From assembly GCA_965200245.1 (NCBI GenBank), contig CBDATS010000004.1, positions 320,001 to 384,000 on the forward strand: a stretch of DNA of 64,000 bases, written 5' to 3'. The notes beneath the pieces are model-generated. The model had not been told where the DNA came from, searched no databases, and saw nothing but the letters and a program-made list of their open reading frames with translations. Origin of the DNA: a bacterium. Its GTDB lineage: Bacteria; UBA8248. The position numbers and the translations under genes were made by a program. This document shows positions 1 to 64,000 of this stretch, piece after piece; position 1 is the stretch's first letter, and each line of letters starts with the position of its first letter.

Positions 1-1148
1 TTGTCACTCGCGAGCACGATAGCCTCATCGCGGGCGCCCGTTCCCGATGCCTCCATCATGGCCATCGCCTCCTCCCAGGCCTGTTGCTGCAAATTCCGGC
101 GCTGGCGGTTCCACTCCTCGAGCACTTCCGCGCACGATCGCGCCTCGCCCTCTTCGTCTGCGGTGAGAAGATCGACACCCAGGGAAGCCTCCCCTACCCG
201 ACCCGCCGCGTTGAGCCTTGGAGCTATCAAAAAGGAGATGTGCCCGACGTTGAGCGTTTGGGCCTTGAGGTTCGCAGCGGCCTGTAAAGCGCGAATCCCT
301 GCCTTTCGCCGATCCAGTGCCTCGAACCCGCCTTCAGCCACTTCGGGGGGCGAAAGAATCTCCAGCCCGTGGCGCACGAATATGTGATTCTCGTCCCGCA
401 AGGGAACCACGTCGGCCACCGTACCCAAAGCCACGAGGTCCAAGTGTTGTTTCAGGTTCGGAAGGGGTGTTCCGAACCCGCCCTCGTGCAGTCGCCTCCT
501 GACAGCCGTGATGAGCTTGAATGCTACCCCGACTCCGCTAAGTCCTCGAAAAGGATATCCACAGCCCGATCTGCGGGGGTTCAGGACGGCAACGGAGGAC
601 GGCAACTCATCGGGCGGGCGATGATGATCGGTAATGACGAGACCCATGCCCATTCGCTCGGCTTCCCTAGCGGCCTCATGCGCACTGATGCCGCAATCGA
701 CCGTCACCACCGTGTCGCAGCCCGCTTCCTTAAGCTTTTCCAGCCCCTTTCGGTGCAGGCCGTAGCCCTCGTCCAGGCGGTTTGGAATGTAGTAGGGAAC
801 CCGCACGCCTACCTGCGAGAAAAACCGGCACAACAGCGCCGTAGCGGAGATACCGTCCACGTCGTAATCCCCGTACACGCCGATGGGACGACGGCTCCTG
901 ATGCGTTCCAGGAGGTGGGAGACGGCCTCCTCCATCCCTTTCATCAAAAACGGGTCGTGGAGCCCGGTCAGGGGCGCGTCCAGAAACTTGAGGGCTTCGG
1001 CGGAGTCCCGGATTCCCCTCTGGGCGAGAAGCCGTCCCATGAGTGGGGGTACGTTCAATTCGCGAGAGAGTTTTTCTGCGGACTGTTCATCGAAGGGACG
1101 CGGGGTCCACCTGCGAGGAAAGACAAGCGGGCCGGTGGAGTCGATCAT
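1..1148 (-). CDS. recJ: single-stranded-DNA exonuclease RecJ (5' part; runs off window)
   Basis: Manual translation from ATG at 1148: MIDSTGP...LHDPFLMKGMEEAV...IGVYGDYDVDGISATAL (DHH-family motif I). Not in the ORF track because its stop is outside the window; the + strand ORFs here are shadows. Confidence 0.93.
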   Translation of the reverse strand, partial: MIDSTGPLVFPRRWTPRPFDEQSAEKLSRELNVPPLMGRLLAQRGIRDSAEALKFLDAPLTGLHDPFLMKGMEEAVSHLLERIRSRRPIGVYGDYDVDGISATALLCRFFSQVGVRVPYYIPNRLDEGYGLHRKGLEKLKEAGCDTVVTVDCGISAHEAAREAERMGMGLVITDHHRPPDELPSSVAVLNPRRSGCGYPFRGLSGVGVAFKLITAVRRRLHEGGFGTPLPNLKQHLDLVALGTVADVVPLRDENHIFVRHGLEILSPPEVAEGGFEALDRRKAGIRALQAAANLKAQTLNVGHISFLIAPRLNAAGRVGEASLGVDLLTADEEGEARSCAEVLEEWNRQRRNLQQQAWEEAMAMMEASGTGARDEAIVLASD

Positions 1149-1228
1149 CGGCCCTTCACCGGTCCCAGCCCTGCTCGCCGGAAAAGGCGTCGGACAGGGC
1201 GATTCGCCGGAAGCGCTCCGCTCGCCTG

Positions 1229-2965
1229 CTATTCATCCTTACGCCCACCTTGCGAGGAGATCGATTCGCCGCCCTGAACCTGAGCCGCTTCCCCGGAATC
1301 ATCATCAGGCGATTCGGCGATCGGAACAATGCCGGGACCCAGTCCCTCGAATTCATCCTCTCCGGCCGGATCCGGACGCGGCGAGGCGCGCCTTCTCCAC
1401 CCGTCCCGGATGGAGGGCTTCGGCATGGAGCGTGCCATCATCTCGCGCGCCCCTTTGAAATGGGCACTCACGGGACGGGAAAACTTCTGGTTGTACGAAA
1501 CCATGGCGCGAACCAGCGCGCCCGTCAGGTTTTTGGGCCTGCAGGCGTTTCCGTTCATGATTACCGAGAAGGCAAGTATCTCCCCGTTCCGGGCGGCGGC
1601 ATATCCGCTGAAGGCGCGAACGCCGTTCAACAAGCCTGTCTTCACCCGTATCCGACGCGAATCCACTCCCCGACGGCGTCTTTTCCTCACCGTGCCGTCC
1701 ACGCCGAACACGGCGAGCGACGCCATGAACTCGGGCCTCAGCCTGAAGTCGTTGTGCGCCGCTTCGAGCAGGGTCGTCAGAGCGCGCGGCGAGGAACGGT
1801 TCATCCTGCTCAGGCCCGACCCGTCGGCGAGGGCGATCTCCTTCGCCGAGACGCCGGCAGAGAGCAAAAAATCCCGCACGACGCGCAAGCCTTTTTCCGC
1901 CGTGCCTGGCGCACCGTGTGTCTCTGCACCCATCGTCTTGAGAACCTGCTCGGCGACGAAGTTGTTGCTGAACTTGTTGAGGCCGCTCACCACCTCGCTC
2001 AGGGGCGGTGAAAGATGCCGCGAGAGAAGCTTCGCATCGGGTGGCGTGGCGGCCCTCCGGATTTTTCCCTTCAAGGCGATTCCCTGCCTCTTGAACTCGG
2101 CGGCAACGGCGCCCGCGGTGAAGGCGGCGGGGTCCGTGACAGGCACGCGGTATCTCCTCGTCCTGCTCCTCGCCGGAAACGAACCACTGACCTGAACGAC
2201 ATCCACTCCCTTCGAGCGCTTTCGCCCGAGCCGGATTTTCAAGCGCCTGCGCGTGGTCTTCACCTTCGCCCGAAGACGAAGCGCGCGCGAAGGCGGCTCG
2301 AGGTACACCCTGGCCGGAGCACCGACGCCATCGCCCGGGGACACGAGCACGTTCGCCAGACCGAAATTCAGGGACAAGGCCCCGTGCGGCGCGAGGTAGG
2401 GACGGATGGAGCGGCCCACCCGCCACCCCCGGCCATATTTCCTGTCGTCGAAAAACGAAGCATCCGCCACCAGGTCGCCCTCAATGCGCCTCACACCGCG
2501 CAGCTTGAGGCGGCGCACGAGGTCGCGCATCTTTTCATGCACGAACAGCGGGTCGCCGTAACCCTTGAGATAAAGGTCTCCCCGCAGCACGCCGCCTCGA
2601 ACCTTTCCTTTCGCGTAAAAATCGGTGGCAAAGCGATAGTCCGGCCCCAGGCGCGCGAGCGCCGCAGCGGCCGTGAATAGTTTGACATTCGAGGCGGGTA
2701 TCCGCTTCCTGGCGGCGTTATGTGAGTAGAGCGTCTGCGCGGTGGAAATCGAACGAATATACAGACCCAGGCGCCCGAGGCGGACACATTGCCTTTTGAT
2801 GGCGCGGCTCACCCTGCCCTGGAAGACGGCCCTGGAGACAATGCCTTTTTTCGATGCGCGCTTTTTTCCGGTGGCGGAAGCGTCCGACATCCACAAACCA
2901 GCGAGGCAGGCAACCACCACCCAAAGAGAGAACCGCAAAACACTCCCCTGCGTTCCGTATTTCAT
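1229..2965 (-). CDS. dacB: D-alanyl-D-alanine carboxypeptidase/endopeptidase (PBP4, peptidase S13)
   Basis: Signal peptide; PASNVK (SxxK), SNN (SxN), KTG and DGSGLSR motifs. Confidence 0.93.
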   Translation of the reverse strand: MKYGTQGSVLRFSLWVVVACLAGLWMSDASATGKKRASKKGIVSRAVFQGRVSRAIKRQCVRLGRLGLYIRSISTAQTLYSHNAARKRIPASNVKLFTAAAALARLGPDYRFATDFYAKGKVRGGVLRGDLYLKGYGDPLFVHEKMRDLVRRLKLRGVRRIEGDLVADASFFDDRKYGRGWRVGRSIRPYLAPHGALSLNFGLANVLVSPGDGVGAPARVYLEPPSRALRLRAKVKTTRRRLKIRLGRKRSKGVDVVQVSGSFPARSRTRRYRVPVTDPAAFTAGAVAAEFKRQGIALKGKIRRAATPPDAKLLSRHLSPPLSEVVSGLNKFSNNFVAEQVLKTMGAETHGAPGTAEKGLRVVRDFLLSAGVSAKEIALADGSGLSRMNRSSPRALTTLLEAAHNDFRLRPEFMASLAVFGVDGTVRKRRRRGVDSRRIRVKTGLLNGVRAFSGYAAARNGEILAFSVIMNGNACRPKNLTGALVRAMVSYNQKFSRPVSAHFKGAREMMARSMPKPSIRDGWRRRASPRPDPAGEDEFEGLGPGIVPIAESPDDDSGEAAQVQGGESISSQGGRKDE

Positions 2966-3020
2966 GAACTTCTTTCCGTAATCGTCATGCGGGGGGCGGA
3001 AATAACGAGGTTATCAGCGC

Positions 3021-3569
3021 TCACAAAAAAGCGAGGGCCTGCATAATCTGCTGAATCGAGGGGCGGTCGCTGGCATTTCTTCCGACATAAACGTAGCGAA
3101 CCACACCGCTCTTGTCGATGATGAAGATGGCAGGTCGGGCGATTCCTTCTCTGGGATGAAGCACACCGAACTCCTTGATGAGTCGTTTTTTCGGATCCGA
3201 AACCAATAGATATCGAATGCCCAGCTGTCGCGTCGTCTTGTTCATCTCCAGTGCGTTGTCCGAACTGATGGAGATGATATCCGTTTGAAGCCCGTCAATT
3301 TTTGCGGCATTTTCCTGGAACTCGACGAGTTGCCTCTGGCATATCCCTCAGAAGTGTCCCCGATAGAAAATCATCACGAGGTTCTTCTTGTTCTTGAGGT
3401 CCGAGAGCCTGAAACCCTGGATTTCGAACTCACGTGCCTTTTGCCCCACCTTGGGGCGATTTTCGTCAAACGGCGCTGCAGCCGCAACGCTCAGGCTCAA
3501 AAGGACAAAGGCAAGCGTCATCGACACCGGGCGCAAAGCTCGCCTGAAAGAAAACCTGCACCATCTCAT
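3021..3569 (-). CDS. exported AhpC/TSA (peroxiredoxin/redoxin-like) selenoprotein with in-frame UGA at 3348-3350
   Basis: ORFs 3348..3806 and 3021..3245 are in the same frame. Readthrough gives FYRGHF-U-GICQRQLVEFQENAAKIDGLQTDIISISSD...ARPAIFIIDKSGVVRY. GGAGG RBS precedes ATG 3569. Confidence 0.85.
3317..3334 (-). promoter_or_regulatory. putative bacterial SECIS hairpin
   Basis: GG(C)AACTC-GTC-GAGTTCC stem-loop; the loop starts with G about 21 nt after the UGA. Confidence 0.55.
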
Positions 3570-3724
3570 CTGGGAAAACCTCCGGATCATCGAGTCAAAA
3601 AACACGGTCGGGTCGAATCTTAATCCGCTTGGAGCGGGCTGTAAACCATACGAACACCCCGCATTGACTATCGGACGCGGCGTATGCGAATCTCCGTGTG
3701 TCTCCCGCCCGCCGGTAGAATCAG

Positions 3725-5272
3725 GTGTACAACAAATCGCTCGCACCCATCGTCTTCGTGATCGCGTGCGCGTTCTTATTCGCCTGCGGGGAGAAGCGTT
3801 CCGCAAGAAACGACGCCATCATCGTCGGCATCGACTCCAACCCCACGCAGCTTGACCCGAGACTGGCGCAAGACGCCGTCTCCTCGAAATTGTTGCGCTT
3901 CATCTTCAGCCGCCTGATATCGAGAGACCACGAGGGCCGCACCGTCCTTGAACTCGCCGAGAAGTGGGAGCAGCCAACGCCCCTCGTCCACCACTTCGAA
4001 CTCAGACGAGGTGTGCGGTTCCACAACGGAGAAACCCTCACTTCATCGGACGTGAAATACACCTTCGAGTCCATTCGGGACCCTTCCCTCGCCTCACCCA
4101 AGGCGGCGGGACTCAAGAAACTCGCCCGCATCGAAACGCCCACGCCACACAGGGTCGTTTTTCATCTCAAGGAACCTTCCGCCTCGTTCGCAGAATCCCT
4201 GATGATCGGCATCCTCCCCAAAAGCGCGCGCAAGGCGGGGAATCGCTTCGCCCGAAAACCCGTCGGGTCCGGTCCGTTCGAGTTCGTGGAATTCACGCCG
4301 GATGAGCGAATCACCCTCAAGGCGTTCGCCGGCCACTTCGCGGGCAAACCCACCTATGAGCGACTCATCTTCCGGATTCTTCCCGAAGAGACCATACGCG
4401 TTCTGGAACTTGAAAGCGGCGGCATCGACTTTCTCCAGAACGCTTTCTCTCCCGACGTTTTGCCGCGCTTCGTCAAGAACAAGCGCCTCAGGATACAAAA
4501 ACGCCTGGGCACGAACTTCACATACATCGGCTTCAACATGAACGACCCGATTCTCTCCAAACTCGGGGTGCGCCGCGCGATAGCCCATGCGATCGACAGA
4601 CGGCCCATCGTGCGCTTCATCCACAAGGACCTCGTACAAGAGGCAGACAGCCTGATGCCGCCCAATCACTGGGCACACCGAAAAAGTCTCCCAAACTACG
4701 CGCACGATCCGGCCCTCGCGATGAAACTCCTGGATGCGGCGGGCTACCCCGACCCCGACGGGCCGGGACCTGCGATGCGCTTCACACTCGTCTACAAAAC
4801 CTCTCAAAACGAACTGGGCCGCCGCATCGCCACCGTATTCGGCCACCAGTTCGCCCGCGTGGGGATACGGCTGAAAATCCGCTCCTATGAGTGGGGCACG
4901 TTTTTCGGCGACATCAGAAGCGGAAACTTCCAACTCTACAGCCTGACGTGGGTCGGAATATCGGACCCGGACATCTACCGCTACATTTTCCACAGCCACT
5001 TCACACCGCCATCAGGCCTCAACCGCGGCCTCTACAGGAACGCGCGCGTGGACACGCTATTGGAGGAAGCCCACCGGTCCGCCAACCCCAGCATTCGCGC
5101 CCGCGCCTACGGCGAGGCGCAGCGTATCCTGGGCGAGGAACTTCCCTACATCAACCTGTGGCACAGCGTGAACGTGGCTGTCTTCGACAAGCGCATATCG
5201 GGTTACCGGGTGTTCCCGGACGCGGACTTCATCTCGCTGGCGAAAGCGAATCTCTTACCCCTGGCAAAGTGA
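3725..5272 (+). CDS. peptide/nickel ABC transporter substrate-binding lipoprotein (family 5)
   Basis: Lipobox FAC; LDP..., GVRFHNG, PVGSGPF and VRRAIAHAIDR motifs. Confidence 0.92.
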   Translation: MYNKSLAPIVFVIACAFLFACGEKRSARNDAIIVGIDSNPTQLDPRLAQDAVSSKLLRFIFSRLISRDHEGRTVLELAEKWEQPTPLVHHFELRRGVRFHNGETLTSSDVKYTFESIRDPSLASPKAAGLKKLARIETPTPHRVVFHLKEPSASFAESLMIGILPKSARKAGNRFARKPVGSGPFEFVEFTPDERITLKAFAGHFAGKPTYERLIFRILPEETIRVLELESGGIDFLQNAFSPDVLPRFVKNKRLRIQKRLGTNFTYIGFNMNDPILSKLGVRRAIAHAIDRRPIVRFIHKDLVQEADSLMPPNHWAHRKSLPNYAHDPALAMKLLDAAGYPDPDGPGPAMRFTLVYKTSQNELGRRIATVFGHQFARVGIRLKIRSYEWGTFFGDIRSGNFQLYSLTWVGISDPDIYRYIFHSHFTPPSGLNRGLYRNARVDTLLEEAHRSANPSIRARAYGEAQRILGEELPYINLWHSVNVAVFDKRISGYRVFPDADFISLAKANLLPLAK

Positions 5273-5275
5273 TAG

Positions 5276-6196
5276 ATGCGAAAATTCCTCTTCAGGCGCG
5301 TATTGCTGCTCATCCCCGTACTGTGGGGGGTGACAACGCTCGTCTTTATCGTCACCCAGGTGCTGCCGGGTGACCCGGTAGACCTCATGCTGGGCGAGAC
5401 CGCCCGCCCGGCAGATCGCGAACTAATGCGCAAGACACTTGGGCTGGACAGGCCGCTGGGCGTTCAATACGCCGACTACATGGGCGGACTCCTGCGTGGA
5501 GACCTGGGCAACTCGCTCCACCAGAAACGGGCGGTCTCGGCCATCATCTTCGAGCGCACCTACGCTTCAGCGGAACTGACGCTCGCCTCGATGGCTGTGG
5601 CACTGCTCATCTCGCTTCCGCTGGGAATCGCCGCGGCGCGAAAACAGGGCACGGCGATCGATCTGGGGGCAAGCTTTTTCGCCGTGGCGGGGGCGAGCAT
5701 GCCCGTCTTCTGGCTTGGGCCGCTGCTTATCATCGTCTTCTCCATCGGTCTGGGGTGGCTGCCCGTCTCGGGTCGGGAGGGCAGTTTCAGCCTCATCCTC
5801 CCTGCCGTGACGCTCGGCGCCGCGCTCTCTCCCATACTGATGCGCATGGCGCGATCGAGCCTCCTGGAAGTGCTGCCGCAAGACTATATCAGCACTGCTC
5901 GTGCAAAGGGCATCTCCGAGAAACGGGTGCTCTGGCTCCATGCGCTCAAGAATGCGTGCCTGCCCCTCATCACGATTCTGAGCCTTCAACTCGGCGCCCT
6001 GCTCTCTGGCGCCATCATCACCGAGACCGTCTTCGCCTGGCCTGGTGTAGGGCGTCTGGTGATCCAGGCCATCGCATCGCGCGACTACCCCCTCGTACAG
6101 GGTTGTGTACTGTTTATCGCCGCCATATACGTGAGCGCGAACTTTCTGGCCGACGTCGCCTACGCCTGGCTCGACCCGCGCGTAAGGCTCACATGA
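5276..6196 (+). CDS. peptide ABC permease (DppB/OppB-like)
   Basis: PGDP, GDLGNS and EAA-like loop DYISTARAKG; ITETVFAWPGVG. Confidence 0.92.
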   Translation: MRKFLFRRVLLLIPVLWGVTTLVFIVTQVLPGDPVDLMLGETARPADRELMRKTLGLDRPLGVQYADYMGGLLRGDLGNSLHQKRAVSAIIFERTYASAELTLASMAVALLISLPLGIAAARKQGTAIDLGASFFAVAGASMPVFWLGPLLIIVFSIGLGWLPVSGREGSFSLILPAVTLGAALSPILMRMARSSLLEVLPQDYISTARAKGISEKRVLWLHALKNACLPLITILSLQLGALLSGAIITETVFAWPGVGRLVIQAIASRDYPLVQGCVLFIAAIYVSANFLADVAYAWLDPRVRLT

Positions 6197-7002
6197 GACA
6201 CAGCCTCTCCATCTATCTGGGCGGAGGCATCATCGCTCTTTTACTCGTCGCCACCTTGGCAGCCCCCCTTCTCTCACCGCAAACCCCCTACGAGATGGAA
6301 CTGTCCCAGGGACTGGCGGCCCCCGAGTCGGCGCATCCCTTCGGGCGGGACAAGCTCGGCCGCGACATTCTGAGCCGCGTCCTCTACGGCGGGAGAACCT
6401 CACTCATCGTAGGCTTCGCCGCAGTCTCCATATCGGTGCTGCTGGGTGTCCTGATCGGTGGAATCGCGGGCTATCTCGGCGGGGTGTGGGATGAGGTGAT
6501 CATGCGCGTGACCGACGTGTTCCTGGCATTCCCGGGCATATTGCTCGCCATCGCGCTCATGTCCGTTCTCGCGCCGAGTCTCTGGAACATCGTGATATCG
6601 CTGTCCGTATTCGGGTGGGTGGGCTACGCGCGCCTCACCCGTGCACAGGTGCTGGCGCTCCGCGAACGCGAATTCGTGACCGCCGCCCGTGCCGCGGGCG
6701 CAGCACCCGGACGCATCCTCACACACCACCTGTTCACGAACGTCATCTCGCCGGTCATTGTGGAGGCGAGCATCGGCATGGCGGGAGCGATTCTCGCCGA
6801 GTCGGGACTATCCTTCCTGGGACTGGGCATACAGCCGCCCGAACCGAGTTGGGGAGCGATGCTGGCCGAGGGACGCGACTTCCTCCTCGTCGCTCCGCAC
6901 CTGACGATTTATCCGGGAATCGCCATCGCCCTGACCGTCATGGGCCTGAACATCCTGGGCGATGGACTAAGAGACCTGCTCGACCCGACTCAGAAGAGAT
7001 AG
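6193..7002 (+). CDS. peptide ABC permease (DppC/OppC-like)
   Basis: ATGA overlap with the upstream stop; HPFGRDKLGRDILSR, EFVTAARAAG and LSFLGLG..PSWG. Confidence 0.92.
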   Translation: MRHSLSIYLGGGIIALLLVATLAAPLLSPQTPYEMELSQGLAAPESAHPFGRDKLGRDILSRVLYGGRTSLIVGFAAVSISVLLGVLIGGIAGYLGGVWDEVIMRVTDVFLAFPGILLAIALMSVLAPSLWNIVISLSVFGWVGYARLTRAQVLALREREFVTAARAAGAAPGRILTHHLFTNVISPVIVEASIGMAGAILAESGLSFLGLGIQPPEPSWGAMLAEGRDFLLVAPHLTIYPGIAIALTVMGLNILGDGLRDLLDPTQKR

Positions 7003-7463
7003 AGGAAATACCAGCGCCGCTTTTTCTTTTCGGGCTCTTTTTTCTTGACCCCGGTGGGAGGAACTTCCTGCTTGGGCGCGGGTTGCGTTCCCTTTTCCCG
7101 TTTCAGTCGGGAGACGGGTTTTGGCTTCGGGATCCTAGCCATGTCGACCAGAGCACCGTGCGGGAACGTGGTGCCGCGCAGCTCGGCACGGAAGAACGTC
7201 TTGGGACGAACAACGTGGCACTCGAGACAGCGGGTGGCGGTTCGCAACGGACTTTTCTCGTCGTAGCGTAGCTGCTGCTTGTTGACGTGCGGAATCTCCT
7301 GGAAATCCGCGTGCAGGTGGCAACTTTGGCAGTAGGAAGTGACAACCACGTTCTCCTCCGCCCGGGGAAGAGAGCCACGTACCGCCCTTTCTATCGGCTT
7401 CTGCTGACAGGCGGTGACGAGGAGCAGACAGACCATCAAAGCCATGAGCCATAAATTCTTCAT
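6990..7463 (-). CDS. putative dihaem c-type cytochrome lipoprotein
   Basis: Lipobox VTAC; two CxxCH motifs (CQSCH, CLECH); Lys/Pro-rich tail. Confidence 0.65.
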   Translation of the reverse strand: MKNLWLMALMVCLLLVTACQQKPIERAVRGSLPRAEENVVVTSYCQSCHLHADFQEIPHVNKQQLRYDEKSPLRTATRCLECHVVRPKTFFRAELRGTTFPHGALVDMARIPKPKPVSRLKREKGTQPAPKQEVPPTGVKKKEPEKKKRRWYFLYLF

Positions 7464-7552
7464 CCTGCCGCTCCAAGAAAATGTAACGTCTCTTCCCGCT
7501 CATTCGCACACAGTATACGAACTGTGCCTTCGTACCGCAACGAAGCCGACGC

Positions 7553-7966
7553 CTAGGCGCTTTGCCTCCGGCTGGCTATTGCCTCGCGCACGTAGGCAAC
7601 AATGTCCTCCATCGTCGCGCCCGGGGTGAAAATTTCGTCTACCCCGTTTTCCTTGAGAAAGGGGATGTCCTCATCCGGCACGATGCCGCCCCCGAAGAGC
7701 AGGACATCCTCCATGCCGTGCCCATTGAGCAGTTCACGAATCCTGGGAAACAGGTGGTTGTGCGCGCCCGAGAGAATCGAGAGACCTACGCAGTCGACAT
7801 CCTCCTGCATGGCGGTCGAGGCGATTTGTTCCGGCGTCTGGCGAATCCCCGTGTAGATAACCTCCATTCCGGCGTCCCTGAGCGCGCGCGCGACCACCTT
7901 GGCCCCCCTGTCGTGGCCGTCGAGGCCGGGCTTGCCCACAAGAACGCGTATCTTCCGCTCGCTCAT
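7553..7966 (-). CDS. stand-alone cobalamin-binding domain (methylmalonyl-CoA mutase small subunit-like)
   Basis: [13 protein letters not shown] (DxHxxG), SILSGAH and GGGIVP. Confidence 0.93.
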
Positions 7967-8139
7967 CCTCCGCCTCCGCGATCGATGTTTTTCCACAGGT
8001 TCCAGTCCCGATTATCCTGTAAGGAAAGCCGCGTTTCAAATGAAATCCTGGAATGTGTCGACTTTTCATGCGAGTTTGCGTACCCTCGCAAAATTAATAA
8101 AGCGCATCTCGGGATTCCCACACCCTACAGGATTTTCAC

Positions 8140-10200
8140 ATGACGCCCACGCGGGAAATCTACTGGAACATAGTCCTGGGACCCCTGATCTACCTGTTCG
8201 CCGCAGCGGCCATCGGCGTGATGTCCTACGGCATATACCAGCGTGTGCGTCTCTGGAGGTTGGGCGGAGGAGAGATCAGGACCGACAATCCAGCAAAACG
8301 CCTCTGGGGCGTAGTGGACGAGTTGCTTTTCCACCGCCGGATGCTGCGGGACACCTACCCTGGCCTCATGCACTTGTTCATCTTCTACGGCTTTTTCGTC
8401 GAACTCGTCGCCACGTCGATGATTGCCGTTCAGGAATGGACGGGAATCCATTACCTGAAGGGAAACCTCTACCTGGGCTATTCGCTGCTGAGCGACGGCT
8501 TTGGACTCTTGGGGATCGTCGGCATACTCATGGCCCTTTGGCGGCGTCTGGTGATGAAGCCCGAACGAATGAACTCGGTGCTCGACGACTATCTCGCGCT
8601 GTGGCTGCTGCTGCTCGTCTTCGTCCAGGGTTTTGTCGTAGAGGGGCTGCGCATCGCTGCGACGGAACTACGGGACAATCCGTCTCTCGCCCCATGGTCA
8701 CCTGGCGGCTATGCAGTCGCCCTCACCCTTCAGGGTTTGAGCGTCGAGACGCTTAAATTCCTGCACCGCATCAACTGGTGGTTCCACTCCATCACGGCGT
8801 TCGTACTGCTTGGCTACATGGGTTTCGGGAAGTTCAATCACATCTGGTACGGCCTGTTGAACATGTTCTGCAGAAACCTGAACCCCAGCGGCAAGCTGAG
8901 CTTCATCGACATCGAGGCAACGATGGAAGCGGACCCCGAGGCCATAGAAACCCTGGGCGTGGAAAAAATCGAGGGCTACACCTGGAAAAACCTGCTCGAT
9001 CTGGACGCCTGCACGAATTGCGGCCGCTGCCAGGATGTCTGCCCCGCCTACATGAGCGGCGTGCCGCTCAGTCCCAAAAAACTGATCCAGGACATGAAGG
9101 CACACCTGAGCGAGGTGGGTCCGGCAACACTTGAGGAAAACGGTGAAGCTGGTGAGCGATCACCCCTGTTCGGTGAGCCCGGGGACGAATCCGCCGTACT
9201 TGAGGAAGAACTCTGGGGCTGCCGCACCTGCGGGGCCTGCCAGCAGGAGTGCCCTGTGTTCATCGAGCACATCCCTAAGATGGTGGATATGCGTCGCTAC
9301 CTCGTGATGATGGAATCCAAAACGAGCGAGGACGCGCGCCAGTTCCTGAAGTCCATGGACGAGCGGCTCCACCCCTGGGTGGGCGCACAGCACAATCGGG
9401 AGGAATGGTACGAGGGTCTGGACGTGAAAGTCCTCTCGAGCGGAGAGAAAGCAGAATACCTCTACTGGGTGGGCTGCACGGGCTCGATGATCGACCGAAA
9501 CATCGAGGTGTCGCGGGCGATGGTGAAGATTCTCGCCGCTGCGGGGGTGGACTTCGCCATCCTGGGTGCGGAGGAGGTCTGCACGGGCGATCCGGCCCGG
9601 CGGGTCGGGGGCGAATTTACCTTCCAAATGTGCGCGAAGCAGAACATCGAGACCCTGAACAGCTATGAGGTGGAAAAAATCATTACCACCTGCCCCCATT
9701 GCTTCAACACGTACAAGAACGAATACCCCGACTTCGGGGGAAACTACGAGGTGGTGCACCATACGCAACTCATCGCGGAACTCATCAAATCCGGAAAACT
9801 CAAGCTCAAGAAATCGCTCGGATCCCTCACCTACCACGACCCGTGCTACCTGGGCCGCCACAACGGCGTATACGATGCGCCGCGCGAGGTTCTTCACCAG
9901 ATTTCGGACGGCGGCTTCACCGAACTGGCACGCAATCGTTCGCGCTCGCTGTGCTGCGGCGCAGGTGGCGGCTACGCCTGGATGGACGATGAACCCCAAA
10001 AGCGCATCAACCACGAACGTCTCGAGGACGTGAAGGCCTGCGGGGCCAAAACAGCCGCCGTCTCCTGCCCTTTCTGTATGCAGATGTTCGATGACGCATT
10101 GAAAGCGATCGACCCCGAGAAGACCATCCGCGCCGCCGACATCGCCGAACTCGTCGCCGAAGCGATAGAAGAACAGACACCGGAAAGCTCCTTTCCCTGA
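8140..10200 (+). CDS. membrane-bound Fe-S oxidoreductase (HdrD/FadF-like, CCG domains)
   Basis: N-terminal TM region; two CxxCxxCxxxCP motifs; TTCPHC, YHDPCYLGR and CCGAGGG. Confidence 0.92.
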   Translation: MTPTREIYWNIVLGPLIYLFAAAAIGVMSYGIYQRVRLWRLGGGEIRTDNPAKRLWGVVDELLFHRRMLRDTYPGLMHLFIFYGFFVELVATSMIAVQEWTGIHYLKGNLYLGYSLLSDGFGLLGIVGILMALWRRLVMKPERMNSVLDDYLALWLLLLVFVQGFVVEGLRIAATELRDNPSLAPWSPGGYAVALTLQGLSVETLKFLHRINWWFHSITAFVLLGYMGFGKFNHIWYGLLNMFCRNLNPSGKLSFIDIEATMEADPEAIETLGVEKIEGYTWKNLLDLDACTNCGRCQDVCPAYMSGVPLSPKKLIQDMKAHLSEVGPATLEENGEAGERSPLFGEPGDESAVLEEELWGCRTCGACQQECPVFIEHIPKMVDMRRYLVMMESKTSEDARQFLKSMDERLHPWVGAQHNREEWYEGLDVKVLSSGEKAEYLYWVGCTGSMIDRNIEVSRAMVKILAAAGVDFAILGAEEVCTGDPARRVGGEFTFQMCAKQNIETLNSYEVEKIITTCPHCFNTYKNEYPDFGGNYEVVHHTQLIAELIKSGKLKLKKSLGSLTYHDPCYLGRHNGVYDAPREVLHQISDGGFTELARNRSRSLCCGAGGGYAWMDDEPQKRINHERLEDVKACGAKTAAVSCPFCMQMFDDALKAIDPEKTIRAADIAELVAEAIEEQTPESSFP

Positions 10201-10634
10201 CTAACGCGCCATCAAGACTGGATTTTCGCTCTATTTTTTTCGTCCAACCGCCATTTTCGTGGCAAATATCCATAATCGCCCCCTTGGAGTGCTTTCACTT
10301 TTGCAAAATAAATACAAAAGCAATATCATAGATCGAGCGCACCTTCGCTAGGTGTCGGTAGGTGATGATAGGCTTTGGGAATTATGGCCTAACTACGCAA
10401 ACCACGGTATATGGTATCTAATGGAAAGATATTCCGACTATATGATGTGGAATTATGGTTAAGTGTATAATCCCCATACATTGCTGAAAACAATTAATTG
10501 GTTGACTCCCAACGGATTTACCATCTAGACTAAACCCATAATTCAATCTGTGGAAGAATTGTTCCCGACGGTTGACATTATCGGTTCGACTTTTTATATG
10601 CTTGATGAAAATACCTTGTATCAGGGTGACCACA

Positions 10635-10735
10635 ATGTCGGATTGTAGCTGGAACACCAGCTATATCTGGCACGTCGCGGATGATGCGCTACGCGGTCTG
10701 TATATGGACGAGACGGATGTCATCTTATTCGGGGA
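10635..10735 (+). pseudogene. hsdM: type I R-M HsdM N-terminal remnant
   Basis: MSDCSWNTSYIWHVADDALRGLYM..DVIL resembles the HsdM N-terminal motif IWxxADDxLRxxY...DVILP; the rest is missing. Confidence 0.6.
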
Positions 10736-10795
10736 CGAGAACCATACGAAGGCGTCACAGGAAGTCCCAAAACCGAGGGAGACGACAGTCTAGCC

Positions 10796-11437
10796 GTGTC
10801 GATGCCTGCCGAACCGAAGATATACCATATCGTCCATATCGATCGGTTACCTTCAATCATTGCGGAGAATGGTCTCCTTTGTGACGCGGAGATTGCCCGA
10901 CGTTCACTCCCCGGCACCAACATCGGTATGAACAACATCAAACGACGACGGCTCCAGGAATTGACTCTTGATAGTCATCCCCGTCTTCATGTCGGGGACT
11001 GCGTTCCTTTCTACTTTTGCCCGCGATCAATTATGCTGTATGTAATCCATCGCGCAAATAGTCCAGAACTTACTTATCGGGGCGGGCAAACGCCAATTAT
11101 TCACTTGGAGGCGAATTTGTATCAGGCGGTCGCCTGGGCGGAAAAGCACGGCCGACGCTGGGCATTCACGACATCGAACGCGGGCACCCGATTCTTTGAA
11201 GATTATTCCGACCTTACTCAATTGGACAAAGTTGACTGGCAAGCCGTGCGAGCTACGGACTGGCAGAATTACAAACATGAGAAACAGGCAGAATTCCTTG
11301 TCGAAAAACAGTTTCCCTAGCGGCTGGTTTCCCGCATCGGAGTAATGTCGCAGCAAGTCTATCAACAGGTCTTGGCAACCCTTGCAGTTTCCGATCACAA
11401 GCCACATGTCAAAATCGAATCCGGCTGGTATTATTGA
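10796..11437 (+). pseudogene. darT: DarT DNA ADP-ribosyltransferase toxin (DUF4433) with internal amber codon at 11318-11320
   Basis: IYHIVH, VPFYFCPRS and KQAEFLV motifs. After FP-TAG the frame continues RLVSRIGV...SGWYY* to 11437. Confidence 0.88.
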
Positions 11438-11456
11438 AATCAGGAGGAGAATGGCC

Positions 11457-12506
11457 ATGATTGAATACAAGACCGGTGATATCCTCGCTGAAGAATCTGA
11501 AGCCCTGGTCAACACTGTCAATTGCGTCGGAATCATGGGGCGTGGCATAGCCTTGCAGTTCAAGCGCACCTTTCCCGAGAACTTCAAAGCCTACGCTGCC
11601 CTTTGCAAGCACAACGAGATACAACCGGGGAATATGTTCGTTTTCGAGACGAATCGATTGACGAATCCACGCTACATCATCAACTTCCCGACCAAACGAC
11701 ACTGGCGGGGCAAAGGCCGCATGGAAGACATCGAGTCCGGTTTGGCATCCCTCGTGGAGGAGATCCGGGAGCGGAACATTCGCTCAATCGCCATCCCCCC
11801 GCTTGGTTGCGGACTTGGTGGCTTGAATTGGCCGGAAGTCCGCGAACGACTCCAAGCATCTATGGCGGAACTGAATGAAGTACAAATTACCATATTCGAG
11901 CCGGGTGGAGGGCCAGCGGATGAACAACCAAACTTTTCGAGCGATATCCCGGAAATGACAACCGGTCGGGCCGCACTGGTTGCGCTGATGAGCCGCTATC
12001 TCGGTGGACTGCTGGACCCGTTCGTGACGTTGCTGGAGGTGCACAAGCTCATGTACTTCATGCAGGAATCCGGGGAGAAACTGAATCTCAGATATCAGGA
12101 AGCGGCTTATGGGCCGTACGCCGAAAATCTGCGACACGTCCTGCGCAAGGTGGAGGGACATTTCACTACCGGATACGACGACGGGGAAGATAACCCTGGC
12201 AAGGAACTTGAACTCGTGCCCGGGGCAATCGACGATGCGAACGCCTTTCTTGAAAATTACCCGGAAACGCACGCACGTTTCAACAGAGTCGCCGATCTCG
12301 TCGATGGGTTTGAATCTCCTTTTGGTCTGGAATTACTCGCTACCGTGCATTGGGTCATCAACAAGAAGGAAGCGCAGACAATCGACGACGTGATAAGGAG
12401 AACCTACGCCTGGAATGAGAGAAAAAAACAGTTCTCAAAGCGCCAAATTAAACTTGCAGTCGACGTATTGGCCGAGAAGGGCTGGATTGAAAGCCATGGT
12501 ATGTAG
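11457..12506 (+). CDS. darG: DarG macrodomain antitoxin
   Basis: ALVNTVNCVGIMGRGIALQF, IINFPTK and PPLGCGLGGL; C-terminal GFESPFGLELLATV. Confidence 0.93.
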   Translation: MIEYKTGDILAEESEALVNTVNCVGIMGRGIALQFKRTFPENFKAYAALCKHNEIQPGNMFVFETNRLTNPRYIINFPTKRHWRGKGRMEDIESGLASLVEEIRERNIRSIAIPPLGCGLGGLNWPEVRERLQASMAELNEVQITIFEPGGGPADEQPNFSSDIPEMTTGRAALVALMSRYLGGLLDPFVTLLEVHKLMYFMQESGEKLNLRYQEAAYGPYAENLRHVLRKVEGHFTTGYDDGEDNPGKELELVPGAIDDANAFLENYPETHARFNRVADLVDGFESPFGLELLATVHWVINKKEAQTIDDVIRRTYAWNERKKQFSKRQIKLAVDVLAEKGWIESHGM

Positions 12507-12698
12507 TACTTCAATACCCATATCGTCTCACCATAACCGATACTTTGATAGCGTGAACGTGAACCACCACATATCACGACTGATAGATAATGGATAAGGG
12601 GAACTATATATCAGGGTTGAGAATTGATCTTTCGCCATGCCACCTTGCATGAACGTGGACGATCCCTTCCAGATGATCGTCGAGAGTGGCTGGAGTTT

Positions 12699-12872
12699 TT
12701 AGAACAGGGCGATCGCGGCGACAATCAAGCCAGCAGCTGAAAAAATGCCCGCCAATAACCATACCTTCAAGTTTGCTACGCTAACTTCAATATCCGCCTT
12801 CGTGGCCATGCGTTTTTCGAGGAAGTCCATTTTCTCCTCCAACCTAATGATACAGTTTTCATGATCATTCAT
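12699..12872 (-). CDS. 57-aa coiled-coil + C-terminal TM microprotein (copy 1)
   Basis: MNDHENCIIRLEEKMDFLEKRMATKADIEVSVANLKVWLLAGIFSAAGLIVAAIALF; paralogue at 52519-52695. Confidence 0.7.
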   Translation of the reverse strand: MNDHENCIIRLEEKMDFLEKRMATKADIEVSVANLKVWLLAGIFSAAGLIVAAIALF

Positions 12873-13047
12873 ACGTAAATCTTCGCCGTTTTGACGCGGC
12901 GGCGTCAATGTTATTGCTTGCGTATTTGTAAAGCATTGTTTTTTCTCTCGCCAGAAGTGGTGCGGGTGGGGTCCCACGGACAAAATTTCTAAGCTGATTT
13001 AGGTCGCCAAAATTGGTGAGCAGGTTGCTCCAAGAGATAAATGTATA

Positions 13048-13191
13048 GTAACAGAAACGGATATCGAGAAGTTGAAAGTCTGGATCCTTGGTGGGGTGTT
13101 ATCAGCAATCGTCGTTACTATAGTCATTGGCACTACTGTGGTCAAAGCGTTTTTCCAGAGCAATCGAATCCATAATCCCCTGCGGATTTAA
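13048..13191 (+). pseudogene. 5'-truncated relative of the same microprotein family
   Basis: VTETDIEKLKVWILGGVLSAIVVTIVIG resembles ATKADIE...LKVWLLAG; no clear start codon. Confidence 0.45.
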
Positions 13192-13265
13192 ATATAATTC
13201 CCCTAATTTGAGATTCTGTGTCCTCGCCTATAATTTCCATTGATTTTTACGGGTTAACAGGAAAT

Positions 13266-14507
13266 TCAGGCGATAACGACGTGTTCGCGGTGTGGCTCTC
13301 CCAAGTGCGTCATCCCCGTATCGGTCACCAAGACCGTATATTCCGCGTGCACGCCGCCTTTCCCGAATTTGCCCGAGGGCAGTTCCACAGAGAGCACTGC
13401 TCCTGCGGGAAGCGGGATGTCCGAATCCGGCGGCAGAAAGGGGTCGACCAGCTTCACGGGTTCGCTCAAAGTACAAGGCAACTCGCGTGCCTCAATGCCT
13501 ATTGTGTGTCCGCAGAATGCGCCGTTGTAACGAGGCAGGCCTGATTTTTTCGCCGCCGCCACCGCCGCACGAAAAATCTCAGAAGGCTTAACACCAGCAC
13601 GGATAACGCCGAAAGCGGCCTCCAGTCCCGCCTGAATGGCATTCCACTGCGCCTTGCGCTCTGCGTTCGGATCACCGAACGAGCCGCAACAACCCACATC
13701 CGCACAGTAGTGGTTCAGCCGCATACCGGCGTCAAAGAAAAAACCGTCTCCAGACTCGAATTTTCGCTCAGATGGCGGAAAGATTGACGCCGAGCGCCTC
13801 CCGCCTCCCAGATGAAACCAACTCCATTTTCCGCCTCCCGCAGCCACGGTACGGTAGTAATGACTCGCCACCTCGCACTCGCTGAGTCCAACGGCCATCT
13901 CCTGGTGGAACGCGACTACGGCCCGTTCGTTCAAAAGTGCCGCGGTGCGCATGCGATCAATTTCTTCTTCGGTTTTTTGGAGGCGAATCAGTCGAAACAG
14001 ATTCGAGGCGTTCAAAAAAACCACGCCCGGCAAAGCCGCCTCGAGTGCACCATGCGTGCCAGGCCGAATTCCCTCGTTGTCGAGCGCCACTTTTCCGCTA
14101 GAAAGGCCCCGTTCCCGCAAAATTCTCAGCAGGGCATCCGCTGAATTTGCCTCACGCGGAGCGTCTTCGGCGATGAGAGATATGTAATTTCTCTCCTCTT
14201 CGGTGGCTCCCGCCTCATCGGACGCCATATCGAGCGCCGAGCGGGGACCATAGCCCCTCACATCCTGAATCCACGAACCCGTCGCCGCATAGTAAGTCTC
14301 ATCCTGACGGGAGAGTACCAGCGCGGGCGGGGAGGATTCGTCCCGAAAAAACAGGACGAAAGTCTCTGTCGTGGCGTCTCCATAGGTATATTGCGCCCAG
14401 CCCTGAAAACCTGAGAGATACAGGACATTGTGGCGTGTGGCCGCTATGAGCGCATCAAGATCGAACCTCTCCATATATTCGAGTGCACGTCCTTTGTGGA
14501 AAAGCAT
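13266..14507 (-). CDS. M24 (Xaa-Pro peptidase/creatinase-fold) family protein
   Basis: Creatinase-N-like N-terminus; KTEEEI; metal-ligand positions in DAG..Y.AD, GHTIG, VELP and AEYTV. Confidence 0.88.
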   Translation of the reverse strand: MLFHKGRALEYMERFDLDALIAATRHNVLYLSGFQGWAQYTYGDATTETFVLFFRDESSPPALVLSRQDETYYAATGSWIQDVRGYGPRSALDMASDEAGATEEERNYISLIAEDAPREANSADALLRILRERGLSSGKVALDNEGIRPGTHGALEAALPGVVFLNASNLFRLIRLQKTEEEIDRMRTAALLNERAVVAFHQEMAVGLSECEVASHYYRTVAAGGGKWSWFHLGGGRRSASIFPPSERKFESGDGFFFDAGMRLNHYCADVGCCGSFGDPNAERKAQWNAIQAGLEAAFGVIRAGVKPSEIFRAAVAAAKKSGLPRYNGAFCGHTIGIEARELPCTLSEPVKLVDPFLPPDSDIPLPAGAVLSVELPSGKFGKGGVHAEYTVLVTDTGMTHLGEPHREHVVIA

Positions 14508-14546
14508 GAATATCCTCTGAGAAAAATAGACGACTACGGCTGAAAA

Positions 14547-17500
14547 TCAGGCTCGCCTGAAGTCTCTGATTTGCCGTACGAGCGGAATAGTGCCGCAAAC
14601 TAAACCCGTTGCAAGCATAGCAACGCTGAAGAAAATAACAAACAGAATGAATGTGACGAAGCAGACAAACAAGAGGAATCGTTCGTATGTATAGAGTCTT
14701 TCCAAAAGCCAGCCCTGGGTTCCCGCCGAGAAAGCGATGAATCCCAGAAGCGTAATGGATGCGGAAAGTACAACGCGCAACGGACTCGCGAAAGTAAGCA
14801 GCGCCGGGTCGAACATAAACAAAAAAGGAACGATAAAGCCCACGATAGCGAAGCGCAGGGACATCATGGATGTCTTGAAATAAGGGGCTCCCGCCAGCTT
14901 GGCACCCACGAGCGAAGCTATTGCCACGGGCGGCGTAATGGCGGAGAGAATCGCAAAATAGAAGATGAACATATGGGCTGCTACCCGGTCACCCTTGGAG
15001 GCCACGAACTCCTTGACCCATTCCGCACCATAGATATGTGTGAGTTCCGGCCCAACGAGCTTGATAAGCACGGGCCCACCCAGAATAGCAAGCAACACAT
15101 AGGCAGCCGTAGTCGGCATTCCCATGCCCAAAATCGCACAGCAAACCGCAGTGAGCAGAAGCGCAACGAAAAAACCATCGAGACCAATATAATATGCGCA
15201 GCCGCCACCCGCAGCGACGCCGAACAGACATATATCCTGGGCAAGGGCCTCGATCATGAAGGCGAACTTGTTGCCCACGCCCGTGATGGTCAGAACCTGC
15301 ACAACGACCTCGATGGTGGCCAGGGTTACGGCGAACTCGGCCCCCTGCCTGCCACCTACCCGCAAGGCATCACGGATACTGAAAATCCATGTGGATGCGC
15401 CTTGCGCGGCCTGTACGTCTGGACCCGTCTCGCCCGTATTTTTCGCTCGCTGCAAGTAGGTAAACGGATTGCACGACACGGCCAACACCTGCTTCACGCT
15501 TGGCACAGGTTCATCAGCCTCGGGTTGTTGCGAACCGAACGAAAATATTACCCTTTGGACAATGAAGGCCAACCCAAAAAAGATAAGGCCGTCATAGATA
15601 AATCCGAATGGAACGAACCATTCGCCGAAGTCCGCTATGGCGGGGACAAGCGTATAAATCCCTTTTTGCGCATAATAGGCTCCCACCCAAATGATGGCGA
15701 AATACCAGGGTATCGTCGTGGAGGGTTGCACACCATTTCCCCGGAAAATGGACAGTGCACAAAGCAGAATCAGTACAATTGCGAGCCCGGCAACACCTGG
15801 AGTCCAGCCCAAAACACCCCAAAAACCCACAAAGGTAAGTGGATAAATTGCAAGCCAATTCCGCTCGATCTCACGCCAGAATTCAGCCACCCAGGAGAGC
15901 AGGCGAGCGGAAACACTCACCAGAACGAAACCTGTAACGATCATGGACAGGGCGGCCGTAATTGCTGCACTCCAGGTCGGCTTCCCATATATCCCCAATG
16001 GCAACCCGAAACCCAACTCAAAAACCGAGAGAAATGCAAATACGAAGAAGACGAATACCCAAAAAGTGACCGGCACAAAAACGAATACATCATCCGCGAT
16101 GGTCTTATCACCCCGCCTCAGCGTACCCAGAAATTCCGTCACATTCCGGTAAAACCAAATGCCCACCATGATGAATACCGACATGACACCCGCAAACACG
16201 GGCGTTCTGCCCTCAAAGAGGAAATAGACCAAAAACGCCAGAGGCACGAGATAGAACCACCCGTTCTTGAGTTCCTCTTTCCAACTCGGAATCTCGGAAG
16301 CGGGCAATGGCTGTATATTCAGCGCCCCGGCTGCAAAGTGGATGTTGATCCCCACGATGGTGAAATACAAGACCGCAGGTATGGTGGCATATCCGATGAT
16401 ATGGAAATATGGCACCTCGATGAGTTCGCTCATGATAAAGGCGCCAGCCCCCATGACAGGCGGCATAATCTGTCCACCGCTGCTAGCCGCCGCCTCTGCC
16501 GCTCCGGCAATGTGCGGGCTGAGCCCGATACGCTTCATCAAGGGAATTGTGAACGTACCGGTGGTAACGACGTTCCCGGATGCGCTCCCAGACACCGTAC
16601 CCATGAGCGCGCTCGAACCAACTGCAGCGAGACCAGCACCCGCGCGCATCTTGCCGAACAGGCCTAAAGCGAAATTCACAAAAAAACGGCCTGCACCCGA
16701 TTCGTGTAAAAATGCTCCCAGAATAAGAAACATGATGATAAACGTGGCCGAGATAACAACCAGAAAGCCCAATACGCCACCGATAAAATCCGTTGACAGT
16801 TTGGCCTGAAGCTCAATCCATGTGTGACCACCATGACCAAAAGGAGGAGCGAAAAGATTGCCCCAGATGCCATAAGCGAAGGCAATCACCGCCAAAGTCG
16901 GAAGTGGAGGACCGAAACAACGTCTCGTCAACTCAAGGGCGACAACGAGCATGACGAAACCGACACGCGCATCTCCAATTGTCGGGGCGCCCGGTCGATC
17001 GACCATCTCCTCGTGGTAGTAGAATAAGTACAGACAAGCCGTTGCTACGAAAAAAAGCATGCCTGCGTTCAAGCCAATCGTGAAACCAGCCGGAAAAGGA
17101 TGCGCGGGATATTCTTCGAATACTTCCTTGATGCGTCTTTTGGCCCAGAAAAGAGGAAATGCGAAGACAACTACCGGCCAGAGGTAGAAAGCGCTTCTCA
17201 CCTCATCACTTTGCCCGGCCCACAACCCTACTCGCCACCCAATCAGAATGAGCGCTACGAAAAACACCCCCAGAAAAACACCCGCTTTTTTCACCCCCTC
17301 GGCGGGCCTGAAAAAGATCGCGAACAAGGTCCACATCACGGGAATTGCGGAGCACGTGATCAACAACCACCAGAATGTGGGCTCATGCGTGCTTTCAGGT
17401 AAGGAATCCCAATACCAGTACAGTATGGGCGCAGGAACGAACCCCAAAACCCACAGCAAAAGCGCGAGCCATGATTTTTCAACGACCATCATGGCTATCC

Positions 17501-17861
17501 ATATGACGAACGGGAGCGCATATACCCACCAAACACTCCAATCAGACCAGCCTTCTCCCATTTCATAAACAAAGTAGTAGAAAATGACGGCGGGAAACAA
17601 AGACAAGACATACAAGACCGGGAGAAGTTTCAGTTTTCGGATCCTGTCGCCATATATCCGCGGCATCGCGCCGGCACCGCCGATGAGAAGAATGCTGTAG
17701 GCCAACAACATGTGCATGTTGGGGTGCATCTCGCCTGGCAAAGGCCGCAGGTAGACCGCGGAGATATGATAGAGCCCCGAAAGCACGCATAGCCAGGAAG
17801 TGATGAAAACCAGAGCTCTTACGAGAGGAGCTGACTGGGTCGGATCAGATTCGGCGTTCAT
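14547..17861 (-). CDS. TRAP fused permease (4TM/12TM, TAXI-type), enlarged to 1104 aa
   Basis: ELTRR, GTVSGSASGNVVTTGTFTIPLMK, GGQIMPPVMGAGAFIM, LGMGMPTTAAY and AHMFIFYFAILSAITPPVA. Confidence 0.92.
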   Translation of the reverse strand: MNAESDPTQSAPLVRALVFITSWLCVLSGLYHISAVYLRPLPGEMHPNMHMLLAYSILLIGGAGAMPRIYGDRIRKLKLLPVLYVLSLFPAVIFYYFVYEMGEGWSDWSVWWVYALPFVIWIAMMVVEKSWLALLLWVLGFVPAPILYWYWDSLPESTHEPTFWWLLITCSAIPVMWTLFAIFFRPAEGVKKAGVFLGVFFVALILIGWRVGLWAGQSDEVRSAFYLWPVVVFAFPLFWAKRRIKEVFEEYPAHPFPAGFTIGLNAGMLFFVATACLYLFYYHEEMVDRPGAPTIGDARVGFVMLVVALELTRRCFGPPLPTLAVIAFAYGIWGNLFAPPFGHGGHTWIELQAKLSTDFIGGVLGFLVVISATFIIMFLILGAFLHESGAGRFFVNFALGLFGKMRAGAGLAAVGSSALMGTVSGSASGNVVTTGTFTIPLMKRIGLSPHIAGAAEAAASSGGQIMPPVMGAGAFIMSELIEVPYFHIIGYATIPAVLYFTIVGINIHFAAGALNIQPLPASEIPSWKEELKNGWFYLVPLAFLVYFLFEGRTPVFAGVMSVFIMVGIWFYRNVTEFLGTLRRGDKTIADDVFVFVPVTFWVFVFFVFAFLSVFELGFGLPLGIYGKPTWSAAITAALSMIVTGFVLVSVSARLLSWVAEFWREIERNWLAIYPLTFVGFWGVLGWTPGVAGLAIVLILLCALSIFRGNGVQPSTTIPWYFAIIWVGAYYAQKGIYTLVPAIADFGEWFVPFGFIYDGLIFFGLAFIVQRVIFSFGSQQPEADEPVPSVKQVLAVSCNPFTYLQRAKNTGETGPDVQAAQGASTWIFSIRDALRVGGRQGAEFAVTLATIEVVVQVLTITGVGNKFAFMIEALAQDICLFGVAAGGGCAYYIGLDGFFVALLLTAVCCAILGMGMPTTAAYVLLAILGGPVLIKLVGPELTHIYGAEWVKEFVASKGDRVAAHMFIFYFAILSAITPPVAIASLVGAKLAGAPYFKTSMMSLRFAIVGFIVPFLFMFDPALLTFASPLRVVLSASITLLGFIAFSAGTQGWLLERLYTYERFLLFVCFVTFILFVIFFSVAMLATGLVCGTIPLVRQIRDFRRA

Positions 17862-18160
17862 GTTTCCCCTTCTTTCTCCACCGAGGTGGATTCATCATGG
17901 CAATTCGCAAACTACCTGTTGATTCAATCCACGTCATTCTAGCGGATAGGCTTGCTGTTTTTCCAGCGACTCACAAGATTCGCCCAAATGCCTTCCGAAC
18001 TTTGTACCTGACAACTTCACCTGGCACTTGACCAAACCGCATGGTTTTGTTTAAGTATTCGCACCTCGATAAACCTTCAGGATATGAGATTTTATTCATG
18101 AGTCTCGGATTTACAACTCGAAACGATCAAGTAATTTTCACTACCCAAAAGGAGATGCGA

Positions 18161-19132
18161 ATGAGGGAATCCACACTTCGGTTGATCACGTTGGCGGCAG
18201 GTCTTGCCTTGGTTATCGGCACGGCTCCGACGGCACACGCAGCCAAAATACTCATGGGAACGTCCCAGCCCGGTGGCGCCACTTTCGAGATTGGCACCGC
18301 AATGGGCAAAGTGATCACGGACAATTCGGGCGGAAAGATTCAAGTGGAAACATCCGTAACCGGCGGTTCCACGGCAAATGTCCGGACACTTCAGAAGAAG
18401 GACAAGAACCAGGCCCTGCGCATAGGCATGGCCACGGCGCCGGCTGTCTCGTGGGGCCAAACAGGCAGGAAACCCTTCAAGAAACCTCAGGATGTACTGG
18501 CACTCGGAGCCCTTTATCCATTGACAACCGTCTACACCACATTCAAGACCACCGGAATCAAGAAATGGGCCGATCTCAAGGGCAAAAGATTCGTTGTCGG
18601 CGGTCGCGGGGGCTCGATTTACATCGTCACGCAGCTTGCCCTCAAACACAGCGGCGTAAAAGCGAAAAAAGAATTCTTCAACAACAACCAGAACTCAGCC
18701 GCCATCAAAGACCAAAGGGTGGACGCCGGATTCTTCTTCCTGAACGCGAACGTTCCCGCACCCGTGTATATGGACCTCGCTCGCACGCTCTCCGGCAAAC
18801 TTCACTTCTTCGGCCCAGATGAAGCCACTATCAAAAAGCTTGCCGAGAACGAAGCGGGCATCGTGCGCGATGTCGTGTCTGCCGGCTCCATCCCTGGTTA
18901 CGACAAGGATGTCGTAAGCTGGGGACAGATGTGGACTCTGATGACCAACAGCAAAATGAGCAATGCCAACGCATACGGGCTCGTCAAGGCTCTGTACGAC
19001 AACCACAAACAAATCACCAAATATCATCCGACCGGAAAATACGTCACGAAAAAGACAGGCCTTCGTGGCATTAAGAAACTCAAGATGCACCCGGGAGCGG
19101 CCCGCTACTGGAAAGAGTCGGGCATGAACTAA
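18161..19132 (+). CDS. TAXI-family TRAP substrate-binding protein
   Basis: Signal peptide; GTSQPGG, TGGSTAN, DLKGKR and MHPGAARY; AAGGAG RBS. Confidence 0.92.
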   Translation: MRESTLRLITLAAGLALVIGTAPTAHAAKILMGTSQPGGATFEIGTAMGKVITDNSGGKIQVETSVTGGSTANVRTLQKKDKNQALRIGMATAPAVSWGQTGRKPFKKPQDVLALGALYPLTTVYTTFKTTGIKKWADLKGKRFVVGGRGGSIYIVTQLALKHSGVKAKKEFFNNNQNSAAIKDQRVDAGFFFLNANVPAPVYMDLARTLSGKLHFFGPDEATIKKLAENEAGIVRDVVSAGSIPGYDKDVVSWGQMWTLMTNSKMSNANAYGLVKALYDNHKQITKYHPTGKYVTKKTGLRGIKKLKMHPGAARYWKESGMN

Positions 19133-19146
19133 GCATCATCGACAAT

Positions 19147-19179
19147 GAAAAACTCCTGCTTCGGCGGGGGTTTTTTATT
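19147..19179 (+). terminator. intrinsic terminator
   Basis: AAAACTCCTGC-TTCG-GCGGGGGTTTTTT. Confidence 0.8.
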
Positions 19180-19267
19180 GTCTCGTGATACTCGCCAAGG
19201 ACTATGGAAATGGTATGATGGCCGAACATTACCCAGAACCAGACCTTTCCATTCCCGGGAGAAGAAA

Positions 19268-19876
19268 ATGGACGCATCCGGTTTTGAAACCGTTCGTCTG
19301 GTCAAACCCGACGAGGCCGAAGATGAAGTTCTGCAGATATACGATGAAATATGTCGATTAAAGGACCCGCGCTGGCTGGGACCGTTATTTGGGTTTTTCG
19401 CACACGTGCCGGGTCTGTTGAGGGGATTTTGGGAACTGCAAAAACGCCTCGAAGTGCTGGATGGCCATATTTCACGTGAGTTGACCAATCGCATCGCCAT
19501 GGTTTGCGCGGTTGCCTCAGACTGCCCCCGCTGCGTGAATTTCCACAAAACAGATCTAATCCACCGCCTGGAACTCGATGAATATGAAGTCGAAAAACTT
19601 CATGACTTCGAGAACGCCGATTTGCCCGAAGCGGAAAAGGCGGTTTTCCGTGTTGCCAGAAAACTCACACTCAACGAACAGATGAGCGACAGTGAGTTTC
19701 AGGCGTTGCGCGAGCACGGCTTTGATGAACCCGCTATCGTGGAGATTGTCTCCGTTGCCTTGCTGGAGAGCGGCTTCGCTCGTCACGCAAGCGTACTCGC
19801 GCGATTTGAAGACGGAATGGACTGGCCTGCGCAACATACCCCATACGCCGAATATCGAAGCGCCATCGACCGCTAA
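19268..19876 (+). CDS. AhpD/carboxymuconolactone decarboxylase-like protein
   Basis: CPRCVNFH (CxxCxxxH) and LREHGFDEPAIVEIV. Confidence 0.82.
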   Translation: MDASGFETVRLVKPDEAEDEVLQIYDEICRLKDPRWLGPLFGFFAHVPGLLRGFWELQKRLEVLDGHISRELTNRIAMVCAVASDCPRCVNFHKTDLIHRLELDEYEVEKLHDFENADLPEAEKAVFRVARKLTLNEQMSDSEFQALREHGFDEPAIVEIVSVALLESGFARHASVLARFEDGMDWPAQHTPYAEYRSAIDR

Positions 19877-19912
19877 GGGCTTACGGCTAGATTCGTACCC
19901 GCCAAAAAGAAT

Positions 19913-20215
19913 CTATTTCTCGCTATATATTTGTGTCAGATTATTTTTGGGAGGAGAATGTGCATTCTTCTCTTTTGTGCCTGCACGCAGATTCTTTTTC
20001 CGGTTCAAGGACGAATGGGGCAGCGCTTTCTTCAAAACGTACTTCGCAGGTGCCTCGGCGGGATAGTTGTACAGAGTAACCAGGCACGCATCGGTTTCAA
20101 CGCGAGCCTCCCCTGCTACTGCCCTGGATACGCTCATGACAACGAACACGACAAGCAACATGACTTTCAAATCACGCATCTGCAAAAACCCCGTGAAAAG
20201 CACGCCGAAATGCAT
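19913..20215 (-). CDS. hypothetical small secreted protein
   Basis: Signal-peptide-like segment only; no recognisable domain. Confidence 0.3.
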   Translation of the reverse strand: MHFGVLFTGFLQMRDLKVMLLVVFVVMSVSRAVAGEARVETDACLVTLYNYPAEAPAKYVLKKALPHSSLNRKKNLRAGTKEKNAHSPPKNNLTQIYSEK

Positions 20216-20416
20216 GCCTGGGAATCATAACACAATACCGGGAAATGATAATGCCACCTATTTCCCGATGGTTTTCGTATTGAAAAACAATTTCAACTCT
20301 TATATGGTTACCTGAAATTCAAAGACTGGAATTTTACGGATATGGTGGATGATTCAGGGCGTTCATTCGCCGATTTATCTTCAAGCTACACAACCATATT
20401 TTGGAAATGACCTCTC

Positions 20417-22375
20417 GTGCCAGAACCCAAACACCTGCTCAGAATGTCGAAAATCGACAAATCCTTCCCCGGCGTTCATGCCCTCAAGGAAGTAGATTTC
20501 GATCTCGCCGAAGGCGAAATCCACATCCTCCTGGGTGAAAACGGGGCCGGAAAATCCACACTCATCAAAATCTTGGCAGGAATGTATCAGACAGATTCCG
20601 GTCAAATCGAGATTCGCGAAGCACCCACCGTTATCCCCGATGCCAGAACAGGTCGAGACCTGGGAATAAGCGTGATCTATCAGGAACTGAACCTGGTACC
20701 CGATCTGAGCGTGGCAAAAAACATCTTTCTCGGGCGTGAACCTGTCTTGCCCGGCATCATGAAGCGTGTAGATTGGGCCAAAGTCGAGCAAGAATCCCGT
20801 GCGATCATGGAACGTTTGGGCGTAAAAATCGACGTCACCGCGCCGGTCCGATCACTAAGCGTCGCGGATCAGCAAATGGTGGAGATCGCTCGCGCTCTTG
20901 CGTTCGACTGCAATATCCTGGTCATGGATGAACCCACGTCCTCCTTGAGTGGGCATGAAATCGAGGAACTCTTCAAGGCGGTCAATCGGTTGCGTGAACA
21001 TGGTGTCGGCATAATCTATATCTCCCACCGACTTGAAGAAGTTCACAAAATTGGAAACCGCGTCACCGTCCTGCGCGACGGGCAATATATGGGCACATGG
21101 GAAGTCAAAGAGGTGGAACTCGATTTCCTGATTACGCAGATGGTGGGACGCACACTTGACGATAAATTCCCGTGGACGCCCCGCGAGCGGGGTGAAGTGG
21201 CACTGCGCGTGCGTGGTCTCACCCGAAACGGCATATTCGAAGATATCAACTTTGACCTTCACTATGGTGAAATCGTCGGTCTTTCGGGTCTCGTAGGCGC
21301 GGGAAGAACCGAGGTGGCACGCGCCGTTATGGGCGCGGACACTGTCGATAGCGGCACTGTTGAAATGACCAGAGCGACAAAAGAAAAACAGGAGATACAG
21401 AAACTCCCCCACTACCCGCTCTGGTTGGCGCTCGTGGACGTTTTCGTTTTCATGCTGGCCTTGCCCCTGTTCACCGTTATATTCCAGGTAATTTACGATC
21501 CTTTCACGCTCAACATGAATTCACCACCACCCCTGTTCAGTGGAAACTGGTTTTACGAATGGATTCTTGGCGGACCTTTGTACAACATACCGAATGGTCC
21601 CACACCCTATATTGTCGCCACCGGTCTGGCCGTCGTCCGGCAGGCCGGAATCTGGTTTCTCGAGCGGCAATACAGCTGGCGCACTCTGGCTATCGACTTT
21701 GCGAGTTGGTACGCCCTGGCGGTATGCACGATGGTCATTACAAGTTTGTTCACCCAGAATTTCGTTCTTGAATGGATCATGATCTGGGGCGGCGTCGCTA
21801 TGCTCATTATCCGGTTCTTGACGATCCTCACTCATGAACGCAAGTGGAATCCGACACTGGCCATACGACGAGGGCTCGGACTGTTGCCCGAGGACAGGAA
21901 GACCCAGGGTCTCACCCAGGTCCTTTCCGTTGCATTCAACACTACCAGCGCGAATCTCCGCCGCCTCATCAAGCGGTGGCTGCTGAATCTGAGCGTCGAA
22001 AAAAACCTCGTGGATGAACACATCCATCAACTGAAGATCATGACACCTGATCAGGAGACACAAGTCCGCTTCCTGTCAGGCGGTAACCAGCAGAAGGTCG
22101 TTCTGGCCAAATGGCTCTTCAGACGTGCCAACGTGCTCATCTTTGATGAACCGACCCGTGGAATCGACGTAGGCGCCAAATTCGAAGTCCACTCACAGAT
22201 GTTGCAATTGGCCAAAGATGGTGCCGCGGTAATGATGATTTCCAGTGAACTCCCTGAAATTCTTGGAATGAGCGATCGAATTCTGGTGATGCGTGAAGGT
22301 CGGCTCACCGCAGATATCGACAGAAGCGAAGCAACGCAGGAAGGAATCTTGCGCTACGCCATGACGGCGGAATGA
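20417..22375 (+). CDS. sugar ABC ATPase (RbsA/MglA, tandem NBD) with internal hydrophobic insertion
   Basis: GENGAGKST, MDEPT, ISH; GLVGAGRTE, PEDRK, LSGGNQQK, DEPTRGIDVGAK; 652 aa. Confidence 0.93.
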   Translation: MPEPKHLLRMSKIDKSFPGVHALKEVDFDLAEGEIHILLGENGAGKSTLIKILAGMYQTDSGQIEIREAPTVIPDARTGRDLGISVIYQELNLVPDLSVAKNIFLGREPVLPGIMKRVDWAKVEQESRAIMERLGVKIDVTAPVRSLSVADQQMVEIARALAFDCNILVMDEPTSSLSGHEIEELFKAVNRLREHGVGIIYISHRLEEVHKIGNRVTVLRDGQYMGTWEVKEVELDFLITQMVGRTLDDKFPWTPRERGEVALRVRGLTRNGIFEDINFDLHYGEIVGLSGLVGAGRTEVARAVMGADTVDSGTVEMTRATKEKQEIQKLPHYPLWLALVDVFVFMLALPLFTVIFQVIYDPFTLNMNSPPPLFSGNWFYEWILGGPLYNIPNGPTPYIVATGLAVVRQAGIWFLERQYSWRTLAIDFASWYALAVCTMVITSLFTQNFVLEWIMIWGGVAMLIIRFLTILTHERKWNPTLAIRRGLGLLPEDRKTQGLTQVLSVAFNTTSANLRRLIKRWLLNLSVEKNLVDEHIHQLKIMTPDQETQVRFLSGGNQQKVVLAKWLFRRANVLIFDEPTRGIDVGAKFEVHSQMLQLAKDGAAVMMISSELPEILGMSDRILVMREGRLTADIDRSEATQEGILRYAMTAE

Positions 22376-22398
22376 GCTGCTTTTGGAGGTAGATTCAA

Positions 22399-23411
22399 TG
22401 AGCGCAGCAGCCTCTATGGAAAACGAGAAGTTCATCTTCGGATATCCGGTCAAGGATATTCCATGGGAGCGGATACTCCTGATATCCGCTTTCCTGGTCT
22501 TGATGATCTTCTACACCTTTGCGACCGAGAACTTCCTGACCCTCGAAAACTTCGTGAATGTCGTGCGGCGCGACGCATGGCTCTTTTTTTTGGCCTATGC
22601 GCAGACACTGGTCATCGTTTCGGCAGGATTCGACCTTTCACAAGGCTCCATCATGAGCGTGGTAAGCGTGATGGCCTGGAGCGCGATGTTGCATTTCGGG
22701 TTTTTCGTCGGCCTCATCGCAGGCCTCGGTATCGGTCTGCTGTGTGGCACCATCAATGGTTTTTTCGTCGGCGTAGTCAGGGTGCAACCTTTCATCGCGA
22801 CATTGGGGATGCTCTTTATCGGCAGCGGCACGGCCCAGCTTTGGACCGGCGGCCTTCAAATGGGAGGCGCGCGCGAAGGCGCAACACTTCCGAAACACGT
22901 GGAAGAGGCGTATGTCTTTCTCGCGAAAGGAAATCTCGGTCCCATCCCCTTCACATTCATCTGGATAATCATCGCGCTGGCTACGATGTGGTATCTGCTC
23001 AAATACACCCGATTTGGCACGTACGTGTACGCCCTGGGCGGAAACGAGCAAACGGCGATTTCCGCGGGCATCAACTATGCCGGCATGAAAATCGCCATTT
23101 TCGGCATAGGTGGCCTTTTGTGCGGTTTCGCAGGGCTTCTTCTTTCAGCGAACGTCAGCGCAGCGGGAGAACCAAGGCTGGGCGGCGGCGATCAATTGCT
23201 CCAGTCGATCGGAGCAACCATAATCGGCGGCACGCATATTTTCGGCGGGCGAGGCGGCGTACTGGGTACGACGCTGGGTGTCTTCCTGATCATTTTCCTG
23301 GTGAATGGACTAAACATCATGGGAATCGACACCTACCGGCAACAAATCATCGTCGGTTTGGTGATTCTCGCCTCCATCTGGGTCAGCACCCTGCGTGAAC
23401 ACAAAAACTAG
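22399..23411 (+). CDS. sugar ABC permease (RbsC-like)
   Basis: GFDLSQGS, PFIATLG, YALGGNE and IGGT..GGRG. Confidence 0.9.
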
Positions 23412-23426
23412 GGGAGATTCAATATA

Positions 23427-24422
23427 ATGGCGAAAGCAGCGGAGGCTCCGGCCAGACCTCCTGCCTCCATCTTGGCCAGTTTCGATTACGACAAATATGG
23501 TTTGCTCGTCGTATTCATCCTCATGATGATCATATTTTACATTCTTCAGTTGATGGGCTACGTGAACAACTTCATTGAAGCCCATAACCTGACCAACCAA
23601 CTCAGAAACGCTTCCTTGCTGTTCTTTATCGTGGCCGGCCAAAGCATGGTACTCCTGGTATCGGGTATCGATTTGAGCCAGGGTTCTCTGCTAAGCCTAT
23701 CGAGCGTCGTGATGGCGCAGGGCATTCTGGACTTCGGTCTCGCCGTGGGCGTGCTGATGGGTATCGGGATGGCAACGATGTTCGGTTTCATCAACGGCTA
23801 CCTCGTAGGCCGCGTGAAGATACAGCCTTTCATCGTCACCTTGAGCATGCTCTTCATCTGCGCCGGTATTGCCCTTGTGTTCACGGGCGGACGCACGATC
23901 CATCAGTTCACGGGCGAGCAAAAAGACATCCTTCAGGCCATCGGCCTCACGGATTTCTTTCATATCCCCGGCACGCTGTTCATTGCGATTGCCTTTTTCA
24001 TCATTCTCTACCTGCTGACGAAACGTACGGTGCTGGGAAGGGCGATCTACTTGACCGGCGGGAACGAAGAGGCCGCCCGCCTCTCCGGCATCGACACCGG
24101 CAAGGTAAAACTCATTTGTTACTTGATCAGCGGCATCTGCGTGGGCATCACCTCCTTCCTCTATTTGGCAAGGCTTCCGGCCACGAACGGCCTCGCAGGA
24201 TTCCAGCTCGAATTCCAGTCCCTGGCGGCCACCGTCGTGGGGGGCACGACCTTCCACGGTGGTGAGGGCGGCGTGGTGCAGGCCGCTATCGGGACGTTGT
24301 TCCTGACATTTTTGCTCAATGGTCTTATTCTCCTGGGCGTAGGTACATTCGCTCGGGAGGTGGTGGTTGGCGTTTTGCTTATTACGGCCGTGGTATTGAG
24401 TTCCCGCAAGCGGCGCGAATAG
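23427..24422 (+). CDS. sugar ABC permease (RbsC-like)
   Basis: GIDLSQGS, GGNEEAARLSGI and VVGGT..GGEG. Confidence 0.9.
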   Translation: MAKAAEAPARPPASILASFDYDKYGLLVVFILMMIIFYILQLMGYVNNFIEAHNLTNQLRNASLLFFIVAGQSMVLLVSGIDLSQGSLLSLSSVVMAQGILDFGLAVGVLMGIGMATMFGFINGYLVGRVKIQPFIVTLSMLFICAGIALVFTGGRTIHQFTGEQKDILQAIGLTDFFHIPGTLFIAIAFFIILYLLTKRTVLGRAIYLTGGNEEAARLSGIDTGKVKLICYLISGICVGITSFLYLARLPATNGLAGFQLEFQSLAATVVGGTTFHGGEGGVVQAAIGTLFLTFLLNGLILLGVGTFAREVVVGVLLITAVVLSSRKRRE

Positions 24423-24511
24423 GAAAAATGTTCATTTGGCAGTCATTCTATCCCTTTCGCGGAGGAGACGGATTCTTCCGTGAAACCCATTCTGCGACGA
24501 GGAGACCCAAG

Positions 24512-25570
24512 ATGAAAAAACTGTTGCGCACTTTCATGATCCTCGCTTCCGTCGTCACGTTCATGTTCGTGTCGATGGCGGCGGCCCCGGACGCCGACGC
24601 CCGGGTGAAGGCAAAGAAGAAATACAAGATCGCCGTCGTCGTGCCGAACGGTGTCGACCCTTATTTCTTCTCGAAATGGTATGGAAGCGTCCAGGCTGCC
24701 AAGGAAGCCGGCGTGACCGTGACCATGTTCGACGCGGGTGGATACGAGTTCCTGCCCAAGCAGGTGGCCCACGTGGAAGACATCATCGCTGCGAAATACG
24801 ACGGAATGATCATCTGCCCAATCAGCACCAAGGGCATGGTCAACGCCGTCCACAAGGCGATGGACAAGGGCATCAAGATCGTTGTGGATAACATCGACCT
24901 CGACAGTAACCGCGTCAAAAACCGCGTCATGAAAAACAGCTATGAATTGGGTCTTCTCATTGGCGCTACCCTGGCGCACGGCATCAATTATCAAGGCAAG
25001 GTCATGATGTTGCCCGGACCAAGCGGCATCGAGATGGTAACCTCCATGGCCAAAGGCTTTGAGGAGTACATGAGCCACTACCCGAAAATCAAGATTGTGG
25101 CCAAGGAATTCACCAAGTCCAACGTTCAGCATGCATTCCAGACGGCTGAGGACCTGCTCAAGAAACACCCGGATGTAAAAGGCATATATCCCTGGGCGAC
25201 GCTCATCGCGAGAGGTACGGTGGACGCCGTAAAAGCCGCTGGTTACAAGCCCGGCCAGATCAAGATCGTGACGCACAATCTCGTCGTCGGCATCGAGAAA
25301 GACATTCGGGACGGCTGGGTTCATGCGGCTGTCCTGGCTGAGCAGATCGCCATGGCGAGAGAAGCCGTTTTCAACGTGATCGACCTGATCGAAGGACGCC
25401 AGCCTCCCGGCGCGCCACATCGCGGCGGCACGCTCAGTTACATCCAGAATTACATGGCTTACCAGCACAACCTCGACATTCTGGATCGAAGCGGCATCGA
25501 GGCTCCGAAAGAGTGGATGATCAAGCGCCAAAAGCGTGCGGCAAACATTGTGGGCGGAAAACGCCGTTAA
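24512..25570 (+). CDS. sugar ABC substrate-binding protein (RbsB-like)
   Basis: GAGGAG RBS; signal peptide; type I periplasmic-binding-protein pattern (DPYFF, LLKKHPDVKGI). Confidence 0.88.
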   Translation: MKKLLRTFMILASVVTFMFVSMAAAPDADARVKAKKKYKIAVVVPNGVDPYFFSKWYGSVQAAKEAGVTVTMFDAGGYEFLPKQVAHVEDIIAAKYDGMIICPISTKGMVNAVHKAMDKGIKIVVDNIDLDSNRVKNRVMKNSYELGLLIGATLAHGINYQGKVMMLPGPSGIEMVTSMAKGFEEYMSHYPKIKIVAKEFTKSNVQHAFQTAEDLLKKHPDVKGIYPWATLIARGTVDAVKAAGYKPGQIKIVTHNLVVGIEKDIRDGWVHAAVLAEQIAMAREAVFNVIDLIEGRQPPGAPHRGGTLSYIQNYMAYQHNLDILDRSGIEAPKEWMIKRQKRAANIVGGKRR

Positions 25571-25591
25571 GAATCATCCCTGTGGAAAAAC

Positions 25592-25622
25592 AAAAAGCCC
25601 CGCCGATTGGCGGGGCTTTTTC
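25592..25622 (+). terminator. bidirectional intrinsic terminator
   Basis: AAAAAGCCCCGCC-GATT-GGCGGGGCTTTTT between convergent genes. Confidence 0.88.
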
Positions 25623-25641
25623 ACAAGTCGTCTTGCCTGAC

Positions 25642-26735
25642 CTACAACCCGTTCACGTATAAACTGAGTCCCATCCGCCCGGTCGACCCGCCGGGTTTGG
25701 GGTCGGAAATCCCGTCCGTCTGTACCTGTCCCATACCATCTACGGCCCGTACTGTCGCCGGATAAAATCCGTCTTCATCAAAACGCATGGGAAAGGCCCA
25801 AATAGTCCATGAGAGAGGCCCCAAGGGCTTTTTGAGAAAAGCCGGCGACCAGGACCGCAAACGCTCGCCTTGTCCGTAGGTAACTTCCACCTTGCGAATT
25901 CCCCGCGCTCCCGCAAATGCCGAACCCACAAGCCAGACTTTCGCTGTCCGTACATTGACGCGTCTTCTGGGAGCTTCGAAACGACTAAGCGTCTCGACAA
26001 TCGCCTCATCCGACCAACCGCGTCTTTGCCAATAGCCGCCATGCCCCCCGGTCGATATTTCGATGGATTCGATCCATTTTACGTTCTTCAGACCATACGT
26101 TCCCGGCACGAGGAGCCTCAAGGGGCGCCATGATCCCGTGGAAGATGATTCCCGTTCATTCTGGTGCACAGAAGCGTTCTCGGATACAGGGCCTGCTCCA
26201 TGGATATGGAGTCATGATACCCGTCCGCCGCACGAAAAATGACCCTGGCGGATACGGACCGGCGAACGCTCTCCGCTATGCCCGCCTGTTCGATAAGGTT
26301 TTTGAGCGGTATCCCCTGCCATAACGCGTTTCCTATCTGTCCCCCGCCCACGGGATTTCCGATACAGGTCATGGTCGCCCAGGTTTTCTCTTGTCTGAAC
26401 ACGCCCAATTCCGAAAAGGTAGCGGAAAAAGGCTGTTTTATCTCACCCTTGATGTTCAACCGCCATTTCCTGCGGGAGAGTCCTGGCGATGAATGGCCGA
26501 TGCTTTGCACGTAGAACGCATCGTTCGCCGTGACTTCGGGAACGACGCGCGCGGCGAACGCGAGAATATCCTCACCGGCTCTGGGCATCTCGACGGGGCG
26601 GCTGTTCAACCAGTCGAACAGGCGGCCCGTCATAGAGGCCTGCGCGTCGGGCGGAATCCCGAGCACGGCCAGGGGAGCAACTCTCCCCGCCACCCGCAAC
26701 ACATGGCGTCTGGATACGTTCATGATGATCCTCAC
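25642..26735 (-). pseudogene. Tat-exported sulfite-oxidase-family molybdoenzyme, frameshifted near 26120-26127
   Basis: SRRHVL Tat-like motif, TMTCIGN and MNG..LPRDHGAP, continued in another frame by LRLLVPGTYGLKNVKW; one C missing in a C run. Confidence 0.82.
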
Positions 26736-27289
26736 GCTGAAAACCGACCTGAATTCTACGAGAAAATTACCGGTTCACGAAATTTCCGCACACTGCCCCC
26801 GCACCTTCCCACAAATCCGCGCACTCTCCGTCAACACCTGTGGTGCGGCTCATGGCAGAATCCCCTCCGCCGTGACTCCCCTACATCTTATCCCAGGAAC
26901 TTCATTGCCAGAAATGTACCTGTCCCTTGACTATGGACTTTCATCTATCTTGCGGATTCTTCTCCGAGGTTCAGCTACGCCCAGAGTATTTTACTTCTGC
27001 AGTGCAAGCTTTGTCGCACTTCAATATGCTCGGAAGATAATGGGCATTGGCGGCATATATAAGCAAGCATACCGGTGGATGATTCGGGAACTGTCTGGCC
27101 AGCCTCTTTATCAGTGACTTGCACATCGAATGTTGAAGAGTTGCGGAAAACAAGAAAATAGCTGCAAGCAGAATCTCTGAACCAGCCCATAAAGAATGTA
27201 CACGCACTGCTCCGTTTATTACGACAGGCGCTCGGCAGCATGCGTATCGTTGATTCGGCAAAGACGATACTACTCATCGCCAGTTGTTC

Positions 27290-27441
27290 CGATCACTCCC
27301 GGATGAAGGCAAGCGTCGCCATCGGGAAGACCGCTTGGTCGCGGTCGAAGCCCTCGCGGGGAATCTGCGCATGGCCGTTTTCCCGCAGGTGGGTTTCGAT
27401 AACCGTATCGAAGGCCTATTCGCCGGTCGGCTTCCTGTCAC
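27290..27441 (-). pseudogene. hsdR: type I R-M HsdR N-terminal remnant
   Basis: E*AFDTVIETHLRENGHAQIPREGFDRDQAVFPMATLAFIRE* resembles the HsdR N-terminus (ExxFExxIExxL...FDRxxAxF...FI). Confidence 0.6.
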
Positions 27442-27791
27442 TGCCGCACTCGAATACGCGAATCCTCGACGATCCAGAGTTGCCCGGTGAGCGTCGCGTC
27501 GGGCAACACATAAAGCAGTCGTGCTCCGATTTTCAAGATATGGTCGCGGGACTGAGTGCCCGGCCGAAACACGACAAGTCCGGGATAAGTGTCGGGCGGA
27601 TATGTCCAGATGTCCGCGAAGTCCGTGTCGAGCGTCACGATGGTTCGGCCCTCGTGACTGCAGACAGATGCCAAGATCGAGCCCTGCGCTCCCCTGAGAT
27701 ACTGGTCGAGTACGGTCACCGCATCGTGCCCGGCCGCACAAAGCATGACCGCCAGATCGACGGGGAGATTCTCGTCCAACTTGAACCGCAC
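27438..27791 (-). CDS. DUF5615 PIN-like toxin
   Basis: VRFKLDENLP, GHDAVTV, IVTLDTDF and ...RIRVR. Confidence 0.82.
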   Translation of the reverse strand: MRFKLDENLPVDLAVMLCAAGHDAVTVLDQYLRGAQGSILASVCSHEGRTIVTLDTDFADIWTYPPDTYPGLVVFRPGTQSRDHILKIGARLLYVLPDATLTGQLWIVEDSRIRVRQ

Positions 27792-27801
27792 GCCGATTAT
27801 C

Positions 27802-28029
27802 CTATTGCCGGAGCACGACAACCCGTTCGTTTGCCAGCACTGCGGCATAACAAAGTGCTGCACGCACCGCTTCGCGGGAAACGGACGGATAGCTCTTTAT
27901 GATTTCATCCGCATCCAACCCGGCCGCCAGATTGTCCAGCACTGTCGTCACAAGAACGCGCGTGCCCGAGATGCACGCCTTGCCGTGACAGATTTCAGGG
28001 TCCACGGTGATGTGGTCGCGCCAGTCCAT
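27802..28029 (-). CDS. DUF433 antitoxin
   Basis: ITVDPEICHGKACISGTRV...YP; GAGGAG RBS. Confidence 0.88.
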   Translation of the reverse strand: MDWRDHITVDPEICHGKACISGTRVLVTTVLDNLAAGLDADEIIKSYPSVSREAVRAALCYAAVLANERVVVLRQ

Positions 28030-28315
28030 CATTTACTCTCCTCTTCGCAGTACAATCACATCTATGGAGCGTCCCATGTCAGGGATTTTGCTCACAGCAC
28101 ATGGCTGTGGTGAGCCGTAAACCGGACTGTGACCACATAGTTCTCCGTGCGGCCCACGAGCGATCTCAACCGCCACGGCGATTCCGAAAATCGTGATTGC
28201 TGCTTAAGTGAACTTGTCGCACGTACCGGGGACAGCCCGTCCGCGGCTAGCTCCCGTCTCCAAGTGCGAAGCAACAAAACCATTGTCGTCCCGTTCGGAG
28301 ACAAAGATCACCTAC

Positions 28316-28610
28316 ATGTCCTTGATAGAGAAATTTGATTCCGAAGACAATTGCCGCGAATACCTTGAAGCCATACGCTGGCCAATAGGCGCATGCTGCA
28401 CCCGTTGCGGTAATATGGATATTGTCAAAATCTCCAAGCGCAATTTCTGGAGATGCCGGGGATGAGACTATCATTTCAGCATTACGAACGGGACGATCAT
28501 GCACGATCCGATCCCCCCTCCGTAAATGGTTTCTGGCGATATACCTCATGTGTGAATCCAGGAAGAGCATATCAGCCAACCAGATGAAGCGAACCCTGGG
28601 CGCAGCACGC
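28316..28610 (+). mobile_element. IS1595-family transposase remnant
   Basis: FDSEDNCREYLEAIRWP..C..CG zinc ribbon; PLRKWFLAIYLM..SRKSISANQ..R.LG; stop codon and frameshift. Confidence 0.85.
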
Positions 28611-28996
28611 GATTCTCTGAAGAGAATGAAACAGTCGACCAGATAGCAAAAAGTGAATCAGGACGTAGCGCAAGCCACTGATAGAGAGTTTTTCCCATTC
28701 TGGATAAGGGTAAAGGCAACACTGAAACGAGGAATCAATAAGTGCGAATAAATACCTTGGCATTTTCTCTTAAGCTGACCTGTGCTCGTCCAGTTATATG
28801 GCTCGACACAAGCCTCAAGGCTCGGCTCAAGCTATCCTTGTGATACACCACCCAGGAATCGTTTCACCAGAACATCTATTTGCTTTTGAGTGTAAACCTG
28901 ATGAGTATCCAAATCAGCTTGTAGTTCGGAGTGTTTGTTAGGGGCGAACCAGTCCTGCAGAAATCGGCGAGTAAAGCCCGGGGAGCAAGTGGACCG

Positions 28997-29337
28997 TCAC
29001 TTGTCCTCTGGTGGGAGCAGCGTTTCCAAAAGAGAAATCAAGCGTGGAATATCCTGCCTAACGGTCTCCCAGACACGTTCAAGGTTAACGTTAAAATACT
29101 CATGCACAAGACGATTCCGCATGCCGATGATCCGTGACCAGTGGATATCAGGGTGTGCCTCCTTGCTCTCGACACTCACACGGGATGCGGCTTCACGATG
29201 ATTTCCACTGTTTTCAGAATTGCGAACTGCACCATGCGGTTTTGCTCAAGTTCTGGCAAAGTCAAATCAGCGGCGAATTCTTTCGCCTCGTGGGCTGCCA
29301 GCAACATATCGAGCAGATAGGCCCTGTCATGCCGCAT
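28997..29337 (-). pseudogene. HepT-like (DUF86) toxin, frameshifted at ~29197
   Basis: YLLDML...VEII(G)EAASRV...W..IIGMRNRLVHEYF; one G missing in ATC-GGT. Confidence 0.85.
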
Positions 29338-29638
29338 AAATCGTCTCGGCGGATTGAAGGATGGCCTTGCGGCGTATGTAGTTCGGGCTCCGTTCAATAC
29401 CCGCTCGTTCCACCAAATCCACCTTGCGCCCGAGCATTGCACTGAACTCGTCCTCCATATGAGCGAGGTCGAGAAGGGTGTGTCGTGCCCGCGGGTCGAA
29501 ACGTACCAACACATCGACATCGCTTTCGGGACCGAAGTCTTCCCGCAACACGGAACCGAATACCGCCAGTTCCAGTACCTGCCATCGTTTGCAGAAGGTG
29601 GCTATCCTGTCTGCAGGCAATGCAATCTGCGTGCTCAT
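29327..29638 (-). CDS. minimal nucleotidyltransferase (MntA-like antitoxin)
   Basis: FGSVLREDF..ESDVDVLV and LGRKVDLV. Confidence 0.9.
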   Translation of the reverse strand: MSTQIALPADRIATFCKRWQVLELAVFGSVLREDFGPESDVDVLVRFDPRARHTLLDLAHMEDEFSAMLGRKVDLVERAGIERSPNYIRRKAILQSAETIYAA

Positions 29639-29819
29639 GCGATGGCCTCCCCGAAAGCAATTTGCTTCTGCGCTTTCCCCGACAGTCATCTGATGATTAG
29701 GCTGAAACGTATGTGAATACCAATGTGCGGCTACCGTTGTGTCCAGAGTGGAATGTATCTCCGAAACTCGCCCGTTGCAAACGTCACAAATCGGTCGTGA
29801 ATGCGCGAGTCATTCATCT

Positions 29820-29974
29820 CGATAGCAGAAGAATATGAAAGATATCTTGAACAATCACGCCTCTTAAAAAATTCAAGGGAATCCCCTTTTTTCGAGTTCC
29901 TGTTCTGCGTCGGACATCCAAGGGGAGCCGGGCCCGCCAAGGACATTTCAAGACACATCTTGGACCACCTGTAA
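29820..29974 (+). pseudogene. C-terminal remnant of three-Cys-motif partner protein (TcmP-like)
   Basis: LKNSRESPFFEFLFCVGHPRGAGPAKDISRHILDHL*, ending 2 nt before a DUF5131 gene, its usual partner. Confidence 0.6.
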
Positions 29975-29976
29975 TC

Positions 29977-30691
29977 ATGGCCGCAGGCTCCCCCATCGAA
30001 TGGACCGAGGCGACGTGGAACCCTGTCACTGGGTGCACAAAGATCAGCCATGGGTGCAAGCATTGCTATGCCGAGCGCATGTCACGCAAGCTGCAGCGTA
30101 TAGGCGTCGGCAAGTATGCGGACGGGTTCTCAGTCGCCGTGCACGAGTATGTCCTTGAGGATCCGATCCGGTGGCGGCAGCCGCGGCTGGTGTTCGTGAA
30201 CTTGATGTCCGACCTGTTCCACAAGTCGGTACCGACAGCCTTTTATCGAGGCGGTTTTCGAGGTCATGAACGCGCCTCCCGGCACACTTTCCAAGTGCTG
30301 ACCAAGCGCCCGGGCCGCGTCGTCCGGCTGGACCGACGGCTGCGCTGGTCGCCCAACATCTGGATCGGAACGAGTATCGAGTCCGAACAGTGGTTGGGGC
30401 GGATCGACGCACTCAAGGAAACCGGCGCTGCAACCAAATTCCTGTCGCTCGAACCCCTGCTCGGGCCGCTGCCGGACCTGCCACTCGACAGCATCGACTG
30501 GGTGATCGCCGGCGGCGAGTCGGAGCCGGGCGCACGGTCCATGGAGGCCGCGTGGCATCCGCGACAACTGCGTGAGGAACGAGGTCCCGTTCTTCTTCAA
30601 ACAGTAGGGCGGCGTGTTCAAGAAACGGACTGGCTGGACGCTCGACGGCAAGACCTAGAACCAGATACCGACGACAACAAAGGAACTGTAA
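29977..30691 (+). pseudogene. DUF5131 / phage Gp37-Gp68 family protein, degraded
   Basis: IEWTEATWNPVTGCTKIS.GCKHCYA, SDLFH, LSLEPLLG, DWVIAGGES; FFFKQ*GG and GKT*NQ lie in a shifted frame; several indels. Confidence 0.88.
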
Positions 30692-30789
30692 CCGACTCCA
30701 CCCGGACAGTTATGGGTCGCGGCCTTGGTACTGACATCGCTCCCGGATGCCGCACTGGTTGAGCGGTTCGTGGACACAGGTCCGTCGGA

Positions 30790-30935
30790 TATCGGGTACC
30801 ACGTACTAGAAGGGCAAGCCTTGTTTGCCGATGACACTCCCGTCAGGTTGTTTGCGCTAGGCATCGGCAAGACAACGACGGGCTGGGTCTGGACCTATGT
30901 GAGGGACGAACGACTCTGGGGCGACGATGGTGCGC
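30790..30935 (+). mobile_element. IS66 transposase internal fragment
   Basis: LFADDTPV....G.GKT.TGWVWTYVRDERLWG. Confidence 0.8.
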
Positions 30936-31058
30936 CGCATCAAGACCTGCTACCCAGCGCACACTTGTAGCACAGTTGGCTCGACTGGCCGTCGTCATCA
31001 GTGGCAGAATCTTGGGTCGTGTTCACAAATGTGTTATCATCAGCAATGAGATCAGTCT

Positions 31059-31484
31059 GTGATTGTGCGAGGTAGTATTGGATGGATGCTGAAATTATTG
31101 CAGGAAGTTTGGGAATTCGACCCGGGTAATGTCCCCGGAACCAGCCGCACGTTAGGCATCATTTCGGCAACCTCCGGGCTAGGTGTCGCAGAGATCGTCA
31201 GCGCGACGATTTACCTGCACAGCCAAGGTTACTTTGGGGGTGTGGCTTTGTGGCTACAGACGGTCGAATTAGGGTGGACGGAGCTTAAAGCAATCGGTTT
31301 CGTCACTATATTGGTGTTGCTAATAGCCTGCGTAACTATTCTTTTTGGCACAGTTGTCTTTCTCAGTTCAGAAGGACGAAGCTACATTGGCTATGCTTGG
31401 CAAGGAGCAGTAGTGGTGATAGGCGCGATTGTCCTAGTCACGATCACTAGGAGGATCACCTTTCTGTTCGACTTGGTAGGATAG
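31059..31484 (+). CDS. hypothetical membrane protein
   Basis: Intact 141-aa ORF with 3-4 hydrophobic segments; 4 nt before the next gene. Confidence 0.55.
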   Translation: MIVRGSIGWMLKLLQEVWEFDPGNVPGTSRTLGIISATSGLGVAEIVSATIYLHSQGYFGGVALWLQTVELGWTELKAIGFVTILVLLIACVTILFGTVVFLSSEGRSYIGYAWQGAVVVIGAIVLVTITRRITFLFDLVG

Positions 31485-31488
31485 TAAC

Positions 31489-32376
31489 ATGCACGACTAC
31501 ACCCGGATCAACTGGAAGGCCTTGCTAGTGGCTTCTGCCTTGCTAATATCGGTGCAAGTTGGAGCACAGATGAGCGCGGCTCAAGCCGCTCCTGCCTTGT
31601 CCAAGGCTGAGGGCAGCGGGCTTAAGTCCACAGAAAAAACAACAAAGTACGCGTTTTATCCTGTGGGCTTGGCGGCAGATGGCTGGCCTGTATTCTTGCA
31701 CGGCGGTAAGAAGCTCAAGATCGGCGCGCCTGCACCCGCGGTTCCCTTGATTGGAGCGGAGAAAAGAAAATGGGCCAAGGACATCGCGACTTTCAAGTTT
31801 GACGGTGTGAAAGACAGACAGGTCTTGTACGTCTACGACTTGTCTAATAAGAAGACCGCGAAGGTTGTGCTCAACACACTCAATCCTACGGTATTGGCCG
31901 ACAAGGCCGGAAAGCTACGGACTGCGATCGGCGCCGTGTACGACACCGCGAGCATCGCGGCGACAGGGCAGGTAGATGTTTATCGCAGGGCTGCCTTACC
32001 TGTAAAGTGGAATCAAGCGATTTATGATTACGTCAAGAGTAAGCACGATCCGAAGGCTGTCGCAATGGCGGTCGGAGCGATCACGGCAAAGTTGCCGAAG
32101 TATGCTTATTATAATTTCGAGGCAGTAGGCGTTTGGTCGGCCTTGGCTAAGCAGTACAAAGCAAGTCTGGCCAAGGAGGTTAGGGAACTAAAATCCAAGA
32201 GCACTGCCTCTGTGAACACCGGCACCTATGAAGTAGCAACGAAAGGACCCCTAACTTGGGTATATCTTAAACCGATTGGTTCGTTCATCGCGGTGAACCG
32301 CGATCTCGATATCACAGGCATCAAGGCGGAGCGTGTCCTGACTAGCAAGAAGGCGTGGCAGTTGATCGAAAAATAG
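31489..32376 (+). CDS. hypothetical secreted Lys/Ala-rich protein
   Basis: Intact 295-aa ORF, signal peptide ending AQA; no recognised domain. Confidence 0.72.
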   Translation: MHDYTRINWKALLVASALLISVQVGAQMSAAQAAPALSKAEGSGLKSTEKTTKYAFYPVGLAADGWPVFLHGGKKLKIGAPAPAVPLIGAEKRKWAKDIATFKFDGVKDRQVLYVYDLSNKKTAKVVLNTLNPTVLADKAGKLRTAIGAVYDTASIAATGQVDVYRRAALPVKWNQAIYDYVKSKHDPKAVAMAVGAITAKLPKYAYYNFEAVGVWSALAKQYKASLAKEVRELKSKSTASVNTGTYEVATKGPLTWVYLKPIGSFIAVNRDLDITGIKAERVLTSKKAWQLIEK

Positions 32377-32413
32377 GGGAATTATACACAATCTTACCTA
32401 TAGGGGTCTCATC

Positions 32414-32554
32414 CCCTATTCCTTCAAATACCTCCAAACTTTCTTTGGTGGTTCCATCAGTAATTGCCCTGGCGATGTTTTCGGGTGTATCGGGAATAGA
32501 TGGGAGCATCTTACTTTTTATCGGGCGACCTCGTGGTTTTTTGTTTTCGCTCAT
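32414..32554 (-). pseudogene. small IS-associated accessory ORF (RGRP...IPDTPENIARA), frameshifted
   Basis: KPRGRP...IPDTPENIARA continues LMEPPKKVWRYLKE* after a 1-nt shift; from recall, this pattern accompanies IS1595-like elements. Confidence 0.45.
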
Positions 32555-32769
32555 GTTTGTTGAATGGAAAGCATTATCTAGATTCTGCTTCTACTTCCTA
32601 GCTGATATAGTTGGCACACATGGATACCGCCTCATTTCCTTCATGAAGCAACTTTACTTCATTTACAATTGCTTGAACTAAATCATCATCTTCAGTCGAT
32701 AAAATTCTCAATCTTTGCCTAGGAGGTGTGTTAATCCCGGAAATTTCTGCTACGCGAACTCCCAACGAA

Positions 32770-32998
32770 ATGGTCAAGGCCTCTGTGTCGGACACATCGA
32801 TCAGCCGTAAGGTATTCGCGCTCCTCAAGGCAGGCAAACTACGTAAACTGACCTCACGGGTCTGGGAGTGATGTCAGAGTCCCCCGGTACAACCGAGTCC
32901 CGAGCCGGATAGCTTCTCTGTTCAATCAGCCCAACCCGGCCCCCTCCTACCGAAGCCCAGCCCCTCGTCCGTTGATACAGGAGCCTCCAGTCGTATAG
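32770..32998 (+). ncRNA. putative orphan IS110/IS1111 3' non-coding end (bridge/seek RNA-like)
   Basis: GACCTCACGGGTC...CAGAG...CAACCGAG...GCCGGATAG followed by TTGATACAGGAGCCTCCA (sub-terminal IR-like); recalled motif similarity; no transposase nearby. Confidence 0.45.
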
Positions 32999-33227
32999 AT
33001 CATCTGAGTCAAGGGCCACACACTCGTCAGGGACCCGTCGTTTCTTTCGATCGATTTTCGTATCATCCTTGTTTTCCCATCTTGGCTTTTCCGATTCGTG
33101 CAAATTCATGAATTTGCCAGCGGGAAGCCAGTCTGCTATTTTCCCCCAAGGGATGGCGTCCGCCGCCCGAGCCACGAGTACCGATCACACCGCCCATATC
33201 GTAGTAATGGAAAGGGGGGTAGGTACG

Positions 33228-34590
33228 ATGGACTGGCTGAATTCCATGATCAATTCCGTGAACGCCTTTGCCTGGGGACCGCCGATGCTCGGCATGCTGG
33301 GCGTGACGGGCGTACTGCTCACGCTGGGGATGGTCTTCATGCCCTGGCGGAAGGTGGGCTATGGCTTCCGGTTGCTGTACGATACGGAGGGGCAAGTCGG
33401 CGAGGGTGAGGTCAAGCCCTTCAACGCACTTGATGACAGCGCTTTCCGCGACCGTCGGCACCGGTAATATTGCCGGCGTCGCCACCGCCATTGCCTTGGG
33501 CGGACCGGGGGCCATCTTCTACATGTGGCTCATCGCGCTCTTCGGCATGGCGACCAAATACGCCGAAGCCGTCTGTGCGGTCACCTACCGCGAGGTGGAC
33601 TCAGCGGGCAAATACGTAGGCGGACCCATGTACTATCTGAGGAACGGGGTGGGCGAATTCGCGCCCGAACTCGCTAAGTGGCTAGGGCTCGCCTTCGCCG
33701 TATTCGGCGCGGTGGCCGCCTTCGGTATCGGGAACGCTGTACAGGTGAACTCGATGGCGACGGCGCTGGCCGACAGTTTCCTGATTCCTACCTGGATTAC
33801 GGGCATCATCGTGGCTGCGCTGGTGGGCTTCGTCATTCTGGGCGGCATCCAGCGAATCGGCGAGGTGGCGGGCAAGCTCGTACCGGCGATGATCGTCCTC
33901 TATGTGGGCATGGCGCTCATCATCATTCTCATCAACATCGCTTCGGTGCCCGAGGCCATTGGCCTCATCTTCTATCACGCCTTCACGCCTGCGGCAGCAG
34001 CGGGTGGTTTCGCAGGTGCGGCGGTGGCAGCAGCGGTTCGCTTCGGCGTCGCGCGCGGTGTGTTCTCCAACGAATCTGGCCTGGGCTCCGCTGCGATCGC
34101 GCACGCGGCGGCGCAGACGAACAGCCCGGTACGCCAGGGCGCCATCGCCATGCTGGGTACCTTCATCGACACCATCGTGGTCTGCACGATGACGGCGCTG
34201 GTCATCCTGACTTCCGGTGCATGGACGTTGAAGGGCGGCGACGGCGCGGGCCTGACGGGCGTCGTGCTTACCTCGGCGGGTTTCCAGAGCACGATCGCAG
34301 GTGGACGCTACATGGTTACCATCGCACTGGCCGTCTTCGCTTTCACGATCATTCTGGGCTGGTCGTACTACGGTGAGCGGTGCTGGCAGTATCTCTTCAG
34401 CGAGAACAGCCTCATGGTCTACCGGGGGCTTTGGGTGCTTGCAGCGCTCGGCTTCGCCAACGTGAAGGTGGCCTTCGTCTGGAACCTCTCCGACACATTG
34501 AACGGATTGATGGCGGTACCCAACCTCATCGGCCTGCTTCTGCTCGCGCCGATGGTCTTCAAGGTGACGCGCGAGTATTTCGACAGCTAG
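33228..34590 (+). pseudogene. sodium:alanine/glycine symporter (AGCS), +1 frameshift at ~33430
   Basis: MDWLNS...KPFNAL then MTALSATVGTGNIAGVA...GGPGA..FSNESGLGS; extra T in GCACTTGATG. Confidence 0.88.
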
Positions 34591-34606
34591 TTCGCCTCAC
34601 CTGAGA

Positions 34607-34647
34607 GGGCCGCTCTTGCGCGTTTGATACCGCCCGCAAGAGCGGCC
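34607..34647 (+). terminator. strong hairpin after the AGCS gene
   Basis: GGCCGCTCTTGCG ... CGCAAGAGCGGCC; weak U tract. Confidence 0.5.
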
Positions 34648-35396
34648 TTGGGGCTGCGAGCAAGGAACAGAAAGCAGACTGCCACTGAATCCGGGTTTCT
34701 TAACTCCCGGATGTATCTCCTCTGCGGATCAGGGTAAAGCATCTTTCAAGAAAACCTGACCCACGCATGCCTTGGCAGAATAGACACGACAAGATTCCCT
34801 TCGTAAAGACTGCGATCCGAAATTGGGGCTTTGTGTAGAAAATACTCTCGTCAAAGCCTTGAAATACTGCTTGAAACTGAACGTGTCTTGCCCCTGAACG
34901 ACCTGATTTAACTGAAAAAGTTTCGACAAGGCCTAGAATAAATCGCTCACAACAAAGATGGCGAAGCCCGTGGATAAGTGTTTGAGGGAATTTTCGCGAT
35001 GAAGTAGAAACAACTGGATGATGGAACTCCTTTCATCGTCTCACTAGATAAATCATTGGAATATGCGAAAAAATGGCTGATCGCGAAGGTAAATCGTGCA
35101 GCCCTTTGTTGGCCCGTTGTACCTCCTTGTCCCATTCCTGTTGATCCTTCGTTCGCTACTTAAGTTGCTCGGTAATGTAATGTTTCCGCTCGCGAAACTG
35201 TTCTTCGCGGCACCTGTTCCGGCCTGATGCCTGTCGGGTGCGTTTCTATCATTCGAGGATTCCGCGAGGACATATGCCGTCCGCTCCTGGACGCGTGTTT
35301 GCCGTAGACACACAGGAACAAGGAGAGAAGTCTCTCACCCTACCAACGTTGCTCCACGCCGTCGTGCGCGAGAGAGCGACAGCAAACACCCACACA

Positions 35397-35428
35397 CAAA
35401 AAACCGGGGGGCTTCGGCCCCCCGGTCG
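35397..35428 (-). terminator. intrinsic terminator of the porin gene
   Basis: ACCGGGGGGC-CGAA-GCCCCCCGGTTTTTT on the minus strand. Confidence 0.85.
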
Positions 35429-35467
35429 TCTTCGCGTCAAATGAAGATGCGAACTTTCCTCATATTT

Positions 35468-36757
35468 CTAGAAGCCGTGACGCAGGGAGAACATCGCCGT
35501 CCAGGAGTCGTCGAAATCATCATCGCTCATGGCCTTGCCATAATCACCCGCGGATAAGTACGCGAACTGAGTCCTGAGCTGGAGTTTCGGATAAACATTC
35601 CAGTGGAAGCCGGTGTTGAACTCGGTGCCGAAGTTCGTGTCGTCAACCATGTCGGCACCCGGGGCTTCTTCCGCGGATTGGTAGATGTGAACGCCGCCGA
35701 ATATCTTGAAAGTCTTGGTTACCTTATACACGGCATCGCCACCGAGCACGACCGCACCGTTCAGATTTTGAAACCTGGTAGCTCTTGTGGGACCGGCTCC
35801 TCCTTGTAAACGAGCCCGGAAGCTCGTGATGCCGCCTGTCGTGCTGCGGTCGGTGACCATCACGCCGGAGATGAACTGACCGCCACCGGGCATCAGGTTT
35901 GCAAACTTACCCTCTTCCCCGTCATCGGCTTCGTCGTCACCGGAGAGCAGGATAGCGGTGCCTATGAGCGTCAGTTTGCCCAAACTGGCCTTGCCACTTG
36001 CCAGAAGCGCCCAGCCGGAGGCATCCGTATCTTCATCCGCATCTCCACTCACCGAAACGCCCGAAAGGTTCAAGCCGACGATACCCACTTTTCCCTTCGC
36101 GTGCAGGGCAGCATAGGTGAGGGACTTGCCTTGGCCGTCGCGCGCCAGAGCCAACCAAGGGGTCAGCGTAACGGCCGGGGAAACCTTGATGCCGACAGAA
36201 CCATAATACCTGTCATCGTTCGCATCTTCTGCACCCATTCTGAGTCCTGAACCGCTTGTACCCCTTCTGGCCATGAACATGCTGAGCGAAATGTTCTTGC
36301 TGAGCTTTCCGTAAACCGCCATACCCGGCCAACGACTGGCGCCTGCGCTGTCGAAAATCTGCTTGTCCGGGGAGGTGAAATCCGTCCGGCCCCAGCGGGC
36401 GCGGAACTTGCTGCCCGGAACCGCAAAGTCGACTACCCAGCGGTTGGTACCCACCCCGACACGACCCCTATCACGACCAAATACGGTGTTCGCGTTCGAG
36501 TTACCGCTTTCCTCAAACCAGTCGATTTCCCACAAGGCCCATATTTTGCCCTTGTCCGTCTTGGCTGTGAAGCGGGGCCTGGTCAACGCATCGAAACCAC
36601 TGATCGAGTCGTCGTTATCCTCGTCCCTGTCGCCGTTGTTGCCGGCGATTCCGCGAATACGGAAGAAGCCGCTATACTTGAAGTCGGCCGCGTACGAGGG
36701 CGCGGTGAATGCCACGACGAGCACCATCGCGAACAGAGCTAATAGAATTTTCCTCAT
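35468..36757 (-). CDS. outer-membrane beta-barrel/porin
   Basis: Signal peptide (SYA/ADFKYSG.FR.R), amphipathic strands, C-terminal Phe. Confidence 0.8.
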   Translation of the reverse strand: MRKILLALFAMVLVVAFTAPSYAADFKYSGFFRIRGIAGNNGDRDEDNDDSISGFDALTRPRFTAKTDKGKIWALWEIDWFEESGNSNANTVFGRDRGRVGVGTNRWVVDFAVPGSKFRARWGRTDFTSPDKQIFDSAGASRWPGMAVYGKLSKNISLSMFMARRGTSGSGLRMGAEDANDDRYYGSVGIKVSPAVTLTPWLALARDGQGKSLTYAALHAKGKVGIVGLNLSGVSVSGDADEDTDASGWALLASGKASLGKLTLIGTAILLSGDDEADDGEEGKFANLMPGGGQFISGVMVTDRSTTGGITSFRARLQGGAGPTRATRFQNLNGAVVLGGDAVYKVTKTFKIFGGVHIYQSAEEAPGADMVDDTNFGTEFNTGFHWNVYPKLQLRTQFAYLSAGDYGKAMSDDDFDDSWTAMFSLRHGF

Positions 36758-37348
36758 GTGCGTTTCTCCTAATCGAGGTTTCAAAAAATGTTTCCGCCTT
36801 CCTGCGTTTTTAATATCTGAGTTTCGAATATTCTAGCATCTGTGATTCATCGTCTGCATCACCCCCTCTCTCCGATACTCCCTATATCATAACAGGATTT
36901 TTTTGAACAAACCAACAGTACACAGCTTATTCAAACACTTTTCGATCTTTGAAAACAGTCGTTCCATTCCCCGTTACCCAGAGAATAGACAAAGACGGTT
37001 CTTTTTGTCAACAAACACCCGGCGCAGATCCGGGAAATTTCCCGCTCAATGATTCGAATCCTGCGTCAGGGCAAGTGCCGGAATAAAGAGCTTAATAATT
37101 GCAAAATCAAATGTTTACAAAACCCTGGTGCCAAGAGGGAACGGTACGAAAGACTCTGGCTGGTTCGTTTTCCCTGAGCATAAGATTTTTTTTGTTCGCC
37201 GGATCGAAAATTCCCTGGGAATTCGCGTTCATCCTCCTCCAGATGACTAACCAAGCCATATTCGCTCACGCAATAAGAGTGAACCTCGGAAGTTCCTGAC
37301 CCGGAAGATTAGCACTTTAGCCCGGCGATAGATGCGTATCTCAAAAAC

Positions 37349-39277
37349 CTATTCCCTTATCTTGTAGAAATAGAGTTGGCTTTTCGCGCTGGCGAACGGG
37401 CCGGAACTCGCCGTCGCCGCCACGAGATCGTCGAAACCGTCATTGTCCGCGTCGCCGAAAGCGAAATCCACGATGCCGCTGCTCAACTTCCTCGAACGCC
37501 AAGTTCCGCTCAACCCGCTCCCGTCCCATACCAGGCTGGCGACCCAGCCTCCCGAAACGCCCAGACCGGGTGCCAGGTTGGTGCCGTATTCGTTCTTGAT
37601 CACCAGCACCTCGTCCACCCCGTCCCTGTCGACGTCTTCTACCAGCACGCGCGATCGTATGGGCAGATCCGGCGTGTCCTCCTGTTCATCAGTGCGCTCT
37701 GCGCCGGCTTGGGAGAAGAATCTATAGACCGGCGCACCGTAGGTCTCGGAACTATAGTAAATCTCCGTGCCGTTCCTTGAAAACACCCTCAGCCTGTCGT
37801 CTTTTCCCACCTCGATGACTTCCAGCGCGCCGTCCTTGTTGATGTCCCACAAGCCGAAACCAAGAATCGTCAATTCGGGCGGAAGCGCATAGGGAGCGGC
37901 GGGTGCGAGGTTCCCGCCTGACCAGCGATAGCTGCGGATGGGACCCTCGAAAGCCTTCTCAAAGCCCTCACTCTGGCCCAGGATCATATATGCTTCCGCG
38001 TCGGAAATCTTCTCGCCCTTCTTGGGTCGCCTTACCCGAATCAGGCGGTAGAAGGTCCTGTCGTTTCGGACAAGGGGCGTGAATTGACCATTCCTGTACT
38101 GGAGGATCAACGAGAACAGCTCGTTCGAGCGATATGAAGCGAGGTAGAACTCGGGCGCGCCGTCCCCGTTCATGTCGGCGACGTCGAGCCAGCGGAAATC
38201 GTTCGTCGCCCCCTCGTCGAATCGCGCGACCTCGCGCATCCGGTTATTCTCGAAGCGGTAGACGAGTACCTGGGTCGACGCAATGAGAACAACCTCATTC
38301 TTCCCGTCCCCGTCCACGTCAGAAAGGGACATGCCCCGGATGGCGACCTTGTTGAACGAATAGCTTTTCACGCCACCCGCCGTTCCGGGTGCGCCTTCCC
38401 GGGCGAGCACGAAACTCTCGTTTGCGGGTCCTGCGCGTCTTCCGCCTTCACCTCTGATAAGTTCCTGTTCCCTGGGCGGGCCCTGTTCGAAGGGCAACTC
38501 ATCAGCAATCGCCACGGCCTTGAAGAGTTCCTCCTTCGTGGTGAGGGACAGGAGGCGGGTGGAAAGAATTTTCTTCCCCCGGATTTCGCGCAGTTCGTTT
38601 TCGAGGGCCATGTCGCTGCGCACCTGGTTTCGCAGGCGGATGGAGTTTTCGCCTTTCAGGATTTCATCGGTCGCCACACCCGTCTCCAGGAGCCATACCT
38701 GCAGCCTGTCCACGTCGTAGACGTCGAAGCGACCGCTCCGCAGGAGTTGGCGTCCGAGTTCCCTTGTGAGCGTTTCCATGCTGATGGATTCCTTCGTCTG
38801 GTTGACGAAAGGCAGTATCGCCAGACGAACCTTCGCGGCGGACATGCGTACGGTATCCCTCACGCGCGGGGAGAGTCGGCCTCCCGGCACGAGGCGCGTC
38901 ATACGCCCGATGGAGAATTTCTCCCGCACCTCGACGACTTCGACCTCGCCTATCTCCTCTTCGAGCTTTCCGAGAATGACGCCCGTCGCCGGGTGACGAA
39001 ACGGCGCACCTTCGCGGTAGACGCCCAGCTTGACGCCCTTGACCACCTCGTCCTTCTCACCGAGGCTCAGATAGAGGTCCGCACCCTTTACGGCGACCAC
39101 CGCACCGCGCAAATTCGGAAACCTCTGGTGCAGCTTGTCGCTGATGAGACCCAGGGCTTTTCGGTAACCGTTCTCCTGTGCATGAGCGGTGTCGCCGGGT
39201 ATCCCGAGAAGAATCATGAACACAGGCAGAACGAACAACGCCTTCTTAACGAGGTGTGAGAACATGAAAAACCTCAT
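37349..39277 (-). CDS. secreted FG-GAP/VCBS repeat protein with FlgT-C/CsgG-like N-terminal region
   Basis: Repeated DxDGDGxxE/D loops (DVDGDGKNE, DMNGDGAPE, DINKDG, DVDRDG, DADNDG); FRHPATG..LG and LAILPF.N. Confidence 0.8.
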   Translation of the reverse strand: MRFFMFSHLVKKALFVLPVFMILLGIPGDTAHAQENGYRKALGLISDKLHQRFPNLRGAVVAVKGADLYLSLGEKDEVVKGVKLGVYREGAPFRHPATGVILGKLEEEIGEVEVVEVREKFSIGRMTRLVPGGRLSPRVRDTVRMSAAKVRLAILPFVNQTKESISMETLTRELGRQLLRSGRFDVYDVDRLQVWLLETGVATDEILKGENSIRLRNQVRSDMALENELREIRGKKILSTRLLSLTTKEELFKAVAIADELPFEQGPPREQELIRGEGGRRAGPANESFVLAREGAPGTAGGVKSYSFNKVAIRGMSLSDVDGDGKNEVVLIASTQVLVYRFENNRMREVARFDEGATNDFRWLDVADMNGDGAPEFYLASYRSNELFSLILQYRNGQFTPLVRNDRTFYRLIRVRRPKKGEKISDAEAYMILGQSEGFEKAFEGPIRSYRWSGGNLAPAAPYALPPELTILGFGLWDINKDGALEVIEVGKDDRLRVFSRNGTEIYYSSETYGAPVYRFFSQAGAERTDEQEDTPDLPIRSRVLVEDVDRDGVDEVLVIKNEYGTNLAPGLGVSGGWVASLVWDGSGLSGTWRSRKLSSGIVDFAFGDADNDGFDDLVAATASSGPFASAKSQLYFYKIRE

Positions 39278-39486
39278 GAATGAGATAGACTCCCTGGATG
39301 GATTTCGGCGGCACCGCTACGCTTCGAGGCGGCTTATGACCCCGGATAATTCGTTGCCTGAAATCGAAGACCAAAGCCCCGAACACCCACAAATATGTCG
39401 TGCAAGCTTCAAAAAAGCAAGTTTCTCCCGCTCGTCAAGGAAGTCTATTGCGCCCGAAATGCCCGAAACAGGGACACTTTACGGTC

Positions 39487-41382
39487 TCAGGGTCGTTCGA
39501 GCCCCAACTCCCTTTTCAACTTTCGGTGAAGCGGCGAGCCGAACATTCCCGCCTTTCTGGCGTGTTTCCGCGCGCCTTTTCGATTTCCCTCGAGATACAG
39601 AGCAAGTGCCAGATTGTGGTGGACGCCCCCATGATCAGGCTCGATTGTCAGCGCAGCCTCAAACTGTGCGATTGCCAGTCGCCTCAAGCCCGTCTTGAGG
39701 TACAGGGTTCCCAGGTTGAAGCGAGCCTCCGCAAGCGTAGGTTTGAGACCTATCGCGCGTTCGAAGCGGGGTCTCGCCAAATCACCGCGCCCCTCGACCA
39801 TATAGAGTGCTCCCAGTGCCAGATGTGCTTCGGCGTTCTCGTCGTTCAGCTGCAGGGCACGCTTCAGGGAGATTTCGGCGGCGGCCGCATCGCCGCCTTG
39901 CATCTGCGCGATTCCCAAGTCTACCCAAGCATAATCGTAAACAGGATAGATCGCGACGGATTTCCTGAGCGGCGCAATCGCTTCTTTGAACCTGTTCCGG
40001 TCAATAAGGGCCTGCCCGTACACCCGGAGCGCACGCGCGCTGTTCGGAGAGACCTCCGCCGTTCTCCGCCAGAAACGCAGCGTGTCGCCCCACTCGTGGT
40101 TTCGCTTAAGCGTCAGCACCCCGAAGATCAGGCACGCGACCACGAACAGCGCAGCGCCAATCCGCCAGTCCTTTCCATCGAGCCAGGCTTGCGCCGTAGG
40201 AACCAGGGCGATCAGAAAACCCGCCGAGGGGATATACAACACCCGCTCGGCCATGATGGTACCCATCGGGATCAGCAGATTGCTCACGGACAGATACGCA
40301 CCGACGAAAACAACCAGCCCGAAGGCGACCCACGGCATCGTCTCTCTCGTGCGCCATGCGGCGTAGCACCATGCCAAGAACGCGACCCCCCCTGTCACCG
40401 TCCAGAGCGTGGCCTCGGCTCCCTCCACCGGAATCTGTGCGAAGGAATAGTCGATACTCAAGGGCCATGGCCAGACCAGGAGCTTGAAATAACGTCCCAG
40501 GACGCCAATCGCGCCGAAGATACGTTCTCCGGCCGGCATAAGCGCCAGGACGTTGTCGAGTTTCGATGGAGGATAGGGACGCGCCAGCATCCCCAATGCG
40601 GCGTATCGCATCCACACGTAGACGATGAGCACGAGGGCGAGTGCACAGACAGCGATGAGCGTATGCCCGAAGGGCGGGTGCTCGGTTTCTCCCAATGCGT
40701 AACGGCTCCACAGCCACCACAAAAGGGCGCTGAACAGCAGGGCAACGCCGATTTCCTTGGAAAGCAGGGCAAAAAGGCAAAGCGCACAGGCAAGACCGAC
40801 GGGCGCGAATACGCTTCCATAGGAAAGGTGTCCTTCACTTTCTCTCCTGGAGCTTTTCTGCGTTTCGACCGGTTTCGCTCCCGGCAGCGCGACTCCCATC
40901 AACAGTCCCAGCCCGGAGAACACGCCTACGGCAGCCATGAGATCTGCGCGCGCGACCACGGCGTTCACCGCCTCGGTATGAACCGGATGCAGGGCGAACA
41001 ACAGGGAAACGGCCCCCGCCGAAAAAAGCGAAAGACCGAAGCGAAGGCATAGCCAGAGCAGCGCGAGGCAGGCCAGGGCGTGAATCAGGGCGTTTGCGAT
41101 TCTGTACCCCAGTGGATTGAGGCCGCTAATGGCGTGGTTCAGCGCGAATGAGGCGATGGTATGTGGGCGGTACAGGCGGTCCCTGCGATCGTTTGTCTCG
41201 AGCACACCCCAGTAGTCGTGCTGAAAAGTCTCCAGAAAGCGACCGCTTTCTCGGACAAGGGGATTTTCACCGATGATTGCGATGTCGTCGTGAAGGAACG
41301 GATTTGAAAACGTACCCGAGAAGATAAAAAACGCCGCTCCGGCAACGATGCAGATCCAAACCCATTTTACGAGCGGGCGCAT
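39487..41382 (-). CDS. TMTC-like membrane glycosyltransferase with TPR repeats
   Basis: F.HDD, YRP, LFALHPVHTEAV, LSKE, PLSIDY and ERVLY.PS; C-terminal TPRs. Confidence 0.85.
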   Translation of the reverse strand: MRPLVKWVWICIVAGAAFFIFSGTFSNPFLHDDIAIIGENPLVRESGRFLETFQHDYWGVLETNDRRDRLYRPHTIASFALNHAISGLNPLGYRIANALIHALACLALLWLCLRFGLSLFSAGAVSLLFALHPVHTEAVNAVVARADLMAAVGVFSGLGLLMGVALPGAKPVETQKSSRRESEGHLSYGSVFAPVGLACALCLFALLSKEIGVALLFSALLWWLWSRYALGETEHPPFGHTLIAVCALALVLIVYVWMRYAALGMLARPYPPSKLDNVLALMPAGERIFGAIGVLGRYFKLLVWPWPLSIDYSFAQIPVEGAEATLWTVTGGVAFLAWCYAAWRTRETMPWVAFGLVVFVGAYLSVSNLLIPMGTIMAERVLYIPSAGFLIALVPTAQAWLDGKDWRIGAALFVVACLIFGVLTLKRNHEWGDTLRFWRRTAEVSPNSARALRVYGQALIDRNRFKEAIAPLRKSVAIYPVYDYAWVDLGIAQMQGGDAAAAEISLKRALQLNDENAEAHLALGALYMVEGRGDLARPRFERAIGLKPTLAEARFNLGTLYLKTGLRRLAIAQFEAALTIEPDHGGVHHNLALALYLEGNRKGARKHARKAGMFGSPLHRKLKRELGLERP

Positions 41383-41639
41383 TTTTCCTCTCACATCAGT
41401 TGTCGGGCTTTCCACCAAGGTGATGGCTAACGCCCCGGCAAAAACGGTCTGCGCAACATATAGGGACTTTGGTGGCTCGTCCTGACTCGAATGATTTCCC
41501 GGACCTTCTGGATCATAATGCACCCATCATGACAACAAAACCTTCACCCCGCCAGCAGACAGGTCGATGAAATCACCTTGTTCACTGTGTTTTCCTTTTG
41601 ACTCCCGATGAAACGACTGCTAGTCTTTGGGATTACGAG

Positions 41640-41715
41640 TTCTCTGGGGGTGCCTTGCAGGCTGAGAACAAACCCTTCGAACCTGAACCGGTTAGCGCCG
41701 GCGTAGGGAAGCGAC
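41640..41715 (+). promoter_or_regulatory. TPP riboswitch
   Basis: GGGGTGCC...GGCTGAGA...ACCCTTCGAACCTGA.CCGGTTAG.GCCGGCGTAGGGAA upstream of thiC. Confidence 0.95.
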
Positions 41716-41809
41716 AGGTCTTCCACATCCTCCGGTTTCCCTTCGCCGACACCTGAACAAGAGAATTTCATCGCGGGGAGAAGAATTGCTCCTCCCCGAA
41801 ACGCGATGA

Positions 41810-43615
<1,806 letters not shown>

Positions 43616-43645
43616 TCCGTCCCGTAACTGATTTACCGCATCACA

Positions 43646-43679
43646 CCCCGCCCGGGCCGACGCCCGGGCGGGTTTTTTG
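43646..43679 (+). terminator. intrinsic terminator
   Basis: CCCGCCCGGGC-CGAC-GCCCGGGCGGGTTTTTT. Confidence 0.88.
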
Positions 43680-43758
43680 ATGATTGGAATGTCGACGCGA
43701 GACTTCAGCTCACAATTGATGGTAAATATCCCATATCGAACCGAATCCGACAGGAGTC

Positions 43759-44808
43759 GTGATGACGCTGAGAATGGGTGTGTGGGCGCCGGTGTGGGGC
43801 ACGTTTCTGGGACGGGTCGAAAAACCTGATACGGTAAAGGAGGCCTCTTTCGCGCACAATGCGCGCTACATTCAGCGCGCGGAAGAACTGGGCTTTGAGA
43901 GCACCTTGTTGCTCGACAGAAGCCTCAACAGCATCAAGGGTGTGGGCGCACCGGTTCTCGAAGCCTGGATCACGGCGGCGGCACTGGCATCTATCACAGA
44001 GAAAATCGAACTCATTGTCGCTGCCAAAAGTGCCTACCGACACCCCTCCCTCGTGGCCCAGATGGGAGCGAACATCGATTGCATCAGCGGGGGGCGTTTC
44101 GCTATCAACATCGTATCGGGCTGGTGGGGTCAGGAAAACGAAATGGCAGGCATCCCCTTCCCGCCACACGACGAGCGCTACGATCTATCCGAAGAGGTCA
44201 TGCACATCCTTAAATCATACTGGACGAAAGAGCTCTTCAGTTTCAAAGGCAAGTACTTCCAGATAAAAGATGGAGTCACCGCGCCAAAACCCATCCGAAA
44301 ACCCTGGCCCACGTTTTACTTCGGGGGTGAATCGACTGCCGCAGTCAAGCTTGCGGGCAAGGCCGCGGATGTTTTCCTGTTCAACGGCCGACCGCTTGCA
44401 GACGCGAAAGCACTGATGACTGCAGTAAACCAGAAGGCACGAGCCAACGACAGAACCATACGCCACGGGATGAGTTCGTTCATCGTTTGCCGCGACACAG
44501 ATGAAGAAGCCCAGACTGAACTTTCCCACCTTTTTTCGCTCATCACTGATACGCCCAAACTCAAGGGTGTCGACAAAGCTGCCCAGCACAAAAAAACGAG
44601 CGCGAAAGGAGGCGGCGTGGGTTCGAACGGCGGCACGACGACGGGTCTCGTCGGCTCGCCGCAGACAATCGCCAAACGCATCATGGCGTTTCACGAGGTG
44701 GGGGTGGAACTGTTCCTCCTCCAGTTTCACCCCATGTTCGAGGAGATGGAGCGCTTCGCCTCCCAGGTGATGCCGCTTTTACCTCTGGGCAAAGCGGTGA
44801 ATGTCTAG
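43759..44808 (+). CDS. LLM-class flavin-dependent monooxygenase (SsuD/SfnG-like)
   Basis: AEELGF, ISGGRFAINIVSGW, FSFKGKYF, YFGGES and GLVGSPQ. Confidence 0.88.
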   Translation: MMTLRMGVWAPVWGTFLGRVEKPDTVKEASFAHNARYIQRAEELGFESTLLLDRSLNSIKGVGAPVLEAWITAAALASITEKIELIVAAKSAYRHPSLVAQMGANIDCISGGRFAINIVSGWWGQENEMAGIPFPPHDERYDLSEEVMHILKSYWTKELFSFKGKYFQIKDGVTAPKPIRKPWPTFYFGGESTAAVKLAGKAADVFLFNGRPLADAKALMTAVNQKARANDRTIRHGMSSFIVCRDTDEEAQTELSHLFSLITDTPKLKGVDKAAQHKKTSAKGGGVGSNGGTTTGLVGSPQTIAKRIMAFHEVGVELFLLQFHPMFEEMERFASQVMPLLPLGKAVNV

Positions 44809-44814
44809 TCCCGC

Positions 44815-45279
44815 TCACTCCAGGGATACGCGCGCGCCCGGCCCGAAGCCATTTCTGAGAAACCAGCCCTGGTTCACCTCCAGCACCCAGCGAGCCTTGC
44901 TTCTTGAGCGATAGAAGGGAATCCGCTTGCCGGGTTCGTGTGGTTGTAAGTGTACGATTTCCAATATCTCTCCGGTCTTATCGATGAAGGCGAGCGAAAG
45001 CGGAATCAGCGTGTTCTTCATCCAGAAATCCCGCTGCGCGTCTCCTTTGTAGACAAAAAGCATCCCGGCGTTTTCGGCCAACCGCTCCCGACCCATGAGC
45101 CCTTGCGCGCGAGTGAGGGCGTTGGTGGCAACCTCCACCGAAAGCGCGGCCTCGCGATCGTCCTGAGTGATACGTACTATCCCTCTCTCGAAGGTCTGGG
45201 CATCAGGAGACGAAAGTGTAACCAGCACGCAAACGAGAAACGCGAGGCAGATCAAGCCAGCCCTTAAAATTGGTTGCAC
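44815..45279 (-). CDS. DUF192 family protein (start uncertain)
   Basis: VEVA...GLMGR...GMLF...FWMKNTLIPLSLAFID...VLEVNQGWF. Confidence 0.88.
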   Translation of the reverse strand: MQPILRAGLICLAFLVCVLVTLSSPDAQTFERGIVRITQDDREAALSVEVATNALTRAQGLMGRERLAENAGMLFVYKGDAQRDFWMKNTLIPLSLAFIDKTGEILEIVHLQPHEPGKRIPFYRSRSKARWVLEVNQGWFLRNGFGPGARVSLE

Positions 45280-45856
45280 ATATAACCTTATATAGAGCGG
45301 TTGCTTAAACGGACGAGCGAAGAGCGGCCAAGCAGGGGCTACAGCGAAGAATGGTCTACGGCCGTGCATTTTTCCGGACTGTCCGCTTTAGTTGGGCGAT
45401 GGCTTTTTCAAACTCTCGCTGTTCAACATAGTTGTCAAAGTTAAGGAGATGTAGCCCCGCCATTGCCCACCCTTCTGGGCATTTTTAGCAGAGTCGCGCG
45501 ATCATTTTGTGGAACAGGGGTCGTAGTTTAGCTTTCGGTTTGGGAATTCACTCCAGCATCACGTGAATTGCAATATTGCTCGATCAGTTCCGATAGTCCT
45601 GTTGCAACAAAGATTCATTGTTCTTTTCGATCTCTGACATATTGACTGGGAAAGTGAGCGATTTAGGCATCCCAGAACAGCACAATGTGTCCTTGCTCGG
45701 GTCTCTGAATCCATCAATGATTATGTCCCCATTAGAGATTTGCGATCGGCACTTTTCTTTGTCTTCTCCCATCTGGATATGTCAGGAAGCCGCTTAAGCT
45801 AACAAAGGCAAATCCACCAAGAGACATCAGCTTCATAAGCGCACGAAGCGCAAAAG

Positions 45857-46141
45857 CTAACGGTACGTGTCCTTCTCCCGTCGAACGATCTTATCCACGA
45901 AGCGGTTCTCATCGTCAATGAAATAGATGATCCTCCAAGGATCAACACGCATCCGATCAGGTTCTTTGTCCCAAAGTTTGATGACTCCTGCGGGACGTGG
46001 ATTTTGTGTCAGTGAAGAGATGTGTTTGTCTATTCGCTTATAGTCTACGTGGGGGAAGCGATCAAGATCACGTTTGGCGCGGGAAATTATCCGGATATCG
46101 TAGTCAGGATTCTGTTCCAAGACGCCTTGCTCGGTACTCAT
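45857..46141 (-). CDS. RelE/ParE family toxin (possibly degenerate)
   Basis: A.RDL...L..NPRP.G..KL...R.RV..WRIIY.IDD. Confidence 0.75.
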   Translation of the reverse strand: MSTEQGVLEQNPDYDIRIISRAKRDLDRFPHVDYKRIDKHISSLTQNPRPAGVIKLWDKEPDRMRVDPWRIIYFIDDENRFVDKIVRREKDTYR

Positions 46142-46457
46142 TATAAGAAATGGTGTCCTCTACACCTGTATCCGCATACTCTCCCTGCAATCTCCGGGCT
46201 GTGGCCAAGTCTTCCATTAATTCTTCATATTCCCCGGGGGAAAGTATCTCTTCAGCTAACACAGGCGAAGGGGGAGGTACCACGATTTCTGGGATATGTT
46301 CGGAAGCAAATATCCACTGAGAACTCATCCAGCTTTCCATATTTGCACTAGAGGTTTGGCTAATCATCTGTGATTCTCCCCAGAGTTGTCTCTTCTGAAT
46401 CCAATCAATATTGACTGGTGCGGGCAAATTTCTGTACTCAGAATCTTCTGATGTCAT
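46104..46457 (-). CDS. putative antitoxin upstream of RelE
   Basis: Acidic C-terminus (EYEELMEDLA...ISYNEY) overlapping the toxin start. Confidence 0.45.
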   Translation of the reverse strand: MTSEDSEYRNLPAPVNIDWIQKRQLWGESQMISQTSSANMESWMSSQWIFASEHIPEIVVPPPSPVLAEEILSPGEYEELMEDLATARRLQGEYADTGVEDTISYNEYRARRLGTES

Positions 46458-46482
46458 TTTACCGTCACCTGATGCCTCTTCT

Positions 46483-46704
46483 CTACCAAGAGTCGAAGCC
46501 GTGGAAGAAGTTCAAGCTTGGATTGTCAGCTACAGACTCGCAATATAGTTCAGCGTCGATGGATTGAACGACATACCCATCCCCGTAAGGAGAGTCCAAA
46601 ATACGATTAATCATGATCTGCCCTTCCGGGGAAGATTTCCGTCGGTGAACCTCTTCAAAAGCATCCTCAAATTTTTCAAAATATAAAGACGCTAAAATTT
46701 CCAT
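46483..46704 (-). CDS. hypothetical protein
   Basis: 73-aa ORF with purine-rich RBS, co-oriented with the TA pair. Confidence 0.45.
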   Translation of the reverse strand: MEILASLYFEKFEDAFEEVHRRKSSPEGQIMINRILDSPYGDGYVVQSIDAELYCESVADNPSLNFFHGFDSW

Positions 46705-46763
46705 GTTTTTCCCCCTGTTCTACATGGCTGATTAGACTGCCAAATTTTTAATAAGACCCCATC

Positions 46764-47002
46764 TTACTTTCCTTTACGATACCATCTGGATTTGGTTGAC
46801 ATACATGCAATCTCGCTCCTTACTTTAAGGTGAAAGACTCTTAAGCTCTGGTCCTTCCGCCTTTCAAACCGCCAGCGCGTGCAAAACCATTCACTGACAC
46901 GCTCTCAATATCATGCTCGCGCTCGCCAGCCGCAATGTCCACGATAAACTTGGTGAGTTGATTGCCATCACGTGGTCTTTTGGGCTTTTTTGTCATAGCC
47001 AT
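46764..47002 (-). pseudogene. small basic KRPRD/GGLKGG protein of IS1-like elements, degraded
   Basis: MAMTKKPKRPRDGNQLTKFIVDIAAGE...RAGGLKGGRTRA*...RSEIA...SRW with stops. Confidence 0.6.
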
Positions 47003-47055
47003 GCAATAATGCCATAGACATTACATAATCAACCATGTTTGGTTTTGCTCTTAGA

Positions 47056-47076
47056 TTTTCAAACTGATCCACTACC
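47056..47076 (-). mobile_element. IS1-like terminal sequence
   Basis: GGTAGTGGATCAGTTTGAAAA on the minus strand, just upstream of the KRPRD gene; partner end not found. Confidence 0.4.
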
Positions 47077-47194
47077 CAGCATTTACAGGACTTGACCTGC
47101 GTGTCTCGCGCATTGGGTTGCGTTCAGGGGGGAAATAGAAGGTATGATTGGTCAGATTTGGAATTTGACCGATATTTATCAAGAAGAGATAAGC

Positions 47195-48661
47195 ATGACA
47201 AAACGCTATGAGTGGCAACGAATTGAAAATTACGAGAAATATCCTGAAGAACTACAGCGAAACAGGTTGCGCGCATTATCAAGTATTTGGGAAGAACAAC
47301 GTAGCTATCTCGAGAATCTTGAAGCCGTGAACAGATTTAACGAGAAATTAAAACGGGAATGGGCGATTGAAACGGGACTCATTGAGAATATTTATACTAT
47401 TGCTCGAGGAATTACCAATTTGATGATCCAGCAAGGTATTAATGCAGCATTGATTCCGCATGGATCTGTCCAGAATCCCGAGAAAATAGTTTCGATGATA
47501 AAGGATCACGAGGCTGCGATTGATAGCGTTTTCTCCTATGTGCAAGGAAATCGAAAACTGTCGACAAGCTATATAAAGGAACTCCACGCCACGCTTACTC
47601 AGAATCAGGACACGGTCGAAGCGGTGGATAAGTTCGGAAAACGAGTGGAGGTGCCTTTGATTAAAGGGGATTACAAAAAAAATCCCAACAACCCGCAGCG
47701 CTCGAACGGGCCGATTCACGAATATTGTCCACCTGAACATGTCGCTTCCGAGATGGACCGACTCATCGAGATGCACCTTACCCATGAGAATGTAGCGCCC
47801 GAAGTCGAAGCCGCGTGGCTTCACCATCGCTTTACACAAATTCACCCGTTTCAAGACGGGAATGGACGAGTCGCCCGCGCGTTGGCTACGCTGGTTTTCG
47901 TTCGGGCGGGCTGGTTTCCACCTGTCGTAAAAAATGACGAGCGCACTGAATATCTCGATGCTCTGGAATCGGCGGATACTGGAGACCTTTCGGTACTTGT
48001 TGAATTTTTCTCCAGGCTTCAGGAAAGTGCATTCGTCAAGGCTATCGGAATTTCAGATCAAGTGATTCGATCAAATCGCGCCGAGAAAGTAGTCGCCGAG
48101 ACGAAAAAGGAACTACAGCGCCGACGCGATGTTCTTCGCAAGGAGTGGGATACCGCGAAACAAAGTGCCGACAGGCTGAGACAAACTGCAAAAGATCGAT
48201 TCAGTGAAATCTCGCAATCCTTAATGTCTGAAATGGACGGATTGTTGGAAAATCCTTCATTTTACTGCGACGCTGAATCAGATCAGGGTCAAAGAAGTCA
48301 TTACTACCGCATGCAGATAGTGGAAACAGCCAAGGCTCTGGATTACTTTGCCAATCCGCGATTATATAGAGCTTGGGCTCGCTTGGTCATGCGCACGAAC
48401 AATCAAACCGGGATCATCATTATCGCATTCCATGGTATCGGCCCTGAGTTCAGGGGTGTTCTCGCTTCTTCCGCTATATATCTTCAAAAAGCGGACACCG
48501 ATGACGAGGGGGAGCGACAAACCGCAACGATTCCGATCTCAAAGGAGGTTTTTCAGATCAACTACAGAGAACCTCTGGAGGAAATCGAGGAGCGATTCTT
48601 GGTTTGGTTGGAGGAAAGCGTTATTCGTGGCCTTGAACAATGGCAATCGGCCATTCTGTAA
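47195..48661 (+). CDS. Fic family protein with long C-terminal domain
   Basis: Complete HPFQDGNGRVAR motif; AIETGLIE segment. Confidence 0.9.
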   Translation: MTKRYEWQRIENYEKYPEELQRNRLRALSSIWEEQRSYLENLEAVNRFNEKLKREWAIETGLIENIYTIARGITNLMIQQGINAALIPHGSVQNPEKIVSMIKDHEAAIDSVFSYVQGNRKLSTSYIKELHATLTQNQDTVEAVDKFGKRVEVPLIKGDYKKNPNNPQRSNGPIHEYCPPEHVASEMDRLIEMHLTHENVAPEVEAAWLHHRFTQIHPFQDGNGRVARALATLVFVRAGWFPPVVKNDERTEYLDALESADTGDLSVLVEFFSRLQESAFVKAIGISDQVIRSNRAEKVVAETKKELQRRRDVLRKEWDTAKQSADRLRQTAKDRFSEISQSLMSEMDGLLENPSFYCDAESDQGQRSHYYRMQIVETAKALDYFANPRLYRAWARLVMRTNNQTGIIIIAFHGIGPEFRGVLASSAIYLQKADTDDEGERQTATIPISKEVFQINYREPLEEIEERFLVWLEESVIRGLEQWQSAIL

Positions 48662-48789
48662 CGAGTCGTTGATTTATCGATTCGCGGTTATGCACTTACT
48701 GAACCTCACCCAATCTGTTGTGCCTAGTCTATCCCATAGCTAGCCACAAGATGTTGAATCCCAATGACAGAAAGGGGTGATGCCAATAC

Positions 48790-49027
48790 CATCCTCGTCG
48801 AATCTGAAGGTATCACGAGATATGGACTTTCCTACTCCGGCATCGAATCGACTTAGTTCCCCATTCCGCCCCTCGTCGAACAAACAGCCATCGTAGAATA
48901 CCTTGACAAAGCAACCACCCACATCGACACTGCCACTGTGAGTGTGCGCAATGAGATGGAGTTGTTACGCGAATACCACACCCGCATGATATCAGGTGTG
49001 GTAACAGGCAATGTGGATATACTGTAG
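48790..49027 (+). pseudogene. hsdS: type I R-M HsdS C-terminal remnant
   Basis: GITRYGL...IPPLVEQTAIVEYLDKATTHID...ELLREYHTRMISGVVTGNVDIL*. Confidence 0.8.
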
Positions 49028-49032
49028 AAAAG

Positions 49033-49490
49033 ATGCTGATGACCAACGCTGAATTCGCATTGATTATCGAAGCTAAGTCAAAGCGTATCGAAAGCGACAT
49101 AAGCTGAAGTGCCGATGAGGACATTCCCCGGCGGTTGAGTCCCGGGCGGATATCGCCTCGGATGCGGGATGGCCGCTGGCTATTCGTGGCAGGTACAATC
49201 CGTTTGCGGAGACGTTGAGTTATGCACTCATTCTGAGAACGGAAGGGCGTATTTACGGACTCGATATGGAGCAGGACCATCACAACCCCGATTGCAATCA
49301 AGTTGGAGAAAAACACAAGCATCGCTGGAACGAGATATTCCGGGATAAGGAAGCCTACGCTCCGAACGACATTACCGCACCAGTTTCCAAGCCCGTCGCC
49401 GTCTGGGAAGAATTCTGCCAAGAGGCAGGCATCGAACACAATGGTGCCCTGAAACATCCGCCTTCTTGGCAGGAGGAGCTGTTTCAATGA
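49033..49490 (+). pseudogene. DUF6978-like protein, TGA at 49105 plus a 1-nt deletion
   Basis: KRIESDIS*SADED(H)SPAVE...GRIYGLD...HHNPDC..VGEKHKHRW; family name from recall. Confidence 0.55.
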
Positions 49491-50267
49491 GCAAAGACAA
49501 ACTCCGTGAGGTATTACACAGCACGATGGGGGAGCTCTTCTCTTGTACGGATCATGGTAAATACCAGCGGATTCGCACTCCGTATTTGTATCCCGATGGG
49601 GACAATATCGATCTGTTCTGTGACTCAAGGGACGACGTGATTACTGTTACAGACCTTGCAGAAACTACGGGTTGGCTACGGATGCAATCGATCTCTCCAC
49701 GTCGGTCTCAGAAGCAAAAAGCACTCATCGAAGATACCTGTCTCACGCACGGCGTTGAGTTCTATCGAGGTATGATTCAGGCCCGGTGTAAGCCGGGCGA
49801 TGAATTGGCGTCGGTCGTCACACGCGTGGCACAAGCGGCGTTACGGGTATCGGATTTATGGTTCACGTTTCGAACCCGCTCAATCGAGTTGATTACGGAC
49901 GAAGTGGCAAGCCACCTGGAGGAATACAAACTGGAGTTTACCCGCTCTGAGAATCTGGCAGGCCGTTCCGGGCGCGACTGGACGGTGGACTTTCGTGTAC
50001 GTACCCCCTGCGCGTAGTTCGCTGGTACATGTCCTGACAACAGCGAATCGGGCGGCAGCGCGTAAGGTTACAGAGCATGTGGTGGCAGTATGGTATGACC
50101 TGAATCACCTGACTGCAGGTCCTGAAGCCCTGCATTTTGTATCCCTGTTCAACGACAGCGTCGATGTCTGGGCGGATGAAGACTTCCGCCTGCTGGAGTC
50201 ATTGTCCACAATCTCTCTGTGGTCGAGGCCAGACGAGTTCATAAAGGTGTTGTCGAAAGCTGCTTGA
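49487..50267 (+). pseudogene. DUF1828-like protein, frameshift in a C run at ~50005
   Basis: RIRTPYLYPDGDNIDLF...VTDLAET; GRSGR.W.VDF; continues in ORF 49995..50267. Confidence 0.7.
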
Positions 50268-50591
50268 TACCCACTGATATTTTCGAGGCCGGTCCAAAGC
50301 GCCGTATTTGTGAAATTCTTACGGGTTCATCATGCGGCGATGGCAGAAAGCACGGCACATCGGCGCACACTGATCCTGCTGGCAAGTCATTTGGTCGACG
50401 ACGATCTCACAGAACTTCGCACACTGCTCCGCCGCGAGGTCGAGGAAGTCGTTTCGCCTAAAGTTCCCCTACCCTGACCAATGAGATCGAAACGAAACCG
50501 ATCCGTAATCTGGGCGCCAGCCCAGAGCATATGTTCAAGGCATCCCGCGTTCTTGAGGGTTCCTCTGGAGCCCTTAACATTGTGGACTCTT

Positions 50592-50798
50592 TTAGTTTAT
50601 CAGGAACATCGGATATGCCTCTCTGGTGCTATCGCTTATGCAGGAGGCAGCCTCACCCACGATCTCCAACACCTTGAAAATGGCATTCTGGTGCAGATCG
50701 CTCTGATCGAATTGCGTATATGTTAAATCGTGCGCAAACATGACAGCTTTTCGTGCCGCGACGAGCATATCCAGTAGATATGAGTCATCCTGTCGCAT
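50592..50798 (-). pseudogene. HepT-like (DUF86) toxin truncated before the RxxxxH motif
   Basis: YLLDML...LEIVGEAAS...AYP followed by unrelated sequence. Confidence 0.8.
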
Positions 50799-51147
50799 AG
50801 ATTACCTCGGCCGACCCCAGAATCTCCTTGCGCCGAATGTAGTTTGGGCTTCGTTCCACAGCTGAGCGGGTTAGAACGTCGACAGGCCTCCCAAACAACT
50901 GTGACAACTCCGTTGCCATGCTGACAAATCGAATTCCTGGCAGACTGCCTGTTTCGAACTCAATCAATACGTCAATATCACTATCTTCATGAAAGTCCCC
51001 ACGTAGCACGGAGCCGAACAGAGCCAACTCGGTGATATACCAACGTTTACAGAACGCTGCGACCGCATCCGGCGACGTGGCGATGCGGGCGTTTAACAGT
51101 CCCTCGTTTCCAGAATTATCAGCAGTGGTCTCTAGTGGCTCCATCAT
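50785..51147 (-). CDS. minimal nucleotidyltransferase (MntA-like antitoxin)
   Basis: FGSVLRGDF..DSDIDVL and ERSPNYIRRK; paralogue of 29327-29638. Confidence 0.88.
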   Translation of the reverse strand: MMEPLETTADNSGNEGLLNARIATSPDAVAAFCKRWYITELALFGSVLRGDFHEDSDIDVLIEFETGSLPGIRFVSMATELSQLFGRPVDVLTRSAVERSPNYIRRKEILGSAEVIYATG

Positions 51148-52518
51148 CGTGTTCACTCCACAATTTTCAAGTTCTCCATGCCCACGGCTCTGAACGCTAC
51201 CGGTCATGAACACCTGTTTCGAATTGCAACGACACATTTGTATGATATTCCTCGACCAGAACGATATCAATATTGAATCTGGCCCGTTGGTGTAGAACAC
51301 TCCGTTGCATGGGTCTGAAACCCCTCAGTTTCTCCATCCGCTGCGAATGAAGACAAGCACTGGAATCCAAATTGGATTGTCTGCCCCTACAAGTGAGGTG
51401 TGCCCGCCGCAGCCACCGGGGAGCTAGAATCATCTTATATCGAACACTGAAATGTTGGCATCAAAAAGGGAAAGAGAAAAACCCACGGCTCGGAAGTGGA
51501 CAAACCTAGTGAGGTTGTCGCCTGAAGGAACAGCTTGAGCGTGTGTTGATATCCTCAAAAATTCGAACCTGCCCGCAGAGAGGGATGCAGCAGTGAGAAA
51601 ATAGGCTGGAGAAGCTAAAAACAGAAATAAAGGATGGATCCGAATATCTGGAAGGGTCTTCGGAAGTCTCGTCATTTTATTCGCTTTCTCGTCAGAGGAT
51701 ATGAGTCACAAGAGTGGCTGGCACCCCGGGTTTTCGAAACTCACCCGGATCACCTTCGTCCTCTGCCTCTTCTACCCCAAAAAGGTGCTGCAAGGCCCAC
51801 GCTACCGAGCCCTGAGTAAACAACCGCACTTATTAATTGGTAGGTAGTGCTGTTCACCGAAATGCTACGGCGCCGATCTTCTGGAACATGTCCGTTTCGT
51901 TTCCCATCCCGGGCCTGCCACCCGAAGTCTAGAATCGGCTTGCAGAAAGAATTCAACCAAGTGCCACGCAATGTTCGAATCCTTTGAAACCACCGTTGAA
52001 AAGCCAGACCAAATTGTCGTTTACAAGGAGAAACAGAGACCGGGGCGATCTCAAATATCAAGATAGCAGCCCGGGAATACCTGAGGGCCGTGGAATATCT
52101 ACTCGGTGGTGGAGAGGTTCGGGCAATCGAGGTGGCGATCCAACTGTGCCGAACATCGCGGGAATCAATCATCTACATGCGATGCGAGCCTTGGAAAAAG
52201 TTTAGTATTTATCTTCCCACCAACAGTATCTGGAGAAATTCAAGGCTTTGCTGTCAACAAATAGCGATACGCAATAGGACAGGTGGATTCAGGGCAAGGC
52301 CTCACTTCGGTCGCCGTCATATCCCCCGCGCCCAATTCAGAAAAACGTACAATGTCCATTGAATCGACATGTGAGGAGTTGGCACACCCACGATTGGTTC
52401 GAAGCCTGTCTGGCGTGGTCGCGAAGCACGCGGTTGATCTCCCGCACACTATTCACCCCAAAATCGTCTCTACTGCTGGGTCAGCCACTTTTCGGCGCAG
52501 TGTGCGAGAAGAGTTTCG

Positions 52519-52695
52519 CTAGAAAAGTTTTATTGCGGCGATAATCAAGCCTGCGGCTGATAAAGTGGCCGTGAATAACCATGCCTTCAAGCTTGACGTG
52601 CTAACTTCAATATCCGCCTTCGTGGCCATTTGCTTTTCGATAGATTCCATTTTGGCCTCCAGTCTAGCTATGCGCTTTTCATGATCGTTGGTCAT
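52519..52695 (-). CDS. 58-aa coiled-coil + C-terminal TM microprotein (copy 2; below the ORF track cut-off)
   Basis: MTNDHEKRIARLEAKMESIEKQMATKADIEVSTSSLKAWLFTATLSAAGLIIAAIKLF*. Confidence 0.72.
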   Translation of the reverse strand: MTNDHEKRIARLEAKMESIEKQMATKADIEVSTSSLKAWLFTATLSAAGLIIAAIKLF

Positions 52696-53077
52696 GAAAA
52701 ACCCTATCCCGTGGACTCAGCACCCGTCAATAAAGTCTTGGAGCTTGTACGGTATTATGGCTAGGCTTTGTCTTCAAATCTCGGCTAGCGAGTCATTATT
52801 TCTACCCGAAAATCTTGGGTTCCCATTAACCATTACAATTCTAAGCCGCTTTTTGGTATCCTTTCTTAGTGGCTTTAGAACTCCTCCTTTCGCTGGTTCG
52901 GTCCTTTGACATCCAAAATATTTCCACTGCTTCATCTACCTTATTTTCGTGGGAATTGTATGCATGATTAGACAAGATAACTCGATCGGCAAACTATTGA
53001 AAGGAAAATTGTCGAGAGCAAAGTCCACAGAAAGTCGTCTTTGAGCTTGTAGATAAGCATCATGAAATGGTTTTGGA

Positions 53078-53181
53078 TGTGCCTCTCTGGTGTTATCGCT
53101 TATGCGGGAGGCAGCCTAACTCACGATCTCCAACACATTGAAAATGGCATTCTGGTGAAGATCGCTCTGATCGGATTGCGC
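53078..53181 (-). repeat. diverged direct copy of ~50612-50717 (hepT internal fragment)
   Basis: TGCCTCTCTGGTG(T/C)TATCGCTTATGC(G/A)GGAGGCAGCCT...GAAAATGGCATTCTGGTG shared. Confidence 0.85.
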
Positions 53182-53274
53182 AACGGAGTGTTCTCGAAGC
53201 GAATCGGACCTTTTTCCCGGCTATCGCGCAGGGGCTGTTCTGCTCGGTGATATTGGAGGGGTGCCAGGTTGGGA

Positions 53275-53559
53275 TTATAGCCTCTCGAGTACCTTCACGA
53301 GCGCAGCATTTGAATTGTTGAGACCTTCCATCGTCTTGTCGAGACCTTCCATACTCTTCGCAAGCGCGGCATTTGAATCTCTTAATCCTTTTGTATTTTC
53401 GGCCATCGTTTCCATAGTTTGCTGAAGGGCCCTGTTCAGGACTTCAGATGCTTCCGAGCGTTCTTCATTTGCCTGCATCATGGCGTAAATGCCATACCCG
53501 ATAACAACAGGTGTTATCGAACCTGCAATGCGTTCAACTATCTCCAACATTTCTATCAT
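53275..53559 (-). CDS. small TM + heptad-repeat coiled-coil protein
   Basis: GAGG RBS; SNAAL twice and MEGL twice (21-nt period). Confidence 0.55.
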   Translation of the reverse strand: MIEMLEIVERIAGSITPVVIGYGIYAMMQANEERSEASEVLNRALQQTMETMAENTKGLRDSNAALAKSMEGLDKTMEGLNNSNAALVKVLERL

Positions 53560-54065
53560 CGTTTCCTCTTGGCAGGGACGCCTCCATCGCACGATACGTT
53601 TTTCTTACTATAACAGAAAATTACTCGCGATCCATCCATTCCTCGGCAACGTCGAACAATTCATCCACAGCCGCGTCCTCTGCTTTTGGGACATACCTCT
53701 TGACGTATTCCAGAATGGCTCTTTCCAAGTTTCTGTTTTCCTCACTCTCTTCCCGATAATCCCCTGGATCGTTGGTTGTTTCTCCAAAATAAGAACAGTG
53801 TCATGTTGATTAAGGAGAAATTGAACGAAACATGGATATGCCCTTCAGGAATCTATTCAACACCCCGAAGCCGGATAAATTGCCCTCGCCAGCCAGGGAA
53901 AACCTGAACCGGAAATTCAGAATCGTATTTGATTCCAGGAACACCCCGATTTTTGAAGAGGTTGATTGACGGGATTCATAAGGGGTTTGTCAACTTTCGG
54001 TTGCAAGTCCCGAAAATTGCGTACCGACGTGTTCCTCATCTATGGACCATGCAACCGCTCCTTCA

Positions 54066-56429
54066 TCAGTCGCGATTGAACCCCTGTTTCCCCGCGCGGT
54101 TATCCCTCGCCCGCTTCCCTTTCATCAGGAACGCGCCCAGGGCGGGCAGGAGCGCGATTGCACCCACCATATTGACCAGAAACATGAACGAGAGCACCGT
54201 GCCCATGTCCGCCTGTAGCTTGAGCGGCGCGAATATCCAGGTCGCCACCCCCATCGCCAGCGTGAGGCCGGTAAGCACCACGCCCGCTCCTGTGGTAGAG
54301 AGGGTACGCTCATACGCCTCGGCGAAATCGAGTCCATCTCTCATATGGGCGAGCAGCCGCCCGCAGATGTAAATCCCGTAATCCACGCCGATGCCGACCC
54401 CCAACGCCACCACCGGCAGGGTGGAGACCTTGAGGCCGATTTCCAGAAACGCCATCAGTGCGTAGGCAAGGAGCGAAACAAGCGCCAGGGGCGCGATGAT
54501 GCAGACAGTTGCCGCCACGGAACGGAACGAGAGAAGGCACAGCAGGATGACCGCCGCAAAGACGTAGCCCAGCATCGGGAACTGCGATGCTTCTATCTCC
54601 TCGTTTGTCGCCGCCATCACGCCGACGTTCCCTGCGGCGAGGCGGAATGCGATCTGTTCGTCGTGCTCCGCTGTGTTGAACGCCTTTACTGCGGAGACGA
54701 CCCGGCGGATTGTCTGCGCCTTGTGGTCGGCGGTGTAAATGAGTACGGGCATCGCCGAGCAGTCTCCGTTCAGCAGTCCCGTGCTCGTCGGCACGAGGGA
54801 GACTGACTCGGCGAACGCGTGTCGGTTTCGCGGCAGCGCGCGCCACTTGAGGTTGCCCTCGTTCCAGCCCGCGTTCAGCTTGCGGACGATGCCGGGGAGC
54901 GCGACCACCGAGCGCACGCCCTCCACGTTGCGCATGCGCCACTCGAACTCGTCGATCAGGCGCATCACCCTGTAATCCACACAGCCTTGCGGTATGGTCT
55001 CCACGATCACCGTCAACACGTCCACGCCGATGTTGAATCGATCGACGATGGCGGCGGTATCGAGGTTGTAGGTGGAGTGCGCGCGCAATTCGGGTACTCC
55101 CTGGTGCTGATCGCCCACGCGCACCTCCGGTGCGTAACGCACCCCGAAAGCGAGCAGGGCAACGGCGACGGCTATCGTCGCAATTGCGGGTCGCGGCCGG
55201 GCCGCCTGTGCCGCGCGCTTCCAGAAACCTTCCAGAAGTCCGGGTGAAACCTTGTCTTCCCCCTTCCCTTCTCCCTTGAGATAGGAAAGCGCAACGGGCA
55301 AAAGCCCCAGATTCGTCAGGATGATCGCCGCCACGCCCAGGCTCGCGGTGACGGCGACCTCCTGGATGACGCGCACGGGAATGAGCGCGATGGCCACGAA
55401 ACCAATGGCGTCTGACGCCAGAGCCACCGCGCCCGGCAGCAGCAGCCTGCGAAAGCTCGTCCGAGCGGCGCTCAGACCGCCACCCCCTTCGGTCTGGACC
55501 CCGTTCACCATCTGCACCCCGTGGCTCACCCCGATGGCAAAGACCAGAAACGGCACCAGGATCGACATGGGGTCGACGCCGAAACCCAGGCCCGCGAGCG
55601 CGCCGAGCTGCCAGACGACCGCCACGAGAGAGCACGCAAGCGGCATCGCCGTGAGACGGAGCGATCGGGTGTAGGCGTATACGAAAAGCGCGGTGATCAC
55701 CACGGCGAGTCCGAAGAACAGGAGCACCTGGGCTGCGCCTTCTGCGATCTCGCCCACGACTTTCGCGAAACCGATGATGTGGACGTTCGCCACACCGCCG
55801 GCTTCTGCGTCACGGCGTATGACCTCGAGCACCCGCGCGACTTCCAGGTAGTCGAGCCGCTCGCCTGTGTCGGGGTGAAACTCCTGAAGTCTCGCGCTCA
55901 CGAGCGCACCCGAGAAATCATTCGCCACCAGCCGCCCCACGATGCCCGCCTTGATGATGTTCTCACGTACCCGCGCGAGACCTGCTTTCGTAGGCCGAAA
56001 ATCCGGGGGCAGCACGTTGCCCGCGACGATGCCGTCCTCGACCACTTCGTTGTAGCGCACGTTCGGCGTCACCACGGAATAGACCTGTGTGCGGTCGACA
56101 CCTGGCAAGAAAAATACGGCGTCATTCACCTTCTGGAGAAGCGCGAAGAACTCCGGCGTGAAGATGTCGCCCTTGCGTGCCACGAGAGCTACCGCTACGC
56201 GGTCGGCACCACCGAACGCTGCACGATGCTTGACGAAGGTGCGCATATACTCGTGTTCGAGCGGGATCAGCTTGGTGAAACCCGCATCGACGCGAAGCCC
56301 CGAGGCCAGCCAGGCCATCGCCAGCGTGAGGATCAGAAACGCCGCGAGCACCCACCCACGGCGCGAGAACAGCGCGCGCTCGAGCCAGGCCGCGACGGCA
56401 GACGTTTCGGGAGAGGAAGCGTCCGTCAT
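54066..56429 (-). CDS. RND/MMPL family transporter
   Basis: Two-repeat topology; PFLVFAIGVSHGVQ and GVGIGVDYGIY. Confidence 0.9.
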   Translation of the reverse strand: MTDASSPETSAVAAWLERALFSRRGWVLAAFLILTLAMAWLASGLRVDAGFTKLIPLEHEYMRTFVKHRAAFGGADRVAVALVARKGDIFTPEFFALLQKVNDAVFFLPGVDRTQVYSVVTPNVRYNEVVEDGIVAGNVLPPDFRPTKAGLARVRENIIKAGIVGRLVANDFSGALVSARLQEFHPDTGERLDYLEVARVLEVIRRDAEAGGVANVHIIGFAKVVGEIAEGAAQVLLFFGLAVVITALFVYAYTRSLRLTAMPLACSLVAVVWQLGALAGLGFGVDPMSILVPFLVFAIGVSHGVQMVNGVQTEGGGGLSAARTSFRRLLLPGAVALASDAIGFVAIALIPVRVIQEVAVTASLGVAAIILTNLGLLPVALSYLKGEGKGEDKVSPGLLEGFWKRAAQAARPRPAIATIAVAVALLAFGVRYAPEVRVGDQHQGVPELRAHSTYNLDTAAIVDRFNIGVDVLTVIVETIPQGCVDYRVMRLIDEFEWRMRNVEGVRSVVALPGIVRKLNAGWNEGNLKWRALPRNRHAFAESVSLVPTSTGLLNGDCSAMPVLIYTADHKAQTIRRVVSAVKAFNTAEHDEQIAFRLAAGNVGVMAATNEEIEASQFPMLGYVFAAVILLCLLSFRSVAATVCIIAPLALVSLLAYALMAFLEIGLKVSTLPVVALGVGIGVDYGIYICGRLLAHMRDGLDFAEAYERTLSTTGAGVVLTGLTLAMGVATWIFAPLKLQADMGTVLSFMFLVNMVGAIALLPALGAFLMKGKRARDNRAGKQGFNRD

Positions 56430-56439
56430 ATGGAAGGGG

Positions 56440-57414
56440 CTATTCCGCCCTGAGCATGCGCCTGACTCCGAACTCGCCGAGCAGCAATATCCGCCCGCCG
56501 GGCAGGGCGAGCGCTTTCGATATTCCCAGGCGGGAAGTCAGCGGCTTGAAGGCCGCGTGTGTCGATACCCTGCGCCCGCCGTCGCGGCTTACGAACAGGA
56601 CGCCTTCCAGACCTGTGACAAGCATCAGGTCGGGCTCCACGAGCAGTGCCCCCGTGAGGGTCGCCTTCGTCTGTGTACGAACTCGGATCCAGCTTTCGCC
56701 CCCGTTTTCGGTGCGATACATGCTGCCCCTGAGACCGAACAGCAACAATCGCTCCGCATCGAGCGCGAGTGCGGAGAACCACGAACCCGTGTAGGGCGAA
56801 GACAGCCTGCGCCAGGTGTCGCCGCCGTCGTCGCTTCGGTAGATCGATCCTGCTTCACCTGCGATGAACAGACGCGAAGGCCCTGCAGGAACGATGACGT
56901 TCAGGTGAAAATCGTCCTTGTCGATGGTTCGCGGCTTCCAGGTGCGCCCGCCATCGGTGGTGCCCAGAAAATAGCCGTACGCCCCCACGGCGAAGCCCAC
57001 CCGCTCGTCCCGGAACCAGACGTCGAGCAGGGGGCGTTCTTCTTCGGGCGCGTGATGCGCCACGCTCCAGTTCAACCCGCCGTCCCCGGTGCGCAGCACA
57101 AGCCCGTCGTGACCGACAGCCCAGCCGATGCGCGCATCGTGCATGTGCACCGCCGTAAGCAGTGCGCGCACGGGCACACGGGACTGCCGCCAGTTGGCAC
57201 CACCATCAGCGGAAACCAGCACATGGCCGCGCTCGCCAACCACCACGACGCGAGATCCTGCGAACGCGCCGTCAGTCAGCAGGGATTTCGGGGCGAGCCG
57301 TGCCTTGATGGCCGGCTGCGCGCCCGCCGCTCCGAAGGAAAGCAGGCAGGCGAGAAAGCCGGGAAGGAGGCTTCGCCGCAGTCTTTCGGAAATTCCAGAT
57401 GCCCTGTGCTTCAT
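56440..57414 (-). CDS. YCF48-like BNR-repeat beta-propeller protein
   Basis: Repeated S/T.DGG..W Asp-boxes; VGERG and GWAVGHDG. Confidence 0.9.
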   Translation of the reverse strand: MKHRASGISERLRRSLLPGFLACLLSFGAAGAQPAIKARLAPKSLLTDGAFAGSRVVVVGERGHVLVSADGGANWRQSRVPVRALLTAVHMHDARIGWAVGHDGLVLRTGDGGLNWSVAHHAPEEERPLLDVWFRDERVGFAVGAYGYFLGTTDGGRTWKPRTIDKDDFHLNVIVPAGPSRLFIAGEAGSIYRSDDGGDTWRRLSSPYTGSWFSALALDAERLLLFGLRGSMYRTENGGESWIRVRTQTKATLTGALLVEPDLMLVTGLEGVLFVSRDGGRRVSTHAAFKPLTSRLGISKALALPGGRILLLGEFGVRRMLRAE

Positions 57415-58769
57415 CTCCTGCCCATGCGACGCAGGGCCGAGGGGAGGAAATCCTTTTCAGAATAGGTCGTGGAGTTGATGCTCATGGGATATTCGTTGTT
57501 CAGACCCAGCGCGAGGTAGCGACCGGCCTGCAAATCGGTGTGCACCTCAAGGGTATAGCCCATCAGGGGTATTTCGTAATAGTTGATGACATGGCCTTCC
57601 GACACGCGCCAGAGCTGGTCCCGGTTGTCGTAGATATCGACGAGCAGGATCATCCACGAATCCTCATCCACGTAGAAGCGCCGTTTCTTGTAGAGGTGAC
57701 GCGCTCCTTCCTTGAGCGTCGCCTCGACCACCCAGACGCGGTGCAGTTCGTAGCGCAGATACTTCGGGTTGACGTGCAAGGGTTTCAAGACGTCGGCGAA
57801 TGTAATCTTGTCGCTGTGGAGCTTGTAGCTGTTGTAGGGCACGTACATCTCGCGCTTGCCGAGAAGTTTCCAGTCGTAGCGGTCGAGCGCGCCGTTGAAC
57901 ATGTCGAACTGATCGCTCGTGCGCAGTCCGTCTGAGGCGGTTCCGGGGTTGTCATAGGCGACGTTGGGCGCGCGCCGCACCCGTCGCTGGCCAGGATTGT
58001 ACACCCAGGCGTGCCGTGGCTCGGCGACCTGGTTGAGCGTCTCGTGTGCCAGCAGAATCCGTCCTGCGAGGCGCGCAGGTGCCGCGACCTTCTGGCGGTA
58101 GAGAATCATCCGGTTGTCGAGTTTCGCCTCCGTCATGCCCGGCAGGGAATAGCGCCCGACAAATGCGTCCTCAAACCTCACGAGTGTATAGTCGCCGCTC
58201 CGTGTGACGGCGGCCTGTCCGATGACACGCGTGGTGGCCTCGCCACGGTAACGCAGCAGGTGATTCCAGATCACCTGCTCGCCGTTTTTGGGAATCGGGA
58301 AGGGGAGCCCGATCACGGCTCCCGTCACGCCGCTGCCCCCTGCCACGAGTTTCGCGGTGGTGGCGACGCGGCGGGTGGCGTCGTAGATGCGCTTCGGGTA
58401 TGTGGCGCTGCGGCGAGTCGGATAGACTGGAAGCCTGAGCGTCGGGTAGGTCTCCACCATCTTCTGGAGCCCGGCGGAGAGTTTTCCCCGATATTTGTCG
58501 AGGTTCGCGCGGGTGATGGTGAACAGAGGGTTGTCGCCGGGATAGGGGTCGGGATGGTGGTCACCATCCTTGTATCCTGCCGGCGGGCTGGTGATACCAC
58601 CCTTCCACTCCGGGATGGTGCCGCTTGCGTTGCCCGCCCGCACCGCGCCCAGAGGGGTCAGATCCTTGCCGAGTCTGGTTACCGCATCACTGGAAATCGC
58701 GGCGGAGGCGCCGGTCGCGACGAGGGTGAGGAGCATCGCGACACCGATTCTCGTTATGATTGTTTTCAT
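57411..58769 (-). CDS. DUF1329 family periplasmic protein
   Basis: LTPLGA.RAGN..GTIP.W.GG, GQRRVRRAP and YELHRVWVVEATLK. Confidence 0.92.
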   Translation of the reverse strand: MKTIITRIGVAMLLTLVATGASAAISSDAVTRLGKDLTPLGAVRAGNASGTIPEWKGGITSPPAGYKDGDHHPDPYPGDNPLFTITRANLDKYRGKLSAGLQKMVETYPTLRLPVYPTRRSATYPKRIYDATRRVATTAKLVAGGSGVTGAVIGLPFPIPKNGEQVIWNHLLRYRGEATTRVIGQAAVTRSGDYTLVRFEDAFVGRYSLPGMTEAKLDNRMILYRQKVAAPARLAGRILLAHETLNQVAEPRHAWVYNPGQRRVRRAPNVAYDNPGTASDGLRTSDQFDMFNGALDRYDWKLLGKREMYVPYNSYKLHSDKITFADVLKPLHVNPKYLRYELHRVWVVEATLKEGARHLYKKRRFYVDEDSWMILLVDIYDNRDQLWRVSEGHVINYYEIPLMGYTLEVHTDLQAGRYLALGLNNEYPMSINSTTYSEKDFLPSALRRMGRR

Positions 58770-58798
58770 GACGGTTACTCCACTTTCATCGCTATCGA

Positions 58799-60991
58799 TC
58801 AGAACAGGTATTTGACGGTGGCGGTGAAGAAATCGCGGTCGCTCGCCTGGTTGAATCTTCCGGCGCCGGCGAACATGGTGTAGCTCAAGTCGAACTGCCA
58901 GCGATTGAGATAACTCGCGCCCATCCCGAGCGTCAGCGCGATGCGATCTTCCACGAACGGCCCACCGGGGCCGGGGCTGGTGCCCTTCACGTCATGCTGG
59001 AGCGAGACGCGCGGCGAGACGTTCACCGCGCCGATGGCGCTCAGGTAATCCAGACGCGCCGCCAGACGGTAACCATAGGAAGTGGCACTTGCAAAGCGAT
59101 CCTGCGGATCCGCAGGCAGACCTGCGTGCGCACCCCCAGGCATTGAATGAAAGGGCTCCCCGCTCGTATACGTGCCAGGTCCCTCAAGGCGCAGTACGCT
59201 TCTGTCGGGCATGTCGTGTACGTACATGAGCGCCGCTTCCGCGATGAACGCCAGGCTGTTCGATCCCAACGTGGGGCCGAATACCTTGGTGGCCGTGGCC
59301 TGAATCTGGCTCACGTCACGCTCAATGTAGCCTTTGATGTACTCCTCCGGGCCGAGGCCGCCCGGAGCGACCTGATTCCGGCAATAGGAAAAGGGGCTCG
59401 TGGCGGCGCATGGTGGCCCGCCCGGAGCGGCGGCGGTGAGCGGCGTCAGGGCAGCGAAGAAAAGTTCGGCGTCGTCTATCTGCAAAGGAGTATTGATGCG
59501 GTGGGAGAGTTCTCCCTGCAGCGCCCACCCCGAGGTTCCGAGCTGGGTGTTGAAGCTCACGCCCAGGAGTTGGATGTCTTCCGGGTATTCAACAAGGTAG
59601 TTCGCCGTCTTCAAGTAACGGTCGATGGCAAGAGGACCTGCAACGGCGGCGATCTGGGCGGCGACCTGGCTGGCAACCACGCCGGGAACCCGTTCGGCAA
59701 CCTCCTGCTGGATTGCCGCCTGAATGGCCGCGGGCGGGGTGCCAGGCGGAGCAGATGCAGTGACCGCGGCGGTGACCTGCTGGGTTACCGCCGCGGTCAC
59801 CGCCGGGGTAACAGCCTGCGCAATCGCGCCTGTCGTTATGGAACCCCTGGCTACCGCCCCCAGCGCGAAGAGACCATCCGCCACACCCTGCGCAGTTCCT
59901 GTGCGTCCGCTCAGGACGGGCAGGCGGCTGTGGTAGTTCAGTAAATAGAAACCGAATTCGGTATTGTTGAGACCTTGGGCGAGGTAGCGTAATGCAACTC
60001 CCCACTGGCCCGAATCTTCTGGTTCGTTATCCGGCCCGCGGAACACGTTCAGGAAATAGGGATCGAAGTCCGGTTGCGTCTTCTGGGGCAAGGGAATCAG
60101 GGTTCCGGGCACCACAGGGCTGGGTATACGAAAACCCTGAAGGTCGGCGTTGACCGCCGCCGTGATGGGCCCGAGTCCTCGGCCGGTGTCGGGGACGGCA
60201 CCCCAGCCGAGCACGACTCTCCTCCCTCCCGCGCCTGCGAAGTCGCTCGTCGAGAAGAAACTGCCAGGCGGATCGATCTCCGTCTTGTCCCACTTCACCT
60301 GGTAGAAACCCTCCACCGAGAGAGCATCGCCCAGCACGGCCGAGACGGAGACCATCGGAACGGGCACGAGCCCGTCGCGCAACTCCGCGCCCGGCGTTCT
60401 CAGCTTGGTCACGTCGAAGGGGTTGATGACGTTGATGCTGTTCTGGATGAAGGTGCTCTCGCCCCAACTCAGAACGTGATTCCCGACGCGCAGGTCCACC
60501 GCAGCGCCACCCAAGTCGAATGAACCGGTGAGGTAGAGATCGAGGATTTCAAAGTCTTTTCCGATCAGATCCTTCGCTTCGGGCGAGAGCTCGCCCCGCG
60601 CCCTCTCGCCGCTTTGGTTCTCGAAGTCGAAAAATCCGTGCACGCGGGTGAAAGCGCCGAAGTTCCGGTAGTTCAAGTCGAGTTCTCCGATGAACTTCGA
60701 CGCGTTGCTCACGATACCGGTATCGTAGTTGAGGTTTCCGTCATCCGCGTTGACCGAGGTCGCCGTACCGCTGTTGGCGGAGCCGATCAGGTTCTTGTCT
60801 CGATCCTGGGTGCGAAAAGTGAGCCCGTGCGACAGCGTGATGTCGAGACTGCCCTCAAGTTCACCCTGCCGGAAATTCTCGGCGCCCGCGGGCGTGGCAC
60901 TCAGAACGAAGGCCAGGGCCAGTGCAAAGGCCGCAAGGCGAAACAAACGGGAGATGGGTCCGAAACCGTCCTCTTTGGAAAGGCGATTCAT
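58799..60991 (-). CDS. DUF1302 family outer-membrane protein
   Basis: NADDGNLNY, WGESTF, QWGVALRY, NYHSRLP, EYPEDI and DRDF...KY.F. Confidence 0.92.
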   Translation of the reverse strand: MNRLSKEDGFGPISRLFRLAAFALALAFVLSATPAGAENFRQGELEGSLDITLSHGLTFRTQDRDKNLIGSANSGTATSVNADDGNLNYDTGIVSNASKFIGELDLNYRNFGAFTRVHGFFDFENQSGERARGELSPEAKDLIGKDFEILDLYLTGSFDLGGAAVDLRVGNHVLSWGESTFIQNSINVINPFDVTKLRTPGAELRDGLVPVPMVSVSAVLGDALSVEGFYQVKWDKTEIDPPGSFFSTSDFAGAGGRRVVLGWGAVPDTGRGLGPITAAVNADLQGFRIPSPVVPGTLIPLPQKTQPDFDPYFLNVFRGPDNEPEDSGQWGVALRYLAQGLNNTEFGFYLLNYHSRLPVLSGRTGTAQGVADGLFALGAVARGSITTGAIAQAVTPAVTAAVTQQVTAAVTASAPPGTPPAAIQAAIQQEVAERVPGVVASQVAAQIAAVAGPLAIDRYLKTANYLVEYPEDIQLLGVSFNTQLGTSGWALQGELSHRINTPLQIDDAELFFAALTPLTAAAPGGPPCAATSPFSYCRNQVAPGGLGPEEYIKGYIERDVSQIQATATKVFGPTLGSNSLAFIAEAALMYVHDMPDRSVLRLEGPGTYTSGEPFHSMPGGAHAGLPADPQDRFASATSYGYRLAARLDYLSAIGAVNVSPRVSLQHDVKGTSPGPGGPFVEDRIALTLGMGASYLNRWQFDLSYTMFAGAGRFNQASDRDFFTATVKYLF

Positions 60992-61286
60992 CGGTCGCCC
61001 GGCACGGATGCGAAGTGTGAAGCGGCTGGAGTGAACAGGATGCATCCGAGAGCCCCCTTCTTCCGGTCAAGGTTGTTTTATTTCAGAAGTTCGCTTGTTT
61101 TTTCTGATTGAGCACCTTGCAACATATATGCAACGTTTCGTGTGAGTCAAGACAAATCAAGCGCAACGCCCCGAAAAGCGGCGTCTCGCGGGTGGAGACG
61201 ATCGCGCCGGTGAATCCAGATCACACGGCCCACAGCAACTGCGCGTGCGACCTGCCTGTGCATATGGACCGACCGGGAGAGCAGGG

Positions 61287-62360
61287 CTAGCGAACACGTT
61301 TTCCGTCTGGTTCGAAGAGATAGACGTGTGCCGGATCGAACGTGACATTCAACCGCTCGCCCGCCTTGAAGCGGTCGCTCGCCTCGACGACGGCGATGGT
61401 CGGGCGCTCGGCACCGTGCTCGAAGTAAAGCAGCGTGTCCTTGCCGAGCGGTTCGACGAGTTGGACGTCGCATGAGATGGCGGCTTCCTGGCTTCCCACC
61501 ACCACGTGCTCGGGCCGAACTCCAAGGGTGTAATCCCCGGGAACAACGCCCATGTAGGCATCGGGGAGTTTGAATTCGATGCCGTAGCCGTTGAAGGTTG
61601 CGGAGCCATTCGAGCCCTCTACCTTCCCCGGGATGAGGTTCATGGAGGGGCTGCCGAAGAAATCGGCCACGAAGTAGCTGACCGGATCATTGTAGATTTC
61701 GAGCGGCGTGCCCACCTGTTCGATGACACCCTGGCGCATCACCACGATGCGGTCGGCGAGCGTCATGGCCTCTTCCTGATCGTGCGTGACGTAGACGAAC
61801 GTTTTCTTGAGTTCCTCATGGAGCCTGTCGATCTCGGCGCGCATCTCACGGCGCAGTTTCGCATCCAGGCTGGAAAGCGGCTCGTCCAGCAGGAAGGCGG
61901 CAGGGTCGGTAATGAGGGTGCGGGCCAGGGCGGCGCGCTGCGCCTCGCCGCCCGAGCACTGGGCAGGCAGTTTGTCGAGCAGATGCCCGATGCGCACGAC
62001 ATCGGCCACCTCGCGTACGCGCCGTTTGCGCGTCTCGGGAGGCACCTTCTTCATGCGGGGCCCGAACTCGATGTTCTCCGCAACCGTCTTGTGGGGAAAC
62101 AGGGCGTGTGTCTGGAACACCATGCCGACGCCCCTGCCGCCGGGGTCAATGTCATTCACGAGCCGTCCGTCGATGGTGATGTCGCCGGCGGTGGGTTCCT
62201 CGAAGCCTGCGATCATGCGCAGGGTGGTCGTCTTCCCGCATCCCGAGGGGCCGACGATGACGACGAACTCGCCTTCCTCGATGGTGAAGTCGAGGTTCTT
62301 CACGGCCTCGATGTTCCTGCCGAATACCTTGCGTAAACCCTTGAGTTCGATTCTCGCCAT
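61287..62360 (-). CDS. CUT1 ABC ATPase (MalK/UgpC-like)
   Basis: GPSGCGKTT, LDEPLS.LD, YVTHDQEEA; TOBE-like C-terminus. Confidence 0.93.
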   Translation of the reverse strand: MARIELKGLRKVFGRNIEAVKNLDFTIEEGEFVVIVGPSGCGKTTTLRMIAGFEEPTAGDITIDGRLVNDIDPGGRGVGMVFQTHALFPHKTVAENIEFGPRMKKVPPETRKRRVREVADVVRIGHLLDKLPAQCSGGEAQRAALARTLITDPAAFLLDEPLSSLDAKLRREMRAEIDRLHEELKKTFVYVTHDQEEAMTLADRIVVMRQGVIEQVGTPLEIYNDPVSYFVADFFGSPSMNLIPGKVEGSNGSATFNGYGIEFKLPDAYMGVVPGDYTLGVRPEHVVVGSQEAAISCDVQLVEPLGKDTLLYFEHGAERPTIAVVEASDRFKAGERLNVTFDPAHVYLFEPDGKRVR

Positions 62361-62367
62361 TGTCCCC

Positions 62368-63270
62368 TTACCTTTTCACCATTCCAAAAGTGAATCCTCG
62401 CACCAAGTGTTTTCGAATGAAAATGCCGATGATCATGAGCGGCAGAGTGATGCCCACTGCCAAAGCCGCCTGGTGGCCGTAGACGCGGCCTTCGTCGGAC
62501 CCTTCGTATTTCGCCAACTGGACGGGCAGCGTCACAACGTCCACCTTGGAGAGCATGAGGGAGAGCAGATATTCGCTCCACGTCAGGATGAGGATGAACA
62601 GGAACGTCGCCACGATGCCGGAGCGTATGAGCGGGAAAATGACCTCGCGGATAGCCTGCCACTTGGTGGCACCGAGAATCTCGGCGGCCTGTTCGATCTC
62701 GACGGGCACCTCGTCCACGAAGCTCTTCGTCATCCAGACGGAATAGGGCAGCGTGGTGATGAAATAGACTATTACCAGCCCCAATGCCGTGTCCATCAAG
62801 TGGATGGCCGAGTAGTAGAGAGTGAGCGGCGCAGCCACGACGATGGGCGGAATCATTCGCAGCACGAGGAGTTGGAACATGCGCACCTCCGACAGTATCC
62901 GGTAGCGCGAAACCCCGTAGGCTAGGATCGCGCCGAAGGCGACCGAAAGTGCTGTGGCGGTGATGGCGATGGAGAGGCTGTTCCAGAGTGCCTGCCAGGG
63001 TTTGTTCGCCGAGGCCGACTCGTAGCGGGCGGTCTGCGTTTTCAACTCCGTAGCGGAGCGGGGACTCTCGGCCCTGCCCCACACGGCCTGGTAGTTGGCC
63101 CAGGATGCTTCTTCCGACCAGTAGACCGGCGGCCAGGCATGCCACTCCCAGTCGGGCTTGAACGAGGTGGAGACGATCCAGAAAATCGGAAACGCAACGA
63201 TCACCGACCATACGATAAGCATGACATAGCGGAAAATGGTGAACAGGCGCGCCTTCATGACCCGATTCAT
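62368..63270 (-). CDS. carbohydrate ABC permease (MalG-like)
   Basis: STSFK and EAA-type loop EIEQAAEILGA. Confidence 0.9.
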   Translation of the reverse strand: MNRVMKARLFTIFRYVMLIVWSVIVAFPIFWIVSTSFKPDWEWHAWPPVYWSEEASWANYQAVWGRAESPRSATELKTQTARYESASANKPWQALWNSLSIAITATALSVAFGAILAYGVSRYRILSEVRMFQLLVLRMIPPIVVAAPLTLYYSAIHLMDTALGLVIVYFITTLPYSVWMTKSFVDEVPVEIEQAAEILGATKWQAIREVIFPLIRSGIVATFLFILILTWSEYLLSLMLSKVDVVTLPVQLAKYEGSDEGRVYGHQAALAVGITLPLMIIGIFIRKHLVRGFTFGMVKR

Positions 63271-64000
63271 GCCTGACCCTCTGTGCGCGGCGCTTCATAC
63301 AGGGTGTCGAGCGCCTGTTTCTCGCGGCGCAGCACGTAGATCGCCGTAAGAACGATGAAAATCATGATAACCATGACGATGTAGGACATCGCCGCGCCCT
63401 TCGAAATGTCGAACGACACCCAGGTCGTGAAATAGAGGTAGATGGGTATCGTCTCGGTGGCGGTGCCCGGCCCTCCCTGGATGAGGCCCCATGTCTTGGG
63501 GAATTCCGCCATCGCTTCCAGGAAGCGCAGGATGAGTGCCAGGAAGATGACGGGGCGCAGGAGCGGAAGCTGTATCTCACGGAATATCTGAAAGCGGTTC
63601 GCTCCCAGGATGCGCGCGGCCTCAACGGGTTCTGTCGGCAGCGAGGAGAGGCCCGCCAGCATGATGATGAAGACGAAAGGAGTCCAGTTCCATACTTCCA
63701 GCAGGATAATCGTAAAGATGGCGAAATTCGGATTCGACAGCCAAGTAAACTTCGAAAGGTCTCCCGGCAGGAAATAACTCAAAAACCCGTTGATGGGTCC
63801 TTTTTCGTACAAGAGCATGTCGGCGGTGTAGGCAATGACCACCGGCACCGTCAGCATGGGGAGGATGAAGAGAATATAGAAGAACGCCTGTCCCCGGAAG
63901 GGTCTGTACATCAACAGCGCCAGCGCGAAACCGCAAATGAAACAACCCAGCGTCGAGAGGCCCGCGAACAGGAGCGAGCGCCCCATGGCCTTCCAGAAGC
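63267..64000 (-). CDS. carbohydrate ABC permease (MalF-like; 5' end outside window)
   Basis: W.WTPF, EAARILGA and GGPGTATET. Confidence 0.9.
   Translation of the reverse strand, partial: FWKAMGRSLLFAGLSTLGCFICGFALALLMYRPFRGQAFFYILFILPMLTVPVVIAYTADMLLYEKGPINGFLSYFLPGDLSKFTWLSNPNFAIFTIILLEVWNWTPFVFIIMLAGLSSLPTEPVEAARILGANRFQIFREIQLPLLRPVIFLALILRFLEAMAEFPKTWGLIQGGPGTATETIPIYLYFTTWVSFDISKGAAMSYIVMVIMIFIVLTAIYVLRREKQALDTLYEAPRTEGQA

Follow-up and report, generated by a model that had tools for sequence, protein, structure and literature searches.

A CUT2-type ABC importer ATPase of Nitrospinota with a predicted four-helix membrane module inserted in its second nucleotide-binding domain

The analysed window (64,000 nucleotides of contiguous DNA) harbours a four-gene operon for an ABC-type uptake system:

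20417..22375, + strand: gene for a double-NBD (nucleotide-binding domain) ABC ATPase of the CUT2 / RbsA-AraG type, bearing the insert (open reading frame of 652 aa)
22398..23411, + strand: permease 1, RbsC-like, BPD_transp_2, 337 aa (Pfam E 7.8e-26)
23427..24422, + strand: permease 2, RbsC-like, BPD_transp_2, 331 aa (Pfam E 8.9e-32)
24428..25570, + strand: periplasmic binding protein, Peripla_BP_4 (Pfam E 8.5e-40)

The initial annotation had recognized the first gene as encoding a 652-aa sugar-type ABC ATPase followed by two permease genes. The open reading frame is as described there, its product is a double-NBD protein of the RbsA/AraG type, and the two BPD_transp_2 genes are indeed present, followed in turn by the Peripla_BP_4 gene. 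Permease 1 starts with ATG at 22398; a stop codon lies just upstream of the MSAA start in relatives. Orthologues of permease 2 are at least 75 % identical, and the next relative shares 43 %. The binding protein possesses a signal-peptide-like segment after M29; its best NCBIfam model is TorT, a TMAO-sensing periplasmic protein (NF008185; 104.8 bits versus a cut-off of 200), followed by AlsB (76.8), i.e., the cut-off for TorT identity is not reached. All 22 loci examined share this gene order (ATPase, permease 1, permease 2, binding protein); one of them stops at the contig end within permease 2, with the binding-protein gene out of view. The host lineage comprises relatives of marine nitrite oxidisers (Nitrospinota), and the sequencing runs containing this DNA are labelled sponge metagenome.

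The ATPase gene can be divided into four parts:

20417..21166, + strand: NBD1, aa 1-250, consensus-type (sequence reading, invariant columns)
21179..21364, + strand: N-terminal piece of NBD2, aa 255-316 (alignment and AlphaFold)
21365..21850, + strand: insert, aa 317-478 (absent in eight aligned insert-free relatives)
21851..22375, + strand: C-terminal piece of NBD2, aa 479-652 (sequence reading, alignment)

NBD1 contains Walker A (GENGAGKST), Q89, DEPT with Walker B residues D171-E172, and SH204 (H204); its signature LSVADQQ is degenerate. The N-terminal piece of NBD2 comprises the first strands, a lysine-less Walker A (GLVGAGRTE) with its helix, and the strand GTVEM; for this piece AlphaFold yields strands at 261-270, 274-282, 286-291 and 312-317 and a helix at 297-305. 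The C-terminal piece contributes LPEDRK at the place of the Q-loop, the signature LSGGNQQK and Walker B (FDEPTRGID); at ISSELPE the H-loop histidine is absent. The motifs of both NBDs on either side of the insert, which the initial annotation had regarded as intact, are so and are invariant across 20 orthologues, and those of the asymmetric sites (GAGRTE, EDRK, degenerate NBD1 signature, LSGGNQQ) are common to the eight insert-free relatives. Judged by these motifs, the insert is housed in the half with the degenerate ATP site, NBD2, in agreement with the description of RbsA motifs in PMC11466899.

Pfam ABC_tran matches the ATPase (E 3.5e-48) in three stretches, because NBD2 is split by the insert. 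The highest NCBIfam scores were obtained with AraG (550.6 bits, whole-protein cut-off 689) and RbsA (511.3 bits, cut-off 745), both in two stretches as for all CUT2 equivalog models, and the scores of XylG, GguA, MglA, YtfR, AlsA and LsrA are likewise each below their own cut-off. Since every named equivalog scores below its cut-off, no substrate can be assigned to the transporter. Membership in CUT2 is evident from the fused ABC_tran pair, the asymmetric sites and the operon partners, all of which are present.

Alignment with the eight insert-free relatives (~500 aa) revealed ~160 extra residues after DSGTVEM, corresponding to residues 317-478. At this site the relatives have ~10 residues (consensus IFGxxVxxxS), followed by the conserved P...GLGLLPEDRK. 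Thus, the in-frame stretch between DSGTVEM and aa ~478, as well as the ~10 residues attributed beforehand to known relatives, were both retrieved. The insert takes the place of a ~10-residue beta-hairpin of NBD2; in the hairpin after the NBD2 Walker A helix, the second strand is swapped for ~160 residues. Three CUT2 paralogues of the same genome align to residues 1-317 and 478-651 only. The nearest insert-free system (genome G012) has an identical gene order and an ATPase with 58 % and 64 % identity on either side of the site, where the two halves abut with space for a few residues only. An intein or mobile element was rejected as source of the insert, since splicing-type junction residues are absent and its GC content (0.50-0.57) is similar to that of the flanks.

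Within the phylum Nitrospinota, 27 of 51 genomes carry the insert in frame. They belong to 3 of 15 genera (21 of 22, 4 of 5 and the single genome, 1/1, of the respective genera), and several of them are single-contig assemblies. The open frames measure 654-710 aa in 26 of the 27 genomes and 628 aa in the remaining one. This distribution derives from a search across genomes; the related-locus search of genome contigs gave four close loci only. Searching with residues 300-500, all 22 database matches (22/22; 61-89 % identity) carry the insert. An independent 33.6-kb contig from a second study covers 20300-22500 with zero differences, both junctions included, and contigs from RNA libraries, which can contain DNA, cover parts of the gene, one of them across the 5' junction. 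Homologues at the same site, which the initial annotation had proposed to look for, therefore exist in 27/51 genomes, and its concern about a chimeric assembly was answered by the in-frame genomes together with the identical contig across the junctions. With a dN/dS of 0.12 and ~70 invariant insert columns added to the independent contig and the genome distribution, a chimeric assembly, frameshifted read-through or neutral remnant of inserted DNA is scarcely conceivable and was ruled out.

Among 17 sequences, dN/dS amounts to 0.124 for the insert, 0.057 for its outer loop (359-394) and 0.062 and 0.066 for the NBDs. Going by these ratios, the insert is under purifying selection, with the outer loop as constrained as the NBD cores. 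In a tree of the ATPase (90 rows), the 20 insert-bearers fall on one branch (SH-aLRT 100) and one change is needed. According to this tree, a single gain in the ancestor of three genera belonging to one Nitrospinota family is sufficient for the distribution of the insert, which has been passed on vertically.

The insert is laid out as a cytoplasmic K/R-rich linker and four predicted transmembrane (TM) helices with one long outer loop:

21419..21496, + strand: predicted TM1, aa 335-360, invariant D341 (Kyte-Doolittle 2.55, insertion score 0.43, both AlphaFold models)
21497..21601, + strand: predicted periplasmic loop, aa 361-395 (charge counts, dN/dS, invariant columns)
21602..21661, + strand: predicted TM2, aa 396-415, invariant R408-Q409 (helix 395-415 / 396-415 in the AlphaFold models)
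21677..21751, + strand: predicted TM3, aa 421-445, invariant D427 (hydropathy, insertion score, both AlphaFold models)
21767..21847, + strand: predicted TM4, aa 451-477, invariant E452 and R466 (hydropathy, insertion score, both AlphaFold models)

The outer loop (~35 residues) is rich in aromatic residues and proline, has many invariant columns with the pattern YDP.TLNM..PP.LFS..WFYEW..GGP.YNI.N.P, and contains a short helix at 376-384. Kyte-Doolittle peaks (19 residues) reach 2.55 (337-355), ~1.7 (423-451) and 2.05 (454-472), and a weaker one 1.27 near 397-415. On an additive insertion scale, TM1 (0.43), TM3 (1.36) and TM4 (-0.19) score like the helices of the two permeases, and none of the soluble-NBD windows falls below 9.55. 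TM2 scores from 3.3 to 8.3 across 15 orthologues, i.e., it combines marginal hydrophobicity with an invariant Arg-Gln; its membrane passage is predicted as required for an even helix count. The mean number of K+R per sequence is 3.65 in the N-linker, 0.40 in loop 1, 1.25 in loop 2, 0.10 in loop 3 and 1.80 in the C-linker, a charge pattern obeying the positive-inside rule in 20/20 sequences. AlphaFold predicts four helices of 20-27 residues each for the whole protein as well as for the insert alone, at modest mean pLDDT (62.4 and 69.1, based on 20 and 15 aligned close relatives, respectively). D341, R408, D427 and R466 are invariant, each lying close to the cytoplasmic end of its predicted helix.

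Hydropathy, charges and the two AlphaFold runs concur in giving four helices, matching the about four hydrophobic segments reported earlier. The insert is predicted to span the membrane four times with N- and C-terminus inside and the outer loop in the periplasm, which would make the ATPase probably an integral membrane protein. The membrane-anchored importer ATPase proposed by the initial annotation thus gains support from prediction, conservation and selection. Alternatively, the hydrophobic segments could lie outside the membrane, as a soluble or interfacial helical domain packed on the NBDs. The marginal TM2, the modest model confidence and the many soluble helical bundles that reach Z 5-6 in fold searches would be compatible with such a domain; nevertheless, it is very improbable, considering that three segments score as permease helices with soluble windows nowhere close, and that positive-inside charges are found in all 20 sequences. 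The best fold match, even if not decisive, is also a four-helix membrane subunit: the top VIA-align row was 8b5l_t from a ribosome-Sec61-TRAP entry (Z 9.5, rmsd 3.0, 114 aligned). Since helical bundles reach Z ~13 by chance in VIA-align, this match was taken only as resembling a four-helix membrane bundle.

Searches for relatives of the insert returned essentially the insert itself. Its profile retrieved only its own cluster from 1.84 billion representatives, a search of the ESM Atlas yielded no usable match, and among six candidates scored for a paralogue in the window's genome the sole match was the gene itself. No family named for the insert was found in Pfam and NCBIfam; weak matches of Pfam PDR_CDR to 4 of 15 inserts (best E 0.0018) were taken as hydrophobic noise. 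Foldseek comparison of the insert-alone model with the PDB yielded no match at E <= 0.001; as this model is of modest confidence, the insert may still have a known fold. An origin from the permeases was rejected at profile-profile probabilities of 0.24 % (permease 2) and 0.26 % (permease 1). A description of membrane helices nested in a CUT2-type importer ATPase was not found in the literature searched, so that the architecture, which the first reading could not place among characterised importers, is without a match in Pfam, NCBIfam, PDB or literature.

Compared with 76 distant homologues, both permeases show no more than indels of 4-10 residues. Since they are full-length, the module is an addition to the transporter, not a substitute for lost helices; compensation for lost permease helices was accordingly rejected. 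We lean towards regarding the system as a CUT2-type (RbsA/AraG-like) importer modified in this lineage only, with the insert representing a four-helix membrane module. As to its role, we tentatively consider it most likely that the bundle serves as built-in tether and accessory membrane domain. In the models, TM4 enters NBD2 at P479 with nearly no linker. With only a few residues between TM4 and NBD2, the helix would fix the half of the ATPase that is catalytically silent to the membrane, beside the two RbsC-like permeases, provided that the NBD2 hairpin is turned towards the bilayer in a CUT2 complex; no such complex came up among solved structures. This fixation would hold ATPase and permeases together throughout the cycle. 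The constrained outer loop would touch either a permease, on its periplasmic side, or the binding protein in its docked state. Folding of the insert with both permeases (ESMFold2, two runs without controls) scored 0.00 versus a mark of 0.32, a value that speaks neither for nor against binding. The insert-free sister systems and the three paralogues function without the module, so the family as a whole does not depend on it.

A tether alone leaves the catalytic-core-level constraint of the loop and the invariant buried charges unexplained. One may consider, as an unlikely option, that the bundle with its layer of invariant Asp/Arg is a transmembrane regulatory domain that gates ATP hydrolysis. 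It would read the docked binding protein, a periplasmic ligand, the lipid state or the membrane potential, and TM4 would relay the signal to NBD2 at its degenerate ATP site, whereby hydrolysis would be switched on or off. An outer loop constrained like the catalytic core (dN/dS 0.057), four invariant charges within the predicted helices and the almost absent linker between the modelled TM4 and NBD2 would fit such a gate, as would an insert in the non-catalytic half, which is tolerant of regulatory elements according to PMC11466899. However, no known sensor family or fold was matched by the insert, the conserved operon is devoid of an evident signalling partner, and the charges could merely stabilise the bundle. 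If the gate were real, this would be an ABC importer with an ATPase controlled from across the membrane. Improbable in our estimation is a docking site by which the bundle recruits another membrane protein or couples the transporter to it, the transporter itself being independent of the bundle. While the transporter is complete without the module and the latter is confined to one lineage, no positive sign of a partner emerged, and no conserved neighbour was identified outside the four-gene operon in a comparison confined to the immediate loci.

The usual teaching on ABC transporters combines membrane domains with ATPase domains that are soluble and peripheral. Four membrane helices running through the fold of the ATPase itself, as in the tethered importer variant preferred here, would, if true, break the rule of the soluble NBD. 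This raises the questions of how a split NBD folds around a membrane segment, which task a periplasmic loop fulfils on an ATPase, and whether new regulatory modules settle at the ATP site that is silent in asymmetric transporters. The present case is a clean one: the insert has a single origin, sister systems without it are available for comparison, and the same genome holds three paralogues that lack it. It also concerns a lineage of ecological weight, the Nitrospinota.

Among known systems, NBD1 of CFTR carries a regulatory insertion of ~30 residues between its first two strands that is disordered, cytoplasmic and regulated by phosphorylation. It likewise represents an extra segment in the beta-subdomain of an NBD giving its Walker A to a degenerate site, but is not membrane-embedded. 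In LptB2FGC, LptC provides an accessory transmembrane helix to a complete ABC transporter and modulates its ATPase. This role is akin to the one proposed here, with the difference that LptC is a separate single-helix protein of an extractor-type transporter. A covalent link of an ABC NBD to a transmembrane helix is described in PMC11466899 for TagH, the ATPase of the teichoic-acid exporter of Bacillus subtilis. TagH belongs to a type V exporter and has one helix following the NBD and leading to an extracellular domain, in contrast to four helices nested in the NBD of an importer. Closest are the CUT2 ATPases RbsA, AraG, MglA and XylG of Escherichia coli and B. subtilis (TC 3.A.1.2), which also have two ABC domains per chain. 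RbsA-type ATPases also share the lysine-less NBD2 Walker A, EDRK at the place of the Q-loop and the degenerate NBD1 signature (PMC11466899), and RbsA-type operons also combine RbsC-like BPD_transp_2 permeases with a Peripla_BP_4 binding protein. The trait departed from is that of a soluble peripheral subunit: RbsA, AraG, MglA and XylG are soluble proteins of ~500 aa with ~10 residues at the site, whereas the present ATPase of 652 aa has ~160 residues there, with a predicted four membrane crossings.

The ATPase gene of the window lies in an operon with two permease genes and one binding-protein gene, preceded upstream by a TAXI-type TRAP system (14547..19132):

13266..14507 (-), creatinase/prolidase-type M24 peptidase
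14547..17861 (-), fused DctM-type permease, 1104 aa
18041..19132 (+), NMT1_3 binding protein of the TAXI-type TRAP system
19145..19876 (+), weak CMD (AhpD-like) protein
20417..22375 (+), ATPase, open frame of 652 codons
22398..23411, downstream of the ATPase gene, permease 1, BPD_transp_2 (Pfam)
23427..24422, downstream of the ATPase gene, permease 2, BPD_transp_2 (Pfam)
24428..25570 (+), binding protein, Peripla_BP_4 (Pfam)

The two separate permease genes noted behind the ATPase gene in the initial annotation are thus present, and the operon order is conserved in 22 of 22 loci examined, one of which (L057) stops at a contig end inside permease 2 with the binding-protein gene out of view. The ATPase is classified as CUT2-type from its domain content, its motifs and its operon partners: ABC_tran (Pfam) matches in three stretches, and the best NCBIfam models are fused double-NBD sugar ATPases (AraG, 550.6 bits; RbsA, 511.3; XylG, 507.4), each with two matching stretches ending near residue 307-327, the protein scoring below every equivalog cut-off tried. 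At 652 aa and with predicted membrane helices, the ATPase departs from the soluble ~500-aa subunit typical of CUT2 systems. Among closer relatives, conservation is higher for the permeases (~90-96 % identity) than for the ATPase (84-92 %). For permease 1, the listed TTG start (22383) is probably wrong; ATG 22398, yielding 337 aa, is preferred, as 5 of the 16 relatives carry a stop codon immediately 5' of the conserved MSAA start. The best NCBIfam model of the binding protein is TorT, a TMAO-sensing periplasmic protein (104.8 bits, cut-off 200), ahead of the sugar-binding equivalogs AlsB (76.8) and RhaS (65.2), which renders the "sugar" label of the transporter uncertain. No sugar-catabolic gene is found within about 10 kb of the operon.

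Several neighboring genes display features of their own. A sulfite-oxidase-family gene (Oxidored_molyb; 25642..26735, -) is divided over two overlapping ORFs (26118..26735, profile positions 8-138; 25642..26169, positions 138-169), indicating a frameshift; either the gene is broken or the sequence contains an error. The DctM-type permease carries an additional tryptophan-rich hydrophobic region (first ~300 residues) ahead of its DctM match. The 686-aa protein encoded at 8140..10200 (+) is a DsrMK/HdrD-like fusion of a membrane part resembling nitrate reductase gamma with 4Fe-4S ferredoxin motifs and a pair of CCG cysteine-rich domains.

The coordinates initially annotated for the insert (21365..21850) correspond exactly to codons 317-478 of the ATPase. 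Alignment with one insert-bearing orthologue and eight insert-free relatives of ~500 aa bore out the claimed excess: DSGTVEM is followed by ~160 residues in the ATPase vs ~10 in the eight relatives (consensus IFGxxVxxxS), and from P479 and GLGLLPEDRK onward all of them align again. Likewise, the three other CUT2 ATPases of the same genome, with open frames of 549, 535 and 545 aa, can be aligned only to residues 1-317 and 478-651. The insert directly follows the Walker A helix and strand GTVEM of NBD2 and takes the place of the hairpin return strand, the NBD1 counterpart of this place being QIEIREAPTVIPDARTG. NBD1 has complete Walker A and B motifs, Q-loop glutamine and H-loop histidine along with a degenerate signature (LSVADQQ). 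NBD2 has a canonical signature (LSGGNQQK) but lacks the Walker A lysine (GAGRTE) and the H-loop histidine; therefore, the insert interrupts the half with the silent nucleotide site. The same asymmetry is reported for RbsA in PMC11466899.

Homologues of the insert at the same site, as proposed to be sought in related genomes, were found with the 162-residue insert as query in 27 of 51 searched genomes of the phylum Nitrospinota (window's own included), all 27 belonging to one family (genera g1, 21/22; g6, 1/1; g9, 4/5); it was not found in the other twelve genera. None of these open frames contains stops, 26 of 27 measuring 654-710 aa and one (genome G049) 628 aa, and several of these genomes are assembled into a single contig. 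Scored on residues 300-500 alone, a search of the database yielded 22 proteins, all with the insert (61-89 % identity), 19 of 643-670 aa and three fragments. Both junctions, proposed to be checked for spanning sequence, lie within a 33.6-kb contig from a run of a second study, which covers 20300-22500 with zero differences and may represent the source DNA. Two RNA libraries contributed contigs for 21287-21460, which crosses the 5' junction, and for 21462-21729 and 21469-21827; as such libraries may contain DNA, these contigs count, together with the 33.6-kb contig, as junction support and not as proof of transcription. The GC content of the insert is that of its flanks. An artefact is accordingly considered extremely improbable. 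In G049 (L058, contig C539) the alignment of the ATPase stops at residue 532; this copy and three database orthologues of 391-439 aa (P0004, P0015, P0023) could reflect contig ends, frameshifts or truncations. Public runs containing 21100..22100 are labelled as sponge metagenome or with a coded organism label common to other runs, so the genome may stem from a host-associated community.

In a whole-protein search the 22 insert-bearers were at least 70 % identical to the ATPase, followed by proteins of 498-520 aa with at most 58 %. A maximum-likelihood tree of 90 rows (20 insert-bearers and the first 70 of 97 insert-free matches of 480-530 aa; insert columns removed by occupancy trimming) separated the 20 insert-bearers from all other rows by a branch with SH-aLRT 100, so that one gain suffices. 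The closest system without the insert belongs to the same family (genome G012) and shows identical gene order; its ATPase shares 58 and 64 % identity on either side of the insertion site, where the aligned halves abut with space for few residues only (permeases about 40 %, binding protein 37 %). Across 17 orthologous genes (gap-free codon alignment, Nei-Gojobori, mean dN/mean dS), dN/dS amounts to 0.062 for NBD1, 0.066 for the NBD2 flanks, 0.124 for the whole insert, 0.057 for the predicted outer loop (359-394) and 0.15-0.28 for the four helices; these values are rough, with dS close to 1 and saturation in some pairs, but the ranking of regions is clear. Some 70 columns of the insert show no variation among 15-20 sequences; these include LPHYP, ALP.FT, YDP..LNM, WFYEW, RQ, TQNF and EW as well as the charges D341, R408, D427, E452 and R466. 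The insert is real, old, of single origin, under selection and an orphan within NBD2.

A profile of 15 inserts (HMMER) matched only one of 1.84 billion representative proteins, the representative of the insert-bearing cluster, and no relative outside this cluster. No Pfam or NCBIfam family names the insert (PDR_CDR matched 4 of 15 weakly), ESM Atlas provided no usable match, and Foldseek none at E <= 0.001. The best exhaustive structural row, the four-helix membrane subunit 8b5l_t (Z 9.5, rmsd 3.0, 114 aligned), is below the chance level of helical bundles. Kinship with the adjacent permeases was ruled out (hhalign probabilities 0.24 % and 0.26 %).

The insert is predicted to form a four-helix membrane bundle (TM1-TM4) with a constrained outer loop. 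Over 19 residues, its Kyte-Doolittle hydropathy peaks at 2.55, about 1.7 and 2.05; a further peak, around 397-415, is weaker (1.27). On an additive insertion scale, TM1 (0.43), TM3 (1.36) and TM4 (-0.19) fall within the range of the permeases' helices (-2.9 to ~6), no soluble-NBD window scoring below 9.55; the TM2 candidate is marginal (3.3 to 8.3 in 15 orthologues). The K+R content per sequence (n=20; N-linker 3.65, 36-residue loop 1 0.40, loop 2 1.25 plus R408, loop 3 0.10, C-linker 1.80) follows the positive-inside pattern for four predicted helices with both ends cytoplasmic, the sole kind of topology fitting an insert within a cytoplasmic domain. AlphaFold2 models of the whole ATPase (20-row alignment, mean pLDDT 62.4; insert helices 335-346/348-360, 376-384, 395-415, 421-445, 451-475) and of the insert alone (15 rows, mean pLDDT 69.1, pTM 0.58; 319-328, 335-360, 376-384, 396-415, 421-445, 451-477, protein numbering) agree with the membrane-anchored importer ATPase suggested initially from sequence, a reading likewise supported by hydropathy, insertion scores and K+R pattern. 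A helical domain outside the membrane is judged very unlikely. D341, R408, D427 and R466 are located some 6-12 residues from the cytoplasmic ends of helices 1 to 4, respectively, and may form one buried Asp/Arg layer.

The insert would turn the ATPase into an integral membrane protein and could act next to the permeases, as a built-in tether or an accessory bundle, its outer loop touching a permease or a docked binding protein. Such a tether would be very short, since TM4 stops at about 477 and conserved NBD2 sequence restarts at P479. A substitute for lost permease helices is ruled out, since both permeases are full-length and only indels of 4-10 residues set them apart from 76 distant homologues. 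The main alternative, a sensing or gating action on the silent nucleotide site, accounts better than a tether for the outer-loop constraint and the buried charges; however, positive evidence for it is lacking, and it is regarded as unlikely. Docking of another complex appears less probable still. The tether or accessory-bundle reading with outer-loop contact is favored tentatively, at slightly short of even confidence, whereas the joint statement of architecture and tether/accessory role is held slightly more probable than its negation.

The literature searched, which includes few subscription journals, yielded no account of membrane helices placed within an NBD. The CFTR regulatory insertion and LptC may be functional analogies. 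TagH (PMC11466899) is an example of an NBD linked to a transmembrane helix; there, however, the helix is located at the end of the NBD of an exporter, whereas the helices predicted here reside inside NBD2 of an importer.
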